Origin: Vitrella brassicaformis CCMP3155
Taxonomy: Eukaryota; Protista; Chromerida
Reading direction: 5' to 3'
DNA length: 64,000 bases
Assembly: GCA_001179505.1 (NCBI GenBank)
Contig: CDMY01000242.1
Span: 62,001 to 126,000 of the forward strand
Shown: piece by piece, positions 1 to 64,000 of the stretch
How positions within the stretch are numbered: the stretch's first letter is position 1
How the letters are laid out: the number at the start of each line of letters is the position of its first letter
Program-made: the position numbers and the translations under genes
The notes under the pieces: model-generated
Database searches by the model: none
What the model was told of the DNA's origin: nothing
The model's input: the letters and a program-made list of their open reading frames with translations, nothing else

Positions 1-658
1 CTCGCCATCGCCTCCCCCGCCGTCGGAATCTGCCGTCGGCTCCACACTGGCACTGGCGGCAGCCGGCCCCGCGTGGCTGTAGCAGTGGATCTCTTGCATG
101 AAGAGGGCGTGATAGTCGCTCGATGAGGGGTCGGCGCGCTTGCTGGACACATGCAGCTCGACGCGGTTGGTGCGGCCCGTCTTGTAGAGCGTCAGCTCGT
201 CCAGGAAGGCCTCGAAATATGCCGGTGAGACCTCCAGGTAGACGCGGCCATTCTCATCTCGCGGCAGGCCGTTCGCGTGATGCATCAGCAGGACAGAGAT
301 GTACTTGCGCACCATGGCGGGCATCAGCAAGGCTTGACGACTGACGGGGAACACGGTGCCACCTGTTGTTTGCGAAAGGGCACACAGAGAGGGCGCAGTG
401 ATGAGTGCATCCCTCTATTCCTTTGTCTGTGTGTGCTGTGTACCTACCTGCATTGACTTGGATCTCGCCGTCGGTCTCATCAAGCTTCCACACGCCGCCC
501 CGGGCTGACACCATGCCCGAGATCTCGTCGGTGATGGCCTTCACATCGCTTCCCGCCTTGGTTGTGTCAGCGATGGCCTGCTGTGTGACTCTATTGAGTG
601 AGTCAGAAGAGGTGCGAACGAGACGGTCAGCCTTCTCACAGCCCAAAAGGCTGCTCAT
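1..658 (-). CDS. BTB/POZ (KCTD-like) domain protein of the expanded BTB-TLDc family; 3' end runs off the window
   Basis: ATG 658, intron 363-447 (GT..AG). Spliced EIQVNAG-GTVFPVSRQALLMPAMVRKYISVLLMHHANGLPRDENGRVYLEVSPAYF matches the 'EINVGGTV...LPKD...PFL' BTB block of the paralogs at 4881, 14577 and 45332. Confidence 0.8.
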
Positions 659-750
659 GATGCCCAGATCTCCTCGCCGTTTTGAGCCATGCGAGCTTAA
701 AACGTTTCATCGCGCTGCCTGTCAGTTTCCCTCCCCCACGATTCATCGCA

Positions 751-3700
751 ATGATGAGCGCTCCTGACCACTACGAGCATCCTCGCGAACTCTCGAGTGC
801 TCTTCTCCTCTCTCTCCCCACCTTTGTAGCGCCCCCAAATGCCTTTCGTCGCTACGCCGATCAGCTACAAGTGGAACTTCTCGACAGAGTCAGGCTCCTG
901 GACAGCATCAAGGTGGCAGTGCCAAGTGCATGCGATAGAACGAATTCACTTGATCGGCAACCCATGAAAATGTCTCCTGATTTGTCGATTGTCGTGCAGG
1001 TTGCGGACTTGGAGCGTGGTCACTTTCACGTGACTCTGGCCGACACACAGGGGCCGCTGACTCTGGCCATCACCACCGACACGCACACACTCTTGACTCT
1101 CTCGCTCTGGGCGGGCGGCACTACTCTTCTGGGCCTCTCGTCGCCATTTGGGGCGGCCGGTGCTGCAATGGGTCATTCGAGGCCGTTTCGCTTCAAGTTG
1201 GCAGATCATGTGAAGGATGGATGGCTGTGCGTGCGGGAAGGGCAGCACGACGTTGCAGTCACGGACGAATCACTCAAGGCAGACGCAAGTGGTGAGTGAG
1301 TGAGTGGGAGACATTCGGCCACGCAGCCTGTTCATTCACTGGTGTCTCTTGTTAGCAGCAGCAGCCCCTGGCGGCGACAACGATGGCTTTCGCATTCACA
1401 TGCTAATGGCGGTGTTGCCGTCTTCGAAGGTATGTCTCTTTGTGTGGCTATCCATTGACCAAGGTATATGTGCGCTTGTGGATACAGCTGTCAAAGCACA
1501 GGATGAGATATTGCATCGAGGAGTTCAAGAACATATCCATTCAGGTGCGGCACACATGCATATGTACGTACGATCTGATGCGTGATATCGACTTTTGTCT
1601 GTCCGATTGGTATTCAGGCGCGTACCAGTGACCTAATCAAGGGTCTCACCCAGGTGAGACACTCATATCTGTTCACTCAATAGGCAGACATGTCTGTGTT
1701 CTGTCTCCTTGAATCATTCAGCCCATCTTTGACTCCCTCTCCCCTGTCCGCACCGGTGCCACCGGGCGCACATACAGCTCCCTCAGCATCAACAGCTTTC
1801 TGCCGCCGTCCTTTCCGCCTTCTCGAGAAGCATCACCCACATCTCGAAGTGAAACTATTTCCATGCTGTCAGTACCATCTGTGCCCGAGGCGCCTGCCGC
1901 TGAGGAGGAGGAGGAGGAGGAGGAGGAGGAGGAGAAGGAGGAGACGGCCGTAGACGCATCGCCTTACAGCCATGTGGTCGCTGTTGGTGGGCCGCGGACG
2001 GAGGCCAGCCCCAGGACAACACACACGAAGCCTTCGGTCGATATCGATGTTGCTAGAGGGATGGCTGAAATGCCCTCGCCGACAACGAAGGGTTTCATCC
2101 AGCGAGGCAAGATTGAGACACCCATCGAGCTGCCATCCTACGGCAAACAATACAGCAGAAAAGTCGATCATCCGAAGACGGATACGCGCTTGGCCGAGCT
2201 GTATACGCCACCAAGGCCTGCGGCTGAGATACCGACAGCTGGCATCTCGCCGCCACCGTCACCTCCCCCGAAGAAAGGGATCGGTCTGTCCTATGCCAAA
2301 ACGAGCAAGCCAAAGGGACCAAGCTTAGCGGCCGCCAAGACAGCAGAGATCAGCACTACTCGAACTTCTCGACACAAGCAGCCTATCGACGAGAGAAGAT
2401 CGACCCTCCCGAAGATGAGTAAAAGCAACCGCATGTCCGGGTCTTCGACAAGACACGGTTCCTCTTCGCGGCCACCCTCCCCTGAGGCCCCTCCAGCTAG
2501 AGGAGGTGAGGCTATCTCGACAGCCCCAGGCAGCCAGACGAGACGATCAGGTGAACGCCTGCACGAGACAGCAGCACCAATTGCTGAGGTCGAGAACCCC
2601 CTTGTCGCGTACTGCATTAGCCGGACATCTCGCGGCAGGTCCAGCTCGGCTCTCTTGTCTACCGATAATAAGCGAATGGCGGCGAGAACCGCCGACCTCC
2701 CACAATCGCCCTCGCCTCTGTCGTCGACTGATGGGAAGCAAATGGCCACGACAAGTCAGCAGCTCTATGATGGCAGCCATGGCAGTGGGAATGTGTCCCT
2801 CCCTAAGCGGCAGCGTGACGCATACGACGAGCAAAAGGACGGCAGCTGTAGCATGGCAGATCGACTGGAAGAGGCGGCCTTTGATGAACAGGAGCAGCTG
2901 AGAAGGCAGCTGGCACAGCTTCAACAGCAGCTGACCTCAGTCGAACACCGTGCACAGAAGACGGAAAACCAATGTGAAGCCCTCCGCTACGGCCTTGTCC
3001 GCCAGGCAAAGCACTCAGCCCTCCAACACGACAACGATCGCACACAACTGACGTTGTTGGAGAGCCAGGCGGGCGAAGTGCGGTTGAATGCCGCCATGTG
3101 GCAGAGAGAGGCCGAGAGGCTGCGGGGGGTAGAGAGAAGGCAAGAGACACTCGAGCAGGAGCTCAGCGGACTGAAAAGAGAGTATGTCGATGTGCAGAAA
3201 CGGCTGGAAGAGGTGAGACATCCACCCATTACTTGCATGATTGATTGGCACTGTGTCTCTTTCTGTATGTGGCAGAGCTTTGAGGAGAATGCTCGCCTGA
3301 GGGAGGCCAACAGCCGCCTGTATGAGATCAACGACGAGCTCTGTCTTATGATGCAAGAGATGCCGAGAGACAGACCGCAATCGCGGCCACCAGAGCGTAC
3401 GCATCATCCAAAAAGGGCGAGAAGCCGGTCCCCGGCGGCAAGCGATGGGAGCCCTCGTGCACGATCCGTCGGCCCGCTCCCTTCACACTCATCTTTCATT
3501 CCCGTAAGCTCGTCTACTCGTGGAGTGACGGATCGCATCGACTGGCTGCTGCACCAGCACCTGAACGACCACCCGCACCTCATGGTGAGATCAGAGAAAA
3601 ATACCATCCTCCATCATTGCCTCATGGATGCTGTTGATGTCTCGCAGAATTGCTTCCGTCGACTGGATGAGGGAGTCTACTCGTACGCGAACCTTATCAC

Positions 3701-4175
3701 ATGAGTGGCTCACGTCTCTATCCGTGTGTGTCTCCTTTTCCTTGTTTGCAGTTATTGTGGTAAGGCGGTCACAGCGCGCATCGCCAACGGACAGCTCGTC
3801 TTCCGTGTCGGCGGAGGGTACCTCTCGTTCGACAGCTATATCACAGCACACACCCCTCACCCCGCATACCTATGCCCCTTCCTCCGACTTCACCCACAGC
3901 CCCGCGTAACGCCCCGTCTCAAACGGATCGACCATCCTGTGACCCCGACCTGTGACCCACTTGATCTGGATTGGGTGCATGAGCGGCCTCCGGATCAGAT
4001 ATGCATGGGTACCAGGTGGACGGAGAGCTTGCGATCGCGAGTGGTTGGCGTGGATGAGTCGCGGCAGCATCTCAGAGTGCTGAGAACGCACCATCAGTCA
4101 GTGGGTAACCTACGTTTTGGGCCACCCCCACTGAGGGAGACGGAGAAGTCTGATCAACACGAGGAAGAGACGTAG
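751..4175 (+). CDS. GAS2/GAR-domain (microtubule-binding) protein with acidic and low-complexity region and coiled coil
   Basis: ORFs 682-1299, 1863-3704 and 3705-4175 join in frame via GT-AG introns (e.g. donor 1292; 3213-3275; 3585-3647; 3683-3751). The spliced C-terminus IDWLLHQHLNDHPHLMNCFRRLDEGVYSYCGKAVTARIANGQLVFRVGGGYLSFDSYI carries the GAR signature RVGGG[WY]. Confidence 0.8.
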
Positions 4176-4880
4176 AAGAGGTGGAAAGCGAGGCGCTGTA
4201 TATATGTTTTGGTTACTAGAATATGAGAGAGTAAGTAAGGCAATGCATCTTTTCTAGGACGGTAGGGTTATGTCTGTGGGTCGTGTTTGGAGGCATTGGC
4301 TCTTGGGAGTGCATGTCGGTACTGATGCGAAAAGAAAGGAAGCTTGTCTCTCTCCTCCGACCACTCTCTCTTTGAAAAGATGCTTTTTGGGACAGTACCC
4401 GTAGTTGAGCACTCATCATAGGGTCAACGTCAATATGCCTGGCCCACTTTGGCCTTCGAAGGGGCCCTCGTTCGTGGAATAGGCGCAAAGGTGGATTGCG
4501 TCCCCGAAATAATGAGGAGACTCTCGCGCTACGCACTGCAGCGGTGCCTTGCAGAGGTGCTTGTCATAGAGTTTTTTTTCGCAGCCGGCCGCCGCCACTC
4601 CCTCTCTGTGTCTCTGTCCAGCTCACCGCTGCGCCGATCCGCCGTCGATATGTCTACGATGCGCTCACGCTGTGAAGCTGCCGGATACTGTACCAGCCGG
4701 CCATCGATCGAACTTCAGCAATCCTCCCATCTGTGCGCACAAAATACCTGCAACTCACATACACATACAGAGAGCGACAACAAAGCCAGCAGTGTGTTGG
4801 CCTCGCGGCTGAGAAAGGTGTGCTGGTGAAGCGTCGTCTCACTTGCCTCTCCCGCAGTCTATGTGTGCTGTCAGATCGGT

Positions 4881-6677
4881 TCAGCCGCTCCCCACCTGCA
4901 CACAGAACACATACAGCAGTGCTATCCACAGCCAGCCAGCCACATGTGCCCTCCGTTCCCCTCGCCCACCCACCTGCCACACTTCCATCTCATCGCTCGT
5001 GAAGTTGTTCGACCGCGCCAGTCTGCCGTTGCCGTGCTTATTGATCTCCCCTCTGTATCCATCGTGCAACAGATCTTTCTCGACCCACTGCTGGCATCTG
5101 CTGAGGTCGGCGGCCGGATCAGGACGACCATGGCCCAGCCAAAGGTAGCCGCGGCCGATGCAGACATTGGCGGTCGGCATGCCCTCGGTGTCCTTCACCA
5201 CCCCCTGTGTGCCGGCCACATTCACCTTCTGGTCCTCTGCGAGCAGCTCGATCTTGGTCGGCGCGTCATACGCACCCGACAGCGAAAAGAAGAAGACGGG
5301 CGCCTTGTACCAGTTGGCCTGCGTGGGGTCGTCTGGGGGGGTGATCTCGCCGTCGATGAAGGCGCCGAAGCGGTGCGTGTCGCCATCTCGGAGGGCGAAG
5401 AGCAGGCCGCTCTTGCCCTCGACGCACTCGAGCATCTTGGGGAACGCATACGTGTCGCGACTGCCCCTAAAAGGATGACACACCACAGACGACAGATGCA
5501 TGCCTTTTGTGGTCTGCCCTGCCTGTCTTGTGCCAGCATTCGGTCTCACTTGTACAGCAGCGATGGCGCCACGGCGATCTTCTTGTCGGTCATCTTCATC
5601 ACCGCCAGCCACTCGTCGGCCGTCCTGATCACTGCGGACGCCCCCGCCGCCTCACCGACAGGCGGCACCGTGTCGAGGCCGTACATGCCCAGCTCGACGG
5701 CAAAGATGGCCTTCTCGTGCGGCGCCACCACCGGCGGATGGACGAACCGGCCGGGCGGCATGACGACAGTCAGGCGGCGGGCAAAGTCGACGATGAGCTT
5801 CCTCATCAGACACGCTCAGCGTCATCACCTGGGTGTCCTCATCGCTGCTGTCCCGATTGACGAACGGCCGCATGGCCACCAGGAAGGCCTCCATGGCCTT
5901 CTTCTGCTTGCGAAGCCCCTCGAGCAGGCCCTCGTAGCGCCGCATGCACTGCTCCATCTGCCGAAAGCCTCTCTTTGCCCCGCCCTCCCCGCCACCATTT
6001 GCCGCCGTGCCAGTTGACTGTGGCTGATTCCCAATCTCGATGGCACCGCCCAGCGTCTGCATGAACAGCGAGTGGTACTCGGCATAAGAGGGATCGTCGG
6101 CCTCCGGTGAGTGCAGGCTGATCTCGTCCAAGTGAGGGCTCTCGAGCAGCGCCAGCTGGTCACGCAGCCATTTGAAGTAGGGCGGGTGCGCCTCGAGGAA
6201 TGGCAGGTCGTTGGTGTCCTTGGGCAGGGCGTCGATGAAGTGCAGCAGCAGGGTGGAGAGGTACGTCCGCTTCATCTTGGGATGGAGAAGTGCTGACAGG
6301 GGAATCGACATGACAGTGCCGCCCACATTGAGCCGAATGCGGTCCTCTGTCTGCAGCGGCTGCAGCGTGCCGCCATTTGCGACGAACAAGTGCTTGATCT
6401 GCTCCTCCAGCCGCTCCATCTCGCCCATCGCCTCGGTTGTCGCCGTCTTGGCCATCTCCCTGAGGTCGTCCATGCAGCCCGCAGCCTGCTTCAGCACCAG
6501 ATCTCCCTCCTCACGACCGCTTGTGAGGCTGTGCAGCTGCGACTCAAGTGGGGCGGCCGAGTCAAACTCATCGACAGGTGACGCAGATCCCAGGGCAGAT
6601 CCGCTTGGACGATCGTCGCGCCTTCGCTTCCTCGAGCCTCCAGAGGCTGACAGCATCGTGGCTAGCCGCTGAAACAT
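4881..6677 (-). pseudogene. BTB-TLDc protein, left-arm copy, frameshifted by an 83-nt deletion at 5797/5798
   Basis: Close paralog of 14577-16582 (RLNVGGTV..LPKDTN.LPFLEAHPPYF; GSRDTYAFPKMLECV TLDc). Reads DEE-AHRRL where the paralog reads DEE-VSVLRR..LQ-LIVDFARR. Confidence 0.7.
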
Positions 6678-8075
6678 GCCACCCTCTAATCATGCGAGCT
6701 CAAATTCAACCTGGCCGAACCTCGCCCTTCTCGATAAGAAAGAAAAAGCGACTCCATCGGTTCAGGTAACATATCTCCGGGAGGAAGAGCCCTCGAAGTG
6801 GCTGATCTGACGTTCCCTCCATCCTCTGCGTGTGCTGCTGTGTGATGACGTCACCCACGGTGTGGTGCTGGCTGCAGGCCACCGAGTAAGCAAGAGGATG
6901 ACGTCGGTTCGGATGTTGCTGGCGGGTTTGTTGGGCGTGTTGGCCGTGGGCCTGCTGGGCCTTCCCCTCACCCACGGCAAGAACCTCTACACCCAGGAGC
7001 TCCACGACGACAGTGAGGGATGGATGGGCGCGAGATCTATGGATCTGTGGATCTATGGATGTCGTGGAGGCTCTGTGTGTGGTGTGGATGGATGGATGGA
7101 TGCAGCGGACATAGAGGTGCCCATGGAGGAGCGCATGGACGCCATCAGTGATATCGATAACAACCCCAGTGCCTTCGTTGAGGCTGGTGCGCAGATAGAA
7201 GATGAGCCAATGCCGGCCCACCACCGCCACTCGACATCCGTGCCATTCCGTGGTCTGATGGATGTGTGCATATCTGTCTGTGCGTCTGTGTGTGTGCAGG
7301 GTCCTCGGCTGAGCTGTCATCGGGTGCCCATCTGCAGGTGTCGTTGGCCGCCATCCAACATCATCATCGCCATCCGACATCAAGCAGCTGGAGCGAGGCA
7401 AGGGCAGCCACAAGGCCGCCATAGCGGTGCACCAGGCTGCCATCGTCACACATCAAGAGGCCCTCAACGCCATGGAGGCCGCCGAGCGAAAGATGAACGC
7501 CCTCACCGACCAACCGACCAGCCGCGGTGTGGATGGATCATCGACATGTGTGTGGGTGTGGTGCATCTGTGTGTGTGTGTGTGTGTGTGCGTGTGTGGGT
7601 CAGGGAAGTGTGCGTACGGGTGTGACGGCTGGGACTACGAATGCAGGCCGTCACGCGATGGGGATAGTTGTGGCGTCGGCTGCAAGTGCTGGAAGAAAAG
7701 CTGCGTTGTGAGTACTGACACACTTTGACGACTGGCAGCAACAGACAGACAGAGAGACAGACAGACGCGAAGGATCTCTCTGTGTGTGTGTGGTCTTCAG
7801 GAAGAAGCCGACTACGAGGAGAACGCATGCAAGGAGGTCAAGATCATACACACACACACATGTCATTGTCTGTCTGTCTATGAGTGTGTCTGTGTGTCTG
7901 TGTGTGGGTGCAGGAGGAGCAACTGTGTCTGAAAAACAGCGACAAATGCAAAAAGGCCAAAAATGGGGCGAAGTGTGGCACCGGCTGCGCGTGCTGGGAC
8001 AAAAAGTGCATCGTGAGTACTGACACACTTTCTTTGACGACTGGCAGCAACAGACAGACAGACAGACGCTAAGGA

Positions 8076-8109
<34 letters not shown>

Positions 8110-8848
8110 TGTGTGGTCTCTCTGTGCGTGTGTGTGTGGTCTTCAGCATAAATCGATACACCCCAAATACAAGAAGGTCAAGCCACACACACACACATGT
8201 CATTGTATGTCTGTCTGTCAATCTGTGTGTCTGTGTGTGGGTGCAGGCTGACTGCCCGTGGATCCATGACTGAGGCGGTGAGAGCGCGTCTGGCGGCCGG
8301 CCCGGGCAGGTCGGTGAGAGACCACAAACAAACAAGACAGACAGACAGACCTCTATATATCAGCAGCGGCACATACATACAATACAGCATCAATCCAATC
8401 CGGCGTCTGTGCGTCTGTGCGTCTGTGTGTGCAGGTAGATATGTAGCTGTAGCTTACACACCGACGTGGCTAGGGAGGGGGAGAGAGAGGGGAGAGAGCA
8501 CTTTGCTTTGCTGACAGCATCAGACAGACACCTCACCTGTCCGGCTACACCATTTCTTTTCAGACGGGCGGGCGGGACACACACACACAGAGGGAGAGAG
8601 AGAGAGAGTTTGACACACACAGAGGAATTGGACACACAGGATTTTGCAATGTGTGTGTGTGTGTGATTTGGGTGATCCACCGTGTGTCTGGCTGTCTGCC
8701 TGTGTGGCTGCGCATCCAAGTGTGTGTCCATTGCGTCGGTGGAATGTCCTCTGATTGATGGACGGACCGATTCTTTGCGTGACGCCCTGTGTTCATCCGT
8801 TCAAGCGGTCCATACGGCGCCGACGAGTCAGTAGTTGAAGCGGTCGAC
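4970..8848. repeat. Left arm of a ~4 kb inverted segmental duplication (partner ~12339-16410)
   Basis: Reverse-complement identity seen directly, e.g. 6700-7020 vs 14200-14520 and 8280-8848 vs 12339-12930. The outer boundary is approximate because the TLDc 3' halves diverge. Confidence 0.9.
6898..8273 (+). CDS. Secreted Cys-rich (cystine-knot-like) peptide precursor, left copy, 8 exons; frameshifting insertion in exon 3
   Basis: Exons 6898-7012, 7106-7186, 7300-7526, 7604-7707, 7801-7836, 7914-8012, 8147-8176, 8247-8273. Signal peptide MTSVRMLLAGLLGVLAVGLLGLPLTHG. Cys modules CDGWDYECRPSRDGDSCGVGCKCWKKSC and CLKNSDKCKKAKNGAKCGTGCACWDKKC. Net +23 nt at 7356-7384 versus the paralog gives a TAG at 7422-7424 unless a cryptic intron is used. 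Confidence 0.72.
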
Positions 8849-9471
8849 AGTCGACCTATGTCTTTCCCAACACAAACCAATCCCCTCGGCCCGCCCACCA
8901 TCACACACACACACACAATAAAGCGGACGATCGTCCTCCTGCAGTGGTGAGCCTTTTGTCTGATGAAATGCCATTTCTCCTCAACACTCACTCAGTGACG
9001 GAACAACAGGCCGGCACCATCATCCCTGAGGCTGGCATGAAATTCGCTGCATCAGGAGCCTTGGCTGGCAACACACATACGCCCTTCCATGGTGCCCTTT
9101 CTATGGCTGAGTGCAGCTGCTTCAAGTTGCTGGCAGTGGCTCCACTGCATGAGGTGCGGCAATGATCTGAGCGATGGGGGAGAAAGGGGACCACCCTCGA
9201 TGAACAAACGATGCGATATAGGTGAGACAGACAGACATGGAATCGATGTGTCTGTCATGTGTGTCCACAGCCACGGACAGGCACATTCAATTTGCACACC
9301 ACACCCCCCGGGCCACACGGCGAGAGAATGAACGACACTCACAAGGATTCCCTCCAGCCGTACGTGGCCAATGAAACAAACTGGCCATCGTCTGTCCGTC
9401 TGTCTGTCTGTCTTTGATGAATGAAGGTCTCTGCCACACACCAATCCGATCCTCCCAAACCGCCAGCACCA

Positions 9472-12211
9472 TCACTCCCTCCCTCCGTGGCCTTCCTGGC
9501 CGCCATCTCCCTCCTGCTGCTGCTGCTGGTGCTGTGTGCGGGGCGATGCCGGTCCACCATCGGCCTGGGAGGGTCCACCCTGCTGCATCATGGCCGCCTT
9601 CTGCTGAATGGCCTGCTTCATCCCCAGGGCGTAGTAGTGGTACGGGTGCATGGTGGGCGACACGGCAGCTGTCGATCCGCCGTATGCAGCGGCAGCAGCG
9701 GCCGCGAAGGGGTGGTGCTGGTACACAGGGGGTGGGCCCGCAGACATCTGATAGACAGACATACAAACATGACAACACGCATAGCATAGCACAGCACAAG
9801 TCAGTCAAACTTTGTCCGTCTGCTGATGTGATGAGTCTCACCTGTGCAGCCTGCTGGTCTGTGCCCGCCTCGGGTATCCGATTTGACAGCCCCGATGCCG
9901 GCGAAGCAGCCGCAGCCGCAGCCGCAGAAGTCGCCATGCCGGGTGAGTGCCTCGCTGGCTGCCCCTCAGCCATCCCACCTGCCTCCTCCCCCGCCCCACC
10001 CAGCTGCTGCTGCTGCTGCTGCACCATGATGTTGAACATGTGCTGCCCACCTGCCAGGAAGGCCGCCATGGCAGGGGTGCTGTCATCCTGCTGCTGCTGC
10101 TGCTGCATGGGGGAGTGGGGCTTCATCATCGGAGGCATCACTGGCGGCCTCAGCAGAGGGCGGCCGGCACCTGGCGAGAACGGAAGACCGCCGGCAATGT
10201 GGGGACGGGGGGAGGCCGCTGCTGCTGCCGCGGCCTTTTCCTGCGGTGTGGAAGGCCTCTTGCGTGTGGTGCCGTCGTGTGGGGGTGTTTGGGGGGGCAT
10301 CATGGTGAGGATGCGAGCCTGCTCCATCCGCACCTGGGCCATCTCTTGCTGCGGGCACATTGACAGACAGCCGGGCACATTGACAGACAGACACGTAGAC
10401 AGACAGACAGACAGACAGAGAGGCGGTGAGAGGCAGGTTTGTTTCGTCTGGTGGTGAGTTGGCCGGGTGCGTGTGTCCAGTACGTACCTGTCTCTGCGCA
10501 GCGAGGTGGTCGACGGCTTGTTTGAATGAAGCGCAGTTGTGGTGGAGCCGCTTGAGCACCACACGGTAGTCCTGCACATACATAGCACAGAGAGACCACA
10601 CCACATCCACCCAAATGGGATGGGTGTGAGAGCGACAGTGTGCATCTCATGGCATCGCATGACATGAGGTCACTCTCACTTACCTCTAGCGTCATTGGGT
10701 GAGTGCAGTGCACCGACACCTCATGGCCCTCCTTGGCCACCTGGTGCACGGCCATACACAAACAAACCACATACATCGCAACCGCTTTCCTCCTCCTTGC
10801 GGGCTGGGCTTACGTCGCATGAGATGTTGGCCTCTCTCTGCGCGACGGCCATGATGAAGGGGATGGCGTGGCGGTCTTGAGCACCAGGCGCCTTGTCACG
10901 ATTCCTATTCACCTGATGGATGGATCGATGGATGGATGGATGTGCACACAGCAGTGAGGTGATTCAGTGCATGTGTTGCGTGTGTCTGAGAAAGAGAGAG
11001 TGTCTGTGCTCACAGCGACGAGTTGGTCGACGAGTCTGTCGATCTGCATGAGCTCCTGCAGCTTGGCCTTCTTCGTGTTGACCGCCTGCTGCAGCTCCAA
11101 CGCCTGCAACACGTGCATCATGATATCACGACACCACACACACACACACACACACACAGACACACACACACACACAGACACACAGACACACACAGATAAC
11201 GCACGCACACGCAGCCACGCTCAGGTGGGTCTCGTGCGCCCCACTTCTTTCTTGATTTCGACGGATGATCGGTCGCCGGGACTCTCGGAGATGCCCTGAT
11301 GGATGGATGGATGAGCCGAAGAACAGCCATATGGGCCACGGTATACATGCATCGGTGCTGGGTGGGGCGTGGGTGGGGCGTTGGTGTACCTGCCAGACGA
11401 GGTATTTGTTGGCCTTCCGCACCACCCCCAGGGCCAACAGCACATTCAACGCATCATACACACGACGACTGATGACACACAGACACACGGCAAAGACACA
11501 GCGTCAGGCGGACAATGCAGGTGTGTATGTCCAGTGGCAGCTTCCCTCGGCTGACCGTATGTTCTTCTCCTCCAAAGGCCGGTCCTTTGAACTCTGCGAA
11601 CCCTGCGCACGGCACACAACACAAGCCAACACGTCAATGTCTGTCACCCAATGAGTCGCCTCCGCTCTCTAGTTGGAATGTTGATCTGTACCTCCTGCAG
11701 TTCCATGGCGACGAGTGTATCCGCCACCTGGTTGAACGACGTCACGCCATGCTTCTTGACCTCCTCACACACCTGAGAATGCACCACAACACACCACAAC
11801 ACACCAGCGCCACACAAAGCGGATGATCTGATTTGTTCTCATGTTTTCTTCTCCTCTCACCCGCACACTGAAGTGTTTGAGTCCCTTGATGGCCTTGCGC
11901 CCCTCCTGGTCGGTCTCCCTCTCCCTCTCCCTCTCATCCACACGCCTCTTACTGCCGGACGAGGGCGTCAGATGCTGATACGCCACCGGCACGCCGCCAA
12001 GCGCAAACGGACTCACCTGTGGGGCCGCAGAGGCAGCAACCTGAGGGATCTGTGGTGCTGCTGATGCCGATGCTGATGTTGATGCGGCACTCGCATTGCT
12101 CTGCTGCTGCTGCATGCTTGGATGAGCACTGGTGGGCTGCTGTGGTGGATGAGCGGCGGAGTTGGGCACTCCGCTGGCACCTGGAGGTGCCGAAGCACCT
12201 GGCGGTATCAT
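9472..12211 (-). CDS. DP: E2F dimerisation partner (DP/TFDP family) transcription factor
   Basis: Spliced motifs [56 protein letters not shown] (DEF box), coiled coil LELQQAVNTKKAKLQEL, and DP-domain IPFIMAVA..ISCDVS; Q/A-rich tail. Confidence 0.88.
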
Positions 12212-12338
12212 GACTCAGGGGCCGACCGACCGTGAAACGTGAAACGAACGGTTTGGCGTTGGGGAAACGACCGAGCCTCTGCATCTCGAGTCTGCCGTCG
12301 AAACCATCCATTCACGCGAAACGAAGCGTGTAGTGTTG

Positions 12339-12586
12339 GTCGACCGCTAAGCTGCTCACTCGTCCGCACCGTATGGACCGCTTGAACGGATGAACACAGG
12401 GCGTCACGCAAAGAATCGGTCCGTCCATCAAAGGACATTCCACCGAGGCAATGGACACACACGTGGATGCGCAGCCACACAGGCAGACAGGCAGACAGCC
12501 AGACACACGGTGGATCACCCAAATCACACACACACACACACACACATTGCAAAATCCTGTGTGTCCAATTCCTCTGTGTGTCAAAT

Positions 12587-12619
<33 letters not shown>

Positions 12620-13063
12620 CCCGCCCGCCCGTCTGAAAAGAAATGGTGTAGCCGGACAGGTGAGGTGTCTGTCTGATGCTGTCAGCAAAAAGTAAAGTGC
12701 TCTCTCCCCTCTCTCTCTCTCCCTCTACCTAGCCACGTCGGTGTGTAGGCTACAGCTACATATCTACCTGCACACACAGACGCACAGACGCACAGACGCC
12801 GGATTGGATTGATGCTGTATAGTATGTCTGTGCCGCTGCTGATATATAGACAGAGGTCTGTCTGTCTGTCTTGTTTGTTTGTGGTCTCTCACCCACCTGC
12901 CCGGGCCGGCCGACGCGCTCGGCGCCTCAGGAATGGTATCAGTAATTGAACTTCTCCTGCACCCACACACAGACACAGACAGACAATGACAGACAGACAG
13001 ACAGACAATGACAGCTGGACCTGGTCCGTCCAGCTGTCGTACTCGTCTTCAGTCTGAAGACCA

Positions 13064-13097
<34 letters not shown>

Positions 13098-16000
13098 TCC
13101 TTAGCGTCTGTCTGTCTGTCTGTCTGTCTGTCGCTGCCAGTGATCAAAGTAAGTGTGTCAGTACTTACGATGCATTCCTTGAGCGGCCCTCCTTTGTTCG
13201 CTTATCTCCTGCACCCACACACAGACACACTCATTGACAGACAGACAATGACATGTGTGTGTGTGTGTGTGTGTGTGTATGGTCTTGACCTTCTCGTATT
13301 CGGGTCCAGGCTGAAGACCACACACACACACAGAGAGAGATCCTTCGCGTCTGTCTGTCTGTCTGTCGCTGCCAGTCGTCAAAGAAAGTGTGTACTCACG
13401 ATGCACTTCTTGTTCCAGCACTTGCAGCCGGTGCCACAACTCTTCCCATTTTTGGCCTTCTTTTTGCATTTGTCGTCGTTTTCCGAACACTGCTTACGGG
13501 CGAGTTCCTGCCAGCCAGTCAACCAATCACACACAGCCACGGGAATCTGTCTTCGTGTGTCTCCCTTGTATTTGCGTGTTACCTTTTCCAAGTATTTTTG
13601 GTATTTTAACTTCTCATCACCCATGCCCACCGACGTCGCCTCTGCACGCACACAAACACACACAGATACAGACAGATACACCGCACCCACACGTCGATGA
13701 TCATTGGTCGTTGGGTTACTTTTGAGTTTTTCGCTCTTAGGTGGGTCGGTGAGGGCGTTGATTTTTTGCTCGGCGGCCTCCATGGCGTTGAGGGCCTCTT
13801 GATGTGTGACGATGGCAGCCTGGTGCACCGCTATGGCGGCCTTGTGGCTGGCCGTGCCTCGCTCCAGCTGCTGCTGGATGGCGGCCAACGACACCTGCAG
13901 ATGGGTACCCGATGACAGCTCAGCCGAGGACCCTGCACACACACAGACGCACAGACAGATATGCACACATCCATCAGACCACGGAATGGCACGGATGTCG
14001 AGGAGCGGTGGTGGGCCGGCATTGGCTCATCTTCTATCTACGCACCAGCCTCAACGAAGGCACTGGGGTTGTTATTGATGTCATTGATGGCGTCCATGCG
14101 CTCCTCCATGGGCACCTCTATGTCCGCTGCAGCCATCCATCCATCCACACCACACACAGAGCCTCCACGACGTCCATAGATCCATAGATCTATCTAGCCA
14201 TCCCTCCCTCACTGTCGTCGTGGAACTCCTGGGTGTAGAGATTCTTGCCGTGGGTGAGGGGAAGGCCCAGCAGGCCCACGGCCAACACGCCCAACAAACC
14301 CGCCAGCAACATCCGAACCGACGTCATCCTCCCGCTTACTCGGTGGCTTGCAGCCAGCACCACACCGTGGCTGACGTCATCACACAGCAGCACAAACAGG
14401 GGGTGGAGGGAACGTCAGATCAGCCACTCCGAGGGCTATTCCTGCCCTAGATATATTACCTGAACCGATGGAGTCGCTTTTTCTTTCTTTTCGAAAAAAG
14501 GGCCAAAGTTCGGCCAGGTTGCAGGGGCGCCCTAACATCCGCTCGTGAAACGAAGGGTGAATCGGTACCTACACCGATGTCGGCCGCAGCCGCAGCGCCA
14601 GCTGGTTCGAAGAAGCGAAAAACCACCGTCGGCGAAGCGGCCGATGATGAGTCAGTCGTCCCCTCCCGGCTGCATGGCGTGACCAGCGGTCGTGAGGAGG
14701 TCGATGCGGTGGTGGAGCAGGCGGCAGGATGCATGGATGGCCTTCGTGGCGTGTTCAAGACGGCAGTAGCTGCGGCAGAGGGCGAAATCGAGCAGCTAGC
14801 GGCGGAGATCAACCAGCTCTTCATCGCAAATGGCGGCACGGTGGAGCCGCACAAGACCAGCGGCAAGCTCAAGCTCAACGTGGGCGGCACGGTCTTCTTC
14901 ATCTCAGTCCAGCGACTGCTTCAGCCCAAGATGAAGCTGACGTACCTCTCCACCTTGCTGCTGCACTTCATCGACGCCCTGCCCAAGGACACCAACAATC
15001 TGCCCTTCCTCGAGGCGCATCCGCCCTACTTCCACTGGCTGCGCGACCAGCTGGCGCTGCTCGAGAGCCCTCACCTCGACGAGATCAGCCTGCACTCACC
15101 GGAGGCCGACGATCCCTCATACTCGGAGTACCATTCGCTGTTCATGCAGAAGGTGGTCGGTGACATCGAGATGGAGGAGCAGCCGCGGGCGCCCGGCTCG
15201 TCGGCAGCAGCATCGGCAAATGGTGGCGGGGGAGGCGAGCAGCGGGATGTAGAGATGGCCGACGGGAGCGGCCAAGAGGGGCAGAGGGAGGGGGCGGACG
15301 GTGATGGCGGGGTGAAGAGGGTGTTTCGGCAGATAGATCGGCACATGCGGCGCTACGAGAGTCTGCTCGAGGGCCTGCAGAAGCAGAAGAAGGCCATGGA
15401 GGCCTTCCTGGCGGCGATGCGGCCGTTTGTCAATCGGGACAGCAGCGGTGAGGATCTCGAGGTGATGACGCTGAGCGTGTCTGATGAGGAAGTGTCGGTC
15501 CTCCGCCGCACCATTGTCCTCCTCGGCCAAGACCATGTGCTTGTGACGCGGTTCGACCGCGCGTCAGTCCTGCAGCTCATCGTCGACTTTGCCCGCCGCC
15601 TGACTGTCGTCATGCCGCCCGGCCAGTTCGTGCATCCGCCGGTGGTGGCGCCGCACGAGAAGGCCATCTTTGCCGTCGAGTTGGACATGTACGGCCTCGA
15701 CACGGTGCCGCCTGTCGGTGAGGCGGCGGGGGCGTCCGCTGTGATCAAGACGGCCGACGAGTGGCTGGCGGTGATGGAGATGACAGACAAGAAGATCGCA
15801 ACGGCGCCATCGCTGCTGTACAAGTGAGACCAAATGCTGACACAAGACAGGCAGAGCAGACCACAAGAGGCATGCATCTGTCGTCTGTGGTGTGTCATCT
15901 CTGTTAGGGGCAGTCGCGACACGTATGCGTTCCCCAAGATGCTCGAGTGCGTGGCCGGCAAGAGCGGCCTGCTCTTCGCCCTCAAAGAGGGCCACACACA

Positions 16001-16410
16001 CCGATTCGGCACCTTCATCGACGGCCCCATTACACCGCCTGCTGAGCCCACAGAGAACAACGGCTACTATGTGCCCGTCTTCTTCTTTTCGCTGTCCGGC
16101 GCGTACGATACGCCGACGAAGATCGAGATACCCGAGGAGAAGCAGAAGGTGACGGTGGCCGGCACACAGGGGGTGGTGAAGAACGACAGGGACGAGCCGC
16201 GTGCCAACGTGGCCATCGCTCGCGGGTGCCTATGGCTGGGATGCGCCAAGCCAGGTCCGGCGGCCGACATCAGCAGCTGCGTGCAGTGGATCGAGGGAGA
16301 CTGCCTGCCCGCGGGGTATGAGGGCGACATGGATGATGATGGCGATGGTTTCCTCGGTCAGTCGCTGGACTTGACAGCGAGCGAGATCGAAATATGGCAC
16401 ATTCAACAGG
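12339..16410. repeat. Right arm of the ~4 kb inverted segmental duplication
   Basis: Reverse complement of ~4970-8848; begins at gtcgaccgct (~12339), matching ~8848. Confidence 0.9.
12939..14327 (-). CDS. Secreted Cys-rich (cystine-knot-like) peptide precursor, right copy
   Basis: ATG 14327; exons 14213-14327, 14046-14126, then from 13932. Signal peptide identical to the left copy. One intact module CSENDDKCKKKAKNGKSCGTGCKCWNKKC, a degenerate 40-nt second-module exon, and terminal exon EKFNY* (12939-12956). Confidence 0.8.
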
Positions 16411-16582
16411 TGGCGCGGGGCGGGGAGGGGCGGGGAGGGAATACGACACACTCATGGCTTTGCTGCACGGCGCGTTTGCTCACCCGTGTGTGTGTGTCTG
16501 TGTGTGTGAGTAGGTGCAAGGCGGCTGGGCGGGCGGGCTGATGGCAGCCCGTCACGTAGAAGACGGCAGCTGGAGCAGATAA
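14577..16582 (+). CDS. BTB-TLDc domain protein, right-arm copy (apparently intact)
   Basis: ORF 14577-15827 (KLNVGGTVF BTB), intron 15824-15907, TLDc exon 15908-16409 (GSRDTYAFPKMLECV..FFFSLSGAYDTPTKIE..EIEIWH). Last exon is uncertain (stop at 16541 or 16582). Confidence 0.85.
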
Positions 16583-17213
16583 GATAGATCATGTGATGTG
16601 TGCGGAGCGGAGGAGGGAGGCGAGGCGGCTGCCGGCTTGGTGGGTATCGATAGACATCCATGCGATGCGTGTATCGGTCGGTGTGCACAAGTATGATTGA
16701 TAATTCAAAGCCATGATGCACGAACGAAAAGATGGATGTGCACACTGCTTGACTGACTGATTGTCTATCTCAAGCCTTCATGTGACGTGACGACACACAA
16801 CCGGCCTGTGCACCGCACCTCAGCACATCTGACTCACAGCACCTAGCAGCCTGTTGGTGACTTAAGACTGGTTGATGGTGTGGGTGTGGGCGGTGTGTGT
16901 GGGTGTAGAGGTCTTCATTCAGAGAGAAGCTTTCACCGAAATTGACATACATCGCCTGTCCATCGTCCATCCATCCATCCATCCAGCCACCGATGAGCCC
17001 CGCCCGGCCGTCCCGTCCTTAATTTGCACAGAGCGAGAATCAGTGGATGGATGAATGTGCCATCGGATGGTTCATCAGTAGAATGTTACTGACAGTCTCG
17101 AACACAAACCAAGCACAGGGCAACACACATGGACACGCCACACACGCCACATCAAGGCTATATGAACAGGCCAGCAGCACAGCAGCAGCGCAGCAGCAGC
17201 AGCCAATCGGACA

Positions 17214-18730
17214 TCAATGAAGAAGCCGCACGCCATATGATACACACATCATGAGTGCCTGGCTCTCCCGCTGACTGTCTAGCTGCCAGCTCCATTTTCC
17301 GCTATCTATCTGTGCCCACACTCCTGGCCACCACCGGACCTTACCGATACTCACGGGGGCCATGATAAACATTCCCCAGTCGCCCCACTCGACGACGACC
17401 GGTGACCACCCGAGCCTCCCCATGGCTTGTGTTCCCAGGATGTTGATGTGCTCAAAGTCGCCGAACGACGGCGCACACTCGATCAGGTGCTCCTTGCCCA
17501 GGTGATCCTCAATCCGCACCGTCAAGTTCGACGGGAGGGCATCGCTGTCGATGGGTTTCTCGAGAAGCGCAGCCATGGCCTTCTTGCTGAGATAAGACCA
17601 CACGGCGGTCGTGTCAATGACGAAGAGCACGTTGATCGGCTTCCCGAATCCCCCCTTAAGGGGATCCCAGCGACACACGAGGTTGACGCACAGGCGATAG
17701 GTGTCCACGTGCAGGACGCCCTCGGGTGGGTAGCTGTGCTGTCGTTCAGATGGCGCCACAGAGAGATACTCAGCACCGAGGTCCCTGGATATCGCCTCCA
17801 TCTCCTTCTCTGCCATGTCAGGCAGCTTCACCGCATACTCGTGAGGATGACGCGCCTTGCCCTCCGGAGGGCCATCGAAAGATGTAACCTTCTCCTCTCG
17901 ATGAAGCACTTGTCCGGTTGGCGGCTTCACATCGGCGGCGGCGGAAGACAATGCACTGCTGCTCGTGAGGGGCTCACGAGCAGCCACCTGCAGACCCTCC
18001 CCATCCCAGCCCGCCCAAACTCCTGGACGCCACCGACGCCTTCCGATACTCACGGGGGCCATGACAAACGAGCCTCTCCCCCAGTCCACGAGCGGTGACC
18101 ACCCGAGCTTCGCCATTGCGTTTGTTCCCAGGATGTTGATGTGCTCCCAGTCGCCGAACGACTGCGCACACTCGATCGGTAGATGATCAATCCCCATGAA
18201 AAAACACGGCGCGGTGTTATCAAGGTCTGGGTGCAGAAGCACTCTGGCCTCCTTGGTGAGGTAAGACCACACGGCGGTCGTGTCAACGACGAAGAGCACG
18301 TTGATTGGGCTATCCCGAAAGTGACACACGAGGTTGACGCACAGGCGATGGGTTCCCTGGTGCAGGACGCCCTTGGGCGGATAGCTGTGCTGTCGTGTAG
18401 ATGGCGCCACAGAGAGATACTCAGCACCAAGGCGCCTGGAAGTCTCCTTCATGTCCTCCTCTGTCACGTCAGGCAGCTTCACCGCATACTCGAAATGATA
18501 CCGCGCCTTGCCCACTGGAGTCTCATGCAGGTGGCGTGGGGAGGGTCTGCAGGTCGTGGGGAGGGTCTGCAGGTGGCTGCCGGCGAGTCGCCTCAGGGCA
18601 AGAGGACGCACTCGTCGGGCAAAGGAAACATCTGCACGCACCACACTTCAGAGAACGCCATCAGCAACGAGCCGCGCCTGCCGGCTGTCGTGATCAATTG
18701 GTGGAATGTGTGTGTGTGCTCACCCTGGTC
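17214..18730 (-). CDS. Protein with two tandem retropepsin-like (aspartyl-protease fold) domains and a non-canonical DTT motif; start codon unresolved
   Basis: The 476-aa ORF has two copies of INVLFV[VI]DTTAVWSYL...IECA.SFGD.EHINILGT.AM, resembling the retropepsin LxDTG...ILG pattern. Each copy is followed by the same donor gccccc|gtgagtatcgg. Confidence 0.65.
17343..18510. repeat. Direct duplication of a ~0.5 kb domain plus intron donor (~17343-17870 and ~18042-18510)
   Basis: Near-identical blocks, e.g. ttaccgatactcacgggggccatga vs ttccgatactcacgggggccatga, and agagatactcagcacc in both. Confidence 0.9.
17980..18580. repeat. Perfect 23-bp inverted repeat (17980-18002 / 18558-18580), with a 20-bp tandem duplication at 18535-18574 and a 12-bp-stem hairpin at 17958-17984
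   Basis: gcagccacctgcagaccctcccc is the reverse complement of ggggagggtctgcaggtggctgc; cgtggggagggtctgcaggt occurs x2; hairpin gctgctcgtgag-ggg-ctcacgagcagc. Confidence 0.95.
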
Positions 18731-18840
18731 AAGACCTTGGTCAGCGGCGCTCCTTGCACCTGCGATCTTAGCCCAGCGATCCTCGTTTTGCCGAGAGAAT
18801 GCGCAAAACGAGAGGCATGATGGCCATCGGATGACTCGCC

Positions 18841-21800
18841 ATGCTCGTGTTGGCCCTGCTGACCCATTGCTTTGCCGCCGCGATGGGCCGGGATGATTTA
18901 TCGTTCATCGCTCTGGCGCCTCGGATTCGCAGATCTGCTGCTTGGCACACGAGGAGAAGGAGAGGAAAGGTACACACACTGCACACAGACACCGTGGACG
19001 GAAACAGAGAGAGAGAGATCGATGTGCGCACATACTTCTTCGTGCGTCACGTCAGGCCAACCGTGTGTGTGAGGGTGTGAGGATGATGGTGAATGTGGAG
19101 GGCAGCCTCAAGAAGGACAAGAGGCTCGACCTCCAGTTCTACGATCAGGCCGACGTACGTACGTACGCATCCAACGGGCATGTCACGACCCCCGTGTGCG
19201 CGCGTGTGTGTGTCAGGTGTACGTCCGCGGCGGGTCTGGAGGGCCTGGTGCGGTGACATTCAAACCACTGAGGGGGCGAGGACAGGTATGGTGTGTGGGC
19301 AGGGGGGCTCACACAACACATGATTGATTCAGTGTCTGTCTGTCTGTGCGTGTGTGTGTGTGTGTCTGTCTGTGTGAGCAGGGTCCGCCCAACGGTGGCA
19401 GTGGCGGCAGAGGGGGCAGCGTGTACCTCCTCTGCGACAACAAGATGAACACGCTGCAGGCACACACACCACACACCTATACACCCAAACATGTGGATGC
19501 GTTTATGAGTCTATTTGTTCACACACAGGGTCTGCGTGGCCGAGCGTCGTTTCGCGCCAGCCACGGGGAGGCCGGCGGCTTTGGCTTCAAGACCGGCAAA
19601 AACGCCCCTGACGTCATTATACGGTGCGACTGGCTGTCTCGACGTATGTGTGTGCCTACCTGTCTGCATGAATATCTCTCTGTGTGTGCGCGTGTGTGTC
19701 AGGGTGCCGCCAGGGACTGTCGTGAAGGACCCAGGAACGGACGAAACGCTCGGTAGGTACAGGTGCCTTCACACACACAGAGGGACACAGAGGCATGTGT
19801 CGTGTGTGCGTGTGTACGTCTGTTGTATGTTCCTGCCTGCAGCGACTCTGTCGCTGTCTGGCGACAAGTGGCTGGCGGCCAGGGGCGGCAACGCGGGCGT
19901 CGGCAACGGACCCCCAAACGCCAAAGCCAGCCAAGTGAGCACACACAACACACACACACAGGACGATATGCGCACGTATGTGTGTGCATCTCTCTCGGAC
20001 AGGGTCGTGTGGCTTTCACCGGTCGGAGCGCTCCTCCTCAGGCGGGCGAGAAGAGGTGGATCAGACTAGAGGTGAGCAGAGGTGAAGTGAGGTGGGGTAG
20101 CGATGCCATACCCTGCCATCTGAGCCATTGCTCTCTCTTCCGATCTCTCTCTGTGGGTGCGTGTGTGTGTGTGTCAGTTGAGTCTGTTGGCTGACATCGG
20201 TCTGGCGGGCATCCCCAACGCCGGCAAGTCGACCCTCCTGTCGACGGTGACCAACGCGCGGCCGAAGATAGCCAACTACCCCTTCACCACACTCGTGCCA
20301 AAGTACGACCACCTGCACACACGCACGTACACACAATGGGGTGTGTGTGTGTGTGTGCAGCCTTGGTGTGTGGGAGCCGAGCCAGTCCATTCTGGTGCAC
20401 AACACAAAGCGGAAGGAACGTGCTCACGATGACGATCGCGATCGTGCACAGGTGCGTGCCCCGTGTGTTTGTGTTTGTGTTTGTGTGTCCATGTATGTAT
20501 GAGTGTGGGGACGGCGTGTGTTGATCAGGAGAAGGACAGTGACAGTGACAGTGGCAATGGTGTGGATGGTGATGGTGATGGTGGTGTGTTGGGCCTCAAG
20601 CACAGCCTCAGCGTACAGAAGAGGAAAAAGGGTAGGTACACACCGAACAGACAGGCAGACAGACAGACAGACAGAGAGAGAGACCACACACTCATCCACC
20701 CATCCCTCACGTGCCTTTAGGTGCGTCGAGCAAAGGCTTGGTGCTACTCGACATCCCCGGGCTGGTAGAGGGCGCCCACAAGGTGCCCGCCTACCTGAAA
20801 CACACACACATCCGTCCATCCACGCAGCCACACATCTCTCTCTGTGTGTGAGTGGTTAGGGTGTCGGTTTGGGATTGGCCTTCCTCCGCCACGTCGAGCG
20901 GTGCCGGGTCATCTTTCACATCGTCAGCGGCGCTTCCGTCGATCCCGTTGGTATACATACATCCTAACAGACAGACAGACAGACAGACGTGGTTGGATGG
21001 ATGGATGGATGGATGTGTGGATGTGTGGATGGATGTGTGGATGTGTGGATGTGTGGATGTGTGGATGGATGCAGGCGACTTCAGGGCGTTGAACGACGAG
21101 CTGCTTTTGTTCAACCCCAGGCTGCTCGAGAAGCCGCACGTGGTGGTCCTCAACAAGATCGACCTTCCTGAGGTAGATTGATAAGCCGTCCGCGAACCAC
21201 TCATCCACACACACGTATGTATGTGTGCAGGTGCGCGCCCGGCTGCCCGAGTTGCGTGAGCGCCTGCTCGAGGCCATGGGTGAGAGGCCATCCACACACA
21301 CACACACACACAGTACATGTGTCTCCGTGTGTGTGTATCCCGATCTGTGCAGGGCACGAGCGTCTTGTGTGCATCAGTGCGGCCACGGGCGAAGGCGTGG
21401 AGGAGCTCATGCAGCGCACCAGAAACGTACGTACGAACGCACTCCACCCACGCCACGCACAATTCCCACATCCATTCATCCATCCATTGGTCCGTCTGCA
21501 GCTGGTTGACAAGCGCGAGCGCATGGAGGACGAGAGGCTCCTGACGGCCCTGGCAGACGACGAGGGAGGAGACGACACACGCGATGTGTGTGGGCACCCA
21601 CTCATACACTCATCCACACGCACACACACGTGTGTTTCTGCCGGCATATGTGCGCGTGCAGGCGGCTGGCGCAGAAGGTGAGGATGCCACCACGAGCACC
21701 AGCAGCAGCAGCAGCAGCAGCAGCGGCAGACCAGACGGCTACTGGATCGAGAACATTTCGCTCGGCAAGTGGCGCATCGGCGGCGACAAAGTCACGAAGG

Positions 21801-22143
21801 CCGCTAGGCACGCGACAGACGATGCACCCACCACCCACACCGCACCCACACACATCCTCTCCACGTGCAGAGGTGCACTCGTCTCTCCCTCCCTCTCTGT
21901 GTGCGTGCAGCCTGAGCGATTGGACCTACTACAGCGCCGAGGAGCGGTTCTGCCGAGTGCTCGACGCAATCGGTGCGCACACACACGTACTGACTTCCCC
22001 ACACCCATGTGGTGCGTGTGTCTGGACCAGGTTTTCTGGCTGCGTTGGAGGGGAGAGGAGCGCGAGAGGGCGACGAGATAGAGATTGCGGGCGCCAGCAA
22101 GAGGATCAGACTCATGTTCCCAACCACAGTTGTCGGCACATGA
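18841..22143 (+). CDS. obg: Plastid-targeted Obg/CgtA GTPase with C-terminal OCT domain
   Basis: Bipartite leader [30 protein letters not shown]; Gly-rich Obg domain [12 protein letters not shown]; G1 [13 protein letters not shown]; YPFTTLVP; DIPGL; G4 NKID; SA; OCT-like [36 protein letters not shown]. Confidence 0.95.
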
Positions 22144-22564
22144 ATGAATGAACCAACATTCATGAACCAGACACACTTGCACACTTGGAGGAGGCACATA
22201 CGGACCATACACATGCATGCATGAGCTTTGGCGAGAAGGCTGGCCGGAACCCCTGCAGACCCAACCCCGTGTGTGGCGCATGGGCCTGCCGTTGCAAAGC
22301 ACTCAGTCGAATTCAGAAGCGTCCAGGATGGCACCGGCGTTCACTTTACTGACCCCATCAGGTGTTACGGAGGCTGTTCAGCCTCCACCTTGTAGTGGCC
22401 TCCACCTTAATTGTACGTGTGTGTCGGTGGTTATCATCATCATCACACGGGAGACGGTGCAGCCAGGAAAGATTGGCCCGGAAGCGATGATTGGCTGAAA
22501 TTCCCGGTCGAGATCGGCCACTGGTCGACAAACACTCCCTCGCCCCGCCCCTTGTTATCTGACG

Positions 22565-23155
22565 ATGAAGTTCGTCACAGCGCTGCTCGTCGCCCTCGTG
22601 GCCCTCGTGGCCGTCAGCCACGCGTTCGTCCCCTCCACCCCGAGCGGCAACAGCCTGCTGCTCTCCAGGGGCCGCCCAAGCCGCGCCATGCAGCGGCAGC
22701 AGACGCCCAGCATGGTGCTCGATGGCGCTGGTACGCCCGGATCTACGCACACGCGGACATGTTGGTGTGTCGACTGACTTGTCGACCGTTCTCTCTTTCC
22801 GTTGTGTGTGGTTGGTGTGTGCAGGTCTTGCTGACGTTGACTTCGGCAAGGCGCTTGAGATCGCTGCGGCCAACAGCAACATGCTGGCTGAGTACAACTC
22901 GCTCAACGGCTTCCTCAACGCGGCCGCGTTCGGATCCCTGTGAGCGCTCTCCCTCACACACACACACACACACGCATACACATACACAAGACAGAGCAGA
23001 CAGTCTGTGTTGAGCGGAAACAATCACACTCTCACGACCTCTATCTCTCTCTGTGTGTGTGTTGGTTGGTGTCACGTCACAGGTTCGTGATTGTGCCCGC
23101 TGCTGCGGTTCTTCTGTGGATCTCGAACAAGGACAGGCTGGAGCGCCAGTTGTGA
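22565..23155 (+). CDS. psbX: Nucleus-encoded photosystem II subunit PsbX with bipartite plastid-targeting leader
   Basis: Exons 22565-22730, 22825-22939, 23083-23155. Signal peptide ending VSHA-FVP. The C-terminal 40 aa YNSLNGFLNAAAFGSLFVIVPAAAVLLWISNKDRLERQL match the PsbX pattern (SL..FL....G...V.VP....L..IS.KD...R). Confidence 0.8.
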
Positions 23156-23690
23156 TTGATCCAGGATGCATCCATCCATCGCTGGCGATTTGTGTACACC
23201 GACCGCCCGACCTGTTGCCTGACCGATGCGATGTGTTTATACGTGCGTGATGGCTGGCTGGCTGATGAGTGCAGTGCGTTGGTTGGTGCTTGTAGGGAGG
23301 TGGTTGGTGATTTTTCTTTCCTGCCCTGCATACGAAACGAGACGACCGACAGCAGGGAGGGAGGGAGCGAGGGATGGACAGATGGATTGGATGAAAGGAG
23401 TGCAGTGAGTGGATGGCGTGGCCATGGGCTGGTTGACTGATTGACTTGATCGATCATGTATGTTTATTGTGCGGGACGGGACACCCACCGTGTGTGTAAT
23501 CTTCAGTGCACAGATACGTACGGATTGACAAAACACACACGTGGTGTGTTGGCAAATGAATATTAACGTCCGCGGCACACCCACCCACACCACAGACACA
23601 CTCGCACCCGCACCAACACACATACGCATGCAGATGTAGACACACGGAGTAATGAATAAGCACAGAGGGCAGGGCGGGGGGCCCGATAGA

Positions 23691-24891
23691 TCATTTCTTC
23701 TTCTTCTTGGCCTTTTTCTTTCCACCTGACACACACAACGTAACATACACACGGCCGGGCACTCATCGCAGATCGATCCTCATACACACCGTACGGACAT
23801 GTACGTATGTTTTGTGTCTGTCTGTCTGTCTGTCTGGACCGAATGCGATGTCTTCAGCCAGTCTCTTGAGGAACTGCCTGCCAGCACTTTGAATGGTGGT
23901 GATGGCCGCCAGCTCGCGGTCCTCCTGCTTCGTCTTCTCCTCGGCCACAAACGCCTGGTCAGTCAGGTCACGCACACATGTCATTCAAAGGCCAACGTCT
24001 CAATGCAGGCCGGCAGGCAGCTAGGGCTGTGTTGGTTCATACGTACTTCGAGGGCGGCCTGGTCCTCCTTGGCTTTGCGCTCGGCCTCCTCGACTTTCAT
24101 GCTACACAGAGAGAGAGACACGCGGATATCCACCCATCCCATCCATATGATGTGTCCATTGATTTGATGCGTGTGTGGGTCTGTGTTGGTGCCGACCGTT
24201 CCAGCAGGTCGGCAAGCGCTTCAGCGGTGGCCTCTGAGAGCCGTGCAGTGCACATACAAAGTGCTGATGTGTATGTCTGCTGGCATTCACCCAGCCATGG
24301 CACCCATGGCACCTTTGTCCTCTTGCACACGAGCGATAAGGTCCTCCTGTCCATTTCATGGGGCACATCACATGCACACACACACATGTGCTCACAGACG
24401 AGTGAGGGCGTTGCATATCACATCTGCCTTACCTGTTCCTTGATGTCTTTCGCGAACACTTCCTGCCAATGATGGCGGTCCTCTGGAAGGGAATGCGTGT
24501 GTGTGCGTGTGTGTGTGTGTAGGCCTGCGTGGCGTGGCGTGCCTTGGAGGGTTTGACTCTTGAAGTCGAGGTAGGCGATTGCCGTGTTGTGAGACGCTGA
24601 CTCACGCGCCTGAACATACACATACACATGCAATGCATTGCGCAATGCACACGTCCATCCAGACACACGTATGTGTGTGTGTGTGTCAAGCGCACCTGTG
24701 CCACTTTGGTTCGTTCCAAGGTCTCCTGCAGACCTTTGATCGTCTAGGACACCCATGATGAACAGAACACACATTCAGCGAGAGAGAGAGAGACACAGAG
24801 AGAGACACAGAGAGAGACACAGAGAGAGAGATGGGTGGGCGTGGCGTCATGGAGATGTACCTGGTTCCACATCCGCAGGGCGGCCTGCTCC

Positions 24892-24930
<39 letters not shown>

Positions 24931-26771
24931 GTACAGATGAGCATCCATGTGTCTGTGCGTCTGTCTGCCTCACTGAGCGTCCAGCTGCTTCTCTTCAAAG
25001 CTCAGGACGATGGCTGACTGCGTCTGCAGTGGGGACACACGCCCACAAAGATGCACGTGAGTGCAACACCCTGTGAGTGCATCTGCGTTGACCCCGCTAC
25101 CTTGACTTTGTTTAGCTCCTCCTTCAGAGTGTTCATCTCAATCGTGCCGGCGTTGGTCTGACACACACACACACACACACCACACACAGAAAATGCGTAT
25201 GTGTCCCTCTGCGTGGCTGTCGGTCCGCCCACCTCCTTCTCGTACTCGGTCTGCTCCTTCTTGAGCTCTTCTTCAAGCGCAGCCACGGCATGGGCCGCCT
25301 CACTGACGGACGATGGATGGATGGATGTGTGTGTGTGTGTGGGTGTGTGGGTGAGCGGACCGTTCTCTCTTTCTGACTTCATTGAGCATCTCCTGCTGCT
25401 TCCGCTCCGTCTCCACCTTTAGGTATTTAGAACACACACACGCATACCCATTGGAGAGACACACCCGTGCCGCGCCCGTGTGAGTCCTTAGCGACCTTGT
25501 GGACGAGCGAGGTGAAGCTGCATTCCTCCATGATGTCTCGCTTGGTCTCCTCCAGCCACTCCACCACCCGATGACGCTCAGACAACAGCTTGGCCACGTT
25601 GCCTGCATCCACACCTCACTGTCTGTGTCTGTGTCTGTGTCTGTGTCACACAGCGAGCAATCTAATACATATATACATATGTACCGGCAGCAGTGGGGTT
25701 CTCCTTCAGTGAGCGGCACAGCGCTTTGTTGGACTCGCGCAGCTGCTGAGACACGCTCTGAGGGGGGGGGGGGGAGAAAGACCCGNNNNNNNNNNNNNNN
25801 NNNNNNNNNNNNNNNNNNNNNNNNNNNNNNNNNNNNNNNNNNNNNNNNNNNNNNNNNNNNNNNNNNNNNNNNNNNNNNNNNNNNNNNNNNNNNNNNNNNN
25901 NNNNNNNNNNNNNNNNNNNNNNNNNNNNNNNNNNNNNNNNNNNNNNNNNNNNNNNNNNNNNNNNNNNNNNNNNNNNNNNNNNNNNNNNNNNNNNNNNNNN
26001 NNNNNNNNNNNNNNNNNNNNNNNNNNNNNNNNNNNNNNNNNNNNNNNNNNNNNNNNNNNNNNNNNNNNNNNNNNNNNNNNNNNNNGGGGGGGGGGGGGAG
26101 AAAGACCCGAGGGAGGGAGGGAGGGAGTACGGCATAGCGACACACACACACTGACATTCACAGCCCCAGTCAGTGTCTACCTGTATCTGTGCTTGTGTCT
26201 TGTTGAAGAGGTCTTTGGTGGTCAGCCCTCTTGCAAACTGACTCCGCGTGACGATCAGCTCCTCGTACTGACAGAACGACACGCACACTATGTCACCCTA
26301 CAAAGATCTTGCATGTCATCGACTCGACTCATCCATCCACTCTTGTCAGTCACCTGTTTCTCAAGTGCCTTTTGCTCTGTGAGTATCCTGCTGATCTCGT
26401 CGCCCATGAACTGACTCAGCTCGTCACGACGCACCGACGCACCACCTGCACACACACACACACAGACAGTCAGATCCCTCCCTCCCCTTCTGTGTGTGTG
26501 CTTGTCTGTCCGCACCTGCCCCGGCAGTGCCATTAGCCGGCGGCCCCGTCCCTGTTGGACTCATCTGCAGCTCAGACATCAGCTGCAGCTTGCTCAACGC
26601 CTGCAAACCAGCAGAAACCACATCCCCCTCAGTCTTTTCTCTTGGGGCCCGGCCGTCTCTCCCTTCCCTCCCGACCTCTTCGATGAGTATCTGTGCCCGC
26701 AGAGACTCAATGGGCGTCAGCCGGCCCGCCAGGGAGGGCGATGCCCCCGCTGGTGCCGCGCCGGTCGCCAT
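23691..26771 (-). CDS. DRC9: Dynein regulatory complex subunit DRC9/IQCG-like (coiled coil, C-terminal IQ motif, Lys tail)
   Basis: Exons encode SQQLRESNKALCRSLKENPTAAGNVAKLLSER, ALEEELKKEQTEYEKE, HWQEVFAKDIKE, the IQ-like AITTIQSAGRQFLKR, and GGKKKAKKKKK*. Confidence 0.82.
25786..26085. other. Assembly gap (300 N) inside a DRC9 intron
   Basis: Run of N. Both flanks carry the same (G)n-agaaagacccg sequence. Confidence 1.
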
Positions 26772-27004
26772 GGCGCCTTCCCTCAGAATCAGGTCAGGCA
26801 AGGGATGTGGTGTCTGTGTTTGGTTTGCTCAGGCGACGGGTATTGAGGGGTTCCTGCAGTGGCGACGGGCCTACAAACGTCGCGCCTGTCTGCTGCTCCA
26901 CAAACGACGGAAAAAGGCAGCTTCTCAAGCCAAGCTTCTTTGGCGTTGACGCCAATGCTCGGGTTTCAAACCCTGGACCCCAGCCTAACCCAAGCACAGA
27001 AGAG

Positions 27005-27561
27005 ATGTTTCTCTCTCGTCGTCTGCTGAAGGTCATCCCTGTGCCAGAGTTCACAACGGGCAGGAGCGCACAGAGGGTCAGTCGCCACACAGCACAGCAC
27101 AGCACAGCAAACTACGCAGGCAGACAGGCAGATGCGCTGATCTCTCTTGTGTGCTGCTGCTGCCCTGTGTGTGTGCGTGTGTATGTGGCACGGGACGGCA
27201 GGTCAACATGGCGAACGAGGACCGTGCGCGATTTTTCTACTGGAACCTGATCTCCATCGGCATCACCGCCCTGCCCATCGTCTACCTCTGCTCGGTGAGT
27301 GAGCGAGTCAGGCCGGCCATACACGCACATACCAGATCCATCCGTTTGTGTGTGCGTGTCGTGTCTGTCGTGTGTGGGCTTGCATGTGTGTTTGTGTGTG
27401 TGTGTGGTCTCGTTCAGGGGCGTCACCACTTTTCGAAGGAGGACGACGAGACCCTTCGACGGTACGACCCAACCGGCTACATCGGCAAGCCGTTCAAACC
27501 GGAGTACAGAGACCTCCACCTTTACATCCCCGAGAGGACGCCCGCTGCAGTTGAAGCTTAG
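27005..27561 (+). CDS. Small (~100 aa) single-pass membrane protein with probable mitochondrial presequence
   Basis: Three exons give MFLSRRLLKVIPVPEFTTGRSAQR-VNMANEDRARFFYWNLISIGITALPIVYLCS-GRHHFSKEDDETLRRYDPTGYIGKPFKPEYRDLHLYIPERTPAAVEA*, with phase-0 GT-AG junctions. Confidence 0.7.
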
Positions 27562-28475
27562 GCGGCATGATCACCCACGGATGAGGGAGGGGGCTGTTGG
27601 CCACTCTACTAAGGAAGAGCAGGTTGTTCTTTGTTTGTGTGAGAGAGAGCTGGAGAGGGGCGCACGCTGTGTTGGTGCAATCGTGTGTGGGTGCGGGACA
27701 TCCGTTCGGGAAATTAGGCGCAGAGATCGATCGATCGATTGAGCGGTCGGTTATGGACAGAGAAAGTGTGTTGATTGGTGTGCTCGTGCATACGCTGTGT
27801 GGATTGACCGACACACACAGAGAGAGAAAGGCCTACTGAGTCTGTTCTGTTGCGTGGCGTGGCATTGGTTAAGAGCATCAGGTCAGTCAGTCACGCATGT
27901 GTGTCTGCCCCTCCTCCACGCACGCATACACACACACACCGAGCCACCACTCGTCTACGCAAAGTGAGTGCAATCCCATGGATCCGATGCACGGAAGCAT
28001 TCAGCATTCAGTCGTCACAGAGGCACGTCCGCTTAAACACACACACGCTCAACATAGATCGGAAAAGAGATAGGGACAAGACGCCCGCCCGCCTGGCTTC
28101 CACTGCTGCTGCATTGCACTTCTGCATTCGTGTCTGTCTGTCTGTCTGTCTGTTGGGTGTGCTATCTTAGTGTTACCTCTCTCCGTGTGCGCGCAATTAG
28201 ATATGTACGTGTGTGTGTGTATATGCCACGTATGTATGTGTGTATGTGTGTGTGTGTGTGTGCATCTCACCTCTTGGCGGGTCCGTCCGTCCGGCGCTTA
28301 AAAACTCCTGCATACAACCGATGGATAGATGGGCGATCGGCCTGCACCATGCACACACACACACACACACACGCGTCCGCCGCCTCTCCCTCGGTGTGCG
28401 AGGTGAGTGCGTGTGTGGCCATATATATAACTCACCGTGTTGTGCGCCGATCCCTCTGTGTGTCAGTAGGTGTGT

Positions 28476-31400
28476 TCACTGGGGCGGTGCGGTGCCATAG
28501 CCCAGCGCATCGCACAGACGCTTCTGGAGATCGCCCTTGTTGCCCCCCACCAGCATATTGAAGCGCTGATTGACACATAGCCACACCACACCAGGGGCAA
28601 CCACACAGACACACACGTGTGTATGCGCGTGAGTGTTTCGTTTGCGTGATCCATGTCGTTCGTCCGTTTACCCTGCAGTGATCCTTGAGCTCGGTGACCT
28701 GACACCGCCCCCCACGCACACACACAAGGTGTATGTATGTCTGTCTGCGCAGTGCAGGTGTGACCGTGTTGTCTGTCTCCCTCCCTACCGACCTTCATGT
28801 CCATGATTTGTTCCTTGGTCGGCCTTTCAGCGTCCTCGGGGATCACAGGCACACCACGGCTGCACCACCGACCCACACACACAAACACACAACACACAGC
28901 AGCAGGATGCCACCAAGCCATCAACGAACACTCTCTCACTCACTGACCTGCTGCCCTGGCTGCCCTGGCTCTTGCGCCCCGGTGAAGACGTGCGATGCGA
29001 CGGCTCGTCCTCCTTGTCACCACCAACTCCATCAGCCGTGCTCTTGGCCGCCGCATCCACCTTCTCGACGGGTGGCATCGGGCTTTCCTTCTCCTTCTGC
29101 TGCTCCGTGACGGTCTCCTCTTTGAGGGTCTCCTGCTGCTGCTGCTGCTGCTGTGGTGCCTGGTTGGGGAGTCCCTCTTGAGCTGTGGCCTCCATGGGCT
29201 TGGGGGAAACCTCCTTCTGTGTCTGTGTGGGGGCCGGCTGCTCAGCGGCTGCAGCAGGAGGGGCCGGAGGAGGCTGCTTGTCTTCATCCATGGGAGCTGG
29301 TGCTGGTGCTGGTGGTGGCTGCTGCTGCTGCTTGTCTTTGTCCTTTTCGCCAATCTCATTCTCGACATGTGGTGGCTGCTGCTGCTGCTGCTGCTGCTCT
29401 TGCTGGGTGTCCATGGGCGCGGGAGGGGGCTGCTGACCAGAGAGAGAGACACACACAGACGAGTGCGTGAGCGTGTGTGTGTGTGTATGTGTGTGTGTAT
29501 GTGTGTGTGTGTGTGTGTGTGCTGACCTCCTCTGGTTTGCCCTCGCCCATCTGGGTGTCCCCCTCCTTGTGCTGCTGCCCCTCTACCTCCATCGGCGCCT
29601 CCTCCTGCACTGCTGTCTCCCTGGGCTGCTGCTGGTCCTGCTGGTCTTGCTCAGTGGCGGCCATTCTGTCGTCCTCGGTCTTCATCTCGACGACGCCCTC
29701 CTTCTTGTCCTCACCCTGCACACACACATCACGTATCGTACGTGTGGTGTGCATCATGTGTGTGTGCGGCTGGGCGGGGCGCGGACCTTTTTGTTGTCAG
29801 GTTCGAAGGTGGGCTCCTCGACCCGCACCATGCGCACATCGCCCTCCTCCTGCACACACGACACGACACGACACACAAGGCACAACAAGCATGAGTGTGC
29901 GATGCGACCTATCGGCGGGCGTCGTGTGTCAGTCAAATCCACCTGGCCGTTTGATTGTTCGCCCTCCTCCATGGTCTCATCGCCTGCCGCTGCCGCTGCT
30001 GCCGCACGTGGTGAGGGAGCGGGACCTCCGTATGTCTCCAACTCTGCACACACGTGTATGTGCACATAGAGGTGTGTGTTGCGTGGACTCATCCACACCA
30101 GACGGCACCCATTTCTCTCTGTCTGTCTTGGTGAGGCGCCCCCCCCTCCCCCGGCGCAACATACCCGACTCGTCAATCTGCTTCAAAGCCTCCAGCTTGC
30201 GCTGCACACACACACACACACACACGCACAAACAGGTGTGGATGGATGGATGGACATCTGCCTCCCCCTCACTCTCTCACCTCTATGGCCATCTTTGTGT
30301 CGGTGAGTAGCCGCTCTGTGACGCCGTTGTGCTTGGCCGGCAGGTAGAAGATCGTCGGCTGGGCCCTGTGGACACACACATGGATGGATGGATGGATGGA
30401 TGGACACACACACAGACGGATGCACCAGGGTGCGGCGCTCGTATGTGTGGTGTGGTGTGGTGTGAGGTGGTGACCGTGTCTTGATGAAGTTGCGCATCTT
30501 GCTGAAGTGGATGCTCAGTTTCTCGTTCTGACACACCAGCAAGCATCCGACACGGTCAAGAGGGCTGGGGTGGGCCTCCATCGGTGTGTGGTGGTGAGGG
30601 GACGGGGCTCACCCTCAGCTCGAGCTCCTTCTTGTGCAGCTCGCGGGCCAGCTCGCTCAAACGCTGCTGGTCGCTCGCACGACGATCCTGTGTTTCCGCA
30701 CACACATGACACGACACACAAGCCTTGGTCCCACGTGCCCTATGGTGTGTGTGTGGATATCTACCGTGTTGCCTGGTTTACCTCTGCCTCCTTCCTGGCG
30801 TTTTCCTTGAGTGTGAGCTCCTGCGTGTGCGCCTTGGCCACGGCCTTCTCCTCCAGCATGCGGTGACGCGCCATCTACAGGAGATATTCCGACACCGACG
30901 TGTACGTGTGTGTGTGCGTGTGCGTATCTGTGTGTGTGGGGCTGTGGGGCGGGGGAGGTGCTGACTGACCGCGTCGGACTCCTTCTCGGTCTCGAGCGCG
31001 TCCTTGGCCTTCTTCAAATGTCCTGAAGCACAGCGACACACAGACACACCACAGGCGGACAGATGTACATCGAAATGTGTGTGTGTGTGTGCGTGTGTGT
31101 GTGGTTCATACCCATGAGCCCTGCAAACATGTTTCGGTTCCGCTTCTTGAGCTTGTCGTCCATCTGCACCTTCGGCTGCACCACACAGACCGACACACAC
31201 ACACACACACACAGGGAGGGAGAGGGAGAGGGAGAGGGAGGGATGAGGGGCAAGTGTGTGTGTGTGTGGGATGAGGCTCATCACCCGTTCTGCGACGGGT
31301 GGTTCGTCCCTGCCATTGCGATCGCCCTGACATCGACACACAGAGAGCACGTCAGTCAGTCACATTCGTCGTCTGTCACTCATTGTCCGCGTGTGGTGTG

Positions 31401-32307
31401 ATGTGATGTGATGTGTGTATGTTCCCACCTGTGGCTTGGGGGGAAGCGACACCGCTGCAGACATGAGGCGTACCTTGGCGTGCGGGCCGTCCTCGTCAAA
31501 GTCCTTAAGCACACACACACACACACACACAAATCATAGCAAGGATGGATGGATGGATCCACCGGCGTGTGTGTGAACAGGCACGCACCCTGCTTCTCTT
31601 GTCGCGCATGCTGGGCAGCGACGTGGTCGACAGCTCGCCCATATCACGCGGCGTCACCGTCAGCGGAGGCAAACCTGACACAGCACACAGACATACAGAC
31701 ATACACACAGACAGACATGCATCGCGATCGTGCCGTTCTCGTCACTGGCTCACGCACCCTCAGTCGAGCGTCCTCTCCCCACTGCAGAGAGCGGCAGCCG
31801 ACCTGACACACCTGACACACAACACCCATACACACGCACACCCACTTCCACACGAGAGACACCGCATGTGCCTCACATCGTGTCCGGACTGCCAGCCTGC
31901 CTGACTGACCGGCATTGGGTCGTTTGATCCGTCTCTCCAGCTCCCGCTTCTCATTCACCAGTGCCCGCAGCTCGTTCTCCATGTCACCCACACGCGACGA
32001 CGGCGCACTGCCGCCACCACCGCCGCCTGGACGCTCACGGTCCCGATTATGATCTCTCGTGAGGCCTCTATCTCGCTCTCTGTCTCTATCCCGGTCTCGT
32101 GGCGAGTAGGAAGGGCCTGCACGGTCCGCTGACACACAGAGAGAAGAAAGGGACAGCGGATGCAGGCAGGCAGGCCTGAAGGCGTGGCTCTGTCTTGGTT
32201 CCGTCTGTGTGGACGCATCAGCCCAGCTCACCCATCATGCGGCGGTCGTCATCTCTGTGTGGAGGTCCTCTGTCGCCGCCACGCTCACGATAATCACGCT
32301 CCGACAT
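28476..32307 (-). CDS. PNN: Pinin (PNN/SDK/memA)-like splicing factor with C-terminal SAP domain
   Basis: KKRNRNMFAGLMGHLKKAK and HFSKMRNFIKT..PTIFYLP match the pinin core. RD-rich N-terminus, Q/E/P-rich linker, terminal IMDMKVTELKDHCRRFNMLVGGNKGDLQKRLCDAL (SAP-like). Confidence 0.85.
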
Positions 32308-32397
32308 CCTTCCCGCGCATATTTGTTACACGGAAAAGACCGCCCTAAAACCATCGCTCCTTTCTTCCCTGAGAGGCAGCAGGTCGAGAACGGTGCC

Positions 32398-32918
32398 ATG
32401 CCCTTGACTGAGCCTCGTATTGCCGTCGACGTTTTGGGCACCGGATACACAATGAGTCTGGGCGTCGACGAGAACACCACAGCCAGGGACCTGATCAGGA
32501 AGGTCGGCGGACGGACACAACGGAGATGCAGCACAGAGCTCTGTGCGTCCGTCTCTGAGCGTGTGTCGTGTTCTCCGCGTGCAGATCCACACATTCACAA
32601 GGCAACACTGTCCAGAGAGGCACTTCGAGATGGATCTCTATGTCAACATAAGGCCGGTGCTGCACGAGGACATCAAAATCAAGGACAACTGGTGAGTGAC
32701 AGACAGCTGTGGTGGCACATACATACAGAAAAACACCACGACGGCAGGACAGGAGCGTATGTGTGTGCGTTTCCTGTCTGTCTGTCTGCCTCAGCGAGGA
32801 TACGGATAAATCTATGGCGGTCCCTCGCACGACAACGTCAGCCACGCTGGTGCCCTCTCGGCAGTGGACGCGTTGGCGGCGGACGTACACGCCTTTGGGC
32901 GAGGATGAGTCGAGATGA
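32398..32918 (+). CDS. Small protein with a ubiquitin-like (beta-grasp) N-terminal region
   Basis: Three exons with in-frame junctions: MPLTEPRIAVDVLGTGYTMSLGVDENTTARDLIRKIHTF..DLYVNIRPVLHEDIKIKDN. The 'T..DL..KI' and 'L..D..I.D' pattern resembles UBL domains. Confidence 0.55.
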
Positions 32919-33755
32919 AGGAGTGGGACCGGCGCAGCTGTGACCGGCCGCGTGGGAGTGAGGACACTGCCTTATGCCCGAGTCACTCGCCCATGCAGAC
33001 ACACAAACAGACAGACGGGGATGGGTACTCTTCTCTGTACAAGGGCTGGCTGACTGACTGACTGGCTGACTGACAAGGGGGGATGCTCAGTGCACCATAG
33101 AGTAGAGTGTGCGCATGGCATGCCCATGTGCTCTGTGACGTTTCCCTTTGACTGAGGCGCCAAGTAGTTTTTATTCGGTTCGTTCACGGGCTTTCTTTCT
33201 GCCCCCAATGCTTGCTTTATCGTGTGGGTGTATGGTGTGGTATGCGTGTCGGCTTGGCTTTATTGGATTGCATCCATCAGACAGACACAGAAAGACCATT
33301 GCTGATGTTAAGTGCATCTATCTATGCATCCATCCATCCGTGAATGCATTTCAAGGACGTGTGTGCGATGCGCACGGATGGACACCATATACCCACAGGC
33401 AGCATGCATTCTGTCACCAGCAACGTCCCGCGTTCCGTTCAGCAGCGTACACATACATGGGGCGCTCCTTCGTGTGTGAGGGTGCGACGGGCGGGTGAGT
33501 GAATGAGCCTGCTGCTGGTTGCTGGCCAGCCGATTCAGCCACCCGCCCGTGGCATCAAGAGATATGCGGTGGCCCGATGGCCGCTCCAGCCATGCGCACC
33601 GCGGCAGACTCACCCACACACACGTAGCTATATACAAGTAGGAAAAGAAGCGAGATAAAGAGCCGTCAGTCGTTGCTCTCTCTACCGTCCTAGCTATCCA
33701 TCCTAATCAAACCCGTCATGTCATACCCGTCCGCTCACCCACCCCACCCACCCAT

Positions 33756-33806
33756 AGAGTGAGCGTGAGGGAAGAGTGAGCGTGAGGGAAGAGTGAGCGT
33801 GAGGGA
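33756..33806 (+). repeat. 17-bp minisatellite x3 (agagtgagcgtgaggga)
   Basis: Three perfect tandem copies read directly. Confidence 0.95.
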
Positions 33807-33887
33807 GGGAGTCGATCCCCTATGCTCTAGCGGGTGGCATCATATATGTAGACGAATGCACGCAAACACCATCCTCCTCTCCTGCGC

Positions 33888-33923
<36 letters not shown>

Positions 33924-34001
33924 GACATACACACACAGTCCGTCGACCAATTAATTGATGGAGAGCCTGCCTTCACCTGTCTGTCACTTCCTTCTTGTGC
34001 T

Positions 34002-34630
34002 TCATGCTGCGGGAGCTGCAAAGAGTATCATGCACACTCCCACAGCCGCCACCCCGAGCGCAGTGCCGACGACACACACTCCACACACCGCGAGCATCGT
34101 CCCCAAGGCCTGGCAAAGGCAACAACGATGGAGGCCGATTGGAGGGCGCGGAACAGACGAATGAGCGAAAGGTGCGGCCATGACTGACCTGGATAGCCAT
34201 GTTGTCCGTGGTGGAGGGCAGGGTCGGAGCGCCGGGGGAGCTGACGGGGGTGGGCCACGGCTCGGCCACGAGGGCAAACACATCCGAATCCTTACTGCAA
34301 GAAAGGAACACACAAGGTCGACCACATGTGCACGCATCTTGAGTTGTCTGACTTGCCTCGTGCTCGTGATGATCTCAGTTTCGTCCACAATCTCGCCATT
34401 GCGCGTCAGGTGCTTCACCGTCACTCTCAAAGCCTGGTTCAGCTGCACTCAGACACACAGCGAACACTCACTCTCACAGACACACAGAGGCAGAGTCTCT
34501 GCGTGCAGATGCACACCTCTTGGATGTACTGCTTGGCCGTCTTTCGGTCGTCAACGGGCAGCAGGATGGCCAGCCCTGGGACGCCGGTGGCCTCACCCGC
34601 GCGAAGCCTCAACATCTGGGTGACCGGCAT
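34002..34630 (-). CDS. Small tail-anchored membrane protein (possible UBL-like domain)
   Basis: Four exons: MPVTQMLRLRAG..QYIQE / LNQALRVTVKHLTRNGEIVDETEII..RQLK / DSDVFALV..MAIQ / ALGTMLAVCGVCVVGTALGVAAVGVCMILFAAPAA* (C-terminal TM). Confidence 0.55.
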
Positions 34631-34844
34631 GGTGGGGAAGCTGCTGGGGTAGAAAGATGGTGTCGAGATTCGTCTGTCTGCGAAGGTGGCGTGCCCGCCG
34701 CTTACCAACACAAGACAGGCGCATCTCACAGCTGAGCTTGCAGATGATTCCGATCCCTCCTTTTCTTTCTGTGAGTGTATCTGGCGGCAGATCTGTGAAG
34801 ACTTGAGGCGAAACTGTCGATAGATACCTTGACGGCCGCTTCCG

Positions 34845-36393
34845 ATGAGAAAGCTGAAAGAGAAGGTGCGGAGAGAGATGAATGTGCACACACACGGGCC
34901 ATGACACAGGGCAGACAGACCTACGCACATCTGACGACCGAACAACTTATTCAGATCACTTTGTGTCTGTCCATCAGGAGCCCTTGTCGTCAGAGCATGA
35001 CGATGGCGAGTCGGCGGCTGTGGATGGATCCCAGCACGACTACGGTGCCGAGGCTGCTGCCAACGCCGAGATTGCAATGGCTGTCCTCAACAACGGCACC
35101 GGCGATGAATGGTCGGCACACTCATACGTCACACATCGTCGGTTGGTGAAGCGGTCTCTCTCTCCTCGTGTGTGCATCTCATCTGCAGGAGTGGTGTGGG
35201 TGTGGGTGTGGGAAGTGCTATGAGGCCCGCACACAGGGTGGAGAAGAAAACGAGAGGCTATGACGACAGGGACCTCGGCTTCCATCCCAGGTGCGCGTGG
35301 GGGGGCTCCCAAACACACATGCGATGCGGTGCGTTCTCACCATCTCTCGTGTGAATGTGTGTGCGTGTGTTGGTGAAGGTACGACCCCCTCAAGGCCGAC
35401 TCGCGTCAGTATCTGCTGCACCCCACTCCTTCTGCTTCTCCTGCCGCTGCTGATGCTGCTCAGCAGCAGCACAAGGAGCCGAAAGCCAAGAAGAGAAAGA
35501 CCAAAGCGAAGAAGGAACAGGATGATGAACCGATACAACACGCCGACAAGGGCAACGAATCGACAGAGGTGAGTATGGGTCCATCCATCCGTCCATGTGC
35601 CGTCGACTCTCGACAATACTTGGCGTGGTGTGCATTGCATTCATACGTGCAGCAAGAGGCATTGGCGCCGGCACCACCAGACGCACAAGCAGCAGTGGCA
35701 GCAGCGGACACGGCCCACGTCCGTCTGGAGGTGCATCCCCTCTTCGCCTCCATGTTCAGAAAGGCCAACCAACCACACACACAGGACGACCAGCAGACAG
35801 GTACGCATACGCACATCCGCATAGGCACCTCCTCTCACTGATGCGTGTGCCCGTTGTGTGTGCAGCAGGTGATCTGAAGCAGCAGCAGGGAGCACCACGA
35901 CGGCAGAAGGCCTCCCGAGAGAAGGGCGACACACAGACGCAGCCATCAGCTGCAGCTGGGTCGGGTGGCGAGCTGCAGTGGGCGGCATCCGTGTTGGGCG
36001 AGGGGGTGCTCGACGATGCTAAGGGCGAGAAACCCAAGAAAAGCCGGCACAAGAAGCCTCCTTCAGACGGGAAGAACGCTCTCACAGGTGGGCAAGGGCA
36101 GCGCCACCACCCATCCACACGCCCCTTCATCCATCCATCTGTCGGCATGATGAATGAATTGGTGTGCAGGTCGCTGGGGGTGCGCGGACCCCCCTCCCTG
36201 CCCAGTCGGCCCCCTCAACTGTCGGCCCTTCTGGCGGACTGAGAGCTTAGATGCAGTGGAGGCCCAGTGGATGGCGCGGCGCCGGGCACTCACGGCCGAC
36301 TATAAGTCGAAACACAAACAGGCGCTGAGGAGCCAGAGGAACAGGGGCAAGGCTGGTGGTGGTCGTGGTGGTGGTGGTGTTGAGCCCGACTGA
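34845..36393 (+). CDS. Low-complexity Lys-rich protein with a NOL8-like C-terminal motif (possible nucleolar factor)
   Basis: Multi-exon with NLS-like KAKKRKTKAKK. C-terminus FWRTESLDAVEAQWMARRRALTADYKSKHKQALR resembles, from memory, the NOL8 terminal FW...W..R...L....KKHK.A.R. Confidence 0.5.
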
Positions 36394-36792
36394 CCCGAGT
36401 GTGAAAGAGTGTGGGGATGTTCCATGGGGGCATCGGTGGTTCATGAGAGTGACCAACAGACACACACACACACACGGATTATGCATGTGTGTATGGGTGG
36501 GTTGTCTGTCGGAAGTGAGTGATGGATCGATTGGCTGGCTGTACAAGGGTTAATGTATGTATGTATGCAAACGTCATCAACGGCACAGACAGACAGAGGC
36601 ATTGGTCATGTCATGGCCTCATGGTCACATCTGTGTCATGCAGTCAATGACTACATAGAGAGAGTGTCTTGTGGTGTGGGTGGGATGATGCCGCGCACTG
36701 GTCCGTCATCGATCATCTAACGTATCAGCTGCACTGCAAACACATCGCAACCCACAAATACACAAAGGGGCCGTCGCTCCTGCCTTTCAATC

Positions 36793-36906
36793 TCACCTCA
36801 CCTGTGTTGTGTTGTGCGTGGCGACGTGGTGCTGTATTGTCGAATCAGCCACTGCCCACCTGCACACATACCATACAGGGGCGAGCATAGCGTACCCGGT
36901 TCCGCG

Positions 36907-36937
<31 letters not shown>

Positions 36938-37107
36938 ACAGCCACGCATGAGTGTGTCGTGTGCCCGCCCCGCCACGCCCCGCCTCACCCACCCACCTGC
37001 CACACCTCCATCTCGGTGCATGTGAAGGTGGACGTCTGCGCCAGTGTGCCGCTGCTCTTCTTATTGAATCTCCCCTTGAAGCCCTCCGACAGCTCATCCC
37101 TCTCGAT
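36793..37107 (-). pseudogene. 3' fragment of a TLDc gene (truncated)
   Basis: IERDELSEGFKGRFNKKSSGTLAQTSTFTCTEMEVWQ followed by the family intron gtgggtgg. No upstream TLDc sequence is adjacent. Confidence 0.75.
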
Positions 37108-38020
37108 GGGACCCCACGCGAATGAGTGTCGTCGAACTGTTACGAGGGGGGAGGGGCCCCCGAGTAATGGGAGGCGATCGGCCAGACGGAGAGCATAGGA
37201 AAATGGCGGGCAACAAATATACACAGTTTGTCGAGAGTGATTTTTGGTCGCCTTGAGGTTGAGTGAGGTTGAGTACGTATCGCAGAAGGGCTGGACAAGA
37301 GGAGACGGCAGAGGTTTCGGCAGAATTCACGTGTGGCGCACAGAAACTGGCTTAGTTCCAAGTTTATCGTTCTGTTTGCTGAGTGCATGCGGCGAGTGTT
37401 GGGGAATAGGAAGCCTGCAATTACAAAGCCTTCGACGAGAGGAGCGATGCAATCCCCCCGGGCCTTAAAGGGCAGACGTGTAGGGATTCGAGGCAGACGA
37501 TGATGCATAGGACGACGAGCGTATGTCGGTAGGACGGCAGGCATTGGTATCGGTGGGTCTTTGCAAAGGGAGACTGCGCGCTGTCATGATGCGGAGGCGT
37601 GTTATGGGGGCGTCTTGCCTCAGAAGTGGACTGACCTTTTTGTGTGGTTCAAGCTGTTTCAGTGACCGTTGTCGTCTTGTGCGGTGACTTGTGGCTCGAG
37701 AAACTTGTGTATATATATGCTCAGTCGCCCTCAAAATACGCCGGAAGATGTCCAGAGAGTACCTCAGTCTCTCACTGATTTCGCATCGTCAACGCACGTT
37801 CGACTTGCGCCTGCATCTGCGTAGGCCGCAGACGTATAGAGTAATTACGTACGGTCATCTTTGCATTGATTGATTTATCGTATTGCGTTCGCAGGATATC
37901 GATCAGATAGATCATCGGCATTCGTTGCCATGTGGTGAAGGTGAAGCCTACACAACCACACAACCGTGCGCTGCAGATGTGGATGTGTGTGTGTGTGTGT
38001 GTGTGGTGTCTTTCAGCCTT

Positions 38021-41000
38021 ATGGAGAATGATCAGCTGTCACTGTCTAGTGGCGATTTCGTTGACGGATCGTCGGACTCGGATGATGATTTGTCGGCTGG
38101 TAACCGTCACGAGTCAGATGATGATTTTGTGCCCGAGACGTCGAACGAACCTGAGGAGTTTCAGACTGATGCGGCAGACCACGATCCTGAAGATGGGGAA
38201 CAGCATGAGGAAGAGGAGCCATCTGATGAGCCAACAGCAGCGGCCGGCACTGGCAGGTCACAGCCATGTTGTCTCAATTGTGGGCTTCCTGGCCACAATT
38301 GTCGTACCTGTCCACTGGTGTGTCAATTGTGCGAGGACCCGGAATGCCCGAAGGGCCGCCGCTGCCCTAAGTTCAATCAATATCGGGCTTATCGACGCCC
38401 TGCAGTGCAACGACAGCAGCGTTCAGCAACCACCACTCGGTTCGTTCTCGACGACGCAGCAGCCAACCATGCGTTTGCAAGCGGCTGCTGTCACAATTGC
38501 GGTGGGGTGCCCATTCAAGGCTACCACATTCCGATGGTGCTATTGTCGGTGCCTTTGAGTGCTCTTCGGCATCGAATGTGGCAGGAATCGCGAAGTGGTT
38601 TCCTTGGTCGCTTCGAGAGGATGCAAAACATCCGGCAGGCCGAGTACCAGCTGTGTGAGGAGTGCGCTTGTCACCTGTCGACTATGGATGGCCATCCGGC
38701 ATATCGAAGTGTGAAATGCACGAGCTGGAGTGTGATGTGGCCCGCCGTGATTGCAGATAGCATCGGCAGAGGATCGATTGCGGATGCGATGAAGGTGTTG
38801 GATCTTCCGCCGCCATCAGTCACGGCATTTTGGGCGTCTGCTGCGCAGTTTTTCGACGTGTATAGCTTCCAGCATGGCCAGAGGGTGCTTCTGTCGTCTA
38901 TTGGCCTCTTCGGTGCCGTCCCGATGTAAGTGAGTGAAGTCTCGGTTGATATGATGTCCACACTGTGTCTCTATGCAGTCATCCTATGAATCGACAGTCA
39001 GTGTTTCGAGACATGACAATCGAGAGGCCAGCGGCTATCGATGCGATAGAGGGCCCCGCTCGCGACAAGTATTTGCAAGCGCGTGAGGCGTTTGACAAGC
39101 ACCTTTTCGAGGTACGATATAATTTCGGGTATCCACGTTCGAGACGATGTGGGTCTGTGTGTGTGTGTGTGTGTATGTATGTGTGTGTGTCATCCAGGTG
39201 CGGTGCCCTCTGGGCTGTTGGGAGTTCATCGAGAAGACGTGGGTGCATCCTTTGGGACAAGTGTGGCATCTTGTCGATCGCAGCTACAGCGGGAAGCACA
39301 CCATCGTGACGGACGGCTTTCGCACAGACTGGCTATCTTCGGATATCGACCCGCGATTCTTCTCGTGGACGGTGACGCCGTGTCTCGTTTGGGACCGCAA
39401 GTTAGGCTTGGCCTACTGTTCCTGTCACGAGCATCCAAACATGAGGGAAGTGGGCAAGAGGTTCTTCTTCCACGTCCCGAGAAACCCCTTCATGCCCGGC
39501 ATCGTGACTCCTACGGATGCCGACCGCCTTGCAAGAGTCGTCGCGCAGCCTCACTACTTCAAGTCCCGGCGTGTTGGGCCAAATTGTGCTACGACGAGCA
39601 TGTTGCATCTCAATGTAAAGTACGATGGTGTATCGTCCTTCAGTTTGGCGTTACGGGGCCGATTCGATCGTCGAGATCCTCGTCTCTATGCTCTGGAAGG
39701 GTCCATGTTGAGCTGCCATCGCCAGCTGCGTGAATATCATCTTGTGGATGAGGACCCTGATCACGTCTTTTGGGTCGAGGAGCAGATGGCGGGCTACAAG
39801 CGAGAGTATGCAGCCGAGTCGGCTCGCGCGGCTCGTGAGCCTTTTCATGGTGTAGAGGGCTGTGGAGGTACTTATATGCCGCTGAGCGATGCGCAAGATG
39901 ACTTCACTGCCTTTATGGCCACGGACTCTATCGATGCGGACGATCGAAACCAGCCGAGACATCAGGGAGATCAGTCGGGCGCCCGGCAGAGGCAGGATGA
40001 AGGACAAGATGATGATAATGATAATGATGGTGATGCTGATCGTCCGGGCGATGTTGACAATCGACCTGATGGTCGCCGCCATCAGCCATCCCAGCGGCCC
40101 ATCATCCTCAGGCCCCTGTGTCTCGTGCATCCAACGACGCCCCACGGAGCGACTGTCCGCCCTATCCCATGTCTGAATCATCCGTTTGGCGACCTCTATC
40201 TATTTGCCCGACTTGTGACAATGTCGCCAGCATTGTGGCGCTCCATGATTCAGTGTGTGAGACAGATACAGCCACCATCGAGGCCTCGCGATGGTGCGTC
40301 ATTGGATTCCAACGCCCACCCATCTGCCGTCGATGTTCACGTTGGAGAGCGGCGGTGGCTGACTGACGCTGTCAAGTTTGTTACGAGCATCGTCGAAAAG
40401 CAGGCAGCGAGCAGTGTCCGGCAGCATGGGAGAGGGCGACATATGGCCACCAGCTTCCCCAATTTTACATCCGCATTCATGAACGCGCCTGGTCGACAGC
40501 CCTTTTCACCCAACATGGTCCTGAGTGGGATGATGTCTTGGGAGAGTGTGCTGAATGTGCCGTGGTTGGGTTCGCGAGGCGAGGGTGTCTCACTTGAAAG
40601 CATTCGGCATAGCCTCGGAATCAGCCTGCAGAGCCAGAGCCAGTTTTCACGCGACTTGAGGACGGCGCATTTGCAGAGCTTGCCGGCGCCGTCGGTGTTG
40701 CCGAAGGTGTTGTTTTTTATGAACAGTCAACGTCCACAAGGGGATGGTGTTTCATCGGGTGAGTCAACAATAGAGGTGATTGGTGTGGCATCTTTTCACA
40801 CGACTTTGAATTCTGCAGACGCATTGGAGCGAATCGTCACGACCTTTGATTTTCGCAACCAGCAGGCCTACGATCTTGTCGGTATCGTCTCTGTGCTCCC
40901 TCGTGATGCAACTCATCGTCTAACACGTGACGAGCTGCGCTATGGAGCTGCCAGCTATCAGGCAGCAGCCCTTCTGCGGTGGGGCGCTGACCATCCTGGC

Positions 41001-42077
41001 TGGTGGTTTGCCAAAGACGGCCGACAGCCTCAGCGCGCATGCAGTCTCTCAGCTGAGACACAAGCCAAAGAGTGTGCCCGGCAGGTCCTTTCCTCTTGGA
41101 CTACGATGATGTTTGTGCGTCGAGCTGCTCAGGTCCCGGACGACATGCTTGAGCGGCAACGGGAGCTTCTTGCTGGCCAGTCCGTCGTCAAATGTCGAGA
41201 TCATGATCGTTACTTTCTCGTGGCCGTCTCCCCCAAGTCTCCGCTGCAGGAGGTGTTGTCGTGCTGCTGGCCGCCCTTCGATGCCAGTCAAGACAGTGTC
41301 CGTGTGCGCCCGGCGACTTGCAATGCCAAAGTCGTCCGCTACTCATGCCCTCACAAGTCCTTTTGGGGGAGCTCTATGGGGCGGTGTTGCCTGGTCGACC
41401 TCTGCGCAAAGCATTTCAATCAGCTGAGCACGGAAGTGGCATTCTCTGACGGCAGCGATGGCATGTCTCGGTCGATGTGTATGCGGCCACGGCCTGAGCC
41501 CCAGCCTCGTACATCGCAACCCAACACATCAGCAGCTGCACGAGCCGCCCCGCCGTCCACGCACCCAGCAGCACCCCCACCACCCGCACAAGCTGACGAT
41601 TCAGGTGACGATGAAGAGGAGGCGGTCCATGCGGAGCAAGAGTGGGAGCAGATCAATCAGGCGCTGCGCCAGGAGCCTTTGGATGAGAAGCCCTTCGGTC
41701 CGCAAGACGCAGATGAGGAGGCGGAACATGCGACATGGCAGCAGCTCGTGGATGATGCGGTGACCAACGTGGGACCAGTTGACTTCGGCACCGACAGCGC
41801 CGCCAAGGACCGCTACCTAGACACCGACAGCAGTCAACATGCTCTGTATGCTGTGAGCCCGTCTGGCGATCGCATCTGGGCTCACTGCGTCTTGAACCAC
41901 TATCTGAGGCTACGCCGTGTTGTCGGTGACCTCGTTCGAAAGCTTCTCGAACTCGGCAGCTATGTTCTGACTCGCACTGCACCTGTTGTCAATGGCGCAC
42001 CCATTGTTATGACGCAGATCTGCCAAGCCACCTGCAGCCTCTCTTTCGGCGGGTGCGTGCGTACCATTTCCGGATGA
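38021..42077 (+). CDS. ~1305-aa protein: acidic N-terminus, CCHC zinc knuckle, several Cys clusters, degenerate USP-like segment
   Basis: Exons 38021-38925, 38979-39111, 39198-42077 join in frame (3918 nt). CLNCGLPGHNCRTC is CX2CX4HX4C at 38270-38311. Confidence 0.8.
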
Positions 42078-42426
42078 AGGCGATGACGACCAGCTTGTTT
42101 TCGTCCTTGACCGCCTCTGACACGAACAACAGACATGGAGGGCTGGAACCCACCGTCCTTCTACATCTCCTCTTACTAAGCGCTGCACAATTGCGGATCG
42201 TTTTAACCGGCATCGTGGCGTGATGCCGTCCTGCTTCTTTCTCTTCGTCCCCCCGTTGCGAGCCTCACTCTGAACTCGCATCGCTTTTCTTCGTCTCGTT
42301 CATTGATGTATGTCCGCGCTTTTCACTCTCGTCTCTCCACTACACATCCAACGCTAGCACTGCAGATACAAGCCTGCATCATGTGGACGTAAAGGTATAT
42401 GTTGGTTGGCAACAGAGATATGTAGC

Positions 42427-42575
42427 GAAACAGAGACACGTTAAGCTTTCGTGTGCATCCATCAGACGAACACTCACGTGTGAGTCAATACGTAACACGC
42501 AATACGAAACAGTGTCAAACACGCTAAACTTTCGTCTGCATCCATCAAACAAACACTCATGTGTGAGTCAATACG
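42427..42575 (+). repeat. Two imperfect ~80-bp direct repeats, each with an ACTCAY-GT-GTGAGT near-palindrome
   Basis: gaaacag..ctttcgt.tgcatccatca.ac.aacactca.gtgtgagtcaatacg starts at 42427 and again at 42506. Confidence 0.9.
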
Positions 42576-42617
42576 ACACAGTGAAAACCAAGCGGGGGGG
42601 GAGGAAGACACAATGTC

Positions 42618-42764
42618 AATTCGCCCGCTGCCGTTCATCCGCCGCGAGCTCCGCCAAAGCTCGCCGCCATCCTCTTCGATCCACTGCTGGCATCTGCTGA
42701 GGTCGGCCGCCGGACCAGAGAAGGCGATGGCCAACCACAGACACGCAGCACTGCAAGCGATGCC
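42618..42764 (-). pseudogene. Internal TLDc fragment
   Basis: GIACSAACLWLAIAFSGPAADLSRCQQWIEE..NGSGRI aligns with GIACGHLWLG..GPAADLSRC of the 45332 gene. Confidence 0.7.
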
Positions 42765-42769
42765 AGAGT

Positions 42770-43127
42770 GTCCACTGCTGCGTGTCCACCAGCCAGACGG
42801 ACTTCAGCTGTCATTCATCTCATTTGCTGTGCTGTGTGTTGTCAGGCCAGCTTGGCGCATCCTTTGTCCGGATGGCGTCTGGCGTGGCAGGAGAGGGCTC
42901 TCCAACTGAGCGTGTTTGGCCACGAGTGAGCGCCCCAGCCGAGTGCGGAGAACGGCAGTCGAGAGGTCTATCTGCCTGAGGAACGTTGCTGTGCATCTGA
43001 GGATGCCGACCTCCCTGTCTTCGTGGATGGCGTCTCGCTTCTCGCGATGGATGAAATCTATCGATTCGTTCCCTCTTGCCGGAGGGATGGGCTGCCGGCT
43101 GCTGGGCACCGTCACATCATTCCCCAT
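42770..43127 (-). pseudogene. Truncated inverted paralog of the 43273-44797 gene, fused to a TLDc fragment
   Basis: MGNDV..ESIDFIHREKRDAIH..VLRTRLGRSLVAK..AQLESPLL..VWLVDTQQW matches MGNSH..ESLDFLHKADRDALH..VLRTRLNRCLVAK..AQLESPLL..IWLVDTQQW. Confidence 0.7.
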
Positions 43128-43272
43128 CGCCTCACATCCGCCACCTCTGCGAGATCAAATGGCAGGAGCGATCGCGGCAAGAGGGAGAAAAAAGGGAAGG
43201 AAACAGGCCACCTGTTCATCTGTCAGCGAGTCGGTCGCTGAGCAACTGATTTCATCCGTGAGTCGCCGGAAG

Positions 43273-44797
43273 ATGGGCAATAGCCACACTGCGGACAGAT
43301 CTGGCGCCACCATCAATGACGAGTCACTTGATTTCCTCCACAAAGCCGACAGGGACGCCCTCCACACGTATGTATGCGAAGCACAAGCACCCGGCGATAA
43401 AAGAGCTCCATGAGCGCACTTGGGTCTGTGTATGCTGTGTGTGTGTGCAGCCGGTTTGAGGTCGGCAGCCTCAGAGCTACGGCGCATTTCCTCTGGGAAG
43501 TCGACTTCTCGCCATATGTCCTCCGCACCCGACTCAATCGCTGCCTCGTGGCCAAGGGATTGCAGGCCATCATCGCATTTGACGCTCAGCTGGAGAGTCC
43601 TCTGCTGCTGAAGGCCATCTGGCTGGTGGACACGCAGCAGTGGACCGAGGTGGTCAACGCGCTGAAGTTGGCGGCGCAGCTCGGCTTCTGCACTCTGCCG
43701 GTCACCATCAGTTTGCAAGACATCCAAAGGCACACGACCAAACAGGTGGCCGGGACGGAGGGCAGAGGCCAGGAGGGATGGCTCGATAGCTGTGTGGTGT
43801 GTCTGTTGCTGCAGGCGTATTTGGCCGAGCCGCGTGTTTTGGCGCTGTGGAAGATGATCGGTCGACACGTCGTCTTCGGCGGCAACTACGGCCGTTTTGA
43901 GCTGTTCGACCAGCAGGGCGGCGTGCGCGCCCTGCGTGACGAGCCGGGCTACGAGCTGTCCATCAATCCCCCCCTCCCCGCCACCCACCCATTCCACCCT
44001 CACACCATCAACGACAACCCGCCCGTCAGTTCCTTAATCCACCTGAAGGGGGGCAGCTGGACGTCACTACCGGACTTGGCCACTTTTGCCTCGGCGTCGG
44101 CGTTCATCATGCGCATCATCATCGCGATGGCCCTTCCAGTGGAGAATTGGGGCAAAACTCCTTGGGTTCACGGGAACCGGTACACATGACACACCACACT
44201 CAGACACACAGATCCATTTATGACGGCCTCTCCTCTTTGTGTTTGTTTCTTCAGGCATGCTCACGGCGGTGTGCTGGACGGCCCCCTCAACCACTCGCCC
44301 CACCAGCCGCCCGACGGATGCACAGCCGTCGTGGCGTTCAGGATGGACGATATGAATCCCCCTCTAGAGGGTCGCCTTCTGCTGCTGACCTCGTTCGACA
44401 TGCCATTCGTCGCATGGGTCGTTCTCGTCAGCCGTGCTGACACGAACATAGGTGAGACAGAGATGGCAGGTCCTCTGTGCTGATGATTGAGCCATTGTTT
44501 GACGTGTGGTGTTTCGCTGCATACAGTGGGTGTTTGTGTTTCCACCACTGAGCCGCCAGTGAGTGGTGCATCGGATACCTTCAAGGACCGCCGGCCGACT
44601 GCCGCCCCTCTGGTGCGCGGCCTGCTGAGCAACACCATCGCAGACATGATGATCTGCCAGAAAGAGAAAACTAAAGCAGTGAAGGTGGGTGCCTGTCAGA
44701 GTGGGGTGCAATGCGTGGTCCCTCATCCATCTCTCGGGTTTGGGTGTGTATATTGTGTTGTGTGCAGCCTGCAGGCGGACGAGGCGAGCTCTCGTGA
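43273..44797 (+). CDS. Lineage-specific hypothetical protein (repeated family), N-terminal MGN myristoylation-like start
   Basis: Long ORF 43410-44189 plus flanking exons with GT-AG junctions; a local paralog fragment supports coding status. No known domain recognised. Confidence 0.68.
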
Positions 44798-45331
44798 CGT
44801 GTGTGTAGTGTCCCCTTAGTTGGACCGGATGAGCGTGAGAGGGGCTGTGGCTGGTGCGTCACCGAGTCTATGGATGGATGGATGGATGTCGGTGGACGCC
44901 TCATGTGTGTGTACAGATCAACCATTGCATGCATGTTTGATACACTCTACACCGTCCACAAACCAATGAGTCGAGGGGTGGATAGTTGGATGGCTGCACA
45001 TGGGTTGATGGCCAGACAGACAGACAGACAGACATTTATGTCGTCATGACATGGCACGAATGAACGAATGAATGGGTCGTCAGCACATGCACCGTAGACA
45101 TGCAGGCAAATCCATACACTCAGTCCGTCAAAGAATGGCATGTGACTACTTACTACTTTGAGAGAGCGGTTGGGCCTCTGCTCTGCTCTGTGCGATCACC
45201 TCAACACATCCACTACCTAAACCACACCAACACAGACACACAGGAAACAGTGAGGGTATCACCGTCAGTCACGAGTGCCCTGCTCTTTTGCATACCTGCT
45301 GCGCCCGTGGTGTCTTCGACGTTAGGTATGG

Positions 45332-47413
45332 TCAGCCGGTGGAAATCTGCACATCCATCCATCCATCCACAGACACGCGGATCGACACTTCCACACAGAT
45401 GAGTGTGTGGTGACGGCCACCCACCTGCCAGATTTCCATCTCATCGCACGTGAAGGTCTCGGACTTCGCCAATGTGCCGTTGCCCGTGCTGTCCCTCCGT
45501 CCCCTGTACCCCTCCGAAAGGCACTCCTTATTGATGCCCTGGTGGCACCGACTGAGGTCGGCCGCCGGACCAGGCTGGCCCCACCCCAACCACAGGTGCC
45601 CGCAAGCGATGCCACCCATGGCCACTTTCGCACGGTAGTCCATATTGTGGGCCTTCACCACCCCCTGTGTGCCGGCCACCCCCACCGACTGCCTCCTCTC
45701 GGGCAGCTCGATCTTCGTCGGCGTCTCGTACGCACCCGACAGTGCATAGAAGAAGACGGGCGCCTTGTAGATGTTGGCCTTCGTGGGGTCCTTGGGCGGG
45801 TCGAGTGGGCTGTCGATGAAGCAGCCAAATCGGTGTGCGTCGCCATCTCGGAGGGCAAAGAGGAGGCCGCTCTTGCCCGCCACGCACTCGAGCATCTTAG
45901 GGAAGGCATACGTGTCGCGACTACCCCTGACGGACGACACACAACACACACACAGAGACCCGAAGGCAGATCTTTCAGGGCCCCCTCGTTGCTGTCTGTG
46001 TGTGTGGCTCGCTGACTTGTATACGAGTGACGGCATTGGTGAGGTCTTGCCCGTCATCTTGAGCAGCTCCGCCATCTCGTCGTCAGTCTCGATGACGAAG
46101 CCGCCCCCCGCCACGCCGCTGAAGAAGGGCTCGTACTTCAGCCCATACATCTCAGTGTCGCCCTGTATCTGCCTGCAGTTGCTCGCCGTCGGTGACTTGA
46201 CGATGCTGCCGGGCGGTGCGCACCGCCGTCTGCGGGCGAAGTCGATCACCTTCATGAGATGGTTGGGGCGGATGCACGACACACTCGAACCGCTGCAAGG
46301 AGGATGGGAAGGACGTACTTATGACGATTGTCCCTTTGGCTCGCTTGTGGTGTGTTGCCCACCTGTGGAAGGTTGTGTAGAGTCGTTTGTCGCGGCCAAC
46401 ACGCGCCAGTGTGGCCGCAGTGGTCGACACTGTCTTGTCCAGGACGCGCACACTCCTTATCTCGTCCACCCCTCCTCCCTGCCCCCCCTCCTCAGTGGCC
46501 AGCAGCGGCTTGACGGTCTTGTGGAAGTTGGCCAGGCCGCGCTGCACCTCGCCCAGCCGCCCCACTGACGCATCCAGGCTTGCAGTGCTGCTCTTGACTG
46601 TCGCCATGTGGTCGCCCTCCTCACCCTCCTTTCCCTCATCTTCATCGTCTTCCTCGCCCTCCTCGCCCTCCTCCTCCTCGCTCTCCAGCTCCAGTGCATC
46701 GAGTTGCATGTGGTCGTCATCGTTGGTGTGCGCGGCCGTTTCCGCGGGTGCGTCGATGTCGAGGCCGGTCTTGGTTGTGAAGAGGAGATGGTGCCAGAAG
46801 AGGGATGAGCTGTCGGTGTCGTGTGGAGGGGTCAGGAGGATCTCGTGGCTCTCGCCCTGGGCGTCAGCAGCACCGACACCGGTGACCTCGTCACGCAACC
46901 CGGTGAATGAAAGAACAGGCAACGCACAGCATGCATTCGGCTAATTCTATGTGAGTTCATCTACCCTCTCCCCCCACTCTCGACCCACCATTCCATATAC
47001 ACTGGATCAGCGTTGAGGAATGGCCGGCCCTCTGCGTCCTTGGGCAGCCCATCCAGATGGTACAGCAGCAGGTATGCGATGATGCTCTCACTCACGCCGG
47101 GCAGCAGCAGAGGCTTGCGCGGCACACACAGCACCGTCCCGCCCACATTGATCTCGATCTCCCCATCCAGTCGCCCCGTCACCATCAGCTGCCCTCCATT
47201 CCTCGTGATTAGGTCCTTGATCGTCTTGGCTTGCTGCCGCAGCTTCTTGCGCATCTGTTTGGCTGATTTCTGTATGGCGGCGAGTGCCTCATCGGCCTCC
47301 TGCAGCTCTCTATCAATGGTCGGGCGACAGATGGACGGGAGGGGCTCAAAGTCATCGCTGCCGTCCGCAGGCGACTCGGGCGACTCCTGCGCCTTGCGCT
47401 TCTTCGCAAACAT
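45332..47413 (-). CDS. BTB-TLDc domain protein
   Basis: EIEINVGGTVLCVPRKPLLLP..LPKDAEGRPFL (BTB), acidic linker, second BTB-like region (KVIDFARRRR), and TLDc GSRDTYAFPKMLECV..FTCDEMEIWQV. Confidence 0.85.
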
Positions 47414-48289
47414 GGTGAACTTAAACGCGCCGAAGGAGAAGGTCACCGGCGGGAGCGGTTCACCAAAGGATCGGAGGTCGAGAGAAACAGAACAGCCGTT
47501 GAAAAAGATGTCGATATCTGACGTGTACAGAGAGATAGACAGGGCGCTTGACCTGCTCAACCATATCATCGACCGCAATGGACATCACAACCAAGAAAGA
47601 TGGGTACTAAGCAACGGAGAAAACATACAGGCAAAGCAGCCGACCACTCACCGCCTCCCTTTCGCTGCCTGCTGGCTGATACTGCTGCAGTAACCCACCG
47701 TTCCATCGACGCATTTTACGTCCCTTCCCCTCCCAGGCCGCAGCCCCTTCTGCTGCCCAACCACGTGCACGACACACAGGGCCGCAACGTCGGTGACATC
47801 GGCTGCAATGTGGAGCACCTGAACCATCTCCTGTGGCAGCTGAGAGAGGGGGGAGGGGAGAGGGCTGAGCACAAGTCAGCTGTGTGGTCCCCCTCTTATC
47901 ATGGGAGGAGGCCGGTTGCAAGCGTGGAGATGGGTGTGGGTGGGGCTGCAAGTGCTTTGCAGTCTTATGTGGATGGGTATCGTGAGCAGCTGGCTGTGCT
48001 GGAGGAGTGGCATCGGCCACAGGAGGGCAGCAGCAGGGAGGGAGAAGACAGGGCGGGCGAGGAAAACAAGAGGGACACTCAGTGACCTGTCAGTGGCCTT
48101 GTGTATGTGATTTGTTCATTGTGTCTCTCTGGTCAGTAGCCATGGATGTAATTGACCTATGTACCTATGAATGTATGTATGTATGTCTGCATTAAGCAAT
48201 CATGCATATCATGACCTATGCATCCATCCATCCATCCATCCATATGACTCTACACGGACCAGTCGCTCATATCTACCCATCTACCCACA

Positions 48290-50897
48290 TTACTGCTTTG
48301 TCTTGACGTGTCTCTTGGCCCACGTGATCACGTGCTCGAAGAACTGGACTTGCGCAGAAGTCCCGCAAGGAGGCACCATCTTGATGCCGTTCTTGTCCAT
48401 CAGGGCGTGAGGGTCCTGGCAGAATTCCCTCCCCAAGTTGATGATGTTGGTGTCTTTGTTGTTTTTGCTCTTTGCGTGTGCGTTGATGGCCCCGTAGCAC
48501 GATATCCGGGGGTTGTTGATGAGGTTCCCCAGCTCTTCGTCTTTCATGGCGTTTTTCACCGCCTGCGTTGCACCGGTCATGTGTATGTCATGACACACAC
48601 CATGAGACAGACAAGTACATGCATGCACCATCCATTTTCACGGGTGGCTCACTTACTTCCCGCCGAGTTCCATCGCGTCCTCGCCTCTCCTGTATGTTCT
48701 GCAGGGGCACTCAGCGGACTGCGAAATAGGGCCTCCGGTGTGTGGCGCGCCAGGGAACAGGGCGTAAGAAAGGTCAATCTGCCCAGACAGATGTGCATGC
48801 AGGTATCAATCAATACGTTGTGTGTGTACGGATGCGCCCATCTTTGTGTCTCCTACGAGGGCGAGATCGCCGGCCTTTGGAGGATAGAAGCCCACCAGCT
48901 GCAACGGTCAATATGGGCGGACACGAGTGCCTCTGCTGCTCACTGAGAGACACGCCCCGGCCCACCGGCCCACCTGTTCTCCGCTTGGAGTCTTCAGCTT
49001 GACTGCATATCTGTTTGGGTCGTTCGCCGGCCCTCTCGCCCCCTTGCGAAAAAACAGCACGTTGCCGTCCTGACATGAATGCATAGACATACAGACACCC
49101 CGTCTCTGCCCTGTTCTGTGTCGTAGTCGTGTGAGTGTGCCTCTCGTACATGCATGTCGCAGTGGTGGAAGTTGACACTCTGCAGCTGCAGCCCGGCCTG
49201 AGCGTATGCCATCGCCAGATATGCACCCTGGGGAATCGTGTCTCCACTCTGAATCGAATGGAATCGACGCATGGCATTAATGCGACAATGCGTATGCGTG
49301 ATTAGGCCGGTCGCTCACATCTGAGATGGTGAGAGGGTTGTTGGCTTCGGCTGATGGCATCCCGCTTGTCAGTATACGGTATCTTATGGCATCCAGCTTC
49401 TCAAGCTCAGGAAATCTGACAAACACCAATAGCAGACACACACAGTACAGCAACATCGCACCTCGTCTCTTCTTCCTCACTTGTGAGCAGCTCCCCCTTG
49501 CCGCTCCGTCGGATCATATACACTCTTGGAACCCGTGGGAAGTTGCCTGAGGCATAGGCTGCGCCAATGGATTTGATGGCTGCGGGCCTGCCGGCGTCGG
49601 TGTCCGTGAGGATCTCCCAGAGCTTCTGGTAGTCTGCCATTCAGAGAAGGACCGTAGGGATGTGCTCGGTGTTGACATACGTGGGTTTAGACATATATGC
49701 ATCTGTGCGTGCACACTTCTCTTCTCGTCGTTGAGCGCCTTTCTCATTTGGGCGATCTTGTTTTTCCCTGTTGCGAGGTCGTTCTCGGACAGCTCTGCTC
49801 GCAACAAATGAGAGAGGCACAACACATGGGCGTACGATTGTGTGCTTGCTGTGTGCCGGCTGCGTGCCTACGAGTGGTCATCGATCGGTGGGCGTCTGAA
49901 TAGCTCATGGTGTAGGTGGTTCCTACATAATGCAGACAGATGCATTGCATGCACAGCGATCTCTCCAATTTGATTCGTTTATGACCTTTGGTCTTATTTC
50001 GGTACTCTCGAGACACACACAGCAGAGACACAATCAGAGAGAGGGAGACACAGCACCTCTGGGTTCTCCGTCCGTGTGTATGCGTGTGCTCACCTTTGTT
50101 CTCCCTTTTGAAGGTTGCATTGTCGCCCAGCACACCCTTGAGAGCCACCTCGACATCCTGCGCCACAACACCTCCCACAAGCGAGTACTTCTCCATCAGC
50201 GTATAGCCCGGTGTCCCTGCAGCAACAAAACCGCACACCCATTCCAGAAGGAGGAAACACGCGACGGAACTTCTCGTGTCTACGCACCATGCTTGAGGGT
50301 GCAGAAGAGGACGAAGCCAGAGGCGCCGGACAAGAACTGGATGTTGTGCCTTATCTTGTCGATGACGAGGGATATGGTGGATATTCTGTCTTTCTCCGCC
50401 TTCTTCCTCAGGGTGACCGTCATACTGGTCGCCAGAGCGGCACGATGTCTCTTCCAAAAGGGGTCGAGCGTCTTGGTGTCCGTGGCCATGTCTGCATGTG
50501 GAGAGCGAGAAGGGGAGAGAGACATGATGCGTGTGGGAGGCACACTGTCAGGCAGTCGGTGACTTACCCTGAATGTGACAAAGGACAAATTCCATCCTGT
50601 GAGGATGATCATCATATACAGCAACAAGGTGAGACATGACGCGAGCCCCAATCGTCTCTCTGTTTACCCGCAGATATCCTTGATGAATTCATCAAAGTGC
50701 TCGTCTGGGTGGAAGTACAGCTCCTCCTTTTTTTCGCCACTCGTCACACCAGCCCGGGCGGCCGAATGGTTCGCAGCACGCATCGACCACGAAGACCGGG
50801 TGAGGCGTAAGCTCATCTTTCTTCTCCGCAATGCCATGGCTGGAGAGAGGAGGGCGGCGGACAGGAAGAGAAGGAACTTCAAGACGAGGTGCGGCAT
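48290..50897 (-). CDS. Signal-peptide-bearing atypical protein-kinase-like protein
   Basis: Spliced motifs in kinase order: Gly loop SGASGFV (~50311-50331), VALK (50138-50149), catalytic FHHCDMH|DGNVLF (49150-49167 / 49061-49069), IDLSY (48767-48778). N-terminal MPHLVLKFLLFLSAALLSPAMA. Some internal junctions are uncertain. Confidence 0.72.
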
Positions 50898-51104
50898 TGA
50901 GGTGGTGGGATGACAGGAGATGGTCGCCTATGATTTTGATGGGTCAACTACCACAATGTGGGAGAGACGGGAAGGCGGGTCTTGGGGGCGTGGGGGGCGT
51001 CTGGCTCGCCGTCTTAGGGGAGTTCCCCATCCCGAAGATTATGTAATGAGCCCTCTTCTGTCCTCCCACGAGTAATGAGTTCGCCACCAGCTGGCTCTAC
51101 GGCA

Positions 51105-52141
51105 ATGCATCTGTCCGTCATCCTTCGCTTCACCGCCTTTTTGATGGCCGTCACACACTGCCATGCACTCTTCCCGCCGCCACTGCAAAGAGCCTCCAAC
51201 ACGACTCATCTTCACCCATATCGGCTCTCTCCTTCCCAGCGGACGGCCTTTGTGATGCTCGGCACGAGGAGGCGCCTGCACAGAGGGCCGTTCAAAGGCC
51301 GGGACCAAGGCATATTCCACCGGAGGCCTATTGTCGAGGGCGACACATTCAAGGACTGTAAGCTAGCCCTGTCCGCATGTGCCATATGAATGCATTGTGT
51401 GTTGTCTTCCTTGTGTTTTTGTGCCCGCAGGTGAGTACTACATGCCGAATAAGTGCGACCCCGAGTCCAGAGAGGCGCCATGCACGTAATGACGGACGGA
51501 TGGATCGATGGATGCCAGGCTATGTGGCAAAGCCCTTCCTCCCTCCTTCTCCCTATATGTCTCTCTCTGGATGCTTGTTTCAGCGCGTGTTGGTCGACGT
51601 GTGCAAAGACTGCCGACTGCAAGTCGCACATGGTGCTGTCCAACCCAAAGGAGTGGAAACTCGTACCAGACGCCAAATACGTGAGCCAAAACCAAACCAC
51701 CTCCAGGATGCACATGACATGCGGTTGCCCTCATCTCCATCCCCGTTATCATGCATGTTTCTCTCCATGCATCCATCAGTCGAAGACTTGCGGCAGTCCG
51801 TTCCAGAACAAGTTCCGCACTCTCTGCGTCACCGAGGCATGTGACCCAGAAAAGGACAACTGCGGGGTATGGCAGTGGATCCCCCCGACACAACACACAC
51901 ACACTGGACATCCACTCACTCGTCCACGAACACCTGTCTCTCCCTTGTTTAACAGGGCCCGGTGACTCGCGAGGCGCGCGAGAGGGAAGAGTCTGATGAG
52001 GAAGAAACGAAGGCAGTCAAGGAGAAGACAGCGGGGGGCAAGAAGAAGGAGGAGGGCTTCAACATGACACCCATCTACATCGGGGTGGGCGTGATCGTGA
52101 TCGTCTTCCTTGTTGGCGTCATCTTCCTCTTTAGAGGCTGA
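51105..52141 (+). CDS. Type I membrane protein with a small 8-Cys ectodomain
   Basis: Signal peptide MHLSVILRFTAFLMAVTHCHA; spliced CEYYMPNACWSTCAKTADCKSHMVLSNPKEWKLVPDAKYSKTCGSPFQNKFRTLCVTEACDPEKDNC; acidic stalk; TM PIYIGVGVIVIVFLVGVIFLF; RG*. Confidence 0.75.
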
Positions 52142-52276
52142 GCTGAGCTGACGGACATACATAGAGGCAGGCTATGTGTGATGTAGGGCATTATGCAGTC
52201 AGTAATCAATCAATGAGGAATCCTGTTTACGGTCCGTCTCGCTATATATGTTCATGGACACATCGATACACACGAA

Positions 52277-53585
52277 TCACGCATCGGGCTTGCTCGTGTC
52301 TGCATCGGGCACTGGGGGCTTCTCGGGCATGGCCATCAAGAAGGTCTGCTCACCTGACGCACACAAAAGAAAGAACACACATGCTTGCACGCGGCTGCGT
52401 GGCCCATGAATCCACCCACTCACCAAGAATGGGGTTGAATCCGGCGTGATTCCTGTAGGCTAGATTGGTCGCACGGACCTTCTCGCGATACTGCATACGG
52501 CCGGCCACAGAAAAGCATGCCGGACTGCTCTCTTTCGCCTGTGGGGAGTGCACTCGATCCACTCACTCACCTGCGCCATCAGGTCGGCATGCTGCAACCT
52601 CCGGCCCTCCTCACTTTGGTCATAACGCAATGTGACGATATCGAACGGCGCCCTGAGTTGAAATACGGACGCACACACGGGAATATTGTGGCCGTGTCTC
52701 CCTCCCTCTGTTGCTGTCTGCTGGGCTCACCCACCCCGATCTGTTTTTGAATGCCTTCTGTGAGTACATCTGCAGGTTCTGCACACGCTGCTTGTCACAC
52801 TGCACACAACGCAGACAGACAGACAGACAGACAGGCAACCCGCACGCACATGTGCAGCAAGCAGTGCGCATCCGTGAATTCGTATGTAGGTAGCTGTGTG
52901 TGCGGACGGACCTCTTCCCTCTCCTCCATCCGTCTCCATCTCTGCTCCTCGCGGCTTTCGCGGCTCATCCTGTCGCACAGCCATACATGTACGTACAATA
53001 CACTGGGGGGATGCCCTCATGTCCTCTCTCCCGGCTGGCTGCAGACAGACAGACAGCCTCACCGTACCGTCTGTTCTCGTGGAACTGGTCCCTCTTTCCT
53101 TGTTCCCTCTTCCTGTCCTCCCTCTCCAACTCGGCCACCTCAGCCGTGCGCACAAAACGATCAATGGCTGCACCGCACCAAACAGACGCATACAAATGGA
53201 CGGACGGAAGTATACAGACAACTGTACACACCCGCGCATTATATATCTGATGTGCCTGCCTGCCTGCCTACGGTTGGGCAGTGTTGGGTTCTTGGGGTCG
53301 TCTTTGATGGGCTGGATCAGATTGCCCGGGTCCTCATAACGATGAAAGCCGCCTGAAGACAGAGACAACATGAAGCAAGCGGCCGACCACCTGTCCATCC
53401 ATCCATAGTGTCTCACCTGTTCTGTTTCTGAGCCGTTCCTTCTCGAGGCTCTCTCTGTCGCGCAGAGCGTTCCGCTCCGCGCGAGTCCTGCAGGCAAGAG
53501 GGCAGTGCAGTGCAGTGCATGCAGACGTCCATGTGCTGTCCGTCTTTATGTCTGTCCATGTGTGCTCTTACCTCGGCTTGATCAT
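52277..53585 (-). CDS. Conserved coiled-coil hypothetical protein (possibly axonemal)
   Basis: Seven exons join in frame: MIKPRTRAERNALRDRESLEKERLRNR..IDRFVRT..REEQRWRRMEE..APFDIVTLRYDQSEEGRRLQHADL..YREKVRATNLAYRNHAGFNPILGE. Confidence 0.7.
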
Positions 53586-53852
53586 GGCAAAAACGACGAG
53601 TGGAGAGCAACGAGAGCAACTACGGAGAGCAACGCCCCTCGAGAGGCCCCAGCAGACAACCTTCGAACCGTCAGAGACCGTTCAAAGGCCGTTCGTATGT
53701 CCCTGTGCTATCCGTCGGTGCTGGCGGCCTCTGAAGCCTCTGATCCTCTTCATCAAGCCTCTGATATTTCCCCTCTGCGAGATAAGCTCGCAAAAGCGTG
53801 TGCGAGCTTCTGAAGAGCCGCGAAGAGCGCCTTTCCTTTTTCCTTTGACAAG

Positions 53853-57201
<3,349 letters not shown>

Positions 57202-58963
57202 CGTATTATCCATCCTTGGGGCTGTCGGGGCGCGTTTGTGAGTGTGTGTGTCTGTGTGTATGCCTGTATGTCCCGTAGGCAGTAGGTAGCGACCCGACCA
57301 CCAGCAGCCAGCCACATCACACCACACCACACCCCCAGCCGCCACACCTTGTGTGTGTTGTGCTCACTGACGATTTTCGTTCATTCCTTCCTCCATTATC
57401 CGCCATCTGTGCATCTATCCTCCGGTTTGGTTGTCATCGTGTGTGATACGTGCGCCTTGGTGCATCTCTGCTCGGTGTGCCCATCATCTTGGGGTAGTGG
57501 ACGGCCGTTTCGTTGCAGTGAGAGCTGCTGACGGGGCGCACGTCCACTGCTGGCGGATGATGGGCACTCAGGGCACCGCACACCCACAGACAGACAGACA
57601 GACAGACAGACAGGGTAAGCCAGGTTTGACGTATACATGCTTCACTTGCTGTGCCTTGCAAACGTATTCATCGGCTCAGGTGTGCTTGCTTGGTGCTTCG
57701 AGTACCGCCAGCAGACGGCCGGTTCACTGCCAGTCGATTGGTCCATGAACCTCACGTATGCTGGGGGTCGGCGGAAGCACGAGCAAACACACACACACGA
57801 GCCAGCCACACAGCAGACAGACAGCATTGACATCCCCTTGCACAGTTTTTTCGGTGCACGCGACGCCATGGAACGCAGTTTTGACGGCACGTGTGTGTGT
57901 TGGGTTGGGTTGGGTTGTTGTGTGTTTTCGTCCCGTTTTCGTTCCCTCTCTCCCTGTGCCTGCCTGCCTGCCTGCCTGAATGGCTGGCTGGCTGGCTGGC
58001 TGGATGGATGGATGGATGGATGGATTGGCGGTATTTGTGGTGGCCTCCTGACATACCAGCCCCTCGATGAGTGTGTGTCTGCCTCCGGTGCCCCGGTAAA
58101 TGTCGATATGATGCGGCCTGCCTGCTTGCTTACCTGACAATTACGGATGTGTGTGTGTATGTGTATGTGTGAGGGCATCTTATGGACGGATGTGTGTCTA
58201 TCTTGGTGGCTGCGGTTGTCCATCAGACATGGCACTGTGATGCACGGTCAGATCTCCCATGCGGATGATAGGATGCACGGCTCATTTCAGCTGTGCGTCC
58301 CTTCGTCTGCAACGGCGATCTCACCGGCATCACAGTGACTGCCAAGGACAGACCAATGAGACCATCGGCAATCAATCGCGTGATGCCCATGCATGCCCAT
58401 CCCAAGCAAACAGTTTCACCGTTTAACCCAACGCCTGAGAATCCGCAAAACCGTTGAGCGAGGAAGCGAGCTCACGAGAGATTTCGCTTCACCTTGCACG
58501 GCCGTGCATCCCTCCAGGCATCCCCACATCGCCTCGGCGGCTCGCCGATCCGCCTCGACGCCGCAGGAGCGCCTCCTTCTGATCGCTAATCGCAGGTGAG
58601 CGCAGGAGAGGGCGTGAGGGTGCCGCTGTGGGCTGCTGTGGGTGGCTGTGGCGTGTGGAGGGTGTGGCGTGGTCGAGGGGGGAGCCGTGTCTCTTCTGGC
58701 GTGGTGTCGGTTGTTGTGCGTTACTTGCCGTTTGGTGACGGTTGAGAGAGTCTCGGTTGGTTGACGCTGCTGAGCTCGGTTGTGTGTGTGCCTGGATGTG
58801 ATGTGTGTGCTGGGGAATGGGAGGCTCACCTGTGTTGTGTTGGTTTGGTGTCCTGTTAGGTGTGTGTTTCCTGTCTGTCAAGTTTCTTTGTTGGTTGCCG
58901 TTGGTTATCGTAGCTGCTTCGAGTTGATTGATTGAAGGAGAGTTGTTGTTGAGTTGAGAGGAG

Positions 58964-59545
58964 ATGAGTACCGGTCAGTCAGCTGACAGGCGCACACACC
59001 ACATATATATCGCCTGTCTGTCTGTCTGGATGTGGCCGTGTGTGTGTGTGTGCAGGTGAAGACCAGACGCCCGACAGTGACCACCATCACCTCCCTCTCC
59101 ACCCCCACCACCACCATGATGGTCTGCCGTTCCTGCCCAGCCAGCTCTCTATGATGCCTGACGGATACACCGGTAAGTAAAACACCACACCACGATCACA
59201 ATCACAATCACACACATCCGTTGTGCATCTTCTGTGTTGATGTGCGCCATGCACGCACCCACACACGCAGATCTGCCCCCGATTGCCGCGCCATCGCCGT
59301 CGCTCAGGTACTAGCGGGCACCGGACACGCACAGAATGCCTGTGACCACACAGATTGTGCATGTGGATGGCGTCCATCTCGTATAGGGACTTCACTCGTG
59401 GTGCGTGGACGGCCGAGGAGGATGCGACGCTGGCCGGACTCGTCCAGACCCTCGGGGCGCGCAAGTGGAGCGAGATCGCCAAACGAATGCCCGGTGCGGA
59501 CAAGGGAGCGTTTCTGCCTTTCAATGCATTGCTCCCATCCCTGGA

Positions 59546-59577
<32 letters not shown>

Positions 59578-62500
59578 GTCAGGTCGTATAGGCAAGCAGT
59601 GCCGTGAGCGTTGGCACAACCACCTCAACCCCAATGTCAAGAAGGAGCAGGTGCGCCAGGCAGCCAGCGAGAAGAAGCACATCCAGCCAGCCATCCAATC
59701 ATCCATCCTTTTCGTGTTCTGATGTCCGACTGGTTGCGTGTGTGTGTGTGGTGTGTATTGTATTGTATTGTATTGTGTGGTCAGTGGTCGGAGGAAGAGG
59801 ACGTCCACCTGATGGAGCTGCACGCCAGGCTCGGCAACAAATGGTACGGACGCCACACACACACACACACACAGACACGTGTGTGCGATGGATCTATGTG
59901 TGTGTGTGTGTGTGTGTATGCCTCGGTCGGGGATCCATCCACCAGGGCGGAGATATCGCGTCACTTCGACGGGCGCACCGACAACAATGTCAAGAACAGA
60001 TGGAACAGCACACTCAAGTAACCCCACACACACACCAGCACCCACACAAACACGCCCACGATTCTTTCTTGGCTCATCATCCACGCGTCCGTCGATGCGA
60101 TGCAGGCGTAAGGTGGCGTCGCTCTTCAACGATCCCGACAACCCCAAGCACTCCAGGGTCCGTCCATCCAGCCAGCCAGCAATCCAGCCATCCAGAGCAT
60201 CCAGACATCTCGTGTGGACACGTGTGTGTGTGTGTGTCTCATTTCAATCATCGTTCGTCGTTATCTGTCTGCAGGCGCTGCGTGAGGCCTGGCCCCGTGT
60301 GAAGGACCTCTATGAGGGACGGGTGAGCGTAGCGACCAGCCAACACCTGACCTGCACACCAACACACGTGACGTAGCAACATCCATCACGGTGCAATCAG
60401 TGCATTCATGTGTGTGTGTGTGAATGTCTGCAGGGCTGCACCGAGTCGTATTTCTCGGACTTCGTTGACCCGGCCAAAGGCGGCGCTGAACGGGCAGTCG
60501 TTCCCTCTGAGGTGCGCACTTTCATTCCCCTCCCCCACCCCCACCCTCCCCCGACCCTCTCCCTCTGTGTGTGCAGGGTCAGGGTCGTCCGCCGACGCGC
60601 CACCGCAACGCCAATCGCAAGAAGAAGCGCTCCGACGACAGTGACGAAGACGATGCCAGCAATAAGGGAGAGGTACGAGCACACTGACACAGAGAGGGGG
60701 AGGGAGACACACACATATGTGTGGATACGTCACGTCTTGTCTGGGCGTGCGCTGCAGGGTCTTCCGTCGCTGACGCTGCCGATCCCGTCAGTGCACTACG
60801 GTGGAGAGGAGGGCGGGGCACACGTGGCGAAGCGGCTGCAGAAGATGCAAGGAGTGGTACATGCATAACCAACCACCCCCTCTCCCCTCCACACAGCCGT
60901 CTGTGTGTCTGTCTGTGTCTGTCAGGCTGCGCATCCGTATGCTCAGTGGGGCAGCATGGTGCATCCGCCGTCGTCTGGTTCGTACGTCTTGTCTCCGGTG
61001 GCCCAGCAGAACGGCACGCCCACACCGCAGGGACACCCGTCACCATCCACTTACCACCCGTTCGCCGCCATGGTGAGTCGCCACGTGACGACAAGTGTTG
61101 TGTTATGCATGTGTGTGTGTGTGTGTGTGTGTTGCCTTGGTCAGCCGCCCCCTCTGCAGCACCAGGCGCTCATGGCTCTGCTCACCGGCCACTCGCTCTC
61201 CGCCGACACCAGCAAAGGAGGTGGGTATCCATTCACCCTTACACGCCTGCCCTGCCTGATGCACTCACCATTGATGGCGGTTCTGTGGCCCATTCGTTTA
61301 TGCAGCCGCGGCTCTGCCCCCCATCGACCCCGATGCCCTGGCGCAGGCCTACCACATGGTCCTCACTGGCACCACCCAGCAGCAGCAGCAGCAGCAGGCA
61401 GCTCCTGCGCCGGCGGCCGGGAGGAGCGGCGACGGACAGACACAGACACCGCAGGGGAAAGATGAGACGTACGTGCGGATGGACACACACGTGGATGGAG
61501 GGGGACGCGGGCATATGCGCTTGTGTGTGTGTGGTGCTATGTGTGTGTCAGGATGGGCGGCGCGGCTGCGAGTAGTAGTGTGGTTGTGAAGCAGGAGCCC
61601 GTTGACGATGATGTAAGAGAGTCCCCCACTGGAGAATCTTTCATCTTTCCTTCACACACTTTCACATGTATGTGTCTGCAGGTGGCTGCCCCTGCTGCCA
61701 CTGGTGCTGGTGCTGGTGGTGCCGCTGGGGGGGAGGGAGACAAGAAGGAGGAGGACAACAACGACGAGGACCAACAACCAAACAAGGACACACACAACAA
61801 CACCTCCTCGCCCCAGCAAAAGCAGCGCAAGATCCCCGCCGCCACCGCCGCCAACGACCAGCAGCAGGCACAGCAGGCAGAGCAGGCAGAGGACCACACC
61901 AACGAGGAGGAGCTTTCCGAGAGGGCCAAAATGATGAGAGGTACAGTACCACACACAGGCGCCAACCCACCCCCTCCCAAAGACCCACATTTGCTGTGTA
62001 CCATGTGTGTGTGCAGGAGGACTGCGTGGCGGCGCACGTGGTGGTGGTGCTGGTGGTGGTGTTGGGGGCAGTGGGGCCGGGGCGTCGGGGGACGGAGGTG
62101 CGTGTGAACAGATGGCCAACCGCCCACACACTTGTGTGTATCCCTCTGTGTGTGTGTGTGTGGACATGTATGGTAGTGTCGTATCCGGGGGAGGCGGCTG
62201 ACTCAGGTGGGTGTTGGGTGTTGCACATCCATCCATCCATCCATCCGTCCATCGGTATGTATGTGTGTGTGTTCAGCGACTGCTCATCTGAAGCAGCTGT
62301 TGCTTGCATTCGGCACCCAGTTCCTGCGGTCGGGCGAGGACACTCGGGCGCCATACACGCCGCCACACCTGCTCAAGAGTAGTGACGATGATTGGTCAGT
62401 CAGTGAGAAAGAGAGAGAGAGAGGAACAGGAGAAGTGCATCAAGCTCTGTGTGCGTGTGTCCCACCCTACACACACAGGTTTGTGCAGTATCTGAAGGAG

Positions 62501-63733
62501 CGCGGGATTCCTCCTCAATACGTTGCCATGGTACACACACACACATACACACACCTCCCACACACAAGCAGGCAGAACACACTAATACTTACTTCCACGG
62601 TATATATCTGTGTGTGTCTGGTGTGGCCCCACACAGCGTCCCCCGACGCCCAAGAAGCGGCCCGAGGCTCAGCAGCACAAGCAGGACAGCAGTGCTAAGG
62701 ACATACACAAGAAGCTCCTGAGGTGTGCACCAAACACACAACACACAAATCGATATCGGCGCATCCATGTGTAAAGACGTCTGTGTGCGTGTTGCCTTAG
62801 GTTGCTGATTGGCACGGCCAGCGAGGAGGACACCTACGAGAAGGTGCGTGTGTGTGTGTGTCTGTGCGCCAATATCCCTATGTGTGTGTGTGCGCGTGTG
62901 TGTGCAGGGTTCGCTGGAGGACACGGTCATGACGTCCATCCAGGAGCTCAACGGCAAAGTCAAAAAGGTCCGTCCACATCCTCTCTCTCTCCCTCCTCTC
63001 TAGACATACATAGTTCATTGTGTCTGTAAATGGTTGTGTCAATGTAATTAATGTGTGCAGAGCACAGGCAAGAAGAAGAAGGCCACCAAGAAGGCCGCCG
63101 CTTCCACCACACAGCAGAGGTAAATAGGGTACCCACAAATATTGTATACACACCCACCCGCGACAATGCCCACATACACGTGTGATGTGTGATGTGTGTG
63201 TGTGCAGGCGTTCGTCCAAGACCAAGAAGGGCAAGAAGCCACACCGGCAGCAGCAGCAGCAGCAGCAGGTGCGGCAGAAGGACGATGAGGAGATGGAGGC
63301 TTACATGGACGAGGGAGACGAGGTATGCACCACCCCAGCCCCACACCGACCGAGACACACACATTCTTGTACCTCCCTCCCCATGCTATGTCCTCACTCA
63401 TAGGTGGACCACGAGGTGGCCCAGCTGCTTCTCCAGATGCGCAACAACAGTAAGTACCACACACTGCACACACTGACGCCCACCTGGATGTGTGTGTGTG
63501 TGTGTGTGTCTGCAGGCAGTAGGGCCAACAGGCGAGGAGGCAGCAAGGACGCAGTCGAGGTGGGCGGTGAGCACGACACACACACATCCATCCATCCATC
63601 CATGAACGGAGACATCATGCGTGCGTGTGTGTGTGTGTGTGTGTGTGTGAAGGTTGAGGGGCCCGAGGAGGTGGGGAGTCAGCAGAATAAGGAGACGGTG
63701 CTGGTGGAGGACGACAGGCACCACGACGAATGA
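58964..63733 (+). CDS. R2R3-type Myb transcription factor with a long low-complexity C-terminal region
   Basis: Spliced RGAWTAEEDATLAGLVQTLGARKWSEIAKRMPGRIGKQCRERWHNHLNPNVKKEQWSEEEDVHLMELHARLGNKWAEISRHFDGRTDNNVKNRWNSTLK. Downstream exons are less certain. Confidence 0.9.
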
Positions 63734-64000
63734 CTCACTTCTCAAGTCACCGATTGGTTGACAGACAGATCCTCACGCGCACACACCACACCACCACATC
63801 ACATCACATCACATTGCACACACACACACGGGGAGGGGAAGGCAGACACAAACAGGTCCTCTCCACACCACACCACACACACGCGTACCCTCACACGTAA
63901 GCTCAGCTCGTTTATTGCATGCCACCCATCCACCCAGTGACCGATGTGATGGATGGATGGATTGACCGATTCATGTCTCCCTTCATGCCTTACTGGCGGA

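Follow-up and report, generated by a model that had tools for sequence, protein, structure and literature searches.

The window analysed here, 64,000 nt of the Vitrella brassicaformis CCMP3155 genome (contig CDMY01000242.1, positions 62,001 to 126,000), carries two genes, A (6898-8273, + strand) and B (14327-12939, - strand), which represent a recent inverted duplication. The duplicated arms extend over approximately 5134-8834 and 12352-16240, and their complementarity ranges from 81% to 96%. An earlier note on this DNA, made from the sequence alone, had placed the start codons correctly at 6898 (+) and 14327 (-), and its description of two paralogues with conserved 5' parts, introns and 3' flanks is borne out by the identities between A and B: 98% in exon 1, 93% in intron 1, 96% in exon 2, 97% in intron 2, 94% in exon 3 and 97% in the 3' flank. 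Both genes encode a signal peptide followed by acidic and helical regions, and dS in this 5' coding part is only about 0.03. The layout of the encoded proteins is a signal peptide, a strongly acidic stretch, a helical stretch of around 70 residues and zero to two six-cysteine modules. The signal peptide and the acidic region are present, as had been proposed; each Cys module sits on an exon of its own, and short linker exons separate the modules. The features of both genes are listed in Table 1.

Table 1. Features of genes A and B in window coordinates.
Feature	Position	Strand	Support and remarks
A, probable 5' UTR exon	6728..6765	+	homology to that of B; L012 1-54 matches A at 95%
A exon 1: start codon, signal peptide, start of acidic region	6898..7012	+	joint 7012/7106 GT..AG, RNA-type contig X6#17
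A exon 2: acidic region	7106..7186	+	joint 7185/6 to 7299/7300, RNA contig
A exon 3: helical region	7300..7526	+	gene model, transcript contigs
A module exon A1	7604..7707	+	7 Cys, net charge +1; RNA contig X7#23, 0 differences
Conserved cassette intron, type found after a module exon	7708..7800	+	cassette comparison
A linker exon 1	7801..7836	+	acidic, D-Y-E-E type, one Cys, phase 0-0; joint 7707/7801 GT..AG
A module exon A2	7914..8012	+	6 Cys, net charge +4, phase 0-0
A linker exon 2, basic	8147..8176	+	X7#23; joint 8176/8247 GT..AG
A final coding exon with stop codon	8247..8273	+	X7 contig 25
B exon 1: signal peptide	14213..14327	-	protein 97% identical to that of A; transcript L012
B exon 2: acidic region	14046..14126	-	100% to L012 213-294
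B exon 3: helical region, frame undisturbed	13720..13932	-	gene model
B exon 4: B-specific, non-Cys	13583..13641	-	L012 530-596
B module exon B1	13400..13507	-	6 Cys, net charge +8; 100% to L012 587-696
B linker exon	13290..13310	-	P0004 reads through
B 40-nt remnant in place of second module exon	13169..13208	-	L012 716-757, 100%
B former linker exon (13053-13021) and former last exon (12956-12939)	12939..13053	-	after the stop, still spliced into mRNA

Transcripts for both copies, on which the earlier reading depended, exist, and RNA contigs for A and for B confirm the splicing. The 5' UTR exon of B is provided by nucleotides 1-54 of transcript L012, which match B 14513-14460 at 100%; the next piece starts at 14374 in B and at 6851 in A. 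Exons 4-9 of B correspond to L012 at 97-100% identity. The region that follows the signal peptide in B has a net charge of -8. The 40-nt remnant shifts the reading frame, so that the protein stops two codons into the following exon (213 aa). Of the module layout claimed for the two paralogues, the modules themselves are as described, but B retains only one intact module together with this remnant.

The signal peptide of A has its hydrophobic core at residues 6-23 (mean Kyte-Doolittle value 2.3). Exon 3 of A holds 26 nt (approximately 7358-7383) where B and C, a third paralogue, have 3 nt, which is a net insertion of 23 nt. When the RNA-supported acceptor at 7300 is used, the insertion brings the reading frame that opens at the ATG to a stop after 106 codons. 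The public gene model P0002 uses an inner acceptor at 7338 instead and keeps the frame, in conflict with the RNA at this one splice junction; the insertion is found, with the canonical acceptor, in the spliced transcript contigs L012 and L014. RNA contig X7#23 joins 7458-7527, 7607-7707, 7801-7837, 7920-8012 and 8147-8176 with no differences, passing from its part of A2 directly to 8147. The five 3' exons of A are still open in one frame and spliced.

The third paralogue, C (G000:C242:127210), lies 1.2 kb past the end of the window. Frameshifts have moved both of its modules out of the reading frame that encodes the cysteines, and a stop follows directly; even so, four Cys codons are retained in the shifted halves. 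B, with its one module, is the sole plainly intact copy of the three in the cluster, whereas the reading frame is disrupted in A and C, both of which are transcribed. Two more distant relatives are unlinked: D (L010) on contig C459, and F, for which transcript contig L013 is the sole source; the helical region is common to both, D also has the signal peptide, and F (P0005) terminates without any Cys domain. The motif G-C-x-C-W-x-x-x-C, present in A1, A2 and B1 (3/3), occurs five times in the 72.7-Mb genome (1064 scaffolds), and all occurrences, low-complexity noise aside, fall within the cluster. The genome-wide count, which the earlier note had left to be made, comes to five modules in three clustered genes. 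A profile of the helical region matched only Vitrella among 1.84 billion representative proteins, and the sole public label is ‘unnamed protein product [Vitrella brassicaformis CCMP3155]’. The proposal of an undescribed, lineage-restricted family therefore stands, and the cluster is a young one, confined to V. brassicaformis as far as is known. The suggested relevance to apicomplexan secreted effectors, on the other hand, gains no support from the cluster, as no relative beyond Vitrella appeared among these representatives.

The cysteine spacing read in the earlier note, C-x6-C-x8/9-C-x3-C-x-C-x4-C, was confirmed in the three intact modules, each encoded by one exon. A2 has eight residues in the second loop and B1 nine, while A1 carries an extra N-terminal cysteine (C-x3-C-x6-C-x8-C-x3-C-x-C-x4-C). 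All six Cys codons are retained in these three in-frame modules; the Cys columns are invariant (6/6) against 5/27 of the other columns (p = 0.0004, a contrast that the Cys-anchored alignment overstates). AlphaFold modelled the module with a pLDDT of 79 from a three-sequence alignment and with 85-93 for the module-covering blocks inside P0004. Both models show two short helices and, after them, three short strands: a small helix-plus-sheet domain predicted with confidence.

The earlier note had seen in this module a knottin-type fold. Inhibitor cystine knots (ICK) have the disulfides I-IV, II-V and III-VI, the last threading the ring, and framework IX (P-superfamily) conotoxins, which belong to them, end in the loops C-x3-C-x-C-x4-C. 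Like squash inhibitors, cyclotides and framework IX conotoxins, the Vitrella module has six cysteines in around 30 residues and a small predicted sheet, and its last three loops equal those of framework IX. Loops 1, 3, 4 and 5 of its 6, 8-9, 3, 1, 4 series fit the ICK consensus; loop 2, usually 3-6/8 residues in that consensus, is longer, and the N-terminal half is predicted to be helical, which is unusual among knottins. Pfam, searched up to E 10, returned no knottin, toxin, squash or conotoxin family for A1, A2 or B1, and a PDB sequence profile search up to the same threshold gave no match for the module. Small domains score poorly in structural comparison, and with that limit Foldseek found no PDB match at E ≤ 0.001 and VIA-align no neighbour at Z ≥ 2. 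The ICK toxins 1s6x, 1ixt, 1eyo and 2ll1 do appear among the weak Foldseek rows (E 4.3-9.6), ranked under ADAM and ADAMTS segments that are equally non-significant. With no significant structural neighbour, the knottin assignment stays putative. Taking the cysteine loops and the three strands together with the points against them, we regard it as unlikely that these are true ICKs released as mature peptides acting as protease inhibitor, channel toxin or antimicrobial.

Several named families were rejected on the same data. Squash-type serine protease inhibitors follow the pattern C-x6-C-x5-C-x3-C-x-C-x5-C with the reactive-site loop in loop 1; the module differs in loop 2 (8-9) and loop 5 (4), has no Pfam match, and its loop 1 is unconserved between modules. 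Cyclotides, which carry a conserved loop-1 Glu and cyclise at a C-terminal Asn/Asp, differ in loop pattern and gave no Pfam match either. EGF-like domains have C-x-C at Cys4-Cys5 followed by at least 8 residues up to Cys6; the C-x-C is present in the module, but Cys5-Cys6 spans 4 residues and Cys3-Cys4 spans 3, and there was no EGF-type Pfam match at E ≤ 10. As for a disintegrin or ADAM cysteine-rich region, the module matched neither PF00200 nor PF08516, and its likeness to such regions is structural and limited to 17-29 residues at E above 2.

That likeness nevertheless bears on another reading, a structural or adhesive extracellular protein in which a helical stalk and a Cys-rich head would stay uncleaved in the cell wall, the sporangium or the zoospore surface. 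The module would then be a generic disulfide-braced hairpin, like the ends of ADAM/ADAMTS disintegrin-like and Cys-rich regions. ADAMTS-1, a snake-venom metalloproteinase and ADAM22 are the best Foldseek PDB rows, and the ESM Atlas shape search gave the ADAM family (TM by query 0.64-0.66, 29 residues, rmsd 1.7-1.8 Å), although every ADAM-type match is non-significant and shorter than 30 residues and Pfam gave no Disintegrin or ADAM_CR match. AlphaFold predicts a helix that runs from B exon 4 up to the first cysteine of the module, which argues against a simple cleaved propeptide. Exon-specific acceleration and rapid copy turnover, however, are unexpected for structural proteins, and we consider this reading quite improbable.

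Pairwise identity is 42-73% for the cassette exons and 78-100% for the non-repeat columns of the adjacent introns, and exon and intron differ in 14 of the 15 cassette pairs (Fisher p from 0.005 to 7e-11); exon-specific divergence thus holds, in agreement with the strongly divergent C-terminal exons that the earlier note had seen. In the collinear comparison of A with C, the module exon is 77% and the linker 61% identical, between introns of 92-98%. For the linker exons and for the 5' halves of the module exons, alignment identity is only around 59-79%, between introns of 92-100%. Repeats of the types (CAGA)n and (GT)n abound in the introns, and the non-repeat part of the cassette intron at 7708..7800 is confined to the six cassettes of the cluster. 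dS rises from 0.033 in the 5' coding part to 0.38-0.80 in the modules. The cassette exons are shown to have outpaced both the introns around them and the gene's 5' half several-fold, at synonymous as well as non-synonymous sites, with the six cysteines fixed. On about 33 codons, dN/dS is 0.59 for A2/B1, 0.64 for A1/B1 and 1.56 for A1/A2; these values are compatible with neutrality and no proof of positive selection, and dS itself is raised.

Much of the difference between A and B is cassette gain, loss and replacement. Starting with linker exon 1 in A and with B1 in B, all cassette exons have phase 0-0, which means that gain, loss or exchange of a cassette leaves the reading frame whole. The B1 exon is nearest to A2, whereas its intron is nearest to the A1 and C1 introns; such incongruent exon and intron similarity indicates mosaics. 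The exon divergence could be overestimated where the compared cassettes are non-orthologous. This incongruence also suits an orphan cluster in decay, in which duplicates losing their function leave residual transcripts and exon differences arise mainly by unequal crossing-over between near-identical cassette introns (through lost, replaced or mosaic cassettes), with no selection. The frame-shifting insertion in the spliced RNA of A, the out-of-frame modules of C, the second module of B reduced to a remnant, the paralogue F devoid of a Cys domain and dN/dS near 1 all point in that direction. Neutral decay, however, cannot make exons outpace adjacent introns, and the retained Cys codons of the in-frame modules and of C, an intact and transcribed B and the open 3' exons of A also speak against it. 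We see decay as a serious but somewhat unlikely account. The disrupted frames of A and C would be expected under decay and under an arms race alike.

In animal venom and immune-type genes it is a hallmark that exons change far more quickly than the introns beside them, and the Vitrella module exons show this venom-type divergence. Conotoxin precursor genes of Conus combine conserved signal and pro parts and conserved, simple-repeat-rich family introns with substitutions and indels mostly in the exon of the Cys-rich mature part (PMC3862624). The Vitrella genes share with them the low dS of the 5' part against that of the modules (0.38-0.8) and the repeat-rich introns. They differ in belonging to a unicellular alga with no venom gland, in comprising three clustered genes and five modules rather than hundreds, in having modules repeated as cassettes within one gene, and in being frame-disrupted in two of three cases; Pfam and protein searches found no sequence homology with conotoxins. 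Given these counts and the dN/dS range of 0.6-1.6, the label of a conotoxin-like diversifying family is not upheld. In the accelerated segment switch in exons (ASSET) of snake three-finger toxin genes, paralogue introns remain highly similar while exon segments are swapped for very different sequence (PMC2474615). The exon halves and linkers of Vitrella resemble this in their contrast with the introns, but the fold, the organism and the gene structure differ, whole small exons are the phase 0-0 cassettes, and some of the change is plainly due to cassettes being gained or lost. We hold it very unlikely that all of the following applies jointly: venom-like diversification in a free-living photosynthetic relative of apicomplexans, with a cationic disulfide cassette of a new knotted fold serving in microbial warfare, and exons switched or hypermutated, as in ASSET or conotoxins, between almost frozen introns.

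The descriptive core of our explanation is very probably right. The complete statement, a young Vitrella cluster of secreted disulfide-module proteins with a defence role and birth-and-death evolution, is put forward tentatively. The encoded proteins probably enter the secretory pathway, where the module may form an extracellular mini-domain locked by disulfides; in B1 and A2 it is strongly cationic. Many host-defence precursors combine an anionic propiece with a cationic peptide, and multi-peptide forms have acidic spacers. The Vitrella module is presumably co-made with an anionic N-terminal part in a similar way: the acidic region carries -8 against +4 to +8 for A2 and B1, and A has an acidic D/E-Y linker. 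The comparison fails for A1, which is not cationic, and processing of the Vitrella proteins is only putative. Module A1 is nearly neutral (+1), an observation that counts against the cationic-peptide idea. The module might act at the surface of other cells in an antimicrobial or competitive role; a secreted cationic defence-type peptide is our best guess on the putative function, although a doubtful one. The cluster would evolve by birth and death, accompanied by cassette exchange and accelerated exon change.

To our knowledge, cases of exons evolving faster than introns have rarely been documented for unicellular algae. If selection or a targeted process drives the changes described here, the six cassettes of around 300 nt each would offer a tractable system for studying cassette-exon diversification, and the cluster could also supply a new disulfide-rich peptide scaffold. 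If the cluster is instead decaying, it would provide a clean case of a chromerid in which secreted orphan genes arise and die very fast.

The two paralogous cysteine-module genes of the window, A and B, share a common layout (see the table), in which exon boundaries were set on GT..AG sites. The encoded proteins consist of a classical signal peptide (mean Kyte-Doolittle value of 2.3 in its hydrophobic core), an acidic stretch with a net charge of -8, about 70 predicted-helical residues and, finally, the modules; such acidity makes a plastid transit peptide unlikely. Modules A2 and B1 show the spacing C-x6-C-x8/9-C-x3-C-x-C-x4-C, to which A1 adds one N-terminal Cys. B1 (+8) and A2 (+4) are strongly cationic, while A1 (+1) is not. 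The cassette exons are of phase 0-0 from linker exon 1 of A and module exon B1 of B onward. B encodes an intact protein of 213 aa with a single module. Databases hold a single protein from the locus, under the title 'unnamed protein product [Vitrella brassicaformis CCMP3155]'.

Features of the cysteine-module locus (window positions unless stated otherwise)
Feature	Position	Strand	Remark
A exon 1	6898-7012	+	
A exon 2	7106-7186	+	
A exon 3	7300-7526	+	
A module exon A1	7604-7707	+	
A linker exon 1	7801-7836	+	
A module exon A2	7914-8012	+	
A linker exon 2	8147-8176	+	
A last coding exon	8247-8273	+	
B exon 1	14327-14213	-	
B exon 2	14126-14046	-	
B exon 3	13932-13720	-	
B exon 4	13641-13583	-	
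B module exon B1	13507-13400	-	
B exon (linker)	13310-13290	-	
B remnant exon	13208-13169	-	40 nt
B exon	13053-13021	-	
B exon	12956-12939	-	
TLDc-domain neighbour of A	4884-6677	-	PF07534 (TLD), E = 7e-10 over 4884-5612
Central multi-exon gene	about 9400-12210	-	between the duplication arms
Paralogue C	G000:C242:127210-128540 (L009:3210-4540)		1.2 kb past the window end; ATG at C242:127210

Transcripts were found for both copies. The 338-nt RNA contig X7#23 corresponds to 7458-7527, 7607-7707, 7801-7837, 7920-8012 and 8147-8176 of A with zero differences. Together with the GT..AG joints 7707|7801 and 8176|8247, this match confirms transcription of the 3' half of A and the modelled splicing, which keeps the two modules in a single frame. 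For B, exons 4 to 9, the 40-nt remnant of a second cassette (B2) among them, match the transcript contig L012 (1311 nt, JGI sample 3300017297) with an identity of 97-100%. L012 additionally contains one intron in each of the 5' and 3' UTRs; the protein P0004, predicted from it, equals the B model and has an identical stop. The earlier observation of paired paralogues with Cys modules is confirmed, with corrections.

In exon 3 of A, 26 nt replace the 3 nt seen in B and C. If the acceptor at 7300 is used, translation from the ATG ends after 106 codons, upstream of the modules. L012 and L014, both spliced, contain the insertion and connect it to exon 2 via a 7300-type acceptor. However, exon 3 of both contigs is a mosaic of A-, B- and C-type sequence, with the A insertion lying within otherwise B- or C-type contigs, so that they do not prove the form of the mRNA of A itself. 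These mosaics likely come from assembly across stretches common to the paralogues, although a genuine hybrid copy in the sequenced culture may be their source instead. The public model of A (P0002) keeps the frame through an inner acceptor at 7338, for which no joint was found, contig coverage there being nil in all four runs. A 47-nt mini-intron at 7338-7384 would keep it too, and was set aside for want of a supporting joint. Coverage by contigs is zero over the stretch that includes the insertion (7343-7419) in all four runs, the DNA-type ones among them, and such a hole proves nothing. Further downstream, the donor at 8005 used in P0002 is contradicted by X7#23, which joins 8012|8147; as a result of this donor, the final Cys of A2 is lost from the public model.

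A and B lie in the arms of an inverted segmental duplication (~5134-8834 versus 12352-16240, arm complementarity of 81-96%). In each arm, one Cys-module gene and one TLDc-domain gene stand head-to-head, and since the two starts are about 50-220 nt apart, the pair likely shares a bidirectional promoter. The 341-aa ORF starting at 6677 on the reverse strand, in the TLDc neighbour of A, had no Pfam match. In introns and flanks, at 7035-7111, 7728-7804 and 8652-8728, repeats of the simple types (GGAT)n, (CAGA)n and (GT)n show word depths 10-100x those of their surroundings in all runs, and are very common in introns across the Vitrella genome.

The third copy, C, has an exon 1 identical to that of A, a 12-nt in-frame deletion in each of exons 2 and 3, and two near-identical tandem module exons, the halves of which match at 97% and 38/39. 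In the frame set by exon 3, the Cys-bearing 3' halves of these exons are not read as such, and a stop comes immediately afterwards. C is transcribed (L014). The main rival to the functional reading given below is that the orphan cluster is simply decaying.

The earlier note had proposed a conserved prepro region and introns accompanied by hypervariable mature exons. Between A and B, identity is 98% in exon 1, 93% in intron 1, 96% in exon 2, 97% in intron 2, 94% in exon 3 and 97% in the 3' flank, with a dS of 0.033 over the 5' coding part. We aligned six cassettes, each running from a module exon through an intron and a linker exon to a second intron, masking simple repeats before identities were compared, and the conservation of the introns was striking. 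In 14 of 15 pairs exon identity amounted to 42-73% versus 78-100% in introns (Fisher p between 0.005 and 7e-11); only the recent duplicates C1/C2 departed from this. The pattern is clearest where A and C are compared collinearly, with 92% in intron 3, 77% in the module exon, 98% in the next intron, 61% in the linker exon and 95% in the intron that follows. The conserved introns were also considered as copies of mobile introners, which was rejected because their non-repeat sequence is confined to the six cassettes of this locus.

The excess of exon over intron divergence therefore stands. Intron similarity groups the cassettes by position (A1/B1/C1 at 96-100%, A2/B2 at 94%), whereas exon similarity pairs B1 with A2. 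This discordance in the aligned cassettes shows that cassette-to-cassette recombination produced mosaics, and the hypervariability thus partly reflects cassette exchange, gain and loss, not point change alone. In the modules, dS reaches 0.38-0.80, synonymous sites being accelerated as well, and dN/dS values of 0.59-1.56 do not demonstrate positive selection. The Cys columns are invariant (6/6) and 22 of the 27 other columns vary (p = 0.0004, a case overstated by the Cys-anchored alignment). The nearest described phenomena are found in conotoxin genes, with conserved introns and a variable mature exon (PMC3862624), and in snake three-finger toxin genes, with accelerated segment switch in exons (PMC2474615).

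The family is small and, as far as can be seen from the sequence searches, restricted to Vitrella. A protein search of the genome with the module returned A2, B1 and A1 only, and the degenerate pattern G-C-x-C-W-x3-C occurs, besides low-complexity noise, at five genomic sites, all on the same contig (C242). The signal-peptide exon was found in A, B, C and two distant copies, D (contig C459) and E (contig C335). Among 1.84 billion representative proteins, the helical-region profile matched only D, A, B/C fragments, the further paralogue P0005 and, weakly, one coiled coil. D (P0001, 348 aa) has the helical region in common with the cluster but ends in a different, 7-Cys domain, whose homology to the modules is not supported, BLASTP giving no alignment; a poly-G-flanked N assembly gap (L010:3960-4290) lies directly 3' of the stop codon of D. 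E (L011) was discounted, having only the signal-peptide exon in common with the family. Paralogue F (P0005, 106 aa; transcript contig L013, JGI 3300017297) contains, in that contig, the helical region and neither signal peptide nor Cys domain. When its module region was used to look for homologues, P0002 retrieved only itself, and P0002 had no relative among the JGI metagenome contigs scanned, a set that may lack records of this genome. Pfam searches with the modules, helical exon, signal exon and full proteins gave nothing beyond sub-threshold noise (DUF3934, DUF5387, DUF4175), a genome search for DUF5387 gave no match, and neither did a PDB sequence profile search or an ESM Atlas feature search with D and the B module.

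The knottin-type fold inferred earlier for the six-Cys module may or may not apply; no structure search gave a significant match. AlphaFold2 modelled the 36-residue B1 module from a three-sequence alignment with a mean pLDDT of 79, and the 113-residue fragment P0004, folded alone, reached 85-93 in ten-residue blocks over the module; both models show two short helices with Cys1 and Cys2, followed by three short strands with Cys3 to Cys6. Foldseek against PDB gave no significant match, the best (E 2.8-5.8) being disintegrin-like segments of ADAM22, ADAMTS-1 and snake-venom metalloproteinases, with ICK toxins and one scorpion toxin among the weak rows (E 4-10). VIA-align returned nothing at Z >= 2, and the ESM Atlas shape search pointed to ADAM proteins over 29 residues with a TM by query of about 0.65, which has little meaning at such a length. 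Hence, these three structure searches yielded no assignable fold. Membership in the EGF, squash or cyclotide families fails on Cys spacing and on the absence of any Pfam match.

Taken together, the earlier interpretation is partly supported. Solely from the charge pattern and the evolutionary behaviour, our best, if doubtful, guess at the function is that of a defence-type peptide, cationic and secreted, which is made together with an anionic N-terminal part. The cluster itself is a set of orphan, transcribed, fast-turnover Cys-module genes encoding predicted secreted proteins, with an exon-specific divergence such as venom genes display.

What the first reader, a model, noticed from the sequence alone, without database searches (positions are those of the whole stretch)
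48290..50897. Secreted or plastid-targeted atypical kinase with an HCDMHDGN catalytic loop
Seen: signal peptide plus an R/S-rich segment; the catalytic Lys, Asp, Asn and Mg-binding Asp are all present, but HRD becomes HCD and DFG becomes DLS. There are long inserts, and a hairpin-like stretch (RYAVKLKTPSGEQRHSCPPIL) between subdomains VIb and VII. Established: HxDLHxxN loops with such inserts typify haspin-like and other atypical kinases; apicomplexans export divergent kinases (ROPK, FIKK) as effectors. Inference: a novel secretory-pathway kinase family in a free-living or symbiotic relative.
Basis: partly seen in the sequence, partly recalled or inferred. Interest (0 to 1): 0.72.

Follow-up and report, generated by a model that had tools for sequence, protein, structure and literature searches.

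The report
Frame-broken copy of orphan kinase-like gene
This gene of the alga Vitrella brassicaformis belongs to a small, unannotated, probably kinase-like family with signal-peptide-like starts, but its real messenger RNA puts the three parts of the protein in three different reading frames, so this copy most likely no longer makes the full protein.

Summary
Spliced RNA contigs from three datasets fix a 14-exon model in which they are not in one frame. The N-terminal part (signal peptide, R/S-rich stretch, G-rich loop) stops in exon 9. The HHCDMH|DGN...IDLSY part is one base out of frame. The conserved C-terminal 90 residues are one base out again. The official annotation splits the locus into two ORFs, of 279 and 135 aa.

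An intact 561-aa paralogue on another contig carries all three parts in one frame, so the ancestor was co-linear and this copy is broken. Two more distant paralogues exist, giving at least four members. All are in Vitrella. A search of 1.84 billion proteins with the catalytic piece found no relative elsewhere.

Pfam, NCBIfam and PDB sequence searches find nothing, and haspin membership is not met. Three weak or moderate lines support a kinase-like fold: language-model and ESM-model neighbours, a controlled profile-profile alignment in register, and conserved ordered motifs. Both AlphaFold runs failed.

Verdict: most likely a transcribed, recently disabled member of a new lineage-specific kinase-like family. 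Moderate interest.

The parts
50668..50978 (-). Exon 1. 5'UTR of 81 nt without any ATG. First ATG at 50897. Signal-peptide-like segment 50832-50897. R/S/A-rich stretch with no acidic residue 50736-50831.
   Evidence: RNA contig joints, translation, coordinates and composition
50568..50596 (-). Exon 2 (29 nt)
50288..50491 (-). Exon 3. Ends with the G-rich loop SGASGFV (50310-50330), which is conserved as G-x-x-G-x-V-x-F in all four family members.
50094..50216 (-). Exon 4. Holds the candidate beta3 lysine in YTLMEK (50188-50205).
49986..50006 (-). Exon 5, a 21-nt mini-exon
49872..49922 (-). Exon 6 (51 nt)
49717..49794 (-). Exon 7
49481..49633 (-). Exon 8 (YQKLWEILTD...GNFPRVPRVYMI...GELLT), the last exon read in the ATG frame as family sequence
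49384..49482 (-). Frame break 1. The junction 49481|49415 leaves the mRNA one base short of the family frame. The ATG frame runs on as NFLSLRSWMP and stops at 49384-49386. The joined mRNA reads A_AAT_TTC (49482, 49481, 49415-49411), a canonical -1 slippery heptamer in the zero frame.
   Evidence: no stable structure downstream
49319..49415 (-). Exon 9 (FPELEKLD... in the second frame)
49150..49248 (-). Exon 10, ending in HHCDMH (49150-49167)
48974..49069 (-). Exon 11, starting with DGN (49061-49069), then VLFFRKG...RYAVKLKTPSGEQ
48909..48932 (-).
48857..48898 (-). Exon 12 (LVGFYPPKAGDLAL)
48657..48778 (-). Exon 13. IDLSY (48764-48778) is the DFG-type position. CPC lies at 48701-48709.
48556..48664 (-). 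Frame break 2. The junction 48657|48562 again leaves the mRNA one base short. The second frame reads GGKR and stops at TGA 48556-48558.
48290..48562 (-). Coding-like part of exon 14 in the third frame (AVKNAMK...KTKQ*). GC3 is 0.80. It is homologous to residues 132-208 of the paralogue fragment P0003.
47690..48289 (-). 3'UTR. The independent JGI transcript ends in the (GGAT)n run at about 48212-48250. The rest of the Logan contig may belong to the next transcript.

Best explanation
The locus is one transcribed 14-exon gene of Vitrella brassicaformis. It is a member of a small family of at least four genes, all in Vitrella. The family proteins start with a signal-peptide-like segment, followed in this subfamily by an R/S-rich, transit-peptide-like stretch. 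They keep eight cysteines and carry kinase-like motifs in canonical order: a G-x-x-G-x-V loop, VAVAIK in the paralogue, a hinge-like hhhE, HHCDMHxGN, a roughly 40-residue insert, and hhIDΦSΦ. In this copy the mature mRNA is one base short at two exon junctions. Ribosomes starting at the first AUG therefore make at most a 306-residue product: leader plus N-lobe-like half plus a 10-residue out-of-frame tail. The catalytic-loop part and the conserved C-terminal part sit in two other frames. Most likely this is a recently disabled but still transcribed copy, because the downstream frames are still open and still carry the family's conserved residues. The intact paralogue CEM36244.1 and its MMETSP transcript represent the working form. 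Shown here: the exon structure, the two frame breaks, and the co-linear paralogue. Inferred: the kinase-like fold, entry into the secretory or plastid route, and loss of function.
For: - Exon structure and both breaks: spliced contigs of runs from two studies, and an independent JGI/MMETSP transcript identical over 1478 nt. All 13 introns are GT..AG, and three frames result.
- All three pieces look coding in their own frame: GC3 is 0.73, 0.65 and 0.80.
- The official annotation gives two ORFs, CEL95998.1 (279 aa) and CEL95997.1 (135 aa).
- HMMER against 1.84e9 proteins finds only the query's own ORF and P0003 (E 1.4e-6). P0003 and CEM36244.1 (561 aa) lie on contig C884.
- The catalytic piece and the C-terminal piece align co-linearly to one frame of P0003.
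- The paralogue needs no frame change at either break position.
- 8 of the 9 cysteines are conserved, spread over all three pieces.
- Kinase-like support: the language-model neighbours that carry a Pfam family are protein-kinase-clan clusters (0.91-0.92, about 170 shared features). All structural neighbours of the ESM model that carry a family are in the same clan.
- hhalign of the family against 11 Vitrella protein kinases scores 26.7 with 2 sequences and 30.2 with 4. Reversed controls score 15.3 and 18.3, and 45 column shuffles reach at most 22.7. G-loop and catalytic loop align in register in both runs; VAIK and the hinge align in register in the 2-sequence run.
- Two more distant paralogues keep the same blocks.
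Against: - No Pfam, NCBIfam or PDB sequence match for any piece or for the paralogues.
- Both AlphaFold runs failed (pLDDT about 36), so the fold is not shown.
- The hhalign P-values are only 0.013 and 0.005.
- Against 'pseudogene': both downstream frames are still stop-free over 153 and 90 codons and keep every family-conserved residue. Both breaks sit at exon junctions. The first junction creates a textbook -1 slippery heptamer in the right frame.
- Contigs drop rare isoforms, so a minor in-frame mRNA cannot be excluded.
Confidence: 0.62

Rival explanations
1. A full-length protein of about 540 residues is still made. The first break would be bypassed by -1 ribosomal frameshifting at the junction-made A_AAU_UUC heptamer. 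The second would be bypassed by another recoding event or by a minor splice isoform. The gene would then be a working leader-bearing kinase-like enzyme.
For: - A canonical X_XXY_YYZ heptamer sits exactly in the zero frame at the junction, and its -1 frame gives K-F-P-E-L-E-K, the family frame.
- The downstream frames are open, have coding-type GC3, and keep conserved Cys and motif residues.
- The transcript was assembled in three datasets despite its early stop.
Against: - No stable RNA structure lies after the heptamer (z +0.5).
- The second break (GGG AAG CGG TGA) has no slippery site, and I found no canonical alternative splice site there.
- The paralogue needs no shift at either place, so nothing is conserved.
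- A heptamer in a window of 10-100 codons is expected by chance in about 2-20% of cases (my own estimate).
- The only frame-restoring alternative donor at break 1 would leave a 46-nt intron, against 63-94 nt for the 13 observed introns.
Confidence: 0.08
2. The truncated 306-residue product (leader plus N-lobe-like half) is itself the functional protein, and the downstream parts are a decaying remnant.
For: - It is the only ORF reachable from the first AUG, and it is what the annotation records, from M27.
- Exons 1-8 show the clearest coding signature: GC3 0.73 and no stops.
Against: - Half a kinase-like domain without the catalytic loop has no evident activity.
- Five exon junctions lie downstream of its stop, the classic signal for nonsense-mediated decay.
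- The downstream pieces show no decay yet.
Confidence: 0.15
3. The family is not kinase-like at all, and the motifs are chance resemblances in an orphan cysteine-rich secreted protein. For example, HHxDMHxG also resembles the USP His box.
For: - No HMM in Pfam, NCBIfam or PDB reaches significance.
- The best PDB profile hit is the USP30 His box 'VVHHGDMHSGHF', E 0.013.
- The Asn of HxDxHxGN is Gln in the two distant paralogues.
- AlphaFold gives no fold.
Against: - The motifs occur in canonical order and are among the few blocks invariant across four paralogues at about 25-40% identity.
- hhalign against protein kinases beats all 47 controls, with G-loop and catalytic loop in register in both runs and VAIK and hinge in register in the 2-sequence run.
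- The language-model and ESM-structure neighbours that carry a Pfam family are almost all of the protein-kinase clan.
- There is no USP Cys box, and GN/GQ stands where USPs have GH.
Confidence: 0.2

Closest known systems
Eukaryotic protein kinases (Pfam PF00069, clan CL0016)
   Same: Order and spacing of G-rich loop, VAIK-type strand (in the paralogue), hinge hhhE, H-x-D-x-x-x-x-N loop and hhD-Φ-x motif. The profile-profile alignment is in register.
   Different: No Pfam hit. HCD stands for HRD and D(F/L)S for DFG. There are inserts of about 35 aa (G-loop to VAIK) and about 40 aa (catalytic loop to DFG position), a signal-peptide-like start, and eight conserved cysteines.
Haspin (PF12330)
   Same: An H-x-D-x-H-x-G-N catalytic loop, an insert before a DFG-less metal-binding Asp (haspin DYT, here DLS/DFS). 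The haspin side rests on my own knowledge of its motifs.
   Different: The haspin HMM does not hit this locus or any piece. Haspin is nuclear, without a signal peptide or a conserved cysteine set.
APH/choline-kinase-type and ABC1/UbiB atypical kinases (PF01636, PF03109)
   Same: An HxDxHxGN-type loop followed by hhIDΦ. They appear among the structural and language-model neighbours of the paralogue.
   Different: No HMM match. In those families the catalytic loop and the Asp are about 15 residues apart, here about 45.
Secretory-pathway kinases (FAM20, VLK/PKDCC, FAM69/DIPK; apicomplexan ROPK, WNG, FIKK)
   Same: A kinase-like domain behind a signal peptide, and a cysteine-rich make-up as in FAM69 and FAM20 (my own knowledge).
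   Different: No sequence relation was found in any search. This is a topological analogy only.
Kinase-like orphan clusters of giant viruses (Nucleocytoviricota) in the ESM Atlas
   Same: They are the nearest language-model neighbours of the paralogue (0.92, about 170 of 256 features). Some members carry ABC1, Pkinase or Pox_ser-thr_kin.
   Different: There is no alignment or E-value. The Vitrella genes have 11-13 introns and host-like composition. This is a lead only.
Transcribed unitary pseudogenes
   Same: Spliced and expressed, with frame disruptions and an intact paralogue elsewhere.
   Different: No in-frame stops or other decay in the displaced frames. Both disruptions coincide with exon junctions.

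Membership tests
Protein kinase-like superfamily (clan CL0016) | Significant match to a clan HMM (Pkinase, APH, ABC1, RIO, Haspin and others) | tested here: not met
   Pfam at E<=10 finds none for the three spliced pieces, P0004, or the subfamily-B ORFs. NCBIfam finds none.
Protein kinase-like superfamily (clan CL0016) | Ordered motifs: G-rich loop, beta3 Lys, catalytic Asp with Asn five residues on, metal-binding Asp | tested here: met
   This copy has SGASGFV, (YTLMEK), HHCDMHDGN and IDLSY. The paralogue has TGANGVV, VAVAIK, HHCDMHSGN and IDFSY. The Lys is ambiguous in this copy, and the Asn is Gln in subfamily B.
Protein kinase-like superfamily (clan CL0016) | Profile-profile similarity to bona fide kinases above controls | tested here: met
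   hhalign scores 26.7 and 30.2 (P 0.013 and 0.0046), against reversed controls of 15.3 and 18.3 and 45 shuffles reaching at most 22.7. The margin is weak in absolute terms.
Protein kinase-like superfamily (clan CL0016) | Two-lobed kinase fold | tested here: inconclusive
   AlphaFold2 on P0004 and on P0003 with 3 further rows gave pLDDT 36.5 and 36.3. The ESM Atlas model of P0004 (pLDDT 0.47) has, among neighbours with a Pfam family, only kinase-clan ones, TM 0.32-0.39.
Haspin (PF12330) | Match to the Haspin_kinase HMM | tested here: not met
   A six-frame search of the whole genome gives no hit at this locus. No Pfam hit on the spliced pieces or the paralogue.
Ubiquitin-specific protease (USP) His box | Cys box plus His box with GHY | tested here: not met
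   Only a 40-residue His-box-like match to USP30, E 0.013. The sequence has GN/GQ instead of GH, and no Cys-box match in any search.
Transcribed pseudogene / disabled paralogue | Reading frame of the ancestral protein interrupted in the mature mRNA | tested here: met
   Two one-base deficits at junctions 49481|49415 and 48657|48562 in three RNA datasets. The ancestral co-linearity is shown by P0003 and P0004.
Transcribed pseudogene / disabled paralogue | Relaxed constraint (stops, loss of conserved residues) downstream of the break | tested here: not met
   No stops in 153 + 90 codons. GC3 is 0.65 and 0.80. All conserved Cys and motifs are kept. This points to a recent event or to rescue.
Programmed -1 ribosomal frameshift | Slippery X_XXY_YYZ heptamer in the zero frame | tested here: met
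   A_AAT_TTC at break 1. Nothing comparable at break 2.
Programmed -1 ribosomal frameshift | Stimulatory downstream structure and conservation in relatives | tested here: not met
   The 100 nt downstream fold no better than shuffles, z +0.5. The paralogue is in frame there.
Bipartite plastid leader (signal peptide + transit peptide) | N-terminal hydrophobic signal peptide, then a basic, hydroxylated, acid-poor stretch | tested here: inconclusive
   The composition fits in this copy and in the C884 paralogue: residues 23-60 hold 9-10 R+K and 0-3 D+E, and the -3/-1 positions are small with Leu at +1 if cleavage follows AMA or VQA. SignalP and ASAFind were not available. Subfamily B copies have the hydrophobic start but not clearly the transit part.

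The most novel reading that the evidence does not exclude
The two frame breaks are not damage but are bypassed during translation. The first would use a -1 shift at a slippery heptamer that exists only after splicing, the second an unknown event. One mRNA would then give a short N-lobe-only protein and, at low rate, a full cysteine-rich, leader-bearing kinase-like enzyme of a family confined to chromerid algae.
Probability: 0.06. Interest if true: 0.8.

Novelty: new variant of a known kind. Interest (0 to 1): 0.4.

Why it matters
If the kinase-like fold holds, Vitrella carries a private family of signal-peptide-bearing, cysteine-rich atypical kinases. That is the kind of raw material from which apicomplexan parasites built their secreted kinase arsenals. 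The family is invisible to Pfam and is mis-annotated: this locus is split into two 'genes', and the paralogue's model lacks its catalytic loop. The window copy itself is a clean case of a gene caught just after, or in the act of, losing its frame, with every conserved residue still in place. It also warns that motif-by-motif reading of exons can assemble a protein that the cell does not make.

Tried and rejected
- Exon-by-exon Pfam and PDB searches gave nothing.
- Pfam, NCBIfam and PDB on the spliced pieces, the paralogue and the subfamily-B ORFs gave nothing usable.
- A PDB profile search gave only a USP30 His-box look-alike. I rejected it because there is no Cys box and GN stands for GH.
- Word-index protein searches with the 306-aa ORF, P0004 and the 280-aa subfamily-B ORF returned only the annotated ORF of this locus, or nothing.
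- An Atlas search with the 90-aa C-terminal piece was uninformative.
- AlphaFold2 on P0004 alone and on P0003 with a 4-row alignment failed both times (pLDDT about 36). No fold search was run, because low-confidence models give meaningless matches.
- A 13-row fragment alignment (A4) was misaligned and was not used.
- I looked for the paralogue's transcript to settle its odd junction. Two metagenome-contig scans and two exact look-ups found nothing.
- The -1 frameshift idea has a heptamer but no downstream structure, no second site and no conservation.
- Alternative splicing as rescue: the only frame-restoring donor at break 1 leaves a 46-nt intron. I found no canonical site for break 2, and no such joint appears in any contig.
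- Literature searches for Vitrella frameshifting or a kinome found nothing on this family.
- Neighbouring ORFs gave no Pfam hit.
The spliced pieces were searched by reference to fetched transcript loci. A joined version with X at each break was used only inside local alignment scripts.
Full report
**What is at the coordinates.**
The region 48290-50897 lies in a GC-rich (about 55-57%), intron-bearing eukaryotic sequence. Earlier notes of this scan name the genome as Vitrella brassicaformis. I confirmed this: the annotated protein of the locus is 'unnamed protein product [Vitrella brassicaformis CCMP3155]'. They are an ATG at 50897 followed by MPHLVLKFLLFLSAALLSPAMA and an R/S-rich stretch, SGASGFV...NFHHCDMH, DGNVLFF..., IDLSY..., and a final ORF ending at 48290.

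**The real gene model.**
The run search found six runs that hold the stretch. Laying the contigs of four of them showed that two runs, from two studies, hold intron-less contigs. One contig of 2299 nt spans 50978 to 47690 with 13 joints, all GT..AG on the minus strand. An exact look-up of an 85-aa ORF in the last exon fetched that contig as locus L008. It also fetched an independent transcriptome contig, L009 (JGI 3300017297; the same ORFs are on record from MMETSP Transcript_30396). L009 is identical to L008 over 1478 nt, across all the junctions it covers.

The 14 exons are:
- 50668-50978
- 50568-50596
- 50288-50491
- 50094-50216
- 49986-50006
- 49872-49922
- 49717-49794
- 49481-49633
- 49319-49415
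- 49150-49248
- 48974-49069
- 48857-48898
- 48657-48778
- 47690-48562

HHCDMH|DGN is indeed joined by a real intron.

**The motifs are not co-linear.**
Translating the spliced mRNA gives three frames.
- The first AUG has no upstream ATG in the 81-nt leader. It opens a frame that runs through exons 1-8 and then reads NFLSLRSWMP* in exon 9, giving 306 aa.
- FPELEKLD...HHCDMHDGN...IDLSY...CPC...GGKR* lies in a second frame (153 codons).
- AVKNAMK...KTKQ* lies in a third (90 codons).

At each of the junctions 49481|49415 and 48657|48562 the mRNA is one base short of the frame that continues the protein. Each piece has a coding signature in its own frame only: GC3 is 0.73, 0.65 and 0.80. The official annotation reflects this by calling two separate genes, CEL95998.1 (279 aa, from M27) and CEL95997.1 (135 aa, MPSAEANN...GGKR). 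The DNA contigs agree with the window without differences, so this is not an assembly error.

**Relatives.**
Pfam, NCBIfam and PDB sequence searches find nothing for the exons or for the spliced pieces given by reference to L008. HMMER with the 153-aa catalytic piece against 1.84 billion representative proteins returned only its own ORF and P0003 (E 1.4e-6, 41% identity). P0003 is an MMETSP transcript ORF of Vitrella. It clusters with CEM36244.1 (P0004, 561 aa), encoded on contig C884:2156-5015.

The catalytic piece aligns to P0003 residues 2-89 and the C-terminal piece to residues 132-208, in one frame. The ancestral protein was therefore co-linear, and the window copy is the deviant one. The two proteins are about 30% identical over 477 aligned positions. 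Eight of the window copy's nine cysteines align with cysteines of the paralogue, and they are spread over all three frame pieces.

A family profile searched on the whole genome found two more, distant members on contigs C253 and C224. They share these blocks:
- G-x-F-G-x-V-V-F
- (L/M)W(E/D)
- (G/R)(D/S)FP-x-IP-x-x-Y (GDFP in one copy, RSFP in the other)
- (L/M)P...G-W (ILPQGW in one copy, MP...EEGW in the other)
- QHCDLHxxQ
- I(F/Y)DWSFS
- APC

No relative outside Vitrella turned up in the big search or in three word searches.

**Is it kinase-like?**
No curated HMM says so, and the haspin model in particular does not hit the locus. Three lines speak for a protein-kinase-like fold.
1. The conserved blocks are the canonical ones in canonical order. 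The paralogue even has TGANGVV ... VAVAIK ... YLIIE ... HHCDMHSGN ... ALIDFSY.
2. For the paralogue, the ESM Atlas neighbours by language-model features are orphan clusters, mostly of giant viruses. Those that carry a Pfam family carry ABC1, Pkinase, PK_Tyr_Ser-Thr or Pox_ser-thr_kin (0.91-0.92, about 170 shared features). Nine of the ten listed structural neighbours of the Atlas model carry a Pfam family, always of the same clan (APH, Pkinase, ABC1, Kdo, alpha-kinase); the tenth is an unnamed giant-virus cluster. TM is 0.32-0.39. The tool counts these as one source.
3. A local hhalign of the family against 11 Vitrella protein-kinase exon ORFs (fetched with PF00069) scores 26.7 with two family rows and 30.2 with four. 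Reversed controls score 15.3 and 18.3, and 45 column shuffles reach at most 22.7. G-loop and catalytic loop are aligned in register in both runs; VAIK and the hinge are aligned in register in the two-row run.

Against this, P is only 0.013 and 0.005. The Asn of the catalytic loop is Gln in the two distant members. A PDB profile search puts a USP30 His-box look-alike first (E 0.013). Both AlphaFold runs failed (pLDDT 36.5 and 36.3). I put 'kinase-like fold' at about 0.8 and 'haspin family' as not met.

**Targeting.**
This copy and the C884 paralogue both start with a hydrophobic segment. Small residues sit at -3/-1 of a plausible cleavage site, and Leu follows. Next come 30-50 residues rich in R, S and A that are almost free of acidic residues. 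That is the make-up of a bipartite plastid leader in algae with complex plastids (my own knowledge). The distant members also start with hydrophobic segments. With eight conserved cysteines, entry into the secretory route is plausible. Plastid versus secretion cannot be decided here, because SignalP and ASAFind were not available.

**What state is this copy in?**
The dominant mRNA cannot give the full protein. I looked for rescue.
- At break 1 the spliced sequence reads ACA AAT TTC. This is a canonical A_AAU_UUC -1 slippery heptamer in the zero frame, and its -1 frame is exactly the family frame. However, the next 100 nt fold no better than shuffles (z +0.5), and the paralogue needs no shift there.
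- At break 2 (GGG AAG CGG TGA) there is no slippery site, and I found no canonical alternative splice site.
- The one alternative donor that would mend break 1 leaves a 46-nt intron, where the 13 observed introns measure 63-94 nt. No contig shows such a joint.

The stop of the first ORF is followed by five exon junctions, which is the usual mark of a nonsense-mediated-decay target. Yet the displaced frames have no stops and keep all conserved residues. The disruption is therefore recent, or it is somehow tolerated.

My ranking is:
- recently disabled, still transcribed paralogue: about 0.6
- truncated N-terminal product is the functional one: about 0.15
- full-length protein through recoding or a rare isoform: about 0.08

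Independently of these, about 0.2 that the family is not kinase-like at all.

Spliced pieces were searched by reference to the fetched transcript loci. A joined version with X at both breaks was used only in local alignments. The read tools were capped at one call each, so rare isoforms and the paralogue's RNA could not be examined.

**Verdict.**
It is wrong for this copy as a working enzyme, and 'haspin-like' is at most an analogy.

Noticed in passing
L017 (G000:C884) about 3102-3378, minus strand: The annotated paralogue CEM36244.1 lacks the nine residues VGVHHCDMH, which the MMETSP transcript ORF P0003 contains. The genome reads CAC G GTGAGT...CTGCAG TCC, so the transcript's CAC|TCC junction would need a GG..AG intron or a one-base difference between genome and transcript. 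The annotators avoided the problem with an upstream GT donor, which deletes the catalytic loop.
   Followed up: partly
L017 (G000:C884), introns after exons ending at + coordinates 4077 and 2663: Two introns of the paralogue appear to start with GC rather than GT (GC-AG introns), inferred from exact protein-to-genome mapping.
   Followed up: no
L040 (G000:C253:122000-130000) 3039-5443 minus; L041 (G000:C224:87500-95500) 2544-4965 plus: Two more distant family members have QHCDLHxxQ (Gln at the Asn position) and I(F/Y)DWSFS. One has a 280-aa single-exon C-terminal half. The word search returned no annotated protein for them.
   Followed up: partly
window 49923-50093: Introns 4 (87 nt) and 5 (63 nt) are multiples of three and stop-free in frame. 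Exons 4-6 and these introns therefore form one 237-aa genomic ORF (49744-50457), and retaining either intron would keep the frame. Exons 5 and 6 (21 and 51 nt) encode a low-complexity insert that is absent from the paralogue.
   Followed up: no
window 50978-51018: The 5' end of this transcript (50978) and the start of the nearest contigs on the other side of the gap (51013-51018, whose joint shows a plus-strand GT..AG intron) lie only about 35-40 bp apart. This suggests a shared bidirectional promoter.
   Followed up: no
window 48212-48250: A (GGAT)n microsatellite sits in the 3'UTR. The independent JGI transcript ends inside it, and the read tool skipped it as a repeat.
   Followed up: no
window 47690-48130: The Logan transcript contig runs on about 500 nt past the likely 3' end of this gene. 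A loose end at 47690 suggests a splice site, so the contig may merge this mRNA with the neighbouring transcript.
   Followed up: no
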